Assembly (NCBI GenBank): GCA_031370645.1
Contig: JANMQV010000060.1
Span: forward strand, 1 to 37,809
Origin: Candidatus Eiseniibacteriota bacterium
GTDB lineage: Bacteria; Eisenbacteria; RBG-16-71-46; SZUA-252
DNA: 37,809 nt
Direction of reading: 5' to 3'
Each line of letters starts with the position of its first letter. The stretch's first letter is position 1. The notes beneath the pieces are model-generated. The model worked only from the letters and a program-made list of their open reading frames with translations. It was not told the origin of the DNA and did not search any database. Both the position numbers and the translations under genes were made by a program. Below are positions 1 to 37,809 of the stretch, one piece after another.

Positions 1-726
1 CGCCACCGCGCCGTATGCCTGACGCGTGAAGACGTCGCCGAGCGCCTGAAGCGGGCTTCGGTCCTTCCAGAGAAGTCCCGCACCTTCCGCAACGCGCCAC
101 GGAACGATGAGCGCCGGCGTGAGCCCGACGGCAAACCAGGCCGCGCCGTGCGCGAGGCGGCGCCACGCGAACCGGCGTCCCAGCACCCAGCCCGCGAGCA
201 CGATGGCGGGTGCTGCCAGCGTCTGATGCGAGAGAAATGCAAGACCGGCCGTGAGCCCGAAGAGCGCGTCGGCGCGAATTCCGGCGGTGCGCGCGGCTCG
301 CGCGTTTCGAGCGGCGAGGAGCATCGCCAGGAACGCGACCGCGGCCAGTCCGTAGACTTCCGCTTCCACGGCGACGTGCCAGAGCGGCGTCGAGAGCGCG
401 AAGAGCGCCGCCGCCACGCCGGCCGCGACTCGGCCGGCGCCGAATCGGCGGGCCACGAGATAGAGCAGTCCGACCGCCGTCGCCGCCAGGAGCGCTGAGA
501 GAGCGTTCACGCGCCAGGCGAGCGATCCAACCGGGATGACGGAGGCGATGTGGGCGAGAAGGGTCCAGAGGGGATATCCGGGGGGATGAGGTACGCCGAG
601 CGACTCGGCGGCGAGCAGAAGCTCGCCGCGGTCCCCCGCACCGACGCCGGGCGCCAGCGTGCGTGCGTAGAGCACTCCGGCGGCAGTCGCCGCGAAGAGG
701 GCTTCTCCCGCCATGGTCCGGCGCAT
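1..726 (-). CDS. DUF2723 / TMEM260-like membrane glycosyltransferase (GT-C type), 3' end runs off the window
   Basis: Absent from the ORF track. Manual translation from ATG 726 (GGGGG RBS-like element 7 nt upstream) is open to base 1: MRRTMAGEALFAATAAGVLYARTLAPGVGAGDRGELLLAAESLGVPHPPGYPLWTLL...RVNALSA...LWHVAVEAEVYG... The D-x-GE, GxPHPPGYPL, RVN and AVEAEVY motifs are characteristic of DUF2723, with multiple hydrophobic helices. Confidence 0.88.
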   Translation of the reverse strand, partial: MRRTMAGEALFAATAAGVLYARTLAPGVGAGDRGELLLAAESLGVPHPPGYPLWTLLAHIASVIPVGSLAWRVNALSALLAATAVGLLYLVARRFGAGRVAAGVAAALFALSTPLWHVAVEAEVYGLAAVAFLAMLLAARNARAARTAGIRADALFGLTAGLAFLSHQTLAAPAIVLAGWVLGRRFAWRRLAHGAAWFAVGLTPALIVPWRVAEGAGLLWKDRSPLQALGDVFTRQAYGAVA

Positions 727-756
727 GCTATTTCCCCCGTTCGACCGTGCTCCCTG

Positions 757-800
757 AAAACGGTGGAGCGAGGCGGGGTTCCCTCCCCACCTCGCCGCCG
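757..800 (-). terminator. Intrinsic terminator-like hairpin downstream of the pilin gene
   Basis: Minus strand GCGAGGTGGGG-agggaa-CCCCGCCTCGC stem, extendable by CGGCGG/CCACCG, followed by TTTT. The short U-tract suggests partial termination before the DUF2723 gene. Confidence 0.55.
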
Positions 801-842
801 CTCAGGTCCGCCGTGAGGCGGGTCCATCCACTGACGCTTTGA

Positions 843-1223
843 TCAGTACGACGAGTAGGCGTTCAGATTCGCCTTCGCGACGCCCGTCGTGGAGTTGTAC
901 TGCCAGCCGCCGGCGTTATCGATGCCCGCCGTCGTCTTCACAGCCAGCGAGTTGTTGACCGGTTCCTTCGGGACGCGGCCGTCGGCGAAGATCGTGCCGT
1001 CGAGCGTCGGGAAGGTGGCGCTGCCGTTGAGAGCGTTACGCGCGTACTGAATGGCGATCGCCGAACGAATCGCGCCCAACTGGCCCTTCAGCGTGGCGAC
1101 GCGCGCCTGCTCCCGCATGTCCTCGTACTTCGGGATCGCGACCGCGGCGAGGATGCCGAGGATCACGATCACGATCACCAACTCGATGAGCGTGAAGCCC
1201 GATTCCGAATGCTTCCGAACCAT
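843..1223 (-). CDS. Type IV pilin (MshA/GspG-like), 126 aa prepilin
   Basis: Class III signal MVRKHSESG|FTLIELVIVIVILGILAAVAIP with E5; strong RBS AGGGAGGT upstream of ATG 1223 (the ORF-track start at 1277 is over-extended); mature length 117 aa with no Cys. Confidence 0.95.
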   Translation of the reverse strand: MVRKHSESGFTLIELVIVIVILGILAAVAIPKYEDMREQARVATLKGQLGAIRSAIAIQYARNALNGSATFPTLDGTIFADGRVPKEPVNNSLAVKTTAGIDNAGGWQYNSTTGVAKANLNAYSSY

Positions 1224-1295
1224 GATGAAAACCTCCCTGTTCAACGGACCTGAGTGCCCAGCCCCCGCGGGCTGCATGGATGGCTACGAGTGAAA

Positions 1296-1324
1296 GATTC
1301 GGCTGTTTCGAACCCGATCTTTAG
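1296..1324 (-). promoter_or_regulatory. sigma28 (FliA/WhiG)-like promoter for the pilin gene
   Basis: Minus strand CTAAAG-N15-GCCGAATC in the pilC-pilin intergenic region, compared with consensus TAAAG...GCCGATAA. Confidence 0.6.
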
Positions 1325-1341
1325 TCCCCGAAATCGCGCCT

Positions 1342-2589
1342 TTAGTGGCGGAAGGCGCTCATGAGGTTCCAAAGAGGCAAGAAGACGGCCAAGGCGGTGA
1401 AGAGGATCCCGACCGCCATGACAACCAGGAGCACCGGCTCCAGGGCGGAGGAGAGGTTTTTGAGGGCGTAATCGACGTCCCTATCGAGATATGTGGCGCC
1501 CCGGGCGAGGAGTGTATCGAGCGCTCCGGTCTCCTCGCCGACCCCCACCAATTCGACTACCAGAGGCGGGAAAACCCGGCTCCCCCGGATCGGCTCGGTC
1601 AATCCCTGACCGGCCACCACTCCATCCCGCATCTTGTCGACATCGACTTCGGCCACTTTGTTGCCGAGCACCCCCCGCGCGATCGACAGCGCCTGGACGA
1701 CCGGAATACCGGCCGCGAGGAGCGCCGACAAAACGCGGATGAAGCGCGACACGATGAGCTTCTGCATGACCGGCCCGAAAATCGGCGCGCCGAGAATCCA
1801 GCCGTCGATGCGGGCCCTCCCGCCCGGTGTGCGCGACCAGAGAATCCAGGCCGTGACCGCCGCGACGATTCCGAAAAGTACGAGGAGGAACTGCGCTTCG
1901 AAGAAGTCGCTCACGCCGATCAAGACGCGCGTCGGAAACGGTAGGTCGGCGCCGAGTCCTTTGAAGAGGCTGGCGAAGCGCGGAAGGACGAACTTCACGA
2001 GCACGAGGAACGCGACCACGAGCTCGATGCAGATCACCATCGGATAGAAGGTGGCCGAGCGGAGCCGCTGATCGGTTTCCTCTCCGTATTCGAGAATGAT
2101 CGCCACACGGTCGAGCATCTGCGTGAGAAGACCGCTCTCCTCGCCCGCGTGGACGAGGCTCACATAGAGCTCGGGGAAACAGCGATCGTGGCGTGCCATC
2201 GCCTCCGTGAGCGTGCTTCCCTGGGAGACGTCGCTCACCACGGTGTCGATCGCCTCGCGGAGCGGAAGGCTCGTCGATTGCGCGCCAAGGAGCCCGAGCG
2301 CTGAAACGAGCGGAAGGCCCGCCTCGAGCATCGTCTCCAATTGCCGCGTGAAGAGGATGAGGTCGCGGCTCGAGACGCGCGGGGTGAAGAACGGGATCAC
2401 GAGGGGGCGGGACGCGGCGCCGACCGGCGACTTCGCGCCCGTTGCGGCCTCGCTCTTCGCCTCCAGGCGAATCGGGGTCAGTCCCCGCGCATGGATTTGG
2501 CCGATCGCTGCGTCGAGATCGGGAGCATCGAGAACACCCTGCTCGGCGCTCCCGGTCGCCGCGAGAGCGCGATAGTGGTAGGTCGCCAT
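1342..2589 (-). CDS. pilC: Type IV pilus / T2SS inner-membrane platform protein (PilC/GspF family)
   Basis: MATYHYRAL N-terminus; two T2SSF repeats (FTRQLETMLEAGLPL...AGEESG; ...GEETGALD...LEP); C-terminal AVFLPLWNL helix. Confidence 0.95.
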   Translation of the reverse strand: MATYHYRALAATGSAEQGVLDAPDLDAAIGQIHARGLTPIRLEAKSEAATGAKSPVGAASRPLVIPFFTPRVSSRDLILFTRQLETMLEAGLPLVSALGLLGAQSTSLPLREAIDTVVSDVSQGSTLTEAMARHDRCFPELYVSLVHAGEESGLLTQMLDRVAIILEYGEETDQRLRSATFYPMVICIELVVAFLVLVKFVLPRFASLFKGLGADLPFPTRVLIGVSDFFEAQFLLVLFGIVAAVTAWILWSRTPGGRARIDGWILGAPIFGPVMQKLIVSRFIRVLSALLAAGIPVVQALSIARGVLGNKVAEVDVDKMRDGVVAGQGLTEPIRGSRVFPPLVVELVGVGEETGALDTLLARGATYLDRDVDYALKNLSSALEPVLLVVMAVGILFTALAVFLPLWNLMSAFRH

Positions 2590-2592
2590 CGG

Positions 2593-4302
2593 CTACCGGC
2601 CCGCGTCGGTCGCTTGGCTGTCGACGAGGGCGGCGTCGCGGGACGTGATGCGGAGCACCTCCTCGAGCGTGGTGAGCCCCTTCGCCGCTTTTCGTGCCGC
2701 GTCCTCCACGAGGAGCTGCATGCCGCCGCGCCGCGCGGCCCGGGCCAGTTCCTCGACCGGAGCGTGCGAGGCGATGAGCGAACGGATCTCCTCGGAGATG
2801 TCGAAGACTTCGTAGATGCCGATCCGCCCCTTGTACCCGGTGTCTCCGCAGGCGCGACAGCCGGCCGCTTCGAAGAAGGTCCCCTTCCCCCGCGGCAAAC
2901 CGAGCGAAGCGAGGAGATCGTCGGGAGGCGTCACGGGGCGCCGGCACTTCTCGCAGACGCGGCGAAGGAGCCGCTGCGCCACGACGCCGTTCAGCGCCGA
3001 GGCGAGGAGGTAGGGCGCGATCTGCATGTCGAGAAGGCGCGGAATCGCGGCGACGGCGTCGTTCGTGTGGAGCGTGGAGAAGACGAGATGCCCGGTGAGC
3101 GCCGAGCGAACGGCGATCTCGGCCGTGTCGTTGTCGCGGACCTCGCCAACCAGGATCACGTCGGGATCCTGGCGGAGAAGCGCGCGGAGGCCGCGCGCGA
3201 AGGTGAGCCCGATTTCGGGATCGACCTGGGTCTGGCGGACCGTCGTCACGTGATACTCGACCGGATCCTCCAGGGTGGCGATGTTTCGGTTCACCGTGTT
3301 GATCGTGTTGATGCAGGCGTAGAGGGTCGTCGTCTTGCCGCTTCCCGTCGGGCCGGTCACGAGCACGATGCCGTTCGGCCGCGCGACCATCCGTTCCACG
3401 AGCGCGAGCGGCTCGGGGGGGATGCCGAGATCGGCGAGGCCCCGAAGCGGCGAGGAGAGATCGAGAATTCGAAGCACCACGTTCTCGCCGTGGATCGTCG
3501 GAAAGGTCGAGACGCGGAGATCGAATTCCTTCCCCGCCGCGCTCGTCCGGATGCGGCCGTCCTGAGGGAGCCGCCGTTCGGAGATATCGAGCGACGCCAT
3601 CACCTTGATGCGCGACACGACCGACGCGTAGAGCGTCTTCGCCTGGGTTGCGACTTCGCGAAGCTGACCGTCCACGCGAATCCGGATTCGGAACGACGCC
3701 TCCTCGGGCTCGATGTGGAGGTCCGAGGCTCCTTCGCGCACGGCCTGTTCGATGAGGGCGTTCACGAAGCGGATGATCGGGCCGTCTTCTTCGGGGCGCG
3801 CGGCCACCGCGGCGGCCGCCTGCTTCAACGCCGCCTGCTGGCGGACGATCGAATCGAGTCCGCCGGAGGCCGGCGTGTAGCGGTCGATCGCCTCGCGGAT
3901 CTGAGAGCCCGCCGCCACGACGACATCGACGTCGAGCCCGGTTGTCAGACGCACTTCGTCGCGCGCCACCACGTCGAGCGGGTCGGCCATCGCGACGGTG
4001 AGCGTGTTTCCGATCTTGAAGAGGGAGACGATCTGGTACTGGCGAGCGACGCGCTCGGGGACGAGCCGCACGATCTCGGGTTCGAGAACGTAGGTCGAGA
4101 GGTCCATCCGAGGCACGCCGAGTTGCTCTTCGTAGTAGTCGAGGATCGCGTTCTCGGAGACGAGCTCGAGGCGAAGGAGGACTTCGCGAAGGGTGGCGCC
4201 CGTTCGGCGCTGCTCCTCGAGCGCGCGCGAAAGCCCCGCGGACGTGAGGTGTCCCTGCTCGACGAGGCACTGTCCGAGCGGCTTTCGTCCTCCGGAATTC
4301 AT
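2593..4302 (-). CDS. pilB: Type IV pilus assembly ATPase (PilB/GspE/MshE family) with N-terminal MshEN domain
   Basis: ASDLHIEP, ERRLPQDGR, Walker A GPTGSGKTT, Asp box TLEDPVEY, LRQDPDVILVGEVRD, His box TGHLVFSTLH, Zn site CEKC...CRAC; RBS AAGGAGG. Confidence 0.95.
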   Translation of the reverse strand: MNSGGRKPLGQCLVEQGHLTSAGLSRALEEQRRTGATLREVLLRLELVSENAILDYYEEQLGVPRMDLSTYVLEPEIVRLVPERVARQYQIVSLFKIGNTLTVAMADPLDVVARDEVRLTTGLDVDVVVAAGSQIREAIDRYTPASGGLDSIVRQQAALKQAAAAVAARPEEDGPIIRFVNALIEQAVREGASDLHIEPEEASFRIRIRVDGQLREVATQAKTLYASVVSRIKVMASLDISERRLPQDGRIRTSAAGKEFDLRVSTFPTIHGENVVLRILDLSSPLRGLADLGIPPEPLALVERMVARPNGIVLVTGPTGSGKTTTLYACINTINTVNRNIATLEDPVEYHVTTVRQTQVDPEIGLTFARGLRALLRQDPDVILVGEVRDNDTAEIAVRSALTGHLVFSTLHTNDAVAAIPRLLDMQIAPYLLASALNGVVAQRLLRRVCEKCRRPVTPPDDLLASLGLPRGKGTFFEAAGCRACGDTGYKGRIGIYEVFDISEEIRSLIASHAPVEELARAARRGGMQLLVEDAARKAAKGLTTLEEVLRITSRDAALVDSQATDAGR

Positions 4303-4350
4303 GGCGATCCCCTCCTTGCGGCCGCGCGGATGAGCGGGCTGTCGGATGGG

Positions 4351-4379
4351 TTATCGGCCGAGGGGAGGGGGTTCTATAG
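4351..4379 (-). promoter_or_regulatory. sigma28 (FliA/WhiG)-like promoter upstream of pilB
   Basis: Minus strand CTATAG-N15-GCCGATAA: a perfect sigma28 -10 octamer with the same spacing as the pilin promoter. Confidence 0.65.
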
Positions 4380-4429
4380 CGACCGGGGTTCGGGGACGCG
4401 AGGCCCGCCGGCACCGGCCGGAAAGCGGT

Positions 4430-5587
4430 CTATCGCTGGAATTCGCTCGGGTCTGTCTCGGAGTTCTCGAGGTCGGGCGGAAGTTCCGGCTCCTGCTTGA
4501 TTTCCGGCTTCGCGTCGGAGCCGAGATCGGTGAGCGTCAGCTCGGTCCAGGAAAGGAGCGATCGGGGCGTGGCCGAAGCAGAGAGACCGGTCGAATCGGG
4601 CGCAAGCGCACCGGCGACCGTATCGGCGTGGAGGAGGCTATCGGCCTGCGCCGCTACCGCCACCGCGGCGGCGAGGAGGGTCGAGTCGGGTCGAGTCGTC
4701 AACGGCGCGCCCGACAGGAGGCTGTCGCTCTTCGCACTCCACGGCAGGCGTCGCATTTCCGCCTGGAAGACCGAACGGGCGAATCCGGTGATCGGCACGA
4801 CGCCATTTCGCCAGAAGGTCTGCGTCAGCACGAGCCGCTCGATGCCGGTCGAATCGTCGTTCGACGGCCAGCGATCCGTGCCGTAGCGGCGCACGCGCTC
4901 CACCACGGCGGGTACGACGCGACGGCCCAGGCGAAGCGTATCGGGCCCTACCGAGGACTGGATCGGCCGGATGCTCGGATCGTACTCGAAGAGTTCGAAC
5001 GAACTGACTTCTCCGCCGGAACGAGCGTGGCGGGAGGCGCCGACCGGATATTCGTAGAGCTTGGCTCCGCTCATCGCCTGGTAGCGAACCAGCACGAAGC
5101 CATCTTCGTCGCGCGTCGCGGCGAGAGGGGCCGCGTCGTCGTCATTCGCCGAGTCGTCGGAGCCGGGGGAATCGCCCGTCTGCGAAGAGCCGCCGATCTG
5201 CGATCCGTCGCCGCCGGGAAGGAGGTCGGTCCCGCGCAGAGCCGCCGGCGCGAAGAGGCCACGCTCGATCCGCGGCATGCCGCGGCCGTCGGTCGTCTTC
5301 AGCTCGACCCAGAGCCCCCAGCGTCCCCTCCCGAGATCCTCCCTCGAGACGACGGCGACGCGCTGGTCGAATTCCCGGACGGAAGAGTGGCCGCTTTGGG
5401 TCCGCCCGTGGAACGAGACCCAGGTACCAACTAAATCGTGAGCGGGGAGGCGAAGCGAACGAAGCTTGAGGGTCTGCGCGGAAGCGGAAGGGATGCTCCC
5501 CGCCGCCACGGCGAACGCAAAGATGGCGAACGCCGCAACGCGGAGAAACCTAATCCCAGTGATTGATGTGACTGACGGCCTCGTCAT
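4430..5587 (-). CDS. Exported hypothetical protein (start uncertain)
   Basis: Signal-peptide-like RFLRVAAFAIFAFAVAAGSIPSASA|Q, beta-rich body, acidic low-complexity insert and a cluster of D(S/T) motifs. ATG 5587 overlaps the end of the upstream cytochrome gene by 38 nt. Confidence 0.75.
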   Translation of the reverse strand: MTRPSVTSITGIRFLRVAAFAIFAFAVAAGSIPSASAQTLKLRSLRLPAHDLVGTWVSFHGRTQSGHSSVREFDQRVAVVSREDLGRGRWGLWVELKTTDGRGMPRIERGLFAPAALRGTDLLPGGDGSQIGGSSQTGDSPGSDDSANDDDAAPLAATRDEDGFVLVRYQAMSGAKLYEYPVGASRHARSGGEVSSFELFEYDPSIRPIQSSVGPDTLRLGRRVVPAVVERVRRYGTDRWPSNDDSTGIERLVLTQTFWRNGVVPITGFARSVFQAEMRRLPWSAKSDSLLSGAPLTTRPDSTLLAAAVAVAAQADSLLHADTVAGALAPDSTGLSASATPRSLLSWTELTLTDLGSDAKPEIKQEPELPPDLENSETDPSEFQR

Positions 5588-6896
5588 AGTCGAAGTTCGG
5601 GCTCTGCTCCTTGGTGTGGCAACGGGCGCAGGCTTCCGGTCCCACCGATGAGACTCCGTCCGGATGCTTCGTTCCCATCCCATGGCAGTTCTCGCACTGG
5701 ACGTTTACGAGGTCGGGGGTCGACTGCTTCGAGATGAACCCGCCGGCCTGCCCCAGCCCCACGACGTGACACGTGAGGCACTCAGGCGTGGCGTCGCGCT
5801 CGGCTTTCACCAGCGTTTCGAACGCGCGCGCGTGGCTCTGCTTCAGGTACTTCTGGTATTCGACTTCGTGGCAGCGACGGCACGTCTTCTCGCCGAGATA
5901 GTGGTCCGCGGCCAACAGCTGCTGCGTCTGCGCTTCCTGCTGCGTCGCCTGCTGCTGGTTCTGCGTGGCGAACCGCCGGTTCAACTCGTCGCTGAAGGCG
6001 TCCACCTGCTGATTCATGGTTTCGTCGGCCGGCACCTTGTCGTCGAGCACGACGACTTCGCCGTCGTACGACGTGATCTTCCCGTCTTCCACGACGAGGT
6101 GGATGCCTGGAATGTGTTGCCCGCGCTCTCCTCCACGGACGTTGATGACGCCCTGCGTCTGGACGACGTCCTTGAAGAGCCCCACCTGGTGTCCGAAGAC
6201 CATGACGTCGATCCCCGGCACTTCCACCGTGAGCCGCTGCCCCTCGGGAAGTCCGAGGTGCGAGAGAACGATGATCACGTCGGCCTTCTTCCGGAGCTCC
6301 GGAATGAGCGTCCTCGCCGTCTCGATCGGATCGAGGATTTCGAGCGGCGATTCCGACGGCACCGTCCGGAACTTCGCGTCCTTCCAGATGAAGCCGGTGA
6401 ACGCGACGCGCACGGAGCCGATCCGCCGAATGACGTACGGCTTCACGAACGGCTTCTTGGTGCCGGCGAAGACGATATTCGCCGAGACGACGTCGATCTT
6501 CGTCTTCTTGAACGTGTCGAGCAGGTACTTCTGCCCGAAACTGAACTCACGTTCCCCCAGCGTGACGACGTCGTAATGCAACTTGTTCATCGTCTGGACC
6601 AGGAACTCGCTCTTCAGCGAATCCTGGACGCCGCCGAATCCGAAGAAGTCGCCCGCGTCCACGAGCAGACGGTTCGGGAACTTCGTCGCACCGATCTTGA
6701 GTTGACTCGCCCTCCGGGCGAGTCCGCCTAGCGGGTGCGCGTGTCAGCCACAGGGGGCGAGCTCCCCAAAGACGTCGGTGGTGCTTTGGAGGAAAATGTC
6801 GGTCGGGGCGCTCTTCCCTTGGAGCGACGCGGCAGCCGTAAGCATAAGCGCGACAACAAGAAAGAGCAGGTATCGAATTCGAGCCAGCGAAATCAC
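5550..6896 (-). CDS. Exported UshA-like (5'-nucleotidase-fold) selenoprotein fused to a cytochrome c554-like tetraheme domain; Sec encoded by TGA 6746-6744
   Basis: The frame of ORF 5550..6662 continues upstream across a single TGA: MISLARIRYLLFLVVALMLTAAASLQG KSAPTDIFLQSTTDVFGELAPCG-U-HAHPLGGLARRASQLKIGATKFPNRLLVDAGDFF. It supplies a signal peptide, the first metallophosphoesterase strand, and the CxU and GGLARRA motifs. Four CxxCH motifs (CRRCH, CLTCH, CENCH, CARCH) lie at the C-terminus. Start is GTG 6896 or CTG 6887; about 448 aa. Confidence 0.9.
6704..6724 (-). promoter_or_regulatory. Bacterial SECIS-like hairpin
   Basis: Minus strand GACTCGCCC-GGA-GGGCGAGTC: a perfect 9-bp stem with a G-starting apical loop 28 nt downstream of the in-frame UGA. 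Confidence 0.82.
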
Positions 6897-6915
6897 CCCC
6901 TCACGCGGTCAGATA

Positions 6916-6943
6916 GTATCGGCAACGTGACGCAAAACTATAC
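6916..6943 (-). promoter_or_regulatory. sigma28-like promoter upstream of the selenoprotein gene, overlapping a possible sigma70 promoter
   Basis: Minus strand TATAGTTT-N11-GCCGATAC matches 14 of 16 positions of TAAAGTTT-N11-GCCGATAA. The same TATAGT can also be a sigma70 -10 with TTGAAC (6966-6961) 18 nt upstream. Confidence 0.55.
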
Positions 6944-6975
6944 CCCGCTGCGCTTCCCGGGTTCAAGGCGGGAGG

Positions 6976-7016
6976 AAAAAAGAGGGGCGGGGAGGCGTTT
7001 CGGCCATCCCCACCCC
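6976..7016 (-). terminator. Rho-independent terminator of the HU gene
   Basis: Minus strand GGGGTGGGGA...TCCCCGCCCC stem followed by TCTTTTTT, 20 nt after the HU stop. Confidence 0.85.
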
Positions 7017-7035
7017 GAAATCGTCGATGGGGGGA

Positions 7036-7326
7036 CTACTTCTTGACGCGATCCTTGAGCGCCTTGCCGGCATGGAACGCCGGGAAGCGCGACGCGGCGA
7101 TCTTGATCTTTTCGCCGGTCTGCGGATTGCGCCCGTCGCGAGCCTTCCGCTTGCGGGTTTCGAAAGTGCCAAATCCAGTGATCTGGACCTTCTTGCCCGA
7201 GATCAGCGCGGCCGCGATAACACCTTCTTTTCCGGGCGAGAAGATCATCTCGACAACGGAGCGCGCCTGACGGGAGGAAATGCTCGCCTTCTTCGCGATC
7301 ATGGCTACGAGTTCGGTCTTGTTCAT
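7036..7326 (-). CDS. hup: HU family DNA-binding protein
   Basis: MNKTELV...VQITGFGTFETRKRKARDGRNPQTGEKIKIAASRFPAFHAGKALKD; perfect RBS AAAGGAGGTGA. Confidence 0.97.
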   Translation of the reverse strand: MNKTELVAMIAKKASISSRQARSVVEMIFSPGKEGVIAAALISGKKVQITGFGTFETRKRKARDGRNPQTGEKIKIAASRFPAFHAGKALKDRVKK

Positions 7327-7359
7327 GTCTGTCTCACCTCCTTTCGAAGAACGAGGCGT

Positions 7360-7388
7360 ACGCTACGCCGCACCCTGGGGAGGGTCAA
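7360..7388 (-). promoter_or_regulatory. sigma70-type promoter for HU
   Basis: Minus strand TTGACC-N17-TAGCGT just upstream of the RBS. Confidence 0.65.
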
Positions 7389-7421
7389 GGGGATTCACCG
7401 TCCGTGTGCGGGTTTTGGGCG

Positions 7422-10400
7422 TCAGCGGAGCTGGTCGATTCCGCCGAAGCCGCGGAGCCCGCGAGACCCCTGCTCGTAGTAGACCTCGGGAAGATTCTTC
7501 ACGTTGATCTTGAAGTAATACTCCTTCGTGTCGCCCGAGATGCTCCGAGTGAACTGCGCCTGCCAGCAGTGGAGGTCGCGCGTGATGCTGAAGTTCTGGG
7601 AGACGAGGCGCACGGCATGACCGGTGATGACGCCAGCCCGATCCTTGATGTCGGCGCGAAGGTCCGCCTGCGCAGCATATTCCACGTGCCAGTTGCGAGA
7701 CAGGTTGAGGCTCAGGAAGCTATTCGCGCGCTCCGTCGATGCCCACCGTTGGTACCCCCCGCCCGTCAGATTCCGGGCGCGGGAGCCGTCATAGGCGACG
7801 GAGAGTGTCAGGTTCCAGGGGAGCCCAGAGTCGGCCGTGCCGGGACGGAGCGGGTCCCCGAGCGCCCCGGCGAAGCCGCTCCCCACCACCCCGGCGGCAA
7901 CGGCTGGATCGCCGGCGTTCGCCTGGTCCACGGAAGCGACCGAGCGGCCCGTCAGCGTGAAGCCGGTCGAGGCGCTGAAGGAGAGGAGCCGACGGTCGTA
8001 CGGATTGTGGAGGAATCTGAACGAAAAATCGCTTCGCGGCGTGGGGGCCACGCGGAGCGTCGTCGAAAGATCGGAGAGCGGCTTTCTCCCGACTTTCTCG
8101 GCCAGGAAGTCGTAGGAGCCGGAGGTGTTCATCTGGATGAAGTTGTTGATCACCTTCGGCTGCTGCGCGTCGCCCCATTTCAGATGCAGATCGTTTCGCA
8201 GCGAGAATTGAAGCGAGCGTTGCTCACTGGCGCTGATCGGTGCAATCCCACTCACGCCGCCGAAGCGCGGAGCCAGCACACCTGAGGGTGTGCGGTAGAA
8301 GAGGCTCGGGGAGGAGGGCTGGTACGCGAAGGTGACCGACGGCGTCACGACGTGCCGGAGCGCGCGAAGTGGTCCGAGGGGATGGCGGAACGTGCCGAAG
8401 ATCGCCGTGTTCACGCCGGCGCTCCCGCGCCAGACGCCCGCTCGCTGATTTCGATTCCCCGCCTGATCGCGCGTCGTGAACGCCTCGCTGTAGTCCATCC
8501 GGGTCGATAGCCCCAGGAAGCCGAGCGCCCGCCTCTGATCCGTGAGCGAAACGTCGTGGCGCGCGGCCGTGCGTGCATCGATCACCGAGTCCTGCCCGCC
8601 GCCCGTCGAGTCCGCGGGAATCGAATTCACGTACTGATTTCGCTGGCTGACGACGCTGGAGGAGAACGCCACCAGCGTCTGCGAGAGCCACGGCAGGCGA
8701 GCCGGTTCCTTTCCCCGCGCCAGGTGTCCCAGCGGCCGCGCCGAGAGTCGGAACGATGCCGACGGCAATTGCTGCTCGATGCGAAGCCCGAACGGCTCGG
8801 GGTCGAGGTCCTGATTCCGGAGGAGCCCGATGTTCAGCGTCGAACTCGGCCACGTGCGATCGAGCGAGAAACTCGAACGGAGGTTTCGCTGCACCCGAAC
8901 CGAGACCGGCCGTCCGAGGTTCGCGTCGCGGTAGTACGAGGAGGAGTTCGTGAGATTCGCGAGGCCGCGAACCGTGAATCCAGGTGCCAGCGTCTGGAAG
9001 TGGCTCCCCTGGAGATCCCACGCCGACTGCTGGAACGTCGGACCGAGCGAGCGCTGATAGGAGCCGCTCAGCTGCCCTTGGAACTCGTAGAGCTTGTGGT
9101 AGCGGACCTGGCCGTGACCCACCCAGCGCGCGGCCTGGTAGTAATCGCCCCACCCGGTCGCGTCGACATAATCGTTCATCGCCCAGTAGTAGCCGAGATT
9201 CCGAATGAACTTTCCTCCGGCGCTCGACGATCCGAACTCCACCTGGGGCAATTGGAAGCCCGAATGCCGCCCCGACTTGATCGGAAAGATGTAGAACGGA
9301 AGCGCCAAGAGCGGGATGTTCTTGAAGTAGAAGACGACCGGTTTCGCCACGACCTTGTCGCGGAGAACGAGGCGCATCTTGGAAGAGCCGAAATGGAAGT
9401 GCGGCTCCGGGAGATCGCAGGTCGTATAGGTGCCCTCCCGCACGTTGAAGATGTTCTCCGAAACGCGCCGCACCTCGTGTCCGGCGAAGTAGCCGCGATC
9501 GTAGGTCGTCCGCCCGGCGTAGACCGTCCCTCGCCGGATGGCGAGGTCGTAGGTCATCGTCTCGCCGACGATCCGGTCCTTCCCGTCCTGGAGCACCGGC
9601 TCCCCGTCGGCGCGCATCTTCTGGGAACGCGCGTCGAAGTGGACGCGGGTCGCCTGGAGATTCATCTCCTTGTAGGTCACGTCGGCGGTGCCGAGCACGT
9701 CCACGAGGCGCGTCTCCACGTCGTATTCGATCCGCTGCCCTCGGTACCGGATATGGTCGAGCTTCGCCGCCGCCGCCGTGTCCCCCTCGGCCGCGAGGTA
9801 GTACGTCCCCTCGCTTCGGCCGAGCACCGTCGCGCGCCGCGGCTTTCCGTCTTCGAAGCCGACGCGGATCGTGTCGCCGCTCGCCACGTTCCGGCCCCCT
9901 TCGGCGCTGTCGGTGGAGGCGGGCCAGTAGAGGCTCTTCGCGTTCCCGACGATGAACGCCTCCCGCGCCTCGTCGTTTTCGAGGAAGAGCGTGATCGTAT
10001 CGCCGCGAGCCATGTTCCGCTCTCCACGCCCGGTCGCGGTCCGCTCCTCGTAGTCCACGGAGGCGTTCGGCCGCATCTGGAGCGACGCGATCCGGCCGTC
10101 GTGGAACCGGACCTCCATGCTGTCGCCCCGCGCGATCCCCTCAGGGCTCACGGCGGCCGGGTTCCCGACCAGGAGCGCCCGGTCTTCGCTCCGGAAGAAC
10201 GAGGCGGCCTCGCTTGTCGCGTGAAGACTGTCGCGGTCGATCCGCACCGTTCCCACGGCGAAGACTCGGTTTCGAGAGTTGTCGAAGCGCAGCGTGTCGG
10301 CCGCGATGTTGGTCGCCCGTCCGTCCTTTTCGACGAGTATCAGGCTCGGCGATTCCTCGGCCCACGCATAGTCGGCGCGGCGGTCGTAGCGGATTCGCCC

Positions 10401-11024
10401 GGCGCGGACCTTCGTGCTCTCCGCGCGATCCTCCGCGTCCACCTTTCCGATGGCGGTAACGATGTCGTGCCCTCGGTCGTACTCGATCCGCTCGGCGCGG
10501 AGCGTGCGCAAGGAATCGCGGAGCATGGCGTTTCCCGTGATGACCGAGAAGTCTCGGTCGCGGTAAAAGGTCGCTTCCTGTCCCGTGATGACGGTGCCCT
10601 GATCGTCGATCCGCACGTTTCCGCGCAGAATGGCGAGGCGCAGCTTCCGGTCGTAGGAGGCCTCGGTGCCGCGCATGACGGTCGTGCCGTCGACGATCTT
10701 CACGTTGCCGTGGAAGACGACGAATTCACGACTCTGATAGATCTGCGCTGAGTCGCCGGTGACACGCGTCGCGCCGTGGACGACGGTGACCTTCGTCGCG
10801 CGGAGAACATTTTCTCCGGAGGCGGCCGACCCTTCCAGATGGTCCGCGTTCAATTGGTACGGCTCCTCGGGACTCGGAGGTGTCAGAATCGGTGCGGGGG
10901 CGCTCGCGGTCTGGGCGAAGGCGAGGGCGGCGGGCGCCGTTGCCGCGAGGAGGGCGAACAGGGCGTAGCGGAGCGGTGCGAGCGCGCGGATCGCGCCGCG
11001 AGCGGCGTCCGTCCTAGAGCGCAC
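7422..11024 (-). CDS. lptD: LPS-assembly protein LptD with a greatly extended N-terminal OstA/LptA-like beta-jellyroll region (1200 aa)
   Basis: Signal peptide; repeated OstA-type units (GNVKIVD, GNVRIDD, ADTLRFD, GQRIEYD); YTTCDLPEPHFHF and RHSGFQLP motifs; beta-barrel ending in RDLHCW. Confidence 0.85.
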   Translation of the reverse strand: MRSRTDAARGAIRALAPLRYALFALLAATAPAALAFAQTASAPAPILTPPSPEEPYQLNADHLEGSAASGENVLRATKVTVVHGATRVTGDSAQIYQSREFVVFHGNVKIVDGTTVMRGTEASYDRKLRLAILRGNVRIDDQGTVITGQEATFYRDRDFSVITGNAMLRDSLRTLRAERIEYDRGHDIVTAIGKVDAEDRAESTKVRAGRIRYDRRADYAWAEESPSLILVEKDGRATNIAADTLRFDNSRNRVFAVGTVRIDRDSLHATSEAASFFRSEDRALLVGNPAAVSPEGIARGDSMEVRFHDGRIASLQMRPNASVDYEERTATGRGERNMARGDTITLFLENDEAREAFIVGNAKSLYWPASTDSAEGGRNVASGDTIRVGFEDGKPRRATVLGRSEGTYYLAAEGDTAAAAKLDHIRYRGQRIEYDVETRLVDVLGTADVTYKEMNLQATRVHFDARSQKMRADGEPVLQDGKDRIVGETMTYDLAIRRGTVYAGRTTYDRGYFAGHEVRRVSENIFNVREGTYTTCDLPEPHFHFGSSKMRLVLRDKVVAKPVVFYFKNIPLLALPFYIFPIKSGRHSGFQLPQVEFGSSSAGGKFIRNLGYYWAMNDYVDATGWGDYYQAARWVGHGQVRYHKLYEFQGQLSGSYQRSLGPTFQQSAWDLQGSHFQTLAPGFTVRGLANLTNSSSYYRDANLGRPVSVRVQRNLRSSFSLDRTWPSSTLNIGLLRNQDLDPEPFGLRIEQQLPSASFRLSARPLGHLARGKEPARLPWLSQTLVAFSSSVVSQRNQYVNSIPADSTGGGQDSVIDARTAARHDVSLTDQRRALGFLGLSTRMDYSEAFTTRDQAGNRNQRAGVWRGSAGVNTAIFGTFRHPLGPLRALRHVVTPSVTFAYQPSSPSLFYRTPSGVLAPRFGGVSGIAPISASEQRSLQFSLRNDLHLKWGDAQQPKVINNFIQMNTSGSYDFLAEKVGRKPLSDLSTTLRVAPTPRSDFSFRFLHNPYDRRLLSFSASTGFTLTGRSVASVDQANAGDPAVAAGVVGSGFAGALGDPLRPGTADSGLPWNLTLSVAYDGSRARNLTGGGYQRWASTERANSFLSLNLSRNWHVEYAAQADLRADIKDRAGVITGHAVRLVSQNFSITRDLHCWQAQFTRSISGDTKEYYFKINVKNLPEVYYEQGSRGLRGFGGIDQLR

Positions 11025-12330
11025 GCGGCATCTCCCGGCGAAGGTGCGGGAGCAACTCGCCGATCAGGAAGAAGGAGCCGGTCACGAGGACCGCGCCACC
11101 CTTCTCACGCGCCCAGCCGCGGGCGCGGGCGAACGCCTCCGCGGAATCGCGAATCGCCTCCGCCTCCGGATGGCGCGACGGCACATGAGCGAGCAGTTCG
11201 GCGGCCGGCGTCGAACGCTCCCCCCCGAACTCGGTGACGATGAATCGCGCGGCCGCATGTCCAAGCGCGCGAAGGATCGAGGCGTGCTCCTTGTCGCGCG
11301 AGAAGGCCGCGACGACGACCACCGGCCGCTCGCCGAAGAGCGCCTCGCTCGTCGCCGCGATCGCCTGCGCCCCTTCCACGTTGTGCGCCACGTCGAGCAG
11401 GACCGGCGGGTCCCCCGGCAGGAGTTCGGCCCGCCCCGGCCAGCGCGTCGCCGCGATGCCTGTCTCGATCGCCTCCGCAATTTCCCGCCCGCTTCGCCCT
11501 TCGGGGACGAGGATCGTTTCCGCGGTGAGCGCGGCCAACGCCGCGTTACGCGCCTGGTGGACTCCGATCATCGGAGTACGGAGCGTGCCGCGAAAGGTGC
11601 GCGTGGTCAGGTGAAACGTGGTTCCCGACGCGTCGACCGATCTCGCGGCATAGCGCGCGTCGGCACCGAGGCGAAGCACGCGAGAACCCCTCTCCGCGGC
11701 GACGCGAAGAATCTCCGCCCGCGGCTCGGGCCGCCGGACGCCGAGGATGAGGGTGCCCCCGTCCTTCACGATTCCCGCCTTCTCGCGCGCGATTCGCGCG
11801 AGCGTGCCGCCGAGGATCTCGGCGTGGTCCGAGGCGATCGTGGTAATGACCGAGACGCGTGGCGTGAGGATATTCGTGGCGTCGAGTCGACCGCCGAGCC
11901 CCACTTCGACGACGCCGAAATCGATGCGTGAGGCGGCGAAGTGATCGAAGGCGACGGCGGTGGCGGCCTCGAAGAAGGAGGTGGGCGCCTCCTCGAAGCG
12001 GGGCCACCAGCGCGAAAGGAGCGACTCCAGGGCGTCGTCGGTGATCTCGGCGCCGTCGATTCGGATCCGCTCGTGGAAGCGGACCAGGTGGGGCGAAGTG
12101 TAGAGGCCGACCCGCCATCCGGCGGCGCGAAGAATGGAGGAGAGATGAGCGGCGGTCGAGCCCTTGCCGTTCGTTCCCGCGATGAGCGCGCTCGGAAAGG
12201 CGCGTTCGGGCCGGCCCGCGCCGGCCAGGAGCCGTTCGATTCCTTCGAGGCCCGGCCGCATTCCGCTCCGCTCGAAGCGATAGAGCAGCTCGAGCTGCCG
12301 CGCGAGCGGCAGGCCGGCGATCGCCGTCAT
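11014..12330 (-). CDS. folC: Folylpolyglutamate synthase / dihydrofolate synthase
   Basis: IAGTNGKGST, GLYTSPHL, EVGLGGRLDATN, WPGR, LDVAHN, VTGSFFLIGE. ATG 12330 overlaps the accD stop (ATGA). Confidence 0.95.
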   Translation of the reverse strand: MTAIAGLPLARQLELLYRFERSGMRPGLEGIERLLAGAGRPERAFPSALIAGTNGKGSTAAHLSSILRAAGWRVGLYTSPHLVRFHERIRIDGAEITDDALESLLSRWWPRFEEAPTSFFEAATAVAFDHFAASRIDFGVVEVGLGGRLDATNILTPRVSVITTIASDHAEILGGTLARIAREKAGIVKDGGTLILGVRRPEPRAEILRVAAERGSRVLRLGADARYAARSVDASGTTFHLTTRTFRGTLRTPMIGVHQARNAALAALTAETILVPEGRSGREIAEAIETGIAATRWPGRAELLPGDPPVLLDVAHNVEGAQAIAATSEALFGERPVVVVAAFSRDKEHASILRALGHAAARFIVTEFGGERSTPAAELLAHVPSRHPEAEAIRDSAEAFARARGWAREKGGAVLVTGSFFLIGELLPHLRREMPRAL

Positions 12331-13340
12331 TCGTCGGTTCGGGTCGCTCCGGCGGTAGAAGCGGCCGGCGGCGCGGGCGCGGGGGCCGAAGTCGCCGAGA
12401 GCGCGTGCCCCACCGGCGCCGGCACCGGCTCGGACGCGGCGCGGAATCTCGCGAGCGACTCGCCCGCGCGGCGCCGGGGTGGATGCGGAAGCCGCTCGGC
12501 CGCGGCAAAGAAGCGCAGAAGCCAGGCAAGGGTCTTTCGCATCTCGGCGCGCGGGACGATCTGATCGATCATCCCTCTCTGGAGCAGGAACTCGGAGCGC
12601 TGGAATCCCTCCGGCAACTCCTGCCCGATCGTCTGCTTGATGACGCGCGGTCCCGCGAATCCGATCAGCGCCTTCGGCTCGGCCAGGATGACGTCGCCGA
12701 CCGACGCGAACGACGCCGTGACGCCGCCGGTGGTCGGATGCGTGAGAACGGAAATGTAGGGAATCCCCGCGTCGGAGAGCCGCGCGAGGAGTGCGTTCGT
12801 CTTCGCCATCTGCATGAGGGAGAGAATCCCCTCGAACATGCGCGCGCCGCCGGATGCGGCAAGGATGACGAGCGGGCGCCGCGTTTCGATGGCGAGAAGA
12901 ATGGAACGCGCGATCCGCTCCCCCGCGGCGGAGGCAAGGCTCCCGCCGAGGAAATCGAAGTCCATGATCGCGACCACGAGCGGCAGCTCTTCGATCGTCG
13001 CTTCGCCGCAAAGGACCGCCTCGCCGAGCCCCGTCTGTTCGCGCGCTTTCTTCAGTCGATCGACGTAGCGGCGGGCGTCGCGGAAGCGGAGCGGGTCGGT
13101 GGAGACGACTTCGGCGAAGCGTTCCTGGAACGAACCCTCGTCGAGGAGGATCTTCACGTAGGAGCGGGCGGAGATGCGGAAGTGGAAGCCGCACTTGCCG
13201 CAGGTCCAGAGGTTTCGCTCGAGTTCCTTGTGGTAGAGGATCTCGCCGCACTCTTCGCACTTGGACCAGAGGCCGTCCGGTAACTCGCGCCGGCGCTGCT
13301 GCGCCTTCAGCCCTTCCTTCGCCTTACGAAGCCAGGTCAT
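12327..13340 (-). CDS. accD: Acetyl-CoA carboxylase carboxyltransferase beta subunit
   Basis: GLWSKCEEC...CGKC zinc finger, MDFDFLGGS, SGGARMFEG, PTTGGVTASFA, GFAGPRVI, FQRSEFL. Start 13340 overlaps the rimI stop; Pro/Ala-rich C-terminal tail. Confidence 0.96.
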   Translation of the reverse strand: MTWLRKAKEGLKAQQRRRELPDGLWSKCEECGEILYHKELERNLWTCGKCGFHFRISARSYVKILLDEGSFQERFAEVVSTDPLRFRDARRYVDRLKKAREQTGLGEAVLCGEATIEELPLVVAIMDFDFLGGSLASAAGERIARSILLAIETRRPLVILAASGGARMFEGILSLMQMAKTNALLARLSDAGIPYISVLTHPTTGGVTASFASVGDVILAEPKALIGFAGPRVIKQTIGQELPEGFQRSEFLLQRGMIDQIVPRAEMRKTLAWLLRFFAAAERLPHPPRRRAGESLARFRAASEPVPAPVGHALSATSAPAPAPPAASTAGATRTDE

Positions 13341-13825
13341 GCGAGTTTCCCTCCGGGAAGCATGAGGAGCATGACGATAGCATCCTCCACCGGGTTCTGG
13401 TAGTAGCTCTTCCGCATCGCGATATCGATGAAACCATTGCGGGCGTAGAAGGTACGGGCGTGGAGGTTCGACTCTCGAACCTCCAGCGTGATGCGCCGCA
13501 CGCCCAGGCGACGGGCCTCGGTCATGAGATCTCCCAGCAATCGCTGCGCGATCCCTTTCCGGCGGTACCCCGCATCGACGGCCAAGTTGCCGAGATGTGC
13601 TTCGTCCATCACGAGGACCGCGAATGAGTAGCCGACCAGCCGCTCCCCTTCTCCCTTGTCGGGCACCAACGCGCCGCGCGCGTAGGTGCCGCCGCCCACC
13701 TCCAATTCGGAGAGGAACATGGCACGGGTCCAGGCGTCGGAGAAGCATCGCCGCTCGATCGCCACCACTTCGTCGAGTCGGTCGGTCGAGATGTGCACGA
13801 CGCGAATCGGTTCTCGATACGTCAC
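13337..13825 (-). CDS. rimI: Ribosomal protein S18-alanine N-acetyltransferase
   Basis: IERRCFSDAW, DEAHLGNLAV, RRKGIA, TLEVRESN, RKSYYQNPVEDAIVM; follows tsaB. Confidence 0.93.
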   Translation of the reverse strand: MTYREPIRVVHISTDRLDEVVAIERRCFSDAWTRAMFLSELEVGGGTYARGALVPDKGEGERLVGYSFAVLVMDEAHLGNLAVDAGYRRKGIAQRLLGDLMTEARRLGVRRITLEVRESNLHARTFYARNGFIDIAMRKSYYQNPVEDAIVMLLMLPGGKLA

Positions 13826-14514
13826 CGGGCGGGCTTCCTCGCGTTCGGCGCGCGGCCGTAGGCGGGGGAGGCGAGGACGAGGTCGCTCGCCTCCCCCGAC
13901 CGGAAGAGGGTGTCGCCCATCAACGCCACCGAGGCCGCGAGCGGCGCGGGGTCGCGGCGAGGGAGTTCGTCGTCGTCCAAGAGGGCGGCGATCTTTTCGT
14001 TCGACGGGAGCGCCACGAAGGGGCGGTCCACGGCGAGCGCGAGAGCGCGTTCTTCCAGGTCCTCTTCCGGTATCGAAAGGGGCGGCTCGAGGGCGCGCGG
14101 TCGGCCGCCGTTCGCTTCGACGGGGTCAGGCGCCTCCCAAAGCGCGATCTCGACCTGCTTTTGTTCGCCGGGCGTGACGGTGAGACGGAGCGTCGCGGTA
14201 TCTCGCGCGGCGTGCGCTGCCGCTTCGTGGGCCGAGACGAGCGCGAGCGGGATGGACGCGCCCATGGCGAGCCCCTTTGCCCAGGCGAGTCCGATCCGAA
14301 GGCCCGTGAACGATCCGGGACCACTGGAGACCGCGATGCCGGAGAGCGAAGCGAGCGGAATGCCCGCGTTCGTGGCGACCTGTTCGGCGGCGGCGGAGAG
14401 CCCGCTCGAGTGTCCGGCCGGTGGAAGCGACACCACGCCGCGGAGCACGCCGTCGACGATCAGCGCGACCGAGCCGTGAGGGCTCGCGGTGTCAATTCCC
14501 AGGATGGAGCGCAT
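13822..14514 (-). CDS. tsaB: tRNA t6A biosynthesis protein TsaB
   Basis: ILGIDTAS, HS, IAVSSGPGSFTGLRIG...AKGLA; located between tsaE and rimI. Confidence 0.92.
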   Translation of the reverse strand: MRSILGIDTASPHGSVALIVDGVLRGVVSLPPAGHSSGLSAAAEQVATNAGIPLASLSGIAVSSGPGSFTGLRIGLAWAKGLAMGASIPLALVSAHEAAAHAARDTATLRLTVTPGEQKQVEIALWEAPDPVEANGGRPRALEPPLSIPEEDLEERALALAVDRPFVALPSNEKIAALLDDDELPRRDPAPLAASVALMGDTLFRSGEASDLVLASPAYGRAPNARKPAR

Positions 14515-15004
14515 CGTACCAGCGTTCGCGATCCAAGATTCCCTCGCGGGCCGCTTCGTCCCACCGCTCGCCGCGCGGCTTCAAGCGAATCTCCCGCCCC
14601 GCGCCGGCGGAAGGATCGAGGTAGCGGAGTTCGATGTCGAGCCGCTCGTCGGGGAGACGTTCCTCCGCGCGATCGGCCCACTCGACAAGCGTGACCGCGT
14701 CGCCCGCGGCGAGATCGTCGAGCGCCAGCGTCTCGAACTCTTCGGGGCGCTCCAAGCGATAGAGATCGGCGTGCACGACTCGGGGCGCCTCTCCGTAGAC
14801 CTCGACGAGAACGTAGGTTGGACTTCGGCCCCGCATGCCGGGGTGGATTCCCTCGACGATTCCCGAAACCAGCGTCGTCTTCCCCGCGCCCAAGTCGCCG
14901 CGGAGCGCCACCCAGTCCCCCGCGTGGAGAATCGTTCCGAGGTAGCGGCCCAGGGCGCGCGTCTCGGCGTCGGTTCGAAGAAGGGAGCGAATCTCGACCG
15001 GCAT
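14492..15004 (-). CDS. tsaE: tRNA t6A biosynthesis ATPase TsaE
   Basis: LRGDLGAGKTT, SPTY, HADLYRL, VEWA. Confidence 0.95.
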   Translation of the reverse strand: MPVEIRSLLRTDAETRALGRYLGTILHAGDWVALRGDLGAGKTTLVSGIVEGIHPGMRGRSPTYVLVEVYGEAPRVVHADLYRLERPEEFETLALDDLAAGDAVTLVEWADRAEERLPDERLDIELRYLDPSAGAGREIRLKPRGERWDEAAREGILDRERWYDALHPGN

Positions 15005-15007
15005 CGC

Positions 15008-16582
15008 CTATCCGCGCGGGACCAGCGTGGCCACCGGAAGGATCATCTCGTCGAGCGAAATCCCTCCGTGCTGGAAGGAGCCGCGGTAGCGGTTCTCGTA
15101 CTCGTGGAATTTCGTGGGATAGATGAAATAGAAGTCTTCTTTGGCCACGATGTAGTGCTTGTTGAGGGAGTCGGCCGGAAGGCGGAAGCGCGACGGGTCC
15201 TTCACATGCACGGCGGCCCGCGCATCGCAGCCGAGATTCATGCCGTACTTGAACCGGAGATTCGTGGAGGTCTCCCGGTTCCCGTACACGAGCGAGGAGC
15301 GCCGGCTCAAGACCGCCCCATGATCGGTCGTGACGATGACGACGCCATCCTGCTTCGAAAGCCACTTGAGGGCGTCGAAAAGCGCCGAGTGATTGAACCA
15401 CGAGCGCATGACCGATCGGAACGCCGACTCGTCCGGAGCCAGCTCTTTCAGCAGATCGGACTCCGACCGGCCATGGGTGAGCATGTCGAGAAAGTTGAAG
15501 ACCATGGCGACGAGCGGAATGTTCTGGAACGTGACGACGTTTCGCCGCACGTGGCTCGCCTCCTCCACATTCGAGACCTTCAAGTACTTGAGTCCGGCCG
15601 CGAGCGAGACCCCGAGCCGCTCGAGGAGTTTCTCCAGTAATTGCCGCTCGAATCGGTTCTTGCTTCGCTCGTCGGCCGATATCTCCTGCCAAAACTCCGG
15701 AAACTGCTTCTGGATCTCCTCCGGGTAGAGCCCGCTAAAGATCGCGTTTCGGGAATAGGGCGTCGACGTGGGGAGAATGGAGATCTGGTGATCGAGCGTG
15801 ATGTCGAAGTAGGGCCGGAGAATCGGCTCCACGGTGAGCCAGTGGTCGAGCCGCATGCAGTCGATCACCACAAGCGTGACGCGCTTGCCCGCCCGGAGGT
15901 GCGGCGCCACCCATCGTTCCACCACGTCCACGGAGAGCGGCGGGCGATCAGCCGGGTCGGCGTCGGGGCGCGTCCACGAGTGGTAGTTCGCTTCGACGTA
16001 CTGACAGAATTCGACGTTCATTTCGCGGCGCTGATCGGCGTGCGCCTGGCGAAGACCCGCGTCGCCGGCGGCGTCGAGTTCCACGTCCCATTGAGCGCTC
16101 CGCGTGTGGATCTCGATCCAGCGACGCCAGTCGGGCGCGGGACCGGCCTCGGCTCTCGCCTTCGCCAGTTCCGCCACGTAGTCGCGAGCGAGTCGCGTCT
16201 CGTGGAGCCGATCGCCATCCAGCAGTCGCTTCAGCGCGAGAAAGATCTGCATTGGACGCACCGGCTTCAGGAGGTAGTCGCTGATCCGCCTCCCGATCAC
16301 CTCATCCATCAGCGACTCCGCCTCGTTCTTCGTCACGAGAATCACGGGAAGGCCGGGGTCGTGCTCCTTGATCAATTCGAGCGTTTCGAGCCCGCCTCGG
16401 CCCGGCATCGATTCGTCGAGCAGGACCGCATCGAACTTCTCCCGGAGCGTCGAGGCAAGCGCATCCTCGCCATTCGAGACGGGCGTGACCCGGTACCCCT
16501 TCTCCTCGAGGAAGAGGATGTGGGAACGGAGGAGCTCGATCTCGTCGTCGGCCCAGAGGATTTTTCGTTCGTTCGCGGCCAT
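15008..16582 (-). CDS. porX: PorX-family response regulator (REC + PglZ/alkaline-phosphatase-superfamily domain)
   Basis: KILWADDEIELL...VLLDESMPG receiver domain; VIDCMRLDHW, SILPTSTPYSRNAIFSG, NFLDMLTHGR, TTDHG, FQHGGISLDEM; directly upstream of tsaE, as in Bacteroidota. Start taken at ATG 16582. Confidence 0.9.
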   Translation of the reverse strand: MAANERKILWADDEIELLRSHILFLEEKGYRVTPVSNGEDALASTLREKFDAVLLDESMPGRGGLETLELIKEHDPGLPVILVTKNEAESLMDEVIGRRISDYLLKPVRPMQIFLALKRLLDGDRLHETRLARDYVAELAKARAEAGPAPDWRRWIEIHTRSAQWDVELDAAGDAGLRQAHADQRREMNVEFCQYVEANYHSWTRPDADPADRPPLSVDVVERWVAPHLRAGKRVTLVVIDCMRLDHWLTVEPILRPYFDITLDHQISILPTSTPYSRNAIFSGLYPEEIQKQFPEFWQEISADERSKNRFERQLLEKLLERLGVSLAAGLKYLKVSNVEEASHVRRNVVTFQNIPLVAMVFNFLDMLTHGRSESDLLKELAPDESAFRSVMRSWFNHSALFDALKWLSKQDGVVIVTTDHGAVLSRRSSLVYGNRETSTNLRFKYGMNLGCDARAAVHVKDPSRFRLPADSLNKHYIVAKEDFYFIYPTKFHEYENRYRGSFQHGGISLDEMILPVATLVPRG

Positions 16583-16586
16583 GAAA

Positions 16587-17891
16587 TCAGGAGGTCCGGC
16601 CGTCGGGCGGAGACGGCGGCAAGGGAAGCGTGACGACGACGGTGGTGCCGCGGCCGGGAGCTGTCTCGGCGATGGCGATGCGGCCCCGATGGTACTCGTG
16701 CACCACGCGCCTCGCAAGCGCGAGGCCCAAGCCCCAGCCGCGCCGCTTTGTGGTGAATCCGGTGTCGAAGGCGTGACGGCGCTCTTCCGGCGTCATGCCG
16801 CGGCCGTTGTCGGCGACGCGGAGTTCGACGGCGCGCTCCTCGCGCTTCCATGCGACCGAAACCGATATCTTCCCGGCGGGCTTGTCGCTTGCGTCGAGCG
16901 CGTTCTTCAACAGATTTTCGACCACCCATTCGATCAACTGCGGATGGACCGCCACGCGGGGCGCCGGTTCGTATCGCTCCTCGATCTGGACCGACTGTCC
17001 GAGGTGCGGGAGTCGGTGGCGGAAGTAGGAAACGGTACCCGAGACGATCGTGGAGAAGTCGGCGAGTTCGAGCGACGGAGTCGAACCGACTTGGGCGAAG
17101 CGCGACGCGATCTTGTCCAGTCGATCGAGATCGCGCGTCATTTCGTCCACCACCGTGCTGACTTTCTCCGGCGCCAGCGTGCCGGCGGCGACCTGCTCTT
17201 TCAGCAATCCGGTCCAGCCGAGAAGCGAGGAGAGCGGCGTCCCGAGCTGGTGCGCGGTCTCCTTCGCGAGCGCGGCCCAGAGCGAGCGCTGCTCTCCCGC
17301 GAGAAGGCTCCGCCACCCCGCGAAGCCGAAGAGGAGGAGTCCCAAGACGACGCCGAATTCGAGATACGGGATCCACCGCAGGCGCGAGACAAGGGGCGGC
17401 TCGCCGTAGTGCACGTAGCCGAGGATGTCGGGATGCCCGATTCGAATGATCGGAATCGGCTCGTTCACCTGATCGAGGTCGGCGACGATATCTTGAAGTC
17501 GCGCCAGTTGAGGCGCGATGACACCGGTCGTGTCGGCGATGACGATCAGCGAGTCGGGAACGTCGGTCGTCTGGATTCCCACGTGCCGCCAGGCGCGAGG
17601 AATTCCCTTCGTGTCGGTCAGGATGAGGGGGAAGTTGATGTTCTGAACGACATCGCGATAGATCGGCTGCATTTCGGGAGATTCCGCCGCCTCGAACGTG
17701 GCCACCGCGAAGAACCGGGCGAGGACCGTGCAGAGGCTCCGCGCTTCCGAGTTCAGGCTGCCGATGACGTAGTTCGAATGCGCGACGAGCGCCATCATGA
17801 GGAGCACGATGGCGAGAAAGAGGTAAACCCGGAACGAGATCGGGCGAAGCGGTCGGCCCGCTCGAGCGGGATCGGCGGGGCGCGCGGTCAT
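16587..17891 (-). CDS. Membrane sensor histidine kinase
   Basis: Two TM helices flank a periplasmic domain; H-box AKETAHQLGTPLSSL, N-box ENLLKNALDA, G1 DNGRGM, F/G2 GFTTKRRGWGLGL. Confidence 0.95.
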   Translation of the reverse strand: MTARPADPARAGRPLRPISFRVYLFLAIVLLMMALVAHSNYVIGSLNSEARSLCTVLARFFAVATFEAAESPEMQPIYRDVVQNINFPLILTDTKGIPRAWRHVGIQTTDVPDSLIVIADTTGVIAPQLARLQDIVADLDQVNEPIPIIRIGHPDILGYVHYGEPPLVSRLRWIPYLEFGVVLGLLLFGFAGWRSLLAGEQRSLWAALAKETAHQLGTPLSSLLGWTGLLKEQVAAGTLAPEKVSTVVDEMTRDLDRLDKIASRFAQVGSTPSLELADFSTIVSGTVSYFRHRLPHLGQSVQIEERYEPAPRVAVHPQLIEWVVENLLKNALDASDKPAGKISVSVAWKREERAVELRVADNGRGMTPEERRHAFDTGFTTKRRGWGLGLALARRVVHEYHRGRIAIAETAPGRGTTVVVTLPLPPSPPDGRTS

Positions 17892-17912
17892 GACCGGAGT
17901 CGGCGCGGGCGG

Positions 17913-19187
17913 CTAGCCCGGCGCCAGTTCGCGCACTCCGTCGAAGTACGGAACGAGCGCATCGGGAATCCGCACCGTGCCCCGCTCCGTCTGGTGATAC
18001 TCGAGAATCGTCGCGAAGGTGCGCGGGAGCGCGAGCCCCGAAGCGTTCAGCGTGTGGACGAATTCCGCCTTCGCCCCCTTCTCGGGCCGATAGCGGATCC
18101 CCGCGCGGCGCGCCTGGAAGTCTTCGAAGTTGCTGCAGGAAGAAACCTCGAGCCAGCGATTTTCCCCCGGCGCCCACGTTTCCAGGTCGTAGCACTTCGC
18201 GGCCGCGAACGAGAGATCGCCCGCCGCGAGGAGAACGACTCGATACGGCAGTTCGAGTGCCGCGAGAATGTCCTCGGCGTCGCGCAGAAGCTTCTCATGC
18301 TCGTCGTATGATGTCTCGGGGCGGACGAACTTCACCAGTTCCACCTTGTCGAACTGATGAACCCGAACCATTCCGCGCGTGTCGCGCCCATAGGAGCCGG
18401 CTTCACGCCGATACGACGCGCAGTGCGCGGTCAGGTAAATGGGGAGTTGGCTCCCTTCGAGGATTTCGTCCTGGTAGATGTTCGTGACCGGCACTTCCGC
18501 TGTCGGATTGAGGAAAAGATCCTCGTCGGCGAGGCGGTACATGTCGCCTTCGAGTTTCGGCAACTGCCCGGTTCCGAAGAGCGACTGACGGCGGACGACG
18601 TGCGGCGGCGAGACTTCGGTGTAGCCATGCTTCGTCGTGTGGAAATCGAGCATGAAATTGATGAGCGCCCGCTCGAGCCGCGCTCCCCGTCCCGTAAAGA
18701 GGAGGAAGCCGCCGCCCGCGATCTTTCCGGCCCGCTCGAAGTCGAGGAGGCCGAGGGCGGTGGCGAGCTCCCAGTGAGGCCTCGGCGCGAAGTCGAGTTT
18801 CCGCGGCGTGCCGACCGAGCGGACGACGACGTTTCCGTCGGCCTCCGCGCGCGGCACCGATTCGTGCGGAATGTTGGGGATCCAGTGCTGCAGGGTTTCG
18901 AGCTCGGCCTCGATCTCGGCCAGGTGCGAGTCGAGCGCCTTGATGTCGTCGCCGACGTTCTTCATGGCCGCGACCGCCTCTGCCGCGTCCTTCCCCGCCT
19001 TCTTCGCCTTCCCGATCTCCTCCGACGCGCGATTCCGCTCGGCCTTCAGCGCCTCGACTCGGACCAGGATCTCGCGGCGCTTCTCCTCGCGAACGAGGTA
19101 GCGGTCGAGGTCGACGTCGGTCTTCTTGAAGCGGCAGGCCTCGCGAACGAGATCGATCTGCGCGCGAATTCGTTTCGGGTCAAGCAT
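17913..19187 (-). CDS. serS: Serine--tRNA ligase
   Basis: MLDPKRIR N-terminus, coiled-coil arm, [47 protein letters not shown]. Start taken at ATG 19187. Confidence 0.98.
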
Positions 19188-19196
19188 GGCCAAAAC

Positions 19197-19205
19197 ATTA
19201 TCACA
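19197..19205 (-). promoter_or_regulatory. Extended -10 element immediately upstream of serS
   Basis: Minus strand TG-T-GATAAT ending 9 nt before the ATG; no Shine-Dalgarno sequence. Confidence 0.5.
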
Positions 19206-19267
19206 CCTTGCGTTCGCGGGGTAGCGGTGGCGATAGCGATGGATGCCACATTCCTCCCCCGTCGCGA

Positions 19268-20434
19268 CTACGCCTGCCTCACGGCCTCCGTGATCGGCAT
19301 CATCGCGGCGCGGCGGGCCGGGAAGAATCCTCCGACCAGCCCCATCATCGCGGCGAAGAGAATTCCCGCCCCCATCATCATCGGCGTCACCTCGAAGCGG
19401 AACGCCAGCTCGCTGAACGTGGCGAAACTCATCGTACCGGTGGTGAAGGTGCGCACCGGGAGCGCCAAGAGGCAGCCGATCGCGCCGCCGATCACGCAGA
19501 GCGACACCGACTCGACCAGCACCGAGGTCATCACCGCGCCGCGCGAAAAGCCGAGAGCGAGGAGCGTGCCGATCTCCTTCGTGCGTGAAGCGACCGACGC
19601 GTACATCGTGTTCAACGCGCCGAAGACGGCGCCGAGCGCCATGATGATCGTGACGAAGAGTCCGAGCGTGCGAAGAAGGGTCGCCATCGCGCCCGACTGC
19701 GAGGCGTAGAACTCGTCCTCGCGGCGCACTTGTAGCGAGAAGCGAGGGTCGGCTTCCAGTCGCTTCTTCAACGCCTCGAAGTGGCTCGGATCGTCCATCC
19801 GGAGCGTTACATTTTGAAAGACGGGCCGGTCGAAAACCGGCATGAAGAGCTCCACGTCGCCCCAGACTTCGGACTCGTATGCGCTCCCATGAGCGTCGAG
19901 AATGCCGACGATCGCCCACTCACGGCCGGCCAACACCAACTTGTCTCCCAGACCGCAACTTCGGAATCGTTCGGAAACCATCTTGCCGACGACGATCTCA
20001 TTCAGCCCAGGCCGGAACATTCGCCCCGCGATGAGCTTCGCGTGCTCGCGAAGCGCGAGCGAGTGCGGCGAAACGCCGCGAACGACCACATTCGTCGTGG
20101 AGCCCGATTTCCGCACCAGGTTCCAGACGACGACCAACTCCGACGCGGCGAAGGGAGAGCCGTCTGCGGCTCGCGCGACTTCGGGCTGGGCCGAGATGGA
20201 GCTCGCCCCCTCGCGGGTGACGATACTCATCAGCTCCGAGGCGGCGCCGCTTCGGATGGCGATGGCATTCTTGGCGGATCCGGTCGTCCGGAGCGCCGCC
20301 TCGAAGCCGCCGGCGAGAGCGAGCGTGAAGATGAAGACCCAGGCGACCGCCGCGATTCCGAGCGCCGTCAGCGACGTGCTCGTGCGGCGCACCACGAGAT
20401 TCCGGATGCTGTAGACTAGCGGGATTCGAGCCAT
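19268..20434 (-). CDS. ABC transporter permease (MacB/FtsX family)
   Basis: N-terminal TM, periplasmic domain, [24 protein letters not shown]-terminal GFFPARRAA. Confidence 0.92.
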
Positions 20435-20435
20435 G

Positions 20436-21584
20436 TCAGGCCACCTTCCGGAGCGCGTTCGCGATCTTCAGGCGGCCGGCCTGGAACGCGGGAACCATCC
20501 CGCTCACGAGGCCCATCGCCAATGCCAGGAGCAGCCCCCACCCGACGGTCGCGGGGACGACGGTGAAGTTCGGGAACATGCCGCCCGCGGTGAAGTCGAC
20601 GCGTTGGAAGATGAGCCACGCAGTACCGCACCCCACGAGTCCGCCCAAGAGCGAAACGAGGATCGCCTCCCCTCCCACCAGGCGAAGCACCAGACCGTCC
20701 GTGAAGCCGAGCGTTTTCAGAACAGCGATCTCGGTCGTCCGCTCCCGCGCCGCCATCATCATCGTGTTAATGGTCACGAGAAGAATGGCAAAGAGAATGG
20801 CGGAGCCGAGAATCGTGAGAAGGAGACTCACGTTTCCCATCATGGAGATGAACGATGCCTGAAACGCCTTTTCCGTCTCCGTCTTCGTGGGCTGCGAGCT
20901 GTTCGCGTAGAGCGCGTCGACGCGGGCGCTCACAGCGGCGGCCATGTCGCCGTTTGGAATCTCGAGCCAATAGATCCCGATCCAGCCCTTCCGCCCCGCG
21001 GGCATCGCTTCGTTCAAGTAGTCCCAGTGGAAGAAGAGTGTGTTCTCATCGACGTCGGCCGTCTTCCCCTTGTAGATCCCCCGGACGATGAACCGGTAGT
21101 CGCCGGGGTAGATCGTCCCCTTGATCGGAACGGTGTCGCCGAGCTTCCAGCCGAACTTGGCCGCGAGCGTGGCGCCGACGATGCACGACGTCCGTTCGGC
21201 CAGCCAGGCGGAGCGCTGCGCCTCTGGCATCTCGATCTCAGGGAAGAGTTTGAGAAACGTCGGCACCTCGACCGCGAACTGCGCGAACTGGTTCTTCGGA
21301 TCCTGATAGATCCCGCCGAACCAATTGCCGTACGACACCCCGGTGATTCCCTCCACCTGAGTCAAGCGGTCGCGGTAAGCCAGCGGCAGCGGAAAGACGA
21401 GCGACGCCGCATGACGCACGACGAGCCGCGTGTCCGCCGAGGCGCGGAGCGCCGCGTCGAAGGAGGTCATCACGGTCCGTAGCGTGCAGAAGAGAAAGAG
21501 GGCGATCGCGATCGACGAGATCGTGAGAAAGCTCCGCCGCTTGTGCCGCCAGAGGTGGGAGGCGATGTAGTTGAGAAACTTCAT
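20436..21584 (-). CDS. ABC transporter permease (MacB/FtsX family)
   Basis: RHKRRSFLT + TM, NTMMMAARERTTEIAVLKTLGF, C-terminal GMVPAFQA. Confidence 0.92.
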   Translation of the reverse strand: MKFLNYIASHLWRHKRRSFLTISSIAIALFLFCTLRTVMTSFDAALRASADTRLVVRHAASLVFPLPLAYRDRLTQVEGITGVSYGNWFGGIYQDPKNQFAQFAVEVPTFLKLFPEIEMPEAQRSAWLAERTSCIVGATLAAKFGWKLGDTVPIKGTIYPGDYRFIVRGIYKGKTADVDENTLFFHWDYLNEAMPAGRKGWIGIYWLEIPNGDMAAAVSARVDALYANSSQPTKTETEKAFQASFISMMGNVSLLLTILGSAILFAILLVTINTMMMAARERTTEIAVLKTLGFTDGLVLRLVGGEAILVSLLGGLVGCGTAWLIFQRVDFTAGGMFPNFTVVPATVGWGLLLALAMGLVSGMVPAFQAGRLKIANALRKVA

Positions 21585-22297
21585 CGCGCCACCGCCTGCT
21601 CCTTCAAGACTCCCTTCTCGAGATGGAGCGTCGCGTCGGCGCGCGAGGCGGCGTTCGGATCGTGCGTCACCATAACGATCGTCTTCCCCATCTCCTTGTT
21701 GAGCCGCTGAAGGAGGGTCAGGATTTCATCCGCGTTCTTCGCGTCGAGGTCTCCCGTCGGCTCGTCCGCCACCAGGAGCGTGGGATCGGCGACGATGGCG
21801 CGCGCGATGGCGACGCGCTGCTCCTGGCCGCCGGAGAGCTGGTGGGGATAGTGCCTGTCGCGATCTTCAAGGCCTACGAGCTCCATCGCCAGCCGCACTC
21901 GCTTCTTCCGTTCAGCCGAGTTGAGTTTGGTGAGGAGGAGCGGAAGCTCGACGTTTTGGTAGGCCGTGAGAACCGGAATCAAATTGTAGAGCTGGAAAAT
22001 GAAGCCAACGTGGCGCGCGCGCCAGGCCGCGAGCTTGTCGGGCTTGAGTGCTCCTAGCGACGCGCCCGCTACCCAGACCTCTCCGCGGGTGGGTGTGTCG
22101 ATCCCCGCGATGAGATTGAGGAGCGTCGATTTTCCCGATCCGCTCGGTCCCATGAGCGCGAGAAACTCGCCTCCCTTCACTTCCATGCTGAGTCCGGTGA
22201 GGACCGGAATTTCGATCTTGTCGCGCTGGTAGATCTTGTAGACGTCGCGCAAGCGGATGAGCGCTTCCGACGACGCCCCGGTTTCGGTCGGCGTCAT
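21581..22297 (-). CDS. ABC transporter ATP-binding protein (LolD/MacB-like)
   Basis: [45 protein letters not shown]. Confidence 0.96.
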
Positions 22298-23577
22298 TTC
22301 GATTTCCCCCCTGATTCACGAACCCGCACGCGGGCCTTGTCTTTCAATGTGGCCGGAGCCTCGACGATCACCAGCTCCCCAGGCGCCAATCCGCTCGACA
22401 CCGTCACGCGGTCCACGTCGAGCGGACGGGGTGATACCGGACGCGCCGCGGCACGGTTTTTCTCGACGACGAACACCATTGATCGCCCTCCCACGTCGCG
22501 CACCGCGGCGCGGGGGATGGCGACGACGGCCGCGAGCGTTGCGTCGGCGGCACCCGCCGGAGCGGCCGGCTCGAGATCGGCGAGAAACGCGACGCGCGAC
22601 CCCATCTCGGGAAGGACGCGCGCGTCGAGCGAATCGAACGCGACCTTCACGAGGACCGTCGCCTTCTGCCGGTCGGCGGTCGGCACGATCTGGCGCACGT
22701 GGCCGGCGAAGTGGACGCCGGGATAGGCGTCGAGCGTGATTTCGGCGCGCATTCCCTCTCGGGCGCGCGACACGTACCCTTCGTTCACGTCGGCTTCCAC
22801 TTCCAGCGTCGCGAGATTCGCCATCGTCACGATGGCGCCGCGCGTGAGGCCGCCGCTCGACGGAATGGGGCTCACGATCTCCCCGACTTCCGCTTCCTTT
22901 CGGAGCACGGCGCCGGAAAAAGGCGCGCGAATAAAGGTCTTCTCGAGATCGACCTCGGCAACGTGGAACTGCGCCTCGGCGTTCTGGATCTCGGCCGCGG
23001 TCCGGGCGACCCGTGCGCGATCGACCTTGGCGCGGGCCTCGGTGGCTTCGAACTCCGACGCCGAGATGAGCCCCTTCTCCTTCAAGTCGGCGCTCCGCTT
23101 CAGCGCCAACTCCGACTGATCGCGGTTCGCCTTCGCCTCTTCGTAGTTCGCGTTCGCGGAGGCGAGCGCGGCGCGAGCGGCTTCGACCGCGGTCCGCTGA
23201 TCCTGATTCCGGAGCACGCCCATCACCTGCCCCTTCTGGACGCGGCTCCCTTCTCCGACGTAGAGCGCCTCCAGCCGGCCGGCCGTCTCCGACGAAACCG
23301 AGGCGCGCTGCCGCGCGACCACGTAGCCATTGGCGGTGAGCACTTCGGATGCCGAAGCCGCGGCGCCGGGCGTGCCGCCCATAGCTTCCACCGTCGCGAC
23401 CGACACGTCGATCGGCTTCATGGCGCCCACGATGAAGAAGGCGGAGCCGGTGACGAGCACGACGACCGCAAGGCCGATCGCCATCCAGGTGCCGAGCCGA
23501 AATCTTTCGGGAGCCGGCGCGTCGCGGTCGATGGTGAGTCCGGAGAGATCGTGAATGGGGCGACGCCCTTCGGTCAC
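22294..23577 (-). CDS. Efflux periplasmic adaptor (MacA/HlyD family)
   Basis: N-terminal TM, lipoyl half-motifs VGEGSRVQKGQ and IRAPFSG, coiled-coil hairpin, PTADRQKAT, LPEMG. Confidence 0.93.
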   Translation of the reverse strand: MTEGRRPIHDLSGLTIDRDAPAPERFRLGTWMAIGLAVVVLVTGSAFFIVGAMKPIDVSVATVEAMGGTPGAAASASEVLTANGYVVARQRASVSSETAGRLEALYVGEGSRVQKGQVMGVLRNQDQRTAVEAARAALASANANYEEAKANRDQSELALKRSADLKEKGLISASEFEATEARAKVDRARVARTAAEIQNAEAQFHVAEVDLEKTFIRAPFSGAVLRKEAEVGEIVSPIPSSGGLTRGAIVTMANLATLEVEADVNEGYVSRAREGMRAEITLDAYPGVHFAGHVRQIVPTADRQKATVLVKVAFDSLDARVLPEMGSRVAFLADLEPAAPAGAADATLAAVVAIPRAAVRDVGGRSMVFVVEKNRAAARPVSPRPLDVDRVTVSSGLAPGELVIVEAPATLKDKARVRVRESGGKSK

Positions 23578-24551
23578 GCTGTGATGCCCTTCTCCGCGCG
23601 CACTTCCCGGACGGCCGCGACCATCGCTTCCAACTTCGCGAACGCCTCCTCCACGGTGCGCGTCTTCAGGCCGCAGTCCGGATCGATGTACATCTGCTCG
23701 GGCTTCAGGACTTCGAGACCGCGGAGGATCCCCTCCTTGATCTCGTCCTTCGTCTCGATCCGGTGGCTATGGACATCCAGCACGCCGTAGCCGATCTCTT
23801 TTGTGAACGCGTTCACGCGGAAGCGATCGAGCAAGTCGTAGCGGCTATTCGCCAACTCGAGATCGATCTGGTCGACCGGAAGGTCGAGGAGCGCGGGGTA
23901 GATCACGTCGAAGTCGCCGTAACAGATGTGCGTGATCGTCTTCGCCTTGATTCCCTGCGTCGCCCGCGCGAAGGCCTTCACCGCGAGCGGCAGTTCCTCG
24001 GGACGAACGGAGATGGCCGGCTCGTCGATCTGGATGTACTTCGCTCCCGCCTCTTGAAGCGCCAAGGCTTCGTCGTTGATTGCCGCGGCCAGGTCCATCG
24101 TCATCGCTTCGCGCGACGGATAGTGCTCGTTGAACGACCAGTCCATCATCGTGTAGGGCCCGGTCAGCATCCCCTTGATCGGGAGTTTCGTCTGCGACTG
24201 CGCGAACTTCCACCATTCGACCGTCCACTCCTTCGAACGGCGGATCGGCCCGACCGCGACCGGCTTCCTGTAGTAGCGATTACCGTACGAGCGGACCGGA
24301 TTCGAAATCGCGAAGCCGGGGGTCAGTTCGGCAAAGTAGGTGGTCATATCGCCGCGGTAGAGTTCCCCATCGACGAGAAGGTCGAGGCCGATCGCCTCCT
24401 GGCGGCGGATGACTCCGATCGTCTCCTCGCGCTCCATCTCGGCGAGTCGGTCGGCCGTCAGTTCACCGCGCGCGAATTGCTGGCGCGCCTTCTCCAGCTG
24501 GGGCGGTTTCGGGAAACTTCCGACGGTCGTGGTCCAGAGTCCGCGCGGCAT
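23574..24551 (-). CDS. metE: Cobalamin-independent methionine synthase, catalytic (C-terminal-like) subunit of a split MetE
   Basis: TTTVGSFPKP, DGELYRGDM, SYGNRYYR, KGMLTGPYT, IQIDEPA; Zn ligands in HICYG, DLE and PDCGLKTR. Start taken at ATG 24551. Confidence 0.88.
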   Translation of the reverse strand: MPRGLWTTTVGSFPKPPQLEKARQQFARGELTADRLAEMEREETIGVIRRQEAIGLDLLVDGELYRGDMTTYFAELTPGFAISNPVRSYGNRYYRKPVAVGPIRRSKEWTVEWWKFAQSQTKLPIKGMLTGPYTMMDWSFNEHYPSREAMTMDLAAAINDEALALQEAGAKYIQIDEPAISVRPEELPLAVKAFARATQGIKAKTITHICYGDFDVIYPALLDLPVDQIDLELANSRYDLLDRFRVNAFTKEIGYGVLDVHSHRIETKDEIKEGILRGLEVLKPEQMYIDPDCGLKTRTVEEAFAKLEAMVAAVREVRAEKGITA

Positions 24552-24553
24552 TG

Positions 24554-25537
24554 TTACGCCCCTCCCTTCGAGGCCAACGCCGCCGACGCGACGAGGCGTT
24601 CTAGTTTCTTCTCGGCCGTATCGGCCGGCAGATATTCGAGGCTCGCCGTGGGCGAAAGCTGGAAGTCGAGATCGGACCGCATCCCGCGCGCGCGTTGAAC
24701 GCCCGCCGCGACCGCCTCCGGCGTCTCGAGCCGCGTGTTCCGAGCATCGATCAGGCCGAGCCCCACCGTCCGCCCCTTGGGCACTTGGGGGAGAAGATCC
24801 CACCCCGCCGGCGCGCCGATGAGATCGAGCCCGATTCCGGTCCAATCCAGGTCGCGAATCGAATCGAAGACCGCGGTCGGCGCTCCGAACGGAACGTGAA
24901 GCATCGTCTTCGCGCGCCGTCCGGTCAGGAGCGACTCGAGCGCGACGCGCACCGCGCGAGCGTCGCCGGCGCGAGCATGTCCGAGCCACGGCTCCTCGAT
25001 GTGGATCCACGAGGCGCCCGCTTCCTCGAGCGCCTCCGCCTCGCGGCTCAGCGCTTCGCCGTAGGCGCGAGCCCCTTCGGTCGGATCGCCGTAGCGCATG
25101 TCCTTCGAGAATCGATAGAGCGAGTAGGGGCCGGGGAGGAACGCCTTCAGCGGGCGGGCGCTGAGCGCCTGCGCCTCGCGAAAATCGCCGGCCGTGATCG
25201 GGCTCGTCCAGCGAATCGGACCGACGATTTCCGGCTGGCGGTAGTAGGTATTGGTGTCGAGGTAGCGAAGGAGACCCGCGACATGGATCCCCTCGAAGCC
25301 GCGCGCGACGAACGTCTGCGCGTCGTCCCAGCCGGCTTGCCCTTCCATCGGAAGGTCGACGCCGATCCGGTTCTGAAGCTCGACCATCCGCTTCGTGGTG
25401 GCGCGGACGGCGGCGGCGACATCGGCGTCGGTCGCCTTTCCGGCGTCGCGACGATTACGAACGACGCGCAGGTTGACGTCCCCCGCGACGGTCGGAAGTT
25501 TCGGGTAACTGCCCGCTAGCGTGGTTTGGATCTTCAC
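24554..25537 (-). CDS. MetE N-terminal-like subunit (split MetE partner)
   Basis: GSYPK, RYLDTNTYYRQP, LPGPYS, IEEP, LGLIDARNTRLE, LEYLP; Zn ligands absent (HVPFG, PTAS). GTG start with AAGGAGG RBS. Confidence 0.85.
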   Translation of the reverse strand: MKIQTTLAGSYPKLPTVAGDVNLRVVRNRRDAGKATDADVAAAVRATTKRMVELQNRIGVDLPMEGQAGWDDAQTFVARGFEGIHVAGLLRYLDTNTYYRQPEIVGPIRWTSPITAGDFREAQALSARPLKAFLPGPYSLYRFSKDMRYGDPTEGARAYGEALSREAEALEEAGASWIHIEEPWLGHARAGDARAVRVALESLLTGRRAKTMLHVPFGAPTAVFDSIRDLDWTGIGLDLIGAPAGWDLLPQVPKGRTVGLGLIDARNTRLETPEAVAAGVQRARGMRSDLDFQLSPTASLEYLPADTAEKKLERLVASAALASKGGA

Positions 25538-25626
25538 GACTCCCCCTCCTTAGGACGGCGCGTGTGCGAAGTCCGCAAGAATATCACGAGGGGAGGGACG
25601 GGTCACCCGTCCGAACGGGTGCTCGG

Positions 25627-26085
25627 TTACGGTTTGGTTTCAGGCTCGCAGACGGGGCACCCCTTGTCGAAGATCACCCGCCACCTGCCGTCTTTCTCCA
25701 GCCGCCAAATGGAACTGAAGGTGTTGATCAGTTTGCCGTCCGGGTCGTGGACCGGGCCGCTGCTGAGGGCGAGCGTCCCGGAGTCGAGAACCTCGACCGT
25801 CTCGGGCTCCCACGAAAAGGGCGCGGCCGGTCCCTCGAAGAAACGGGTCCAGACCTCGACCACCGTGTCGCGGCCCCGAAGGGGGCCCTTGCCGCCGAAG
25901 AAGAGCGTCTCCTTCGAGACGTAAGTTCCGAACGCCTTCAGATCGCGGTCGGCCATCGTCTTCGCGAACGCTTTCTCGGAAGCGCGCACTTCATCCGCGA
26001 GCTCCTGATTCGTCTTCTTGGCCATCGCAGGCGCTGCAATCATGAGGAGCGCCACCCCGATCGCCATCCACCTTCCGAATCGCAT
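25627..26085 (-). CDS. Exported NTF2-like / DUF4440 (SnoaL-like) protein
   Basis: Signal peptide MRFGRWMAIGVALLMIAAPAMA; EKAFAKTMADRD, FSWEPETVEV, FSSIWR...WRVIFDKG; RBS GGAG before ATG 26085. Confidence 0.85.
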   Translation of the reverse strand: MRFGRWMAIGVALLMIAAPAMAKKTNQELADEVRASEKAFAKTMADRDLKAFGTYVSKETLFFGGKGPLRGRDTVVEVWTRFFEGPAAPFSWEPETVEVLDSGTLALSSGPVHDPDGKLINTFSSIWRLEKDGRWRVIFDKGCPVCEPETKP

Positions 26086-26153
26086 GCTCCACTCCCTTCC
26101 CTTTCGCCCCGCGGCGAACGCGCGCGCCGCCGGTCCCGGCCCGCGCGACAACA

Positions 26154-27389
26154 TCATACCTCGACTCGGAGCGGAATCGGCGGCCCCGCTCCCCGCTCCG
26201 GCTCTTCGATCCTCGGCCAAAGGCCGAGCAGAACGACAAAGAAGACCGCTCCCGACAGAAAGAAGACCGCGCGAATTCCGAACACCCCGGCCAGCGCCCC
26301 GCCCACCAGCGGCCCCATCATGTTTCCCATCATGAGCGCGGTGGAAGTCACCCCCAGCGTGCCGGCACGGCGGTTCTCCGGCGCCCGAAGCCCGATCATC
26401 GCGTGCACGGAGGGGATGATCCCTCCGATCATGAGACCGTAGGGAATGCGGAGGACGAACAGATGCCAGGGCGCCATCGCAAAGCCCTGGGGCACCGCGA
26501 AGATTCCGGCGCCAAGGAGCGCCCGCTTCAGGGTTGCCCGGTATCCCTGCTTGTCGCTCCGCCTTCCCCACCGCGGCGACGCGATGATGTTCGCCACACC
26601 CGTGACGGCGAGGATCGCGCCGGTCGTGGTGGCGATGAGGCGGCCGTGTGCGCCGAGTTCCTCCACGAAGAGCGCCATGATCGGCACGAGCGACATGAGG
26701 GCGAACTGGCTCAGCAGGAGGACGAAGAAGAGAATTCGGATTTGCGGCGTGCCGAAGACGAATTTGTAGTTCTCCACGATCTGCTCGATGCCGCCCTCCG
26801 GCTTCGGCTTCTCGGCCTCCCGCACCAGGAGCCAGACCACGATCCCGCCGAGGAGATTGAAGCCCGCCGTGATGAAGAAGATGTAACGCATCCCGATCAA
26901 ATCGGAGAGCACGCCGCCGACGAGGGGTCCGATGATAGTCCCGCTCGGAATCGCGGTTTGAAGCGAGCCGAGCGCGTAACCCATCTTCTCCCGCGGCGCC
27001 GTCGTAACGACGAGCGCGACCGCCGCGGCGACAAAGCCGCTGATGGCGCCCTGCAGGAGCCGAAGGAGCAGGAGCTGGCTCGGCGAGGTGGCGAAGCCCA
27101 TCACCGCCGTGATGAGCGCGAGCCCGAATGAGGCGCGCATCACCATCAGCTTCCGCCCATGGCGATCGCCGAAGTAGCCCCAGATGGGAGTGGCGATGAC
27201 CGCGGCAAAGAAGGGAGCGGCGTAGATGAGCCCGCTCATCGTCTCGAGTTCGCCTTTGCCGGTGACGCCGAGGGATCGGAGGTAGAGGGGGAGGAACGGG
27301 AGGAACATGCTCATGCCGAGCATGGTGAGGAACTGCGCTAGCCAAAGGGCGCCGAGCGTTCGCCTCCAGGGGGCCGCGGCCGGGCCCAT
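26154..27389 (-). CDS. MFS transporter (DHA1, MdtG-like)
   Basis: About 12 hydrophobic segments; WGYFGDRHGRKLM motif A, LRLLQG, GPLVGG, second repeat WGRRSDKQG. Confidence 0.92.
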   Translation of the reverse strand: MGPAAAPWRRTLGALWLAQFLTMLGMSMFLPFLPLYLRSLGVTGKGELETMSGLIYAAPFFAAVIATPIWGYFGDRHGRKLMVMRASFGLALITAVMGFATSPSQLLLLRLLQGAISGFVAAAVALVVTTAPREKMGYALGSLQTAIPSGTIIGPLVGGVLSDLIGMRYIFFITAGFNLLGGIVVWLLVREAEKPKPEGGIEQIVENYKFVFGTPQIRILFFVLLLSQFALMSLVPIMALFVEELGAHGRLIATTTGAILAVTGVANIIASPRWGRRSDKQGYRATLKRALLGAGIFAVPQGFAMAPWHLFVLRIPYGLMIGGIIPSVHAMIGLRAPENRRAGTLGVTSTALMMGNMMGPLVGGALAGVFGIRAVFFLSGAVFFVVLLGLWPRIEEPERGAGPPIPLRVEV

Positions 27390-27426
27390 GCCGAGCGAGT
27401 CGCCGATGAAACTCAGGCGGCCGCCG

Positions 27427-27777
27427 CTACGCCGGCCCGCCCTCGAGCGCGCTCAGGCACGCGTCGCAAGGGCAGATGCGTCGGAGGTAGTCGTAGGAAT
27501 AGATCCCCGTCGTGTGGCCGTCGCTCCAATCGAAGTGAAGCGCGTACTGCCCGACCGTGCGCGCCGCGGAAACGGCGACGTCGGGATTCACGTGCTCCTC
27601 GAACACCAGGCGCTGGCCGCTCATCTCGCTCACGCACTGGGCGCAGGGACAGCGTCCGCGAAGGTAGCGGGCACCGTAGACGCTCTCGTGTCCATCGGCC
27701 CACGCCACGGTGAATCGCTCGCTCCCCTTCTTTCGAAGTCCGACCGGTGTTGTCTGCTCGGGGGTGAGCGGCGGCAC
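27427..27777 (-). CDS. DUF971 (GBBH-like N-terminal) domain protein
   Basis: WADGHES...YLRGRCPCAQC, VGQYALHFDWSDGHTTGIYSYDYLR; additional C-terminal CPCDAC. Confidence 0.9.
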   Translation of the reverse strand: MPPLTPEQTTPVGLRKKGSERFTVAWADGHESVYGARYLRGRCPCAQCVSEMSGQRLVFEEHVNPDVAVSAARTVGQYALHFDWSDGHTTGIYSYDYLRRICPCDACLSALEGGPA

Positions 27778-27778
27778 G

Positions 27779-28864
27779 CTACTCCTCCACGATCGAGAGT
27801 GCGATGTTCTTGAATGCCTGCATGCTCACCTGCTGCGCCAATTTGCCGGTGATTTCTCGGAAGGCGAGGCCCGCGGGCGACTCCGGTTCGGCGATCGAGA
27901 CCGGCGTTCCCTTGTCGGCGTAGCGGCGGATGGCGATATCGAGCGGGATTTCGCCGAGGAACGGAATCTTCATCGACTCGGCGGCCTTCCTCGCGCCGCC
28001 GTGCCCGAAGAGTTCGTCGCGCTCGCCGCAGTGAGGGCAGAGGTAGTACGACATGTTTTCCACGATGCCGAGAATCGGCACCTTCGTCTGTTGCAGCATG
28101 CGAAGCGTCTTCATGGAAATCTGAAGCCCCACGTCCTGCGGCGTCGAAACGATGACGGCACCGGTCACCGGGACCGTCTGCACCAGCGTCAAGTGAACGT
28201 CGCCCGTTCCAGGCGGGAGGTCGACAACCAGGTAGTCGAGCTCTCCCCAATTGACGCCGAGGAGACACTGCTGGAGCGCCTTGTGCGCCATCGGCCCGCG
28301 CCAGATGAGCGGCTGATCGCCCGGCGTGAGGTAGCCCATCGACATGAGGCGAACCCCGTGCGCCATGCCGGGCTGGATCGTGTTATCGGCGAGGGGCTCG
28401 GCGGGTGTCCCGGTCTGCATCATGATCGGGATGCTAGGGCCGTAGATGTCGGCGTCCAGGAGCCCTACACGGGCGCCGCTCGATGCGAGAGAGGCGGCGA
28501 TGTTGGCGGCGACCGTCGACTTCCCCACGCCTCCCTTGCCGCTTCCGACCGCGATGATGTTCTTCACGGTCTTCAGGGCGGAGGTGTCTGGGGCCTGCGC
28601 GCGGCGGACTTCCGCCGTCATGTTGACTCGCACATCGGTCGCGCCGGGAACCTTCGTCAGCACCGCCTGCCGCGACTGATCACGGAGCTTCTCCTTCACC
28701 GGACAGGCGGGGGTCGTGAGATTGACGTCGAACGCGACGACGCTCCCTTCGATCTTCATGTTTCGAATGAAGCCGAGGGAAACGATGTCTCGGTGGAGAT
28801 CCGGATCCATCACGGACCGGAGGGCATCCAAGATTTGTGCTTCGGTGATGGCGGGACCGGTCAT
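27779..28864 (-). CDS. mrp: Mrp/NBP35 (ApbC) Fe-S cluster carrier ATPase with N-terminal DUF59 domain
   Basis: DPDLHRDIVSLG...LTTPACP (DUF59), GSGKGGVGKST, DADIYGPS, WRGPM, DLPPGTGD, ENMS..CPHC. Start taken at ATG 28864. Confidence 0.95.
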   Translation of the reverse strand: MTGPAITEAQILDALRSVMDPDLHRDIVSLGFIRNMKIEGSVVAFDVNLTTPACPVKEKLRDQSRQAVLTKVPGATDVRVNMTAEVRRAQAPDTSALKTVKNIIAVGSGKGGVGKSTVAANIAASLASSGARVGLLDADIYGPSIPIMMQTGTPAEPLADNTIQPGMAHGVRLMSMGYLTPGDQPLIWRGPMAHKALQQCLLGVNWGELDYLVVDLPPGTGDVHLTLVQTVPVTGAVIVSTPQDVGLQISMKTLRMLQQTKVPILGIVENMSYYLCPHCGERDELFGHGGARKAAESMKIPFLGEIPLDIAIRRYADKGTPVSIAEPESPAGLAFREITGKLAQQVSMQAFKNIALSIVEE

Positions 28865-29003
28865 GATTGCTCCACAATGGAGGTTACGGGCGAATCGGAG
28901 CGTTCGATCGTAACAGCCGCCCGAACCCGCCGGTAGGGGAATCCCCCGCCGTGGCAGAAGTTGCCGATTCACAAGACACGAGGTCCCATACCTACAGACG
29001 CCG

Positions 29004-31247
29004 ATGACGACTGAAACGATGCAGCGGGAAACCCGCCTCTCCATTCACGGTATGACCTGCGCCGGCTGCGTTTCCGCCGTGGAGCACGCGCTGAAGCGCG
29101 TCCCGGGCGTGGAGAGCGCGGCGGTCAATCTGGCGACGGAAGAGGCGCTTGTCGTCTCGGCGCCGAACGCCTCGGTTGCCGCGCTCGTGAAGGCAGTCGA
29201 GTCGGCCGGCTATCGCGCCGCGCCGCGCGCCTCGTCTTCGGGGGCCGACCGCGAACGGATGCGGATCGAGGAAGAGCACGCGAACCGACGCCGGCTCGTC
29301 CTTGCCGCCGCGTTCGGGGTTCCGCTCATGCTGGTGCATCTCTTCGTGCACGACCTGGGGCAGGCGCGCTGGCTCGGGCTCCTTCTCGCCACGCCGGTTC
29401 AGTGGATCGCCGGATGGCCGTTCCATCGGCGGACTGCCGTCGGCCTCCGGCACGGCATGTTCGACATGAACACGCTTGTCACGCTCGGGACCGGCTCGGC
29501 CTACCTCTATAGCCTCGCGGTAACGCTCGCACCGGCATGGTTCGAATCGACGGGCCTCGGCGGACACGTCTACTACGACACGGCCGCCATGATCCTCGCC
29601 TTCGTGCTCCTCGGCCGGCTCCTCGAATCGCGCGCCCGCCGGCAAACCGGCGAAGCGGTGAAGGCGCTCCTCACGCGCCGGCCCGCCACGGCGCGGCGGC
29701 TGGCGATGGCCTCCCCGCTCGCGGCGCGCGAGGAGACGCCGCTCGAGAAGATCGTGCGGGGCGATTGGCTTGAAATCCTTCCGGGCGAGACGATCCCGGT
29801 CGACGGCCTGATCGAGCAGGGCTCGACCGAAGTGGACGAATCGATGCTGACCGGCGAGCCGCTCCCGGTGGCGCGCGCCGTCGGCGATCCGCTCGCCGCG
29901 GGAACGGTGAATCGCTCGGCTCCGGTCCTTCTTCGCGCCACGCGCGTCGGCGACGACACGACGCTCGCGCGCATCGTCCGCCTCGTCGAGGAAGCGCAAG
30001 GCGGAAAAGCACCGCTCCAAGCACTCGCCGATCGCGTCGCGGGGCGTTTCGTTCCCGCCGTACTCCTGATCGCGCTCGTGACGGCGACGCTCTGGCTCTT
30101 CCTCGGCCCGCCTCCGCCCATTCGCTATGCGCTCGTCGCGTTCGTCTCCGTTCTCATCATCGCCTGCCCCTGCGCCATGGGTCTCGCCACGCCGACCGCG
30201 ATCCTCGTCGGCACTGGAGTCGGCGCGCGGCGCGGGATTCTCCTTCGCGGCGGCGAAATCCTGGAGCGCGTCGGATCGCTCTCAGTGGTGGTCCTCGACA
30301 AGACAGGGACGCTCACGAAGGGCGAGCCGGCCGTCACGCGGTTCCTCGCCGCGCCGGGTGAGGACGCCGCGCGCGTCCTTCGCCAAGCGGCCGCGATCGA
30401 ATTGGGATCCGAGCATCCGATCGCGCGAGCGATCGTCCGCCACGCCCGGTCCGGCGCCGGCGCCTCCGCCCTCCCCTTCGCCGAAGGCGTGAACGTCATC
30501 CCGGGCCACGGAGCGCAGGGACGAGTGGGCGACGTCTCCGTACGCGTCGGCTCGTTCGGATTCGCCGCCTTCGCCGGGCGCGCGGCGGAGGAACTCCTCG
30601 CGGCAGCCGAAGCCGCGGCGGAGCGGGGCGAGACGGTAGCGTGGGTCGGCGTCGGGCAGACGACAGCGGGGCTCTTCGCGCTGGAGGACGCCCCGCGCGA
30701 GGAGGCGGCCGAGGCAGCCGCGCGCCTCAGGCGCCGCGGCTTGAGGCTCGTGCTCGCGACAGGCGACCGCGAGGCGCCGGCCAAGCGACTCGCCGCCTCG
30801 CTCGGTATCGAGGAGGTTCACGCCTCGCTCAGCCCCGAGGACAAAGTGGCATTGGTCCGACGACTTCAGGAAGGGGGCACCTCGGTGGCGATGGTCGGCG
30901 ATGGACTGAATGACGCGGCGGCGCTCGCGGCGGCGGACGTCGGGATCGCGATCGGAAGCGGCACCGACGTCGCCATGGAGGCGGCCGATATCACGCTCGT
31001 CCGCGGCGGCCTCGGCGCCATCGCCGACGCCCTCGACCTCTCGCGCCGCACCCGGCGGACCATTCTTCAAAATCTCGGCTGGGCCTTCGGCTACAACGTG
31101 ATCGCCATTCCGCTCGCGGCCGGCGCCCTCTTCCCCTTCACCGGCTGGCTCCTCCATCCGACGGTGGCGTCGGCGGCGATGGCCCTGAGCAGCGTCTCCG
31201 TCGTGGGAAATAGCCTCCGGCTCCGCGGGTGGAAACCGGGCCGGTAA
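29004..31247 (+). CDS. copA: Cu(I)-translocating P1B-type ATPase
   Basis: HMA GMTCAGC, TGE, CPC, DKTGT, SEHP, GDGLND, TM YN...P and MALSS motifs (P1B-1 type). Confidence 0.93.
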   Translation: MTTETMQRETRLSIHGMTCAGCVSAVEHALKRVPGVESAAVNLATEEALVVSAPNASVAALVKAVESAGYRAAPRASSSGADRERMRIEEEHANRRRLVLAAAFGVPLMLVHLFVHDLGQARWLGLLLATPVQWIAGWPFHRRTAVGLRHGMFDMNTLVTLGTGSAYLYSLAVTLAPAWFESTGLGGHVYYDTAAMILAFVLLGRLLESRARRQTGEAVKALLTRRPATARRLAMASPLAAREETPLEKIVRGDWLEILPGETIPVDGLIEQGSTEVDESMLTGEPLPVARAVGDPLAAGTVNRSAPVLLRATRVGDDTTLARIVRLVEEAQGGKAPLQALADRVAGRFVPAVLLIALVTATLWLFLGPPPPIRYALVAFVSVLIIACPCAMGLATPTAILVGTGVGARRGILLRGGEILERVGSLSVVVLDKTGTLTKGEPAVTRFLAAPGEDAARVLRQAAAIELGSEHPIARAIVRHARSGAGASALPFAEGVNVIPGHGAQGRVGDVSVRVGSFGFAAFAGRAAEELLAAAEAAAERGETVAWVGVGQTTAGLFALEDAPREEAAEAAARLRRRGLRLVLATGDREAPAKRLAASLGIEEVHASLSPEDKVALVRRLQEGGTSVAMVGDGLNDAAALAAADVGIAIGSGTDVAMEAADITLVRGGLGAIADALDLSRRTRRTILQNLGWAFGYNVIAIPLAAGALFPFTGWLLHPTVASAAMALSSVSVVGNSLRLRGWKPGR

Positions 31248-31254
31248 GTCGTGA

Positions 31255-31273
31255 GGCGCCGCCTAGCGGCGCC
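31255..31273 (+). terminator. GC hairpin after copA (weak terminator or processing site)
   Basis: GGCGCCGC-cta-GCGGCGCC, 8 nt after the stop, with only CTT downstream. Confidence 0.35.
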
Positions 31274-31368
31274 CTTACCACTATGGTAGAGTTTCGGGCT
31301 GGCGTGTCGCGCCACCGTGCGGCAACCGGGTATCCGCCGCGCGACCGAGTCGACCTCAGGAGGGCTGC

Positions 31369-32334
31369 ATGGCCGTTTCGACCGACGAGATGAAAGGCCT
31401 CTACTACTACATCAATCTCGTCCGGCAGGTGGATGAGCGCTGCCGGCGTCTCTTCAAGCAGGGCCGGTTCCAGGGGACGTTCTTCAGCGCGGTCGGTCAG
31501 GAAGCGACCGTGGTCGGTCCCTGCTACGGACTCCGCCCCGACGACTTCATCGGCATTCAGCATCGCGAGATCGGCGCCGTCATCACGAAGGGGATGCCGA
31601 TCAAGTACCTCATGGCGCAGCTCTTCGCGCGGAAGGATAGCCCCGACCGCGGCAAGAGCCATCCTTGCCACTACGGCTGGAAGCCGATGGGGATCGTCAC
31701 GCCCGCCTCGACCATCGCCGCGCAGACCGTGATCGTCACCGGCTCGGCGCTCGCCTGGAAGATCCAGAAAAAGGACAACGCCTGTGTCTGCTTCGTGGGC
31801 GAAGGCGCCACGTCGAACGGCGTCTGGCACGAAGCCTTGAACTTTGCCGCCATTCACAAACTCGCCTGCGTCTTCGTCGTGCAGAACAACCTCTGGGCCG
31901 AGTCGGTCCCCGCGAGCCTCGGAATGCCGATCGAGAATGCCTCGGATCGCGCGAAGGCCTACGGCATGCCGGGCATCACCATCGACGGCAACGACCTCCT
32001 CCTCACCTACGAGACGACGCACGAAGCGATTCGCCGCGCGCGCCGCGGAGAGGGGCCGAGTCTCATCGAGATGAAGACCTATCGCTGGTACGGCCACTCG
32101 GAGATCGATCCGGCCAACTACCGGAGCGCCGAGGAAGTCGAATACTGGAAGAAGCGGGATCCGCTTCCGCGGTACGAGCGGCTTCTGATGGAGCGCGGCA
32201 TCATCGACGAGACCTACAAGCAGGCGACGCTCCAGCGGATCGAGCGGGAGATCGAAGAGGCGATCGATTTCGCCGAACGCTCGCCGCATCCCGACGTCAG
32301 CGAGATCATGGAGGACGTCTACGCCCCGCTCTAA
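31369..32334 (+). CDS. 2-oxoacid dehydrogenase E1 alpha subunit (branched-chain/pyruvate type)
   Basis: GQEA, TPP motif GEGATSNG...QNN, YRWYGHS..D, KRDP; RBS AGGAGG. Confidence 0.93.
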   Translation: MAVSTDEMKGLYYYINLVRQVDERCRRLFKQGRFQGTFFSAVGQEATVVGPCYGLRPDDFIGIQHREIGAVITKGMPIKYLMAQLFARKDSPDRGKSHPCHYGWKPMGIVTPASTIAAQTVIVTGSALAWKIQKKDNACVCFVGEGATSNGVWHEALNFAAIHKLACVFVVQNNLWAESVPASLGMPIENASDRAKAYGMPGITIDGNDLLLTYETTHEAIRRARRGEGPSLIEMKTYRWYGHSEIDPANYRSAEEVEYWKKRDPLPRYERLLMERGIIDETYKQATLQRIEREIEEAIDFAERSPHPDVSEIMEDVYAPL

Positions 32335-32341
32335 TGGCCGT

Positions 32342-32899
32342 ATGGGTAGCCCTACGGGGAGCCACGCGGGGGGGCGCGCCCCGGCGCGCGGGAGTGGCAC
32401 GAGCGCCGTCCCGGGCAAGGCACCGCGCGAATCGCGCGTCGACATGGTGCAACTCGTGCTGCCGAACGACGCGAACACGCTCGGAAACGTCCTCGGCGGG
32501 ATGGTGCTTCACTGGATCGACCTGGCGGCCGCAGTCGTGGCGCACCGCCACTGTCGCACTCAATGTGTCACCGCTTCGATCGACCAGGTGTCGTTCGAGG
32601 CGCCGATCAAAGTGGGGCAACTGGCCCTCATCACGGGCCGCATGACCTACGCCGGCCGCACCTCGATGGAGATCCGCGTGGACGTTCAATGCGAGGATCT
32701 CCTGACGGCGCGCCGGGTCCAAACGAGCACGGCATATCTGACCTTTGTCGCCATCGACAAGAAGGGGCGGCCGGTCCCGGTGCCTCCGTTGCTCCTGGAA
32801 ACCGAACACGAACGACGGGAAGCGCGCGCGGCGGAAGCGCGGCGCGCGGCGCGCCTGAAGAACGTCCACCACGCCGATAGGGAGATACCGCATCGATGA
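32342..32899 (+). CDS. Acyl-CoA thioesterase (hotdog fold, YciA-like)
   Basis: VLPNDANTLGNVLGG..L.WIDLAA, VTASID.VSF..PI, GRTSMEI, YLTFVAID..GRP.PVP. Confidence 0.93.
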   Translation: MGSPTGSHAGGRAPARGSGTSAVPGKAPRESRVDMVQLVLPNDANTLGNVLGGMVLHWIDLAAAVVAHRHCRTQCVTASIDQVSFEAPIKVGQLALITGRMTYAGRTSMEIRVDVQCEDLLTARRVQTSTAYLTFVAIDKKGRPVPVPPLLLETEHERREARAAEARRAARLKNVHHADREIPHR

Positions 32900-33927
32900 A
32901 AACGATGGATAGCGCCCCGGCCCCGGCCGCCGCGCCGAGCGACACCCAGACGATCAACCTCATCGAGGCCATCAACCAGGGGTTGGCCGAGGAGATGGAG
33001 CGCGACGAGCGCATCTTCCTCATCGGCGAAGACATCGCGAGCTACGGCGGTGTGTTCAAGGCGACGAAGAATCTCTACGAGCGCTTCGGACCGCTCCGGG
33101 TCATCGACAGCCCGATCTCCGAGAACTTCCTGGTGCAGGGCGCCGTGGGCGCGGCACTGGCGGGGCTCATCCCCTCGCCCGAGATCCAGTTCGACGACTT
33201 CACGTCGCTCGCGGTGGACGGCATCGTCGAGCACGCGGCCAAGATGCGCTACCGCTCGGGCGGAATGTGGACCTGCCCCATGGTGATCCGCGTCTGCTGC
33301 GGCGCGGGCGTCGGCGGCGGGCTCTATCACTCGCAGTTCAACGCCTCCTGGTTCATGCACAGCCCCGGCCTCGTGGTCGTCGCACCTTCGAATCCGTACG
33401 ACGCGAAGGGACTCCTGAAGTCGGCGTTCCGCGGCCAGAACCCGGTCCTCTTCTACGAACACAAGCGCCTCTACCGCACGGTGAAGCAGGCGATTCCGAA
33501 GGGCGACTATGTCGTTCCGCTCGGCAAGGCCGCCGTGGCCCGCGAAGGCAAGCACGTCACGATCGTCTCCTACGCGCTCATGCTCCAGCGCTCGCTCGAA
33601 GCCGCGAACAAGCTCGCGGCCGAGGGGATTGAAGCGGAGGTCATCGATCTCAGAACGCTCGTGCCGTACGATCACGAGACGATCTTGAATTCCGTGAAGA
33701 AGACGTCGCGCTGCGCGGTCGTCTATGAAAGCAGCCGGACGATGGGAGTCGGAGCGGAGATCTCCGCCATGGTCGCCGAGGAGGGCTTCGCCTACCTCGA
33801 CGCGCCGGTAATCCGGATCTCGCCGCCCGACGCGCCTCAGGAGCCGTTCGCGGCGTCGATGGCCGATCACTATTTGCCGAACGCCGACCGGATCGCGCAA
33901 TCGATCCGCGAGCTGGTCGCCTACTAG
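32896..33927 (+). CDS. 2-oxoacid dehydrogenase E1 beta subunit
   Basis: GEDI..YGGVFKAT, RVIDSPISE, EIQFDDF, GGLYHSQ, DAKGLL, EVIDLRTL. Confidence 0.94.
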   Translation: MKTMDSAPAPAAAPSDTQTINLIEAINQGLAEEMERDERIFLIGEDIASYGGVFKATKNLYERFGPLRVIDSPISENFLVQGAVGAALAGLIPSPEIQFDDFTSLAVDGIVEHAAKMRYRSGGMWTCPMVIRVCCGAGVGGGLYHSQFNASWFMHSPGLVVVAPSNPYDAKGLLKSAFRGQNPVLFYEHKRLYRTVKQAIPKGDYVVPLGKAAVAREGKHVTIVSYALMLQRSLEAANKLAAEGIEAEVIDLRTLVPYDHETILNSVKKTSRCAVVYESSRTMGVGAEISAMVAEEGFAYLDAPVIRISPPDAPQEPFAASMADHYLPNADRIAQSIRELVAY

Positions 33928-33953
33928 GCCCTTCGGGCCCATCGGGAGGAAGG

Positions 33954-35315
33954 ATGCCTACCACCGTCATCGTGCCGCAACTCGGCGAGAGCGTGGTCGA
34001 AGGGACGATCGGAAAGTGGCTGAAGAAAGTCGGCGATCCGATCGCCAAGGACGAACCGATCGTCGAGATCATCACCGATAAGATCAACATCGAGCTTCCG
34101 GCGCCGATCGCCGGCACACTCGGAAAGATCACCGTGGCCGAGGGAGTCGTCGCGCAGGTCGGCGACGAGCTGGCCGTGATACTCGCGCCCGGCGAATCGC
34201 TCGGCGCGGCGGGGAACGCCCCGGCCCCCTCCTCAACCGCTCCGGCCCCGAGTCATTCGACCGTCACGCACGCCGCGCCGGTGCCGAGTTATGCGCCGTC
34301 CGCTTCGTCCACCGCGACCCTTCCCGAACCTCCTTCCACCGACGGGATGCGACTTTCGCCCGCCGTCCGGAAGCTGGTGAAAGAGCATGGCGTCGACGTG
34401 GCGCAGATTCGCGGATCGGGCATGGGTGGTCGCGTCACGCGCGAGGATGTCCTCACGCACATGGAAGCGCGAAAGCTGGCGCCCGGACTACCAGGCGCCA
34501 TGGCCGCACCGGGCGGAATGGCTCCCGCCATGGCCGGCGCGACGATGTCACCCGCTCCCGCACCCCGTCCGCTCAAGGCGATTCCCGCCGCGGTAGTATC
34601 GGCGGCCGGATCGCGCGAGGAAGTCGTTCAGCCGCTCACGACGCTTCGGAAGAAGATCGCCGAGAACATGTCGAAGTCGCGCCACACCGCCGCGCACTGC
34701 TCGGTGACCGACGAGGTCGACATGACGGCGCTGGTGGAACTGCGCGGACGTCTCAAAGAAAAGGTGAAGGCCGACTACGGCGTGAACCTGACCTACATGC
34801 CCTTCATCACGAAGGCGGTGGTCCGCGCGCTGAAGGAATATCCGGTTCTGAACGCCTCCATGACGGAGACCGACGCGCGGTTCAAGAAGTACTACAGCAT
34901 CGGCATGGCCGTGCACCGCGAGCAGGGTCTCATCGTCCCGATCCTCCACGACGCCGACAAGAAGTCGCTGCTCCAGATGGCGTCGGAGATGGAAGACATG
35001 GCGGCCCGCGCGCGCGCCGAGAAATTGACGCTCAACGACATCCAGGGCGGCACCTTCACGATCACGAACGCCGGCATGTTCGGCGCCACCGCGTCGCAGC
35101 CGGTCATCAATGTTCCCGAAGTCGGCATTCTGGGCGTCCATCTCATTCAGGAGCGCGCCGTGGTGCGGGATCACCGCATCGTGGTCCGCTGGATGATGAC
35201 GGTCGTGCTCTCGTTCGATCACCGGCTCGTCGACGGCACGCCGGCGGCCCAGTTCCTTCACCGCGTGAAGGAACTCCTCGAGGATCCGGAAAGCTGGCTC
35301 CTCGATTCCATCTGA
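33954..35315 (+). CDS. Dihydrolipoamide acyltransferase (E2)
   Basis: Single lipoyl domain (EIITDKINIE), peripheral subunit-binding domain SPAVRKL...GGRVTREDV, catalytic SFDHRLVDG. Confidence 0.95.
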   Translation: MPTTVIVPQLGESVVEGTIGKWLKKVGDPIAKDEPIVEIITDKINIELPAPIAGTLGKITVAEGVVAQVGDELAVILAPGESLGAAGNAPAPSSTAPAPSHSTVTHAAPVPSYAPSASSTATLPEPPSTDGMRLSPAVRKLVKEHGVDVAQIRGSGMGGRVTREDVLTHMEARKLAPGLPGAMAAPGGMAPAMAGATMSPAPAPRPLKAIPAAVVSAAGSREEVVQPLTTLRKKIAENMSKSRHTAAHCSVTDEVDMTALVELRGRLKEKVKADYGVNLTYMPFITKAVVRALKEYPVLNASMTETDARFKKYYSIGMAVHREQGLIVPILHDADKKSLLQMASEMEDMAARARAEKLTLNDIQGGTFTITNAGMFGATASQPVINVPEVGILGVHLIQERAVVRDHRIVVRWMMTVVLSFDHRLVDGTPAAQFLHRVKELLEDPESWLLDSI

Positions 35316-35325
35316 TCGGAGCCCC

Positions 35326-36744
35326 ATGAGCGACGCGACCGCCGCGAGCGGTAAGGCCCAGACCCGGATCGAGAAGGATTCCCTCGGACCTCTCGAGGTC
35401 CCCGCCGAGGCTTATTACGGCGTCCAGACGGCCCGGGCAGTCGCCAACTTCCCCATCAGCGGCGAGCGGCTCCATCGCGAGATGGTCCGCGCCGTCGCGC
35501 GCATCAAGATCGCGGCCGCCAAGGCGAACGCCGAGCTCGGAGTTTTAGACGCGGCGAAGGCCGACGCCATTGTCCACGCCGCCGAGGAAGTGGTGGCCGG
35601 GAAGCACGACGCTCACTTCGTCGTGGATGCCTACCAAGCCGGCGCCGGCACCTCCTTCCACATGAACGTGAATGAAGTCGTCGCGAACCGCGCCTGCGAA
35701 CTGATGGGCGGAAAGCGCGGCGACACGTCGCTCATCAGCCCGAACGATCACGTGAACATGGCGCAGTCGACCAACGACGTGATCCCGACCGCCATTCGCC
35801 TCGCCGCCTACGAACTCTCCGGCCCGGTCGTGGAAGAGATGACCGCGCTCGCGGCCTCCTTCGCGGGTCGCGCCGCGGCGTTTCGCACCATCTTGAAGTC
35901 GGGGCGGACGCACCTGCAGGACGCGGTGCCGGTCACGCTGGGGCAGGAGTTCTCGGGCTATCAGGTCTGCGTGGAGGGTTGGCTCGACTCACTGAAGCGA
36001 AGCCGCGACGGGCTCCTGTCGCTTGGTCTCGGCGGCAACGCCGCCGGCACGGGGATCAACGCGCATCCGAAGTACCGCGAAAAGACGATCGCGAATATCG
36101 CGGAGATCACCGGCGCGCCATTCCGTCCATCGGCGAATCTATTTGAAGCAATGCAGAGTATGGCGCCCTTCGTCCGCCTCTCAAACGACCTTCGCGGCTT
36201 CGCACTTGATCTGACGCGCATCGCGAACGACTTCCGCCTTCTCGCGAGCGGCCCCACGACAGGCTTCGACGAAGTCGTCCTTCCGGTGGTGCAGCCCGGC
36301 TCCTCCATCATGCCCGGCAAGGTGAACCCCGTCGTCGCCGAGATGACGAACATGGTCTGCTTCCAAATCCTAGGCTACGACACCACGGTCGCCTACGCCT
36401 CCCAAGCGGGCCAGTTGGAATTGAACGTGATGATGCCCGTGATCGCGCACAACCTCCTCCGCTCCCTGGCGATCTTGGCGCCGACGCTCCGGGTCCTCCG
36501 CACCACCTGCGTCGACGGCATCACGGCAAACGAGGAGACCTGCCGCCACTACTTCGAACACTCGATCTCGCTCGCCTCCGCCCTAAATCCCTACATCGGC
36601 TACATGGCCGCGGCGGATGTCGCGAAAGAGTCGGCGAAGACGGGAAAGACAGTGGTAGAGATCGTGCGAGAGAAGAAACTGCTGACGGAAGCGCAGATCA
36701 AGAAGGTCTTCTCGGCGGAAGAGATGACGGGAGTCGGAAAGTAG
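35326..36744 (+). CDS. aspA: Aspartate ammonia-lyase (fumarase/aspartase superfamily)
   Basis: RIEKDSLG, YYGVQTARA, QAGAGTSFHMNVNEV (AspA-like rather than the FumC QTGSGT), GRTHLQDAVP, GSSIMPGKVNP. Confidence 0.8.
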   Translation: MSDATAASGKAQTRIEKDSLGPLEVPAEAYYGVQTARAVANFPISGERLHREMVRAVARIKIAAAKANAELGVLDAAKADAIVHAAEEVVAGKHDAHFVVDAYQAGAGTSFHMNVNEVVANRACELMGGKRGDTSLISPNDHVNMAQSTNDVIPTAIRLAAYELSGPVVEEMTALAASFAGRAAAFRTILKSGRTHLQDAVPVTLGQEFSGYQVCVEGWLDSLKRSRDGLLSLGLGGNAAGTGINAHPKYREKTIANIAEITGAPFRPSANLFEAMQSMAPFVRLSNDLRGFALDLTRIANDFRLLASGPTTGFDEVVLPVVQPGSSIMPGKVNPVVAEMTNMVCFQILGYDTTVAYASQAGQLELNVMMPVIAHNLLRSLAILAPTLRVLRTTCVDGITANEETCRHYFEHSISLASALNPYIGYMAAADVAKESAKTGKTVVEIVREKKLLTEAQIKKVFSAEEMTGVGK

Positions 36745-36802
36745 CGCGAAGACCGGTGCGAGACGCGCCGTCGTGCTCGAAGATCGCGCCGTCTAGGGGC
36801 GC

Positions 36803-36899
36803 GTGACCGAAGGCAGCCGGTAAAACTCTCCGGTCGCTGTACGTGCCCGCTTCGCGGGCCGTAGGCTCCCTCCGAGTTTTCCCGACTGCCTTCGCTCAC
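36803..36899. repeat. About 97-bp long imperfect inverted repeat (REP/MITE-like hairpin) between convergent genes
   Basis: Arms CGAAGGCAGCCGGTAAAACTC (36808-36828) and GAGTTTTCCCGACTGCCTTCG (36874-36894) are reverse complements at 19 of 21 positions, with outer GTGA/TCAC and inner TACG-t-GCCCGC-ttc-GCGGGC-CGTA. Confidence 0.7.
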
Positions 36900-36928
36900 A
36901 CTCACCTCGAAGAACAGCCTTCCCAGAA

Positions 36929-37809
36929 CTACCGCGCTTCCGTCCAGTCTCTCGCCTGCGGTTTCGGAGTCTGTGGGATCACCGGGCGGACGACAATTAC
37001 TGCCCCTGATCCACGCCCCTCTGGCTGCGGCTCCAATACTTCAGGCGCGCTGATCACCGTATACGGTAGCGGCGTCAGGAATTCTCCGACCGCGACTTCC
37101 ACCGAGCACTGCCGCCCCTTCGGCTTCCTCACGAAGAAATAGCCGTCGGAATCGGTGTACGCGAGTTCGCCGTCGATCCGAATCGCGGCGCCACGCACCG
37201 GCGCCCCCTTCTCGTCGGTCACGATTCCCTGGACCATGTGATCCGACATCGAGGGTCGCGACTCGTTCGACGCACCACTCACCCCTCGGTAGAGATACTG
37301 ATTCCCCGCTAGCGTGTACTTCACGGATCCATCGGGCGCGACGTAGCTCCCGAGATTCGCGGTGAAATTCCCGAACGCGAGAATCTTCACGTTCAGCATG
37401 AGCGCCTGGCGGAAGGGGTCTCCTTCGCCGAACGGAACGTAAACGGTCTGCCACTCGGCCCCGACGCTGAACCGACCCGAGACGTAGTTCCCCCCGAAGG
37501 AGACGGTGCTGTTCCCGCGCGTGTGCGTGACGACCTGCGACAACTCGACGTGCGGCGAAATTGTTTCGCGGAGCACTCCCACGACGGTGTTGAAGTTTTC
37601 GCCGGAACGATCCTCGGCGTGGAAGAAGTTCGTGGAAACGTGAAACGCTCTTCCGACCGGCCGGTCGACACTCACCGACACGCCCCGGTTTCCGCTGTTG
37701 GATCCGTGCGAGTCAAAGAGGCCGAGACTCGTCATGGCGCCGAGGAAAGAGACGTTCGCGAATCCCTGGTGCACACGGCCGCGATAAACGGGCGTGGTCT
37801 CGGTCTCGG
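36929..37809 (-). CDS. Beta-strand-rich (probably outer-membrane) protein with a C-terminal carboxypeptidase-regulatory-like domain; 5' end outside the window
   Basis: The frame is open from the window edge (ETETTPVYRGR|VHQGF...). Alternating amphipathic strands are followed by VQGIVTDEKGAPVRGAAIRIDGELAYTDSDGYF. Confidence 0.7.
   Translation of the reverse strand, partial: ETETTPVYRGRVHQGFANVSFLGAMTSLGLFDSHGSNSGNRGVSVSVDRPVGRAFHVSTNFFHAEDRSGENFNTVVGVLRETISPHVELSQVVTHTRGNSTVSFGGNYVSGRFSVGAEWQTVYVPFGEGDPFRQALMLNVKILAFGNFTANLGSYVAPDGSVKYTLAGNQYLYRGVSGASNESRPSMSDHMVQGIVTDEKGAPVRGAAIRIDGELAYTDSDGYFFVRKPKGRQCSVEVAVGEFLTPLPYTVISAPEVLEPQPEGRGSGAVIVVRPVIPQTPKPQARDWTEAR

Follow-up and report, generated by a model that had tools for sequence, protein, structure and literature searches.

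A selenocytochrome gene and a type IV filament cluster in one Candidatus Eisenbacteria family: probably two independent adjoining units

Does a run of co-oriented envelope and pilus genes encode one machine, or do separate units simply adjoin? The question is raised by positions 1–6,975 of contig JANMQV010000060.1 (GCA_031370645.1) from a Candidatus Eiseniibacteriota bacterium; the whole analysed stretch of 37,809 nt is referred to here as the window. All features described lie on the minus strand, in the transcription order HU, UshA-like cytochrome, an exported protein (HYP), PilB, PilC, prepilin and a GT-C glycosyltransferase. Gene maps were produced with our own codon-bias gene caller, trained on the window itself. 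The six genes downstream of the strong HU terminator had been interpreted in a first-pass annotation as a single undescribed module in which a minimal pilus works with the cytochrome. All six gene calls were confirmed, identities included, and the single-module interpretation is partly supported: its components were right, the joint system is not supported. We infer instead that two independent units adjoin only in this Candidatus Eisenbacteria family, a reading that is probably correct, and that a joint cytochrome-pilus machine is unlikely.

The first unit would consist of the cytochrome gene and the translationally overlapping HYP gene, transcribed from a conserved sigma-70-type promoter right behind the HU terminator. 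The HU/IHF-family gene (7036..7326; PF00216, 100.7 bits) is an upstream neighbor outside the unit, and keeps its collinear position in 22 of the 27 ortholog loci, with the others beginning later. Its intrinsic terminator was placed exactly by the annotation (6976..7016) and consists of a 10+3 bp GC hairpin (-28.2 kcal/mol, z -3.1, 0/200 shuffles equally stable) followed by the U run UCUUUUUU; it is kept in all 23 aligned family loci. The putative cytochrome promoter, TTGAAC-N18-TATAGT (6937..6966), was the sole promoter-like site detected in positions 1–7600, and both hexamers are invariant in 23/23 family loci.

The cytochrome gene (5550..6899) encodes an exported selenoprotein of the UshA-like (PCGU) type, to which a tetrahaem c554-like domain with four CXXCH motifs is fused. 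Its start codon is uncertain, being either GTG at 6899 or a conserved CTG at 6890 that lies 8–10 nt 3' of GGAGG in the family alignment. An in-frame TGA (6744..6746), within the motif P-C-G-U-H (APCG-U-H), is read as selenocysteine. The TGA occupies this column in 18 pattern-matched ortholog loci and in four others that the pattern missed, with Cys replacing the residue in paralogues, and the genome encodes selB (345.5 bits), selA (532.5 bits) and selD (353.7 bits), all above cut-offs, together with a detected tRNA-Sec. The selenocysteine reading of the first-pass annotation is thus upheld. A stem-loop 3' of the UGA (6684..6741, apical 9-bp stem at 6704–6724) is a candidate bacterial SECIS, although its predicted fold (-34.7 kcal/mol) has a z of only -1.7 and 11/200 shuffles fold equally well.

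Judged by its sequence, the cytochrome belongs to the already curated selenoprotein family NF041198 (UshA_like_PCGU; 280.8 bits, cut-off 275), with further matches to PF13435 (57.6 bits) and PF00149 (23.8 bits). The NF041198 model also covers the haem-binding C-terminal half (positions 345–518), and no difference was found that sets the cytochrome apart from the family, which is named as known, with motif CxU, in the accessible text of a 2026 AEM review (PMC13188914). The description of the module as undescribed does not hold for this component. The genomic context does differ, as a HYP gene overlaps and follows the cytochrome here and is absent from that position in other Eisenbacteria families. 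The protein would be an exported redox enzyme of presumptive chemistry, in which a degenerate UshA/SoxB-like metallophosphoesterase domain (first-motif His substituted, then the P-C-G-Sec-H loop) is joined to a four-haem c554-like electron-transfer domain.

HYP (4430..5587) begins at an ATG 38 nt inside the cytochrome gene, as annotated, and is a predicted exported protein. It has a signal peptide and a beta-rich core, with two disordered linkers, and matches no Pfam or NCBIfam model. An alignment of 16 sequences contains 39 invariant columns. The predicted model (mean pLDDT 60; core blocks mostly 72–91) resembles the LolA/LolB/RseB fold (top Z 8.8), with ∼150 residues aligning to LolA/LolB/RseB-MucB open beta-barrels at Z 8.0–8.8, a level which the structure-search tool itself terms common, and rmsd 3.5–4.4. 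HYP differs from these proteins in its low identity to them (6–13%), its two long disordered inserts and its lack of a lipoprotein Cys; the likeness is one of predicted fold, and family membership is not established.

The LolA/LolB-like fold is that of outer-membrane targeting factors, and it is conceivable that HYP belongs to the pilus cluster, serving the secretin as an accessory in the periplasm or outer membrane and having been recruited on the cluster's arrival. HYP does occupy this location only where the pilus cluster is present, and evolves rapidly (32–76% identity). Set against this are its overlap with the cytochrome gene, the position of the pilB promoter downstream of HYP, and the lack of HYP from comparable pilus clusters of other families. 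HYP also shows homology to a family spread across the class (hhalign 99.5%, E 6e-23), with distant homologues in 79/89, 9/10 and 3/3 genomes of three other families and no second profile match in its own genome. Those homologues adjoin ftsY and radC: among 12 loci examined, ftsY flanked the gene in all (adjacent in 10, one gene off in two) and radC lay on the opposite flank in 11, while in one (L145), which counts against the two-unit reading, a cytochrome-family gene was found five genes off on the opposite strand. We therefore regard assignment of HYP to the pilus cluster as quite improbable and retain it in the cytochrome unit.

The second unit would make up the 5' third of a full type IV filament cluster: a c-di-GMP-sensing PilB, then PilC, major pilin and TMEM260-like GT-C, with the later genes off the contig. 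The PilB/GspE-type assembly ATPase (2593..4302; PF00437 445.7 bits) carries an N-terminal MshEN c-di-GMP-binding motif (PF05157 77.6 bits) and matches NF053729 (47.3 bits, cut-off 38), with TIGR02538 (595.9) and TIGR02533 (570.8) both under their cut-offs. The PilC/GspF platform gene (1342..2589; PF00482, 175.5 bits) follows after the 3-nt gap originally reported, and the major prepilin gene (843..1223; PF07963 35.7 bits, TIGR02532) starts at an ATG at 1223 with GGGAGG 8 nt upstream, and encodes 126 aa with a 9-residue leader preceding G/FTLIE. The contig ends within the cluster, and the remainder is found on contigs C92, C220 and C244: the rest of the GT-C gene, four minor pilins (a GspH/FimT-like protein, two further minor pilins and a PilX_N-NHL propeller protein), PilM (C220), two PilN/O-sized genes and a secretin (C244), and a CheY-like regulator. 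Prepilin peptidases are encoded outside the cluster on C62 and C234, and PilT-like ATPases on C94, C72 and C131. The proposal of a pilus or adhesion system with its missing parts encoded elsewhere is therefore borne out; the 'minimal pilus' is a complete cluster interrupted by the contig end.

In its ATPase, platform, G/FTLIE prepilin, four minor pilins, PilM, secretin and remote prepilin peptidase, the cluster resembles known type IVa pilus and type II secretion (T2SS) clusters. It differs in its sigma-28-type promoters, the absence of a PilT gene from the cluster, the placement of the GT-C gene between major and minor pilins, the NHL propeller on the PilX-like protein and a PilM of 592 aa in relatives; no equivalog model of either system reached its cut-off, so the subclass is undecided. 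Substrate genes can lie beside T2SS operons, and Shewanella has T2SS-dependent surface cytochromes; the filament could likewise be a type II secretion-like pseudopilus with the cytochrome and/or HYP, both bearing Sec signal peptides, as its cargo. In keeping with this, PilC scored best on GspF (348.4 bits, against ∼290 bits for PilC models, all under cut-offs), the secretin slightly better on GspD (224.9 bits) than on PilQ (206.1 bits), one minor pilin matches GspH, and the major pilin is unusually conserved (82–98% identity across the family), as pseudopilins are. However, neither system type attains an equivalog cut-off, a PilM_2 domain is present, the PilX_N-NHL propeller suggests a tip adhesin, the promoter type is shared with chemosensory and PilT-like genes and points to motility, and cytochrome orthologues elsewhere have no such neighbor. 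A secretion system exporting the cytochrome or HYP is thus highly improbable, and a pilus remains the preferred reading of the second unit.

Promoters of the pilus genes were scored with a sigma-28-type matrix made from 31 sites in other genomes, with which sites across the whole source genome were ranked. The predicted pilB promoter, CTATAG-N15-GCCGATAA (4351..4379), ranked first (30.1 bits), with GCCGAT invariant in all 24 aligned spacers, and the predicted pilin-gene promoter, CTAAAG-N15-GCCGAATC (1296..1324), ranked tenth (21.4 bits) and forms a conserved block in an alignment of 17 spacer sequences. Sites of this type also precede CheA, CheY-like regulator and PilT-like genes. The FliA consensus in the accessible text of PMC12784957 is TCTAAAG (-35) and GCCGATAA (-10); the pil sites resemble it in carrying CTAAAG and GCCGA(A/T), with a spacer one base longer, but differ in that the genes they drive, for the pilus and for chemosensing, belong to a family that apparently has no flagellum (FlhA profile, 0/41 family genomes). 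A FliA/WhiG sigma factor was above cut-off in 38/41 family genomes, and the source genome encodes one of this family. These sequence features suggest that sigma-28 is used at the pil promoters, and the second unit would be transcribed in the same way as chemosensory genes at other loci of this genome, which lacks a flagellum.

A promoter motif had been reported in three spacers; it is recovered at pilB and pilin, while the cytochrome site is weak and it is the sigma-70-type promoter that is invariant there. This third site, TATAG-N15-GCCGATAC (6916–6942), overlaps the sigma-70-type promoter, with GCCGATAC (6916..6923) a possible weak sigma-28-type -10. The site scores 14.3 bits; its spacer falls 1 nt short of that at the pil sites, and in this spacing class 30 genome sites score >15. 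By-eye reading of the alignment indicates that a GCCGAT element at this position is kept in about half of family loci despite diverged spacers, and it could be a second sigma-28-type start co-regulating the cytochrome with the pilus. The HYP-pilB spacer lacks any terminator-like structure (z +0.9), so transcripts started at the cytochrome promoter may run on into pilB, and co-expression by this route is possible.

Both observations are compatible with the selenocytochrome, HYP and pilus genes being co-expressed and acting together in this family, for example with a redox input governing motility or adhesion by pili, or with electrons passing along the filament or close to it. Synteny was assessed in 79 cytochrome loci, 27 at ≥65% identity and 52 at 31–39%. 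By tblastn, HYP and PilB each gave a hit in 26 of the 27 close loci (one of the 26 PilB hits, a reversed-strand match of 26 residues in L016, is discounted, and L026 stops at the cytochrome), and no family locus extending far enough breaks the cytochrome-pilus adjacency. Gene order, whose loss in close relatives had been named as evidence against the module, is therefore common to relatives; yet ∼17 kb of upstream housekeeping genes (HK, RR-PglZ, TsaE, TsaB, AccD, FolC and LptD) are likewise collinear wherever family contigs reach, so family-wide order is uninformative on a cytochrome-pilus link.

Beyond this family the adjacency disappears: HYP, PilB, PilC, pilin and GT-C were absent from 52/52 distant cytochrome loci (tblastn E≤1e-5), LptD was still upstream of the cytochrome in nine, and cystathionine beta-synthase (CBS; PALP+CBS domains) and gamma-lyase (CGL) genes, in this order, directly followed it in 27. 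In the window's family, CBS and CGL lie just past the pilus cluster. Three long family records contain cytochrome, HYP, pilus cluster, secretin, RR, CBS and CGL in order, and the source genome has the same cytochrome-to-CGL order across C83, C92, C220 and C244; the pilus block is therefore embedded in a cytochrome-CBS backbone that predates it. Two distant genomes (L116 and L119) have pilus clusters with homologous minor-pilin, NHL and PilM genes at other locations, with neither cytochrome nor HYP nearby. A loose sigma-28-like pattern occurred upstream of distant cytochromes in only 6/48 regions, at inconsistent positions, in 260-nt regions that may be partly coding. Given also the housekeeping surroundings of HYP homologues elsewhere and the separate conserved promoters, joint action is improbable, and two independent units remain the favored interpretation.

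A strong hairpin with a 12-bp GC stem and a short U run (756..796; z -3.5, 0/200 shuffles equally stable) lies 3' of the pilin gene, as a putative terminator or attenuator, and a hairpin is retained at this position in distant family members despite sequence change. Of the GT-C gene that follows (1..726; PF11028 84.4 bits, with weak C-terminal TPR matches) only the 5' part precedes the contig end; the remainder, located on C92, shares 77% identity with the L012 ortholog, and the gene follows the pilin gene in all 15 ortholog loci extending that far. We found no literature joining DUF2723 and pilin. Most likely this TMEM260-like enzyme glycosylates the pilin. In the accessible text of bioRxiv 10.1101/2020.04.19.049825, the Pseudomonas aeruginosa group IV pilin accessory TfpW is a GT-C enzyme that glycosylates pilin; here too a GT-C-fold membrane glycosyltransferase gene lies directly 3' of the major pilin, although the enzyme belongs to another GT-C family (PF11028, TMEM260-like).

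The window is one entire contig (C83) of a 3.0 Mb metagenome-assembled genome of 247 contigs that is 95% complete and whose relatives carry the label Candidatus Eisenbacteria; every gene considered here lies on its minus strand. First in transcription order is the HU gene (7036–7326), closed by a hairpin with a U run (6976–7016; −28.2 kcal/mol, z −3.1). It is followed by the selenocytochrome gene (5550–6899); the gene of an exported hypothetical protein (HYP; 4430–5587), which from its ATG onward overlaps the cytochrome gene by 38 nt; pilB (2593–4302; T2SSE ATPase, PF00437); pilC (1342–2589; T2SSF platform, PF00482), 3 nt after pilB; a prepilin gene with an N-methylation motif (843–1223; PF07963); a strong hairpin 3' of the pilin gene (756–796; z −3.5); and a TMEM260-like GT-C glycosyltransferase gene, of which only the initial 242 codons (1–726) fit on the contig. 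Neither the HU terminator nor the hairpin behind the pilin gene was picked up by a consensus scan; both emerged from folding. On re-checking, the genes, overlap, gap and terminator described in the first-pass annotation were all correct. A histidine kinase and a PglZ-domain response regulator (15008–17891) stand at the head of the collinear housekeeping run upstream.

The first-pass annotation went on to propose a six-gene surface module in which a minimal pilus works with the seleno-cytochrome. The pilus is not minimal, as the contig ends inside its gene cluster. In relatives with longer contigs, the GT-C gene is followed by a GspH/FimT-like pilin, two more proteins with N-methyl motifs, a PilX_N-NHL propeller protein, PilM, two small PilN/O-sized genes, a secretin and a CheY-like regulator, and the same downstream pilus genes were found in the window's own genome on contigs C92, C220 and C244. 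As the annotation had anticipated, the rest of the system is thus encoded outside the window: PilM, the PilN/O-sized genes and the secretin (PF00263; on C244, adjoining the PilN/O-sized genes) on the continuation contigs, and prepilin peptidases (A24, PF01478) on C62 and C234. Other PilB/PilT-type ATPases occur on C94, C156, C72 and C131. The genome therefore holds the generic components of a type IV filament, namely a T2SSE ATPase, a T2SSF platform, a prepilin with an N-methylation motif, a secretin and an A24 peptidase.

Filament subclass was judged by NCBIfam equivalog and subfamily scores. All type IVa pilus (T4aP) models scored below their cut-offs (PilB 595.9 vs 675.65, PilC ∼290 vs 700, PilM 123.1 vs 133, PilQ 206.1 vs 284.35), as did all type II secretion (T2SS) models (GspE 570.8 vs 630.25, GspF 348.4 vs 424, GspG 43.5 vs 88.85, GspD 224.9 vs 351.35). 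Because no equivalog model of either class reached its cut-off, the cluster is left unassigned between T4aP and T2SS. Apart from the TMEM260-type GT-C gene and the sigma-28-type promoters, both uncommon, the type IV filament cluster is an ordinary one. Residues 8–60 of PilB match the MshE-type c-di-GMP-binding motif (MshEN; NF053729, 47.3 bits vs a cut-off of 38), and assembly of the pilus is probably controlled by c-di-GMP. The idea of a conductive pilin was dropped, the pilin being a full-length prepilin of 126 aa and not a truncated one.

Homologous loci were fetched with the cytochrome as the query (79 loci; 27 at ≥65% identity and 52 at 31–39%) and mapped with a codon log-likelihood gene caller. 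Among the 27 closer loci, tblastn found HYP in 26 and PilB in 26; a 26-residue, reversed-strand PilB match in one locus (L016) was left out of the count, and another locus (L026) stops at the cytochrome gene. The gene maps contained PilB in 23, PilC in 19, the pilin in 16 and the GT-C gene in 15, with the shortfalls at contig ends. The histidine kinase, the PglZ-domain regulator, TsaE, TsaB, AccD, FolC, LptD and HU are collinear at these loci too, wherever the contig reaches, so that the shared order shows only a region that has stayed un-rearranged within the family. HYP, PilB, PilC, the pilin and the GT-C gene were found in none of the 52 distant loci, 37 of which run at least 2 kb beyond the cytochrome. 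Adjacency of cytochrome and pilus beyond general lineage collinearity was therefore not observed. Compared across genomes, cytochrome neighbourhoods include pilus genes within one collinear family only, and the proposed cytochrome–pilus module is not supported by this comparison. An appealing but unsupported tie between selenoprotein and pilus thereby falls away, and the case illustrates that a contig end, together with collinearity across a lineage, can be mistaken for a module.

In 27 of the 52 distant loci the cytochrome, often a Sec/Cys tandem there, is followed directly by a PALP+CBS enzyme and a Cys/Met-metabolism PLP enzyme (cystathionine beta-synthase and gamma-lyase, CBS and CGL), and LptD is still upstream in 9 of the 52. 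These CBS/CGL loci lie among L036–L087 (e.g. L063:10001–14200). CBS and CGL are also present in the window's family, just past the secretin and regulator (C244:12829–15371 in the own genome). The simplest reading of these gene orders is an old backbone, LptD-HU...cytochrome-CBS-CGL, into which HYP and a 13-gene pilus block would have come in one family. Two distant genomes (L116 and L119) have pilus clusters at other sites, with minor-pilin, NHL and PilM genes homologous to those of the family and no cytochrome, HYP or GT-C gene beside them. The CBS/CGL linkage may be a lead, possibly a better one, to the sulfur or selenium chemistry of the enzyme.

The conserved promoters also differ between the two sets of genes. 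TTGAAC-N18-TATAGT is invariant before the cytochrome gene in 23 of 23 loci, whereas pilB and the pilin gene are preceded by a different conserved pair, CT..AG-N15-GCCGA(T/A), of which GCCGAT is invariant in 24 of 24 pilB spacers. Sigma-28 elements are given as TCTAAAG and GCCGATAA in the available excerpt of PMC12784957, and by that description the sites before both pilB and the pilin gene are of sigma-28 (FliA) type, with a −35 TAAA(G) and a −10 GCCGATAA at proper spacing and conserved. Using a matrix of 31 sites from other genomes scored over the whole own genome, the pilB site (4351–4379, minus strand) ranked first at 30.1 bits and the pilin site (1296–1324, minus strand) tenth at 21.4 bits. 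Further pattern or matrix matches were located upstream of a CheA gene, a CheY-like regulator, a PilT-like ATPase and another pilin-like gene. A FliA/WhiG sigma factor (TIGR02479) scored 260.3 vs a cut-off of 189.6 in the own genome and exceeded the cut-off in 38 of 41 family genomes; FlhA did so in 0 of 41. This pattern points to sigma-28 control of pili and chemosensing in the absence of flagella, and promoters of this type at pilus and chemosensory genes, in a family without the flagellar export gate, are of value in their own right. More distantly, CTGAAGTC...GCCGATAA lies 151–182 nt upstream of a 657–694-aa gene near PilB-PilT-PilC clusters in five genomes (5 of 5 loci), and 67 nt ahead of the first gene of the pilus cluster at L119. 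Sites of the form CT..AG-N15-GCCGAT occur elsewhere in the own genome on C170, C20, C94, C231 and C220.

The first-pass annotation had placed one promoter motif in three spacers. The pilB and pilin sites stand; the third, behind the cytochrome promoter, is weak (14.3 bits) and, in an alignment read by eye, is kept in about half of the family. Before distant cytochrome genes no conserved sigma-28-like counterpart was found, the 6 loose matches in 48 loci being at scattered positions, and the cytochrome-side site was accordingly not counted as strong evidence of co-regulation.

We consider it likely, from gene order and promoters, that cytochrome/HYP and the pilus are two independent units juxtaposed in one family. 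An alternative is that in this family a pilus or pseudopilus cluster, once inserted behind the selenocytochrome operon, became wired to it; the filament system would then carry the seleno-multihaem enzyme (and HYP) out to the cell surface, or be deployed together with it. If true, the selenoprotein would belong to a surface module for redox and adhesion peculiar to this lineage. The spacer between HYP and pilB contains nothing resembling a terminator (z +0.9), so read-through from cytochrome/HYP into pilB is possible, and the sigma-28-like element retained behind the cytochrome promoter in part of the family points in the same direction. Set beside the distinct promoters and the distant loci, such lineage-specific coupling appears improbable. 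We give still less credence to the pilus being a T2SS with the cytochrome and HYP as its cargo.

With the two units taken as independent, the value that is kept includes a clean anatomy of a UshA-like PCGU selenocytochrome locus in an uncultured phylum, the older CBS/CGL linkage included. Read through its TGA, the cytochrome scored 280.8 bits on NF041198 (UshA_like_PCGU, UshA-like (seleno)protein), above the curated whole-protein cut-off of 275; in a six-frame search of the genome the match was broken at the TGA into 143.3 and 125.4 bits. This single in-frame TGA (6744–6746) lies in the motif APCG-U-H, which contains P-C-G-U, and the c554-type haem region has four CXXCH motifs. A TGA occupies the equivalent column in 18 ortholog loci identified by pattern and in a further 4 that escaped it, and paralogues carry Cys in place of Sec. 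Sec-insertion machinery is present in the own genome, with selB, selA and selD all above cut-offs in a profile search and a tRNA-SeC found by ARAGORN (two tRNA-SeC genes are listed in the assembly). The selenoprotein is a further member of the already known family NF041198, UshA-like PCGU proteins being listed among known prokaryotic selenoproteins in the available excerpt of PMC13188914. A stem-loop follows the UGA, its 9-bp apical stem 20 nt downstream, and is a candidate SECIS element; its fold energy is not exceptional (z −1.7 only). The selD match (C103:5013–5936) contains a single TGA in frame, which makes SelD itself a probable selenoprotein.

The canonical first metallophosphoesterase motif is D-x-H. 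In 20 aligned sequences of the cytochrome it reads D-V-(F/Y/K), with no His, right before the PCGUH loop, and within residues 40–53 (6744–6790) T40, D42, P49, C50, G51, U52 and H53 are invariant. Because F/Y/K replaces the motif His, ordinary nucleotidase chemistry is doubtful, and a classical dinuclear phosphoesterase site is improbable. In the start region of the cytochrome gene (6888–6899) the annotated GTG is not conserved in frame; a CTG 8–10 nt after a GGAGG box is invariant (23 of 23 loci) and is possibly the real start codon, a non-canonical one. Sec (PCGU) and Cys (PCGC) copies of the cytochrome are paired in many distant genomes, in tandem or near each other at L040, L041, L042, L046, L047, L053, L058, L061 and L068.

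HYP had no family match in Pfam or NCBIfam. It is a genuine gene, with 39 columns invariant across 16 aligned orthologues and a signal peptide common to them, and its distribution is narrow (45 matches at E≤1e-3, of which 22 at E≤1e-30, among 1.84 billion representative proteins). Weak full-length matches form a sister family (alignment A2) that is homologous to HYP (hhalign probability 99.5%, E 6e-23) and that, in three other families of the class, is present in 79 of 89, 9 of 10 (including one genome flagged unpublished) and 3 of 3 genomes. The A2 profile had matches in 32 of 40 genomes of the window's family, those in the one genome checked by coordinates (G212, the record of L015) sitting on HYP itself, and no match at E≤1e-5 in the own genome. 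At 12 sister-family loci examined (L142–L153), ftsY is on one flank in all 12 (adjoining in 10, one gene off in 2) with smc and selA beyond it, and radC is on the opposite flank in 11; the slot in other Eisenbacteria families is between ftsY and radC/archease. No pilus genes lie within 9.5 kb of the sister-family members at these 12 loci. In the own genome selA, smc and ftsY are together on C131 (97–7595) with no HYP-like gene after them, the sole family member being HYP by the cytochrome. From this distribution, the ftsY/radC context and the empty C131 slot, HYP looks like a relocated, fast-evolving copy of a class-wide exported protein. At one of the 12 loci (L145; G157:C1:2283000–2302900) a 543-aa cytochrome-family gene lies five genes from the HYP homologue on the opposite strand.

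The HYP model had a mean pLDDT of 60, with core blocks mostly at 72–91. Foldseek returned low TM-scores (0.25/0.40); VIA-align matched the model to the open beta-barrels of LolA, LolB and RseB at Z 8.0–8.8 over ∼150 residues, a level the tool calls middling and a likeness with no sequence-family match. Complex prediction with the cytochrome after the Sec codon (397 aa, alignment A4) and HYP residues 38–385 (alignment A1) scored 0.00 in both runs, which speaks neither for nor against binding.

The major pilin is 82–98% identical within the family, C-terminal AYSSY included, at loci where PilB is 68–94% and PilC 50–89% identical, a degree of conservation that surface pilins seldom show. The GT-C gene follows the pilin gene directly in the window and in 15 of 15 ortholog loci that reach past the pilin. 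This placement immediately behind the major pilin gene recalls TfpW of P. aeruginosa, a GT-C enzyme that glycosylates pilin according to the available excerpt of bioRxiv 10.1101/2020.04.19.049825, and from it we infer by analogy a putative role in pilin glycosylation. The TMEM260-type GT-C beside so conserved a pilin is thus a candidate new pilin glycosylation system; literature searches found no paper combining 'DUF2723' and 'pilin', and only work on Gemmatimonadota for 'Eisenbacteria' with 'type IV pili'. The hairpin between the two genes holds its aligned position throughout the family while its sequence differs in distant members, a pattern that fits a conserved attenuator setting a plentiful pilin transcript apart from the genes for the GT-C enzyme and the minor pilins.

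Follow-up and report, generated by a model that had tools for sequence, protein, structure and literature searches.

One gene across an in-frame TGA

The locus raised the question of whether an in-frame TGA separates two reading frames or encodes selenocysteine within a single exported protein. The analysis was performed on a stretch of 37,809 nucleotides, which is referred to here as the window. A standard gene caller gives a 370-aa ORF at 5550..6662 (-) with a GTG start. This ORF reads MDAGDFFG... and carries four CxxCH motifs (CRRCH, CLTCH, CENCH and CARCH), just as the preliminary description had it when it placed the called start at DAGD. Since c-type hemes are attached outside the cytoplasm, an export signal is expected. 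A 50-codon ORF was found in the same frame at 6744..6896 (-), stopping at the TGA at 6746-6744. The whole gene at 5550..6896 (-) consisted of 448 codons and a TAG stop, with a GTG start at 6896-6894, and the TGA at 6746-6744 (-) was the only one in frame. When it was read as U, one protein of 448 residues was obtained, VISLARIRYLLFLVVALMLTAAASLQGKS...TTDVFGELAPCGUHAHPLGGLARRA....

By inspection, residues 1-25 of this protein (6822..6896 (-)) contained two Arg and then LLFLVVALMLTAAAS, giving a positive start, a 15-residue hydrophobic core and AAS/LQ. In the AlphaFold2 model, residues 4-25 formed a lone helix, and residues 25-27 were of low confidence. The N-terminal stretch of residues 1-25 was conserved among orthologues. 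Judged by inspection and by the predicted helix, the N-terminus looks like a signal peptide, in line with the earlier claim that reading through the TGA restores one. A promoter-like site (TTGAAC-18-TATAGT) was located at 6937..6966 (-), approximately 40 nt 5' of the GTG. It was a consensus match only, with one such site found against 0.2 expected. GAGGGG abutted the GTG start, a distance ill-suited to a ribosome-binding site.

Selenocysteine at codon 51

The TGA at 6744..6746 (-) corresponded to residue 51 in P48-C49-G50-U51, and C49, G50 and position 51 were invariant in 31 sequences. An artefact or pseudogene, with the TGA as a sequencing error, a true stop between two ORFs or a variant-code residue, would fit the fact that only the 370-aa ORF is reported by gene callers. 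However, dozens of independent assemblies from different phyla kept the TGA, as did every one of the 7 same-genus orthologues that were compared. In 39 of 40 related genomes, the best match was full-length and had exactly one TGA (same-family 23/24, other-family 16/16). In 80 loci from many phyla, the site was TGA in 59 and Cys in 15. Cys was also present at position 51 in 5 paralogues and in 79 of 150 family representatives, and Trp was present in none of the 150. The column therefore aligned with TGA or Cys, as the preliminary description had anticipated. The changes 5' of the TGA were mainly synonymous. The 50 codons on this side showed 12 synonymous and 2 non-synonymous changes relative to locus L021, and the ratios relative to L022-L024 were 9:3, 8:3 and 9:2.

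Sequencing error was checked using contigs of three other public runs (two studies) that cover the site. Positions 6744-6746 were identical to the window in each of them, and the three contigs differed from the window elsewhere at 13, 8 and 8 letters. Run X7 was left out of this check because, at the Sec site, it offered a diverged piece in place of a long contig. The genetic code was standard, because 10 of the 24 ORFs in the window end in TGA as a normal stop. No internal TGA was found in the 1200-aa LptD, selA or selB frames, and genome-wide TGA recoding was rejected on these grounds. In addition, a four-heme protein lacking the 5' piece would have no export signal. An artefact or pseudogene was thus hardly credible, and was refuted as far as can be judged from the DNA.

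A SECIS-like hairpin was identified from fold energy and covariation at 6704..6724 (-), with a 9-bp stem GACUCGCCC/GGGCGAGUC and the loop GGA. From the UGA, it was 19 nt to the start of the stem and 28 nt to the loop. The hairpin was encoded by the L-A-R-R-A-S codons within the conserved GGLARRA motif, and its fold energy was -31.2 kcal/mol (z = -2.68). It was present in Sec genes and missing at the same place in 5 Cys paralogues. Among 30 Sec genes, 92.7% of the cells paired, compared with at most 50.6% when the partner was slid. In the same genes, 27 cells had changed on both sides, which was reached in 0 of 500 shuffles. An Rfam scan of 6500-6950 gave no family, and Rfam seemingly has no model for such a hairpin. 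The search of the genome for selenocysteine machinery yielded selA, selB, selD and tRNA-Sec, all above curated cut-offs. Two tRNA-Sec genes were found (C103:6057-6154 and C167:16683-16779), and the selD gene had a TGA of its own.

The conserved TGA, the Cys in homologues, the covarying hairpin and the presence of selA, selB, selD and tRNA-Sec showed, at the level of sequence, that UGA51 is decoded as selenocysteine, apparently with the help of the hairpin. This bore out the selenocysteine proposed in the preliminary description. The analysis confirmed 5550..6896 (-) as a real gene, with a predicted exported product that combines a selenocysteine site with four hemes.

Family membership and domain architecture

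The gene belongs to the catalogued UshA-like (seleno)protein family and is not new as a kind. The protein scored 280.8 bits against NF041198 (UshA_like_PCGU, "UshA-like (seleno)protein"), above the curated cut-off of 275, consistent with the earlier assignment to UshA-like proteins with CxU/CxC before GGLARR. The margin was approximately 6 bits. The score barely exceeds the cut-off, which puts the lineage at the model's edge. NF041198 matched all 31 aligned relatives. The PCGU/PCGC motif ahead of GGLARR was present as the family expects. The profile has 519 positions, of which 2-260 and 345-518 were both matched, so that the N-domain and heme-domain parts were shared as well and the heme domain is already covered by the profile. 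The score for NF049981 (UshA-like selenoprotein family 2, CxxU) was 48.9 bits, below its cut-off of 140.

The survey passages on this family, 'COG0737, UshA-like' with a CxU motif, place it in selenoproteome surveys since 2008 and assign it no function. PMC2398784 lists it with 76 Sec and 92 Cys sequences in GOS, and PMC9312934 and PMC13188914 also list it with the CxU motif. Hemes, export or function are not mentioned in the passages on the family in these three surveys. The preliminary description had overrated the novelty of the gene, as the family was catalogued already and the NF041198 profile includes the heme domain. Our literature search returned nothing on selenocysteine in Eisenbacteria, on a multiheme selenoprotein with a nucleotidase or on a metallophosphoesterase-multiheme cytochrome fusion.

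The expectation that gene callers shorten the gene was correct for the best 120 database homologues, which were all 298-386 aa and covered at most 85% of the protein. Almost all public records of the gene were shortened and went under the names 'multiheme c-type cytochrome' or '2',3'-cyclic-nucleotide 2'-phosphodiesterase'. The shortened records drop the export signal and the sole invariant N-domain motif, and the annotation error is therefore systematic. It concerns a selenoprotein family that is widespread in many phyla and near-universal in one, and that sets Cys/Sec and four hemes on a phosphate-ester-hydrolase fold. The gene was present in 113 of the 121 genomes of the phylum sample (112 of 120 when the unpublished G048 is omitted).

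The N-domain (residues ~31-290, 6027..6806 (-)) had a 5'-nucleotidase/metallophosphoesterase fold with degenerate metal ligands. It matched PF00149 with 23.8 bits and the PDB profile 2z1a with 1.8e-34, and its pLDDT was mainly above 90. The best Foldseek matches of the protein were 5'-nucleotidases (E 5e-25). The fold of the N-domain was shared with 5'-nucleotidases, UshA and CD73 (TM ~0.55 over ~308 columns), as were the GG.ARR helix start and the long interdomain helix. The Gln-rich linker (residues 292-328, 5913..6023 (-)) was one long helix in the AlphaFold2 model. It led into a c554-like tetraheme domain (residues 331-448, 5553..5906 (-)), for which PF13435 gave 57.7 bits (2.4e-15) over the whole model length against a gathering cut-off of 20.8. 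The profile of PDB cytochrome c554 (1bvb) matched with 4.4e-18. The pLDDT of the heme domain was 50-80, which is low confidence. PF00149, PF13435 and the AlphaFold2 model thus upheld the earlier description, in which a Gln-rich linker connects a CxU domain with a c554-like tetraheme domain. The tetraheme domain occupied the place of the C-terminal substrate-binding domain of 5'-nucleotidases, for which no Pfam match was found in the protein, whereas 5'-nucleotidases, UshA and CD73 have a nucleotide-binding C-domain there.

The four CxxCH motifs, C339-H343 (5868..5882 (-)), C373-H377 (5766..5780 (-)), C401-H405 (5682..5696 (-)) and C423-H427 (5616..5630 (-)), were invariant, and H355 and H411 were invariant alongside them in 31 sequences. 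Cytochrome c554 of Nitrosomonas shares PF13435, the four CxxCH motifs and three further conserved His (H355, H411 and H446). Three of its hemes are bis-His and the fourth is five-coordinate, a pattern that H355, H411 and H446 would fit. In contrast to cytochrome c554, the tetraheme module here is the C-terminal domain of a larger enzyme, and NF043010 (Cyt554_Nsmonas) stayed at 40 bits, below its cut-off of 400.

The Cys/Sec site, its possible function and its neighbours

The invariant N-domain residues in 31 sequences were C49, G50, U/C51, G57, G58, R61, G82 and N140. When proteobacterial Cys forms were added, they shrank to C, G, C/U, G, G, R and G. The dimetal ligands and the catalytic His (DxH, GD, GNH[ED], H and GH motifs) were compared with the ligand residues of UshA and were not conserved. 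The His of DxH was replaced by F43, and GNHE was replaced by GERE, where the catalytic His is Arg. The later ligand His positions were frequently Q, E, N or R among the 31 relatives. Because the classical ligands and the catalytic His were not conserved and C-G-U/C was invariant, a Cys/Sec couple wired to the hemes was the best reading. We consider it probable that this genuine UshA-like selenoprotein is a periplasmic oxidoreductase in which electrons move between a Cys49/Sec51 redox couple and the four hemes. Cys49 and Sec51 would form a redox-active selenenylsulfide/selenol-thiol couple on the loop after the first, formerly metal-binding strand. This couple may pass electrons to or from the four hemes, and the protein would then act in the periplasm as a bridge between a thiol/chalcogen reaction and the pool of c-type cytochromes. 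The Cys-x-Sec in selenoproteins such as SELENOF is described in PMC9304195 as a redox-active motif resembling CxxC. The spacing is shared with our protein, whereas SELENOF-type selenoproteins have a thioredoxin-like fold without hemes and the fold here is that of a metallophosphoesterase. The preliminary idea of an oxidoreductase on a nucleotidase fold would agree with the loss of the phosphoesterase ligands.

The conserved fold would also suit a hydrolase of the 5'-nucleotidase/SoxB type, splitting, for example, sulfate or phosphate off a substrate bound to a carrier, with an accessory Sec/Cys and with hemes that are regulatory or serve a separate activity. SoxB belongs to the same superfamily and is a periplasmic protein of sulfur chemistry. 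It was the second-best NCBIfam match (TIGR04486, 1.1e-23), also matching 26 of the 31 relatives, and the PDB SoxB profile scored 3e-17. However, both scores fell short of their cut-offs, with 83.3 of 550 bits for SoxB and 52 of 600 bits for UshA. The ligands varied family-wide, with Arg for the catalytic His of GNH(E/D) and Phe for the His of DxH, and the C-terminal substrate-binding domain was replaced by the cytochrome domain. SoxB has neither the CxU loop nor hemes, and its dimanganese ligands were not kept here. A hydrolase of this type was considered very unlikely, and a SoxB or UshA function as such was rejected on the cut-offs and the ligand loss.

It was considered unlikely that the Cys/Sec(/His) loop instead binds a metal or metalloid and forms no selenenylsulfide couple, in which case the enzyme would oxidise or reduce the bound metal(loid) or chalcogen species (compounds of Fe, Cu, As, Se or Hg, for instance) and the electrons would travel through the hemes. 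The metalloenzyme fold and the C-G-U-H-A-H motif of the window's subfamily are in favour of this. H52 and H54 adjoin Sec in the window's protein, and D41, D83, E115, H214 and H236 are kept at five former ligand positions, from which a metal site might conceivably persist in this subfamily. Multiheme cytochrome genes adjoined the family gene in L092 and L121, and metal transporters (P-type ATPase, cation efflux) were located near some paralogues. However, no metal-handling gene was consistently adjacent. The His after Sec and the old ligands varied (for example CGUKSKQRGG and CGUPAHPLGG), and the later His were Q or R. On this reading, the ligands shared by the whole family would come down to two chalcogens.

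A redox-active Cys49/Sec51 couple was also compared with the gene neighbourhoods. Most neighbours were housekeeping genes (LptD, HU, ROK kinase, Maf and RadA), which name no substrate, and the downstream 386-aa protein had no Pfam or NCBIfam match. As for the other neighbours, 3 related Cys-type loci carried a DsbA-like gene at a distance of 17-26 nt on the downstream side. One deltaproteobacterial lineage had the gene of an exported DsbA-like CGSC protein no more than 26 nt after the Cys form. MauE/DoxX was directly upstream in 2 loci, DsbD with a TlpA-like redoxin was upstream in 1 locus, and AhpC/TSA was upstream in 1. These loci, few and partly related, gave hints of thiol redox partners. 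Thiol/disulfide chemistry was the most likely substrate class.

Among Eisenbacteria and neighbouring groups, whose records are labelled Krumholzibacteriia and Fibrobacteraceae, the protein might even be the missing periplasmic disulfide-generating enzyme, although we rate this as unlikely. It would act as a soluble heme-wired selenenylsulfide oxidase of envelope protein thiols, directly or via DsbA-like partners, and would deliver the electrons to c-type cytochromes. If this were true, it would be a functional analogue of DsbB/VKOR on a nucleotidase fold. Among 41 related genomes, DsbB was found in none, VKOR in 1 and DsbA in 11. The gene was just downstream of an LptD-like gene in 32 of the 49 Sec-type loci with enough flank; the search for LptD covered 80 loci and used tblastn, three query sequences from Eisenbacteria and a threshold of 1e-6, and a divergent LptD in another phylum could have escaped it. 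The adjacency to LptD-like genes, together with the lack of DsbB in all 41 genomes and of VKOR in all but one, offers a concrete hypothesis for envelope disulfide formation in these bacteria. Two Cys, and no more, were invariant across all 12 sequences of the LptD-like protein.

A TGA codon within one reading frame

Two ORFs were found in the same frame of the minus strand. A 50-codon ORF at 6744-6896 ended at the TGA at 6746-6744, and a 370-residue ORF at 5550-6662 in the ORF list started with MDAGDFFG and held four CxxCH motifs. When the TGA was read as U, translation gave a single protein of 448 residues, in which the TGA was residue 51. At its N-terminus it showed two Arg and a hydrophobic core of 15 residues. 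The motif stretch ...TTDVFGELAPCGUHAHPLGGLARRA... was followed by a metallophosphoesterase-like domain, a Gln-rich stretch, and a C-terminal region with the four CxxCH motifs. Every coordinate in the preliminary description was right. Its interpretation of the gene as an exported CxU selenoprotein-cytochrome fusion was supported, and the observation was confirmed.

The genome of the window, which was 95% complete, was searched for selA, selB, selC, and selD, as the description had proposed. Matches were obtained for selA (480 bits), selB (345 bits), and selD (354 bits, with one in-frame TGA of its own), and ARAGORN predicted two tRNA-Sec genes, one directly 3' of selD. On contig C103, the stretch 5013-6154 held selD, a gene for SelD in selenoprotein form, and then the first tRNA-Sec at 6057-6154. 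The second tRNA-Sec was predicted at 16683-16779 of contig C167.

The TGA was also conserved in relatives, for which 41 related genomes were searched. The best full-length match held exactly one TGA in 23 of 24 genomes of the same family, down to 32% identity, the exception (G019) having a weak match only, and in 16/16 genomes of other families of the class. In the read-through translations of the relatives, the TGA was always within P-C-G-U, followed by GGLARR. Five stop-free paralogues showed Cys at this position, as PCGC, ECGC, or TCGC, and C49, G50, and position 51 were invariant in a 31-sequence alignment. Among 150 representatives from 50%-identity clusters, 79 had C..C, 3 differed, and none had Trp at position 51, with 68 N-terminally too short to show the site. 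Of 80 named genome records, drawn from many phyla, 59 had TGA and 15 a Cys codon at this site, and 6 were too short to tell. The expected alignment of the TGA with Cys or TGA was thus borne out, and Trp, suggested as a residue that would speak against it, was not found among the representatives. When four close orthologues were compared, the changes 5' of the TGA were mostly synonymous (synonymous to non-synonymous, 12:2, 9:3, 8:3, and 9:2).

A sequencing error had also been considered. Contigs from three other runs of two studies spanned the site, and they differed from the window elsewhere and not at the TGA, so the error was not upheld. A variant genetic code was rejected because TGA was the terminator of 10/24 ORFs in the window. 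To the extent that sequence evidence can decide the matter, the window gene is a selenoprotein gene.

A hairpin with a 9-bp stem was located 3' of the UGA, and its GGA loop started 28 nt past the UGA. It was recurrent in the Sec genes, and the Cys paralogues lacked it at this position. In 30 Sec genes, 92.7% of the cells paired, compared to at most 50.6% with the partner slid, and 27 cells changed on both sides, a level reached by 0/500 shuffles; this covariation is to be read with the caveat that the hairpin sits within codons of a conserved peptide. In contigs of two other runs (X5 and X6), a strain variant at 6720, G>A on the plus strand, corresponded to C->U in the hairpin's 5' arm. The pair was thereby kept as G-U, as in two orthologues (L022 and L023).

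A catalogued family and its truncated records

The Pfam scan matched Cytochrome_C554 (2.4e-15) and, weakly, Metallophos. The top NCBIfam match was NF041198, 'UshA-like (seleno)protein', with 280.8 bits (curated cut-off 275), and the SoxB and nucleotidase models were far under their cut-offs (SoxB, 83 bits versus 550). Positions 2-260 of the 519-position NF041198 profile aligned to the N-domain and 345-518 to the heme domain. Since both parts were matched, the fused architecture is already present in this family, and all 31 aligned relatives matched the NF041198 model. A 'COG0737, UshA-like' CxU selenoprotein family was reported in a 2008 survey of ocean metagenomes, which counted 76 Sec and 92 Cys sequences (PMC2398784), and was listed in a 2022 review (PMC9312934) and in a 2026 review citing NF041198 (PMC13188914). 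The window gene thus adds a member to a known kind. The passages on the family in these three papers contained no mention of hemes, export, or function. Further literature searches (Eisenbacteria selenocysteine; selenoprotein multiheme nucleotidase; metallophosphoesterase-multiheme cytochrome fusion) gave no match.

The description had claimed that gene callers truncate the gene, and this was right. The 120 best matches in a collection of 5.8 billion proteins were all 298-386 residues long, with a query coverage of at most 85%. Their source names included 'multiheme c-type cytochrome [Candidatus Eisenbacteria bacterium]' and '2',3'-cyclic-nucleotide 2'-phosphodiesterase'. This systematic mis-annotation was one value of the finding.

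Other arrangements were also observed. Heme-less shorter relatives with one TGA and an open frame of about 350-370 residues (G036:C1:418404-419225 and G031:C2:681210-682130) meant that the CxU domain also exists as a stand-alone selenoprotein. Sec and Cys forms were adjacent in two loci (L045, 5001-7977; L048, 3110-6139), a third (L042, 5001-7531) held two adjacent Cys forms, one without the heme domain, and contig C39 of G055 held three copies in a row. Three representatives of about 1190-1207 residues (P0126, P0145, and P0150) had an N-terminal CxC..GG.ARR motif and a second family match at about 790-1200, so the module was duplicated or fused.

The altered nucleotidase site

The AlphaFold2 model had a mean pLDDT of 83.7, mostly above 90 in the N-domain and 50-80 in the heme domain. 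It showed a lone N-terminal helix (4-25), a beta-sandwich domain, and a single long helix (292-328). The top Foldseek matches were 5'-nucleotidases (E about 5e-25), and the profile search of PDB sequences gave 5'-nucleotidases (1.8e-34), cytochrome c554 (4.4e-18), and SoxB (3e-17).

Motifs were compared using a profile alignment to the Thermus 5'-nucleotidase and family alignments. C-G-U was on the loop that joins the DxH strand to the GG.ARR helix. The His of DxH was replaced by Phe, and GNHE was changed to GERE, so that the catalytic His position was Arg. In many relatives the later His positions were Q, E, N, or R, and in some the bridging Asp was Gly or Asn. The invariant N-domain residues in 31 sequences were C49, G50, U/C51, G57, G58, R61, G82, and N140, and the set shrank to C, G, C/U, G, G, R, G when proteobacterial Cys forms were included. 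The heme domain took the place of the nucleotide-binding C-domain of 5'-nucleotidases and, like it, followed a long helix. Taken together, these features best supported a reading in which a redox-active Cys/Sec couple would exchange electrons with the four hemes in the periplasm. A metal site stayed a live rival, since in the window's own subfamily D, E, or H was retained at five former ligand positions and the Sec was followed by two His. The evidence that the old hydrolase site gave way to a Cys/Sec site was clear and was a second value of the finding; the wiring to the hemes is what we infer.

Gene neighbourhood and envelope thiols

In minus-strand order, the LptD-like gene (7422-11024) came first, followed by an HU gene (7036-7326), a hairpin with a T-run spotted by eye, a promoter-like site (6966-6937), and the selenoprotein gene. 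The recurrent order in relatives was ROK kinase, LptD, (HU), and selenoprotein, often with cystathionine beta-synthase-like and gamma-lyase-like genes next. An LptD-like gene was upstream on the same strand in 32/49 Sec-type loci (TGA at position 51; those with at least 2.5 kb of flank) and in 0/13 Cys-type loci, all from the set of 80 named loci. The positive records were labelled Eisenbacteria, Krumholzibacteriia, Fibrobacteraceae, one Limnocylindrales, or plain 'bacterium'. Several other loci had Maf, RadA, or DciA as neighbours. Multiheme cytochromes adjoined the family gene in two loci, MauE/DoxX was directly 5' in two, and DsbD with a redoxin was upstream in one. In three related deltaproteobacterial Cys-type loci, a gene for a DsbA-like exported CGSC protein lay 17-26 nt downstream.

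The LptD-like protein of the window (1200 residues; PF19838 LptD_2 and LptD_N/OstA) had C536 and C1153 as its only Cys. Exactly two Cys were invariant in 12/12 sequences, which suggested a conserved disulfide. DsbB, VKOR, and DsbA gave no match in the window's genome, and a CcdA/DsbD-type protein was present. Of 41 relatives, none gave a DsbB match, 1 had VKOR, and 11 had DsbA. The family gene was present (E <= 1e-40) in 113/121 genomes of the phylum sample, or 112/120 without the unpublished genome G048. These data are compatible with a role of the protein as an envelope thiol oxidase linked to hemes, a reading that is a long shot. They are equally compatible with inherited gene order and with lineages simply devoid of DsbAB, and a Bacteroides control genome also gave no match for DsbB, VKOR, and DsbA. 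The LptD adjacency and the missing DsbB were a third value of the finding, as a lead worth testing. In one relative, a DsbA-family match (G031:C4:547667-548242) contained a single in-frame TGA and was possibly a Sec-containing DsbA.

A 386-residue ORF with a signal-peptide-like start (4430-5590, minus strand) shared about 40 nt with the selenoprotein gene, at the end of the latter. The protein of this ORF had no Pfam or NCBIfam match, and the ORF was kept directly 3' in 12/80 named loci, all close Eisenbacteria-type records. Further 3', GspE/PilB, GspF/PilC, and pseudopilin genes were located at 846-4350 on the minus strand. The GspE/PilB-like ATPase had an MshEN and c-di-GMP-binding N-terminus, and the pseudopilin was a prepilin-type protein. 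The same genes were 3' of the selenoprotein gene in locus L034 and in 12 named loci.
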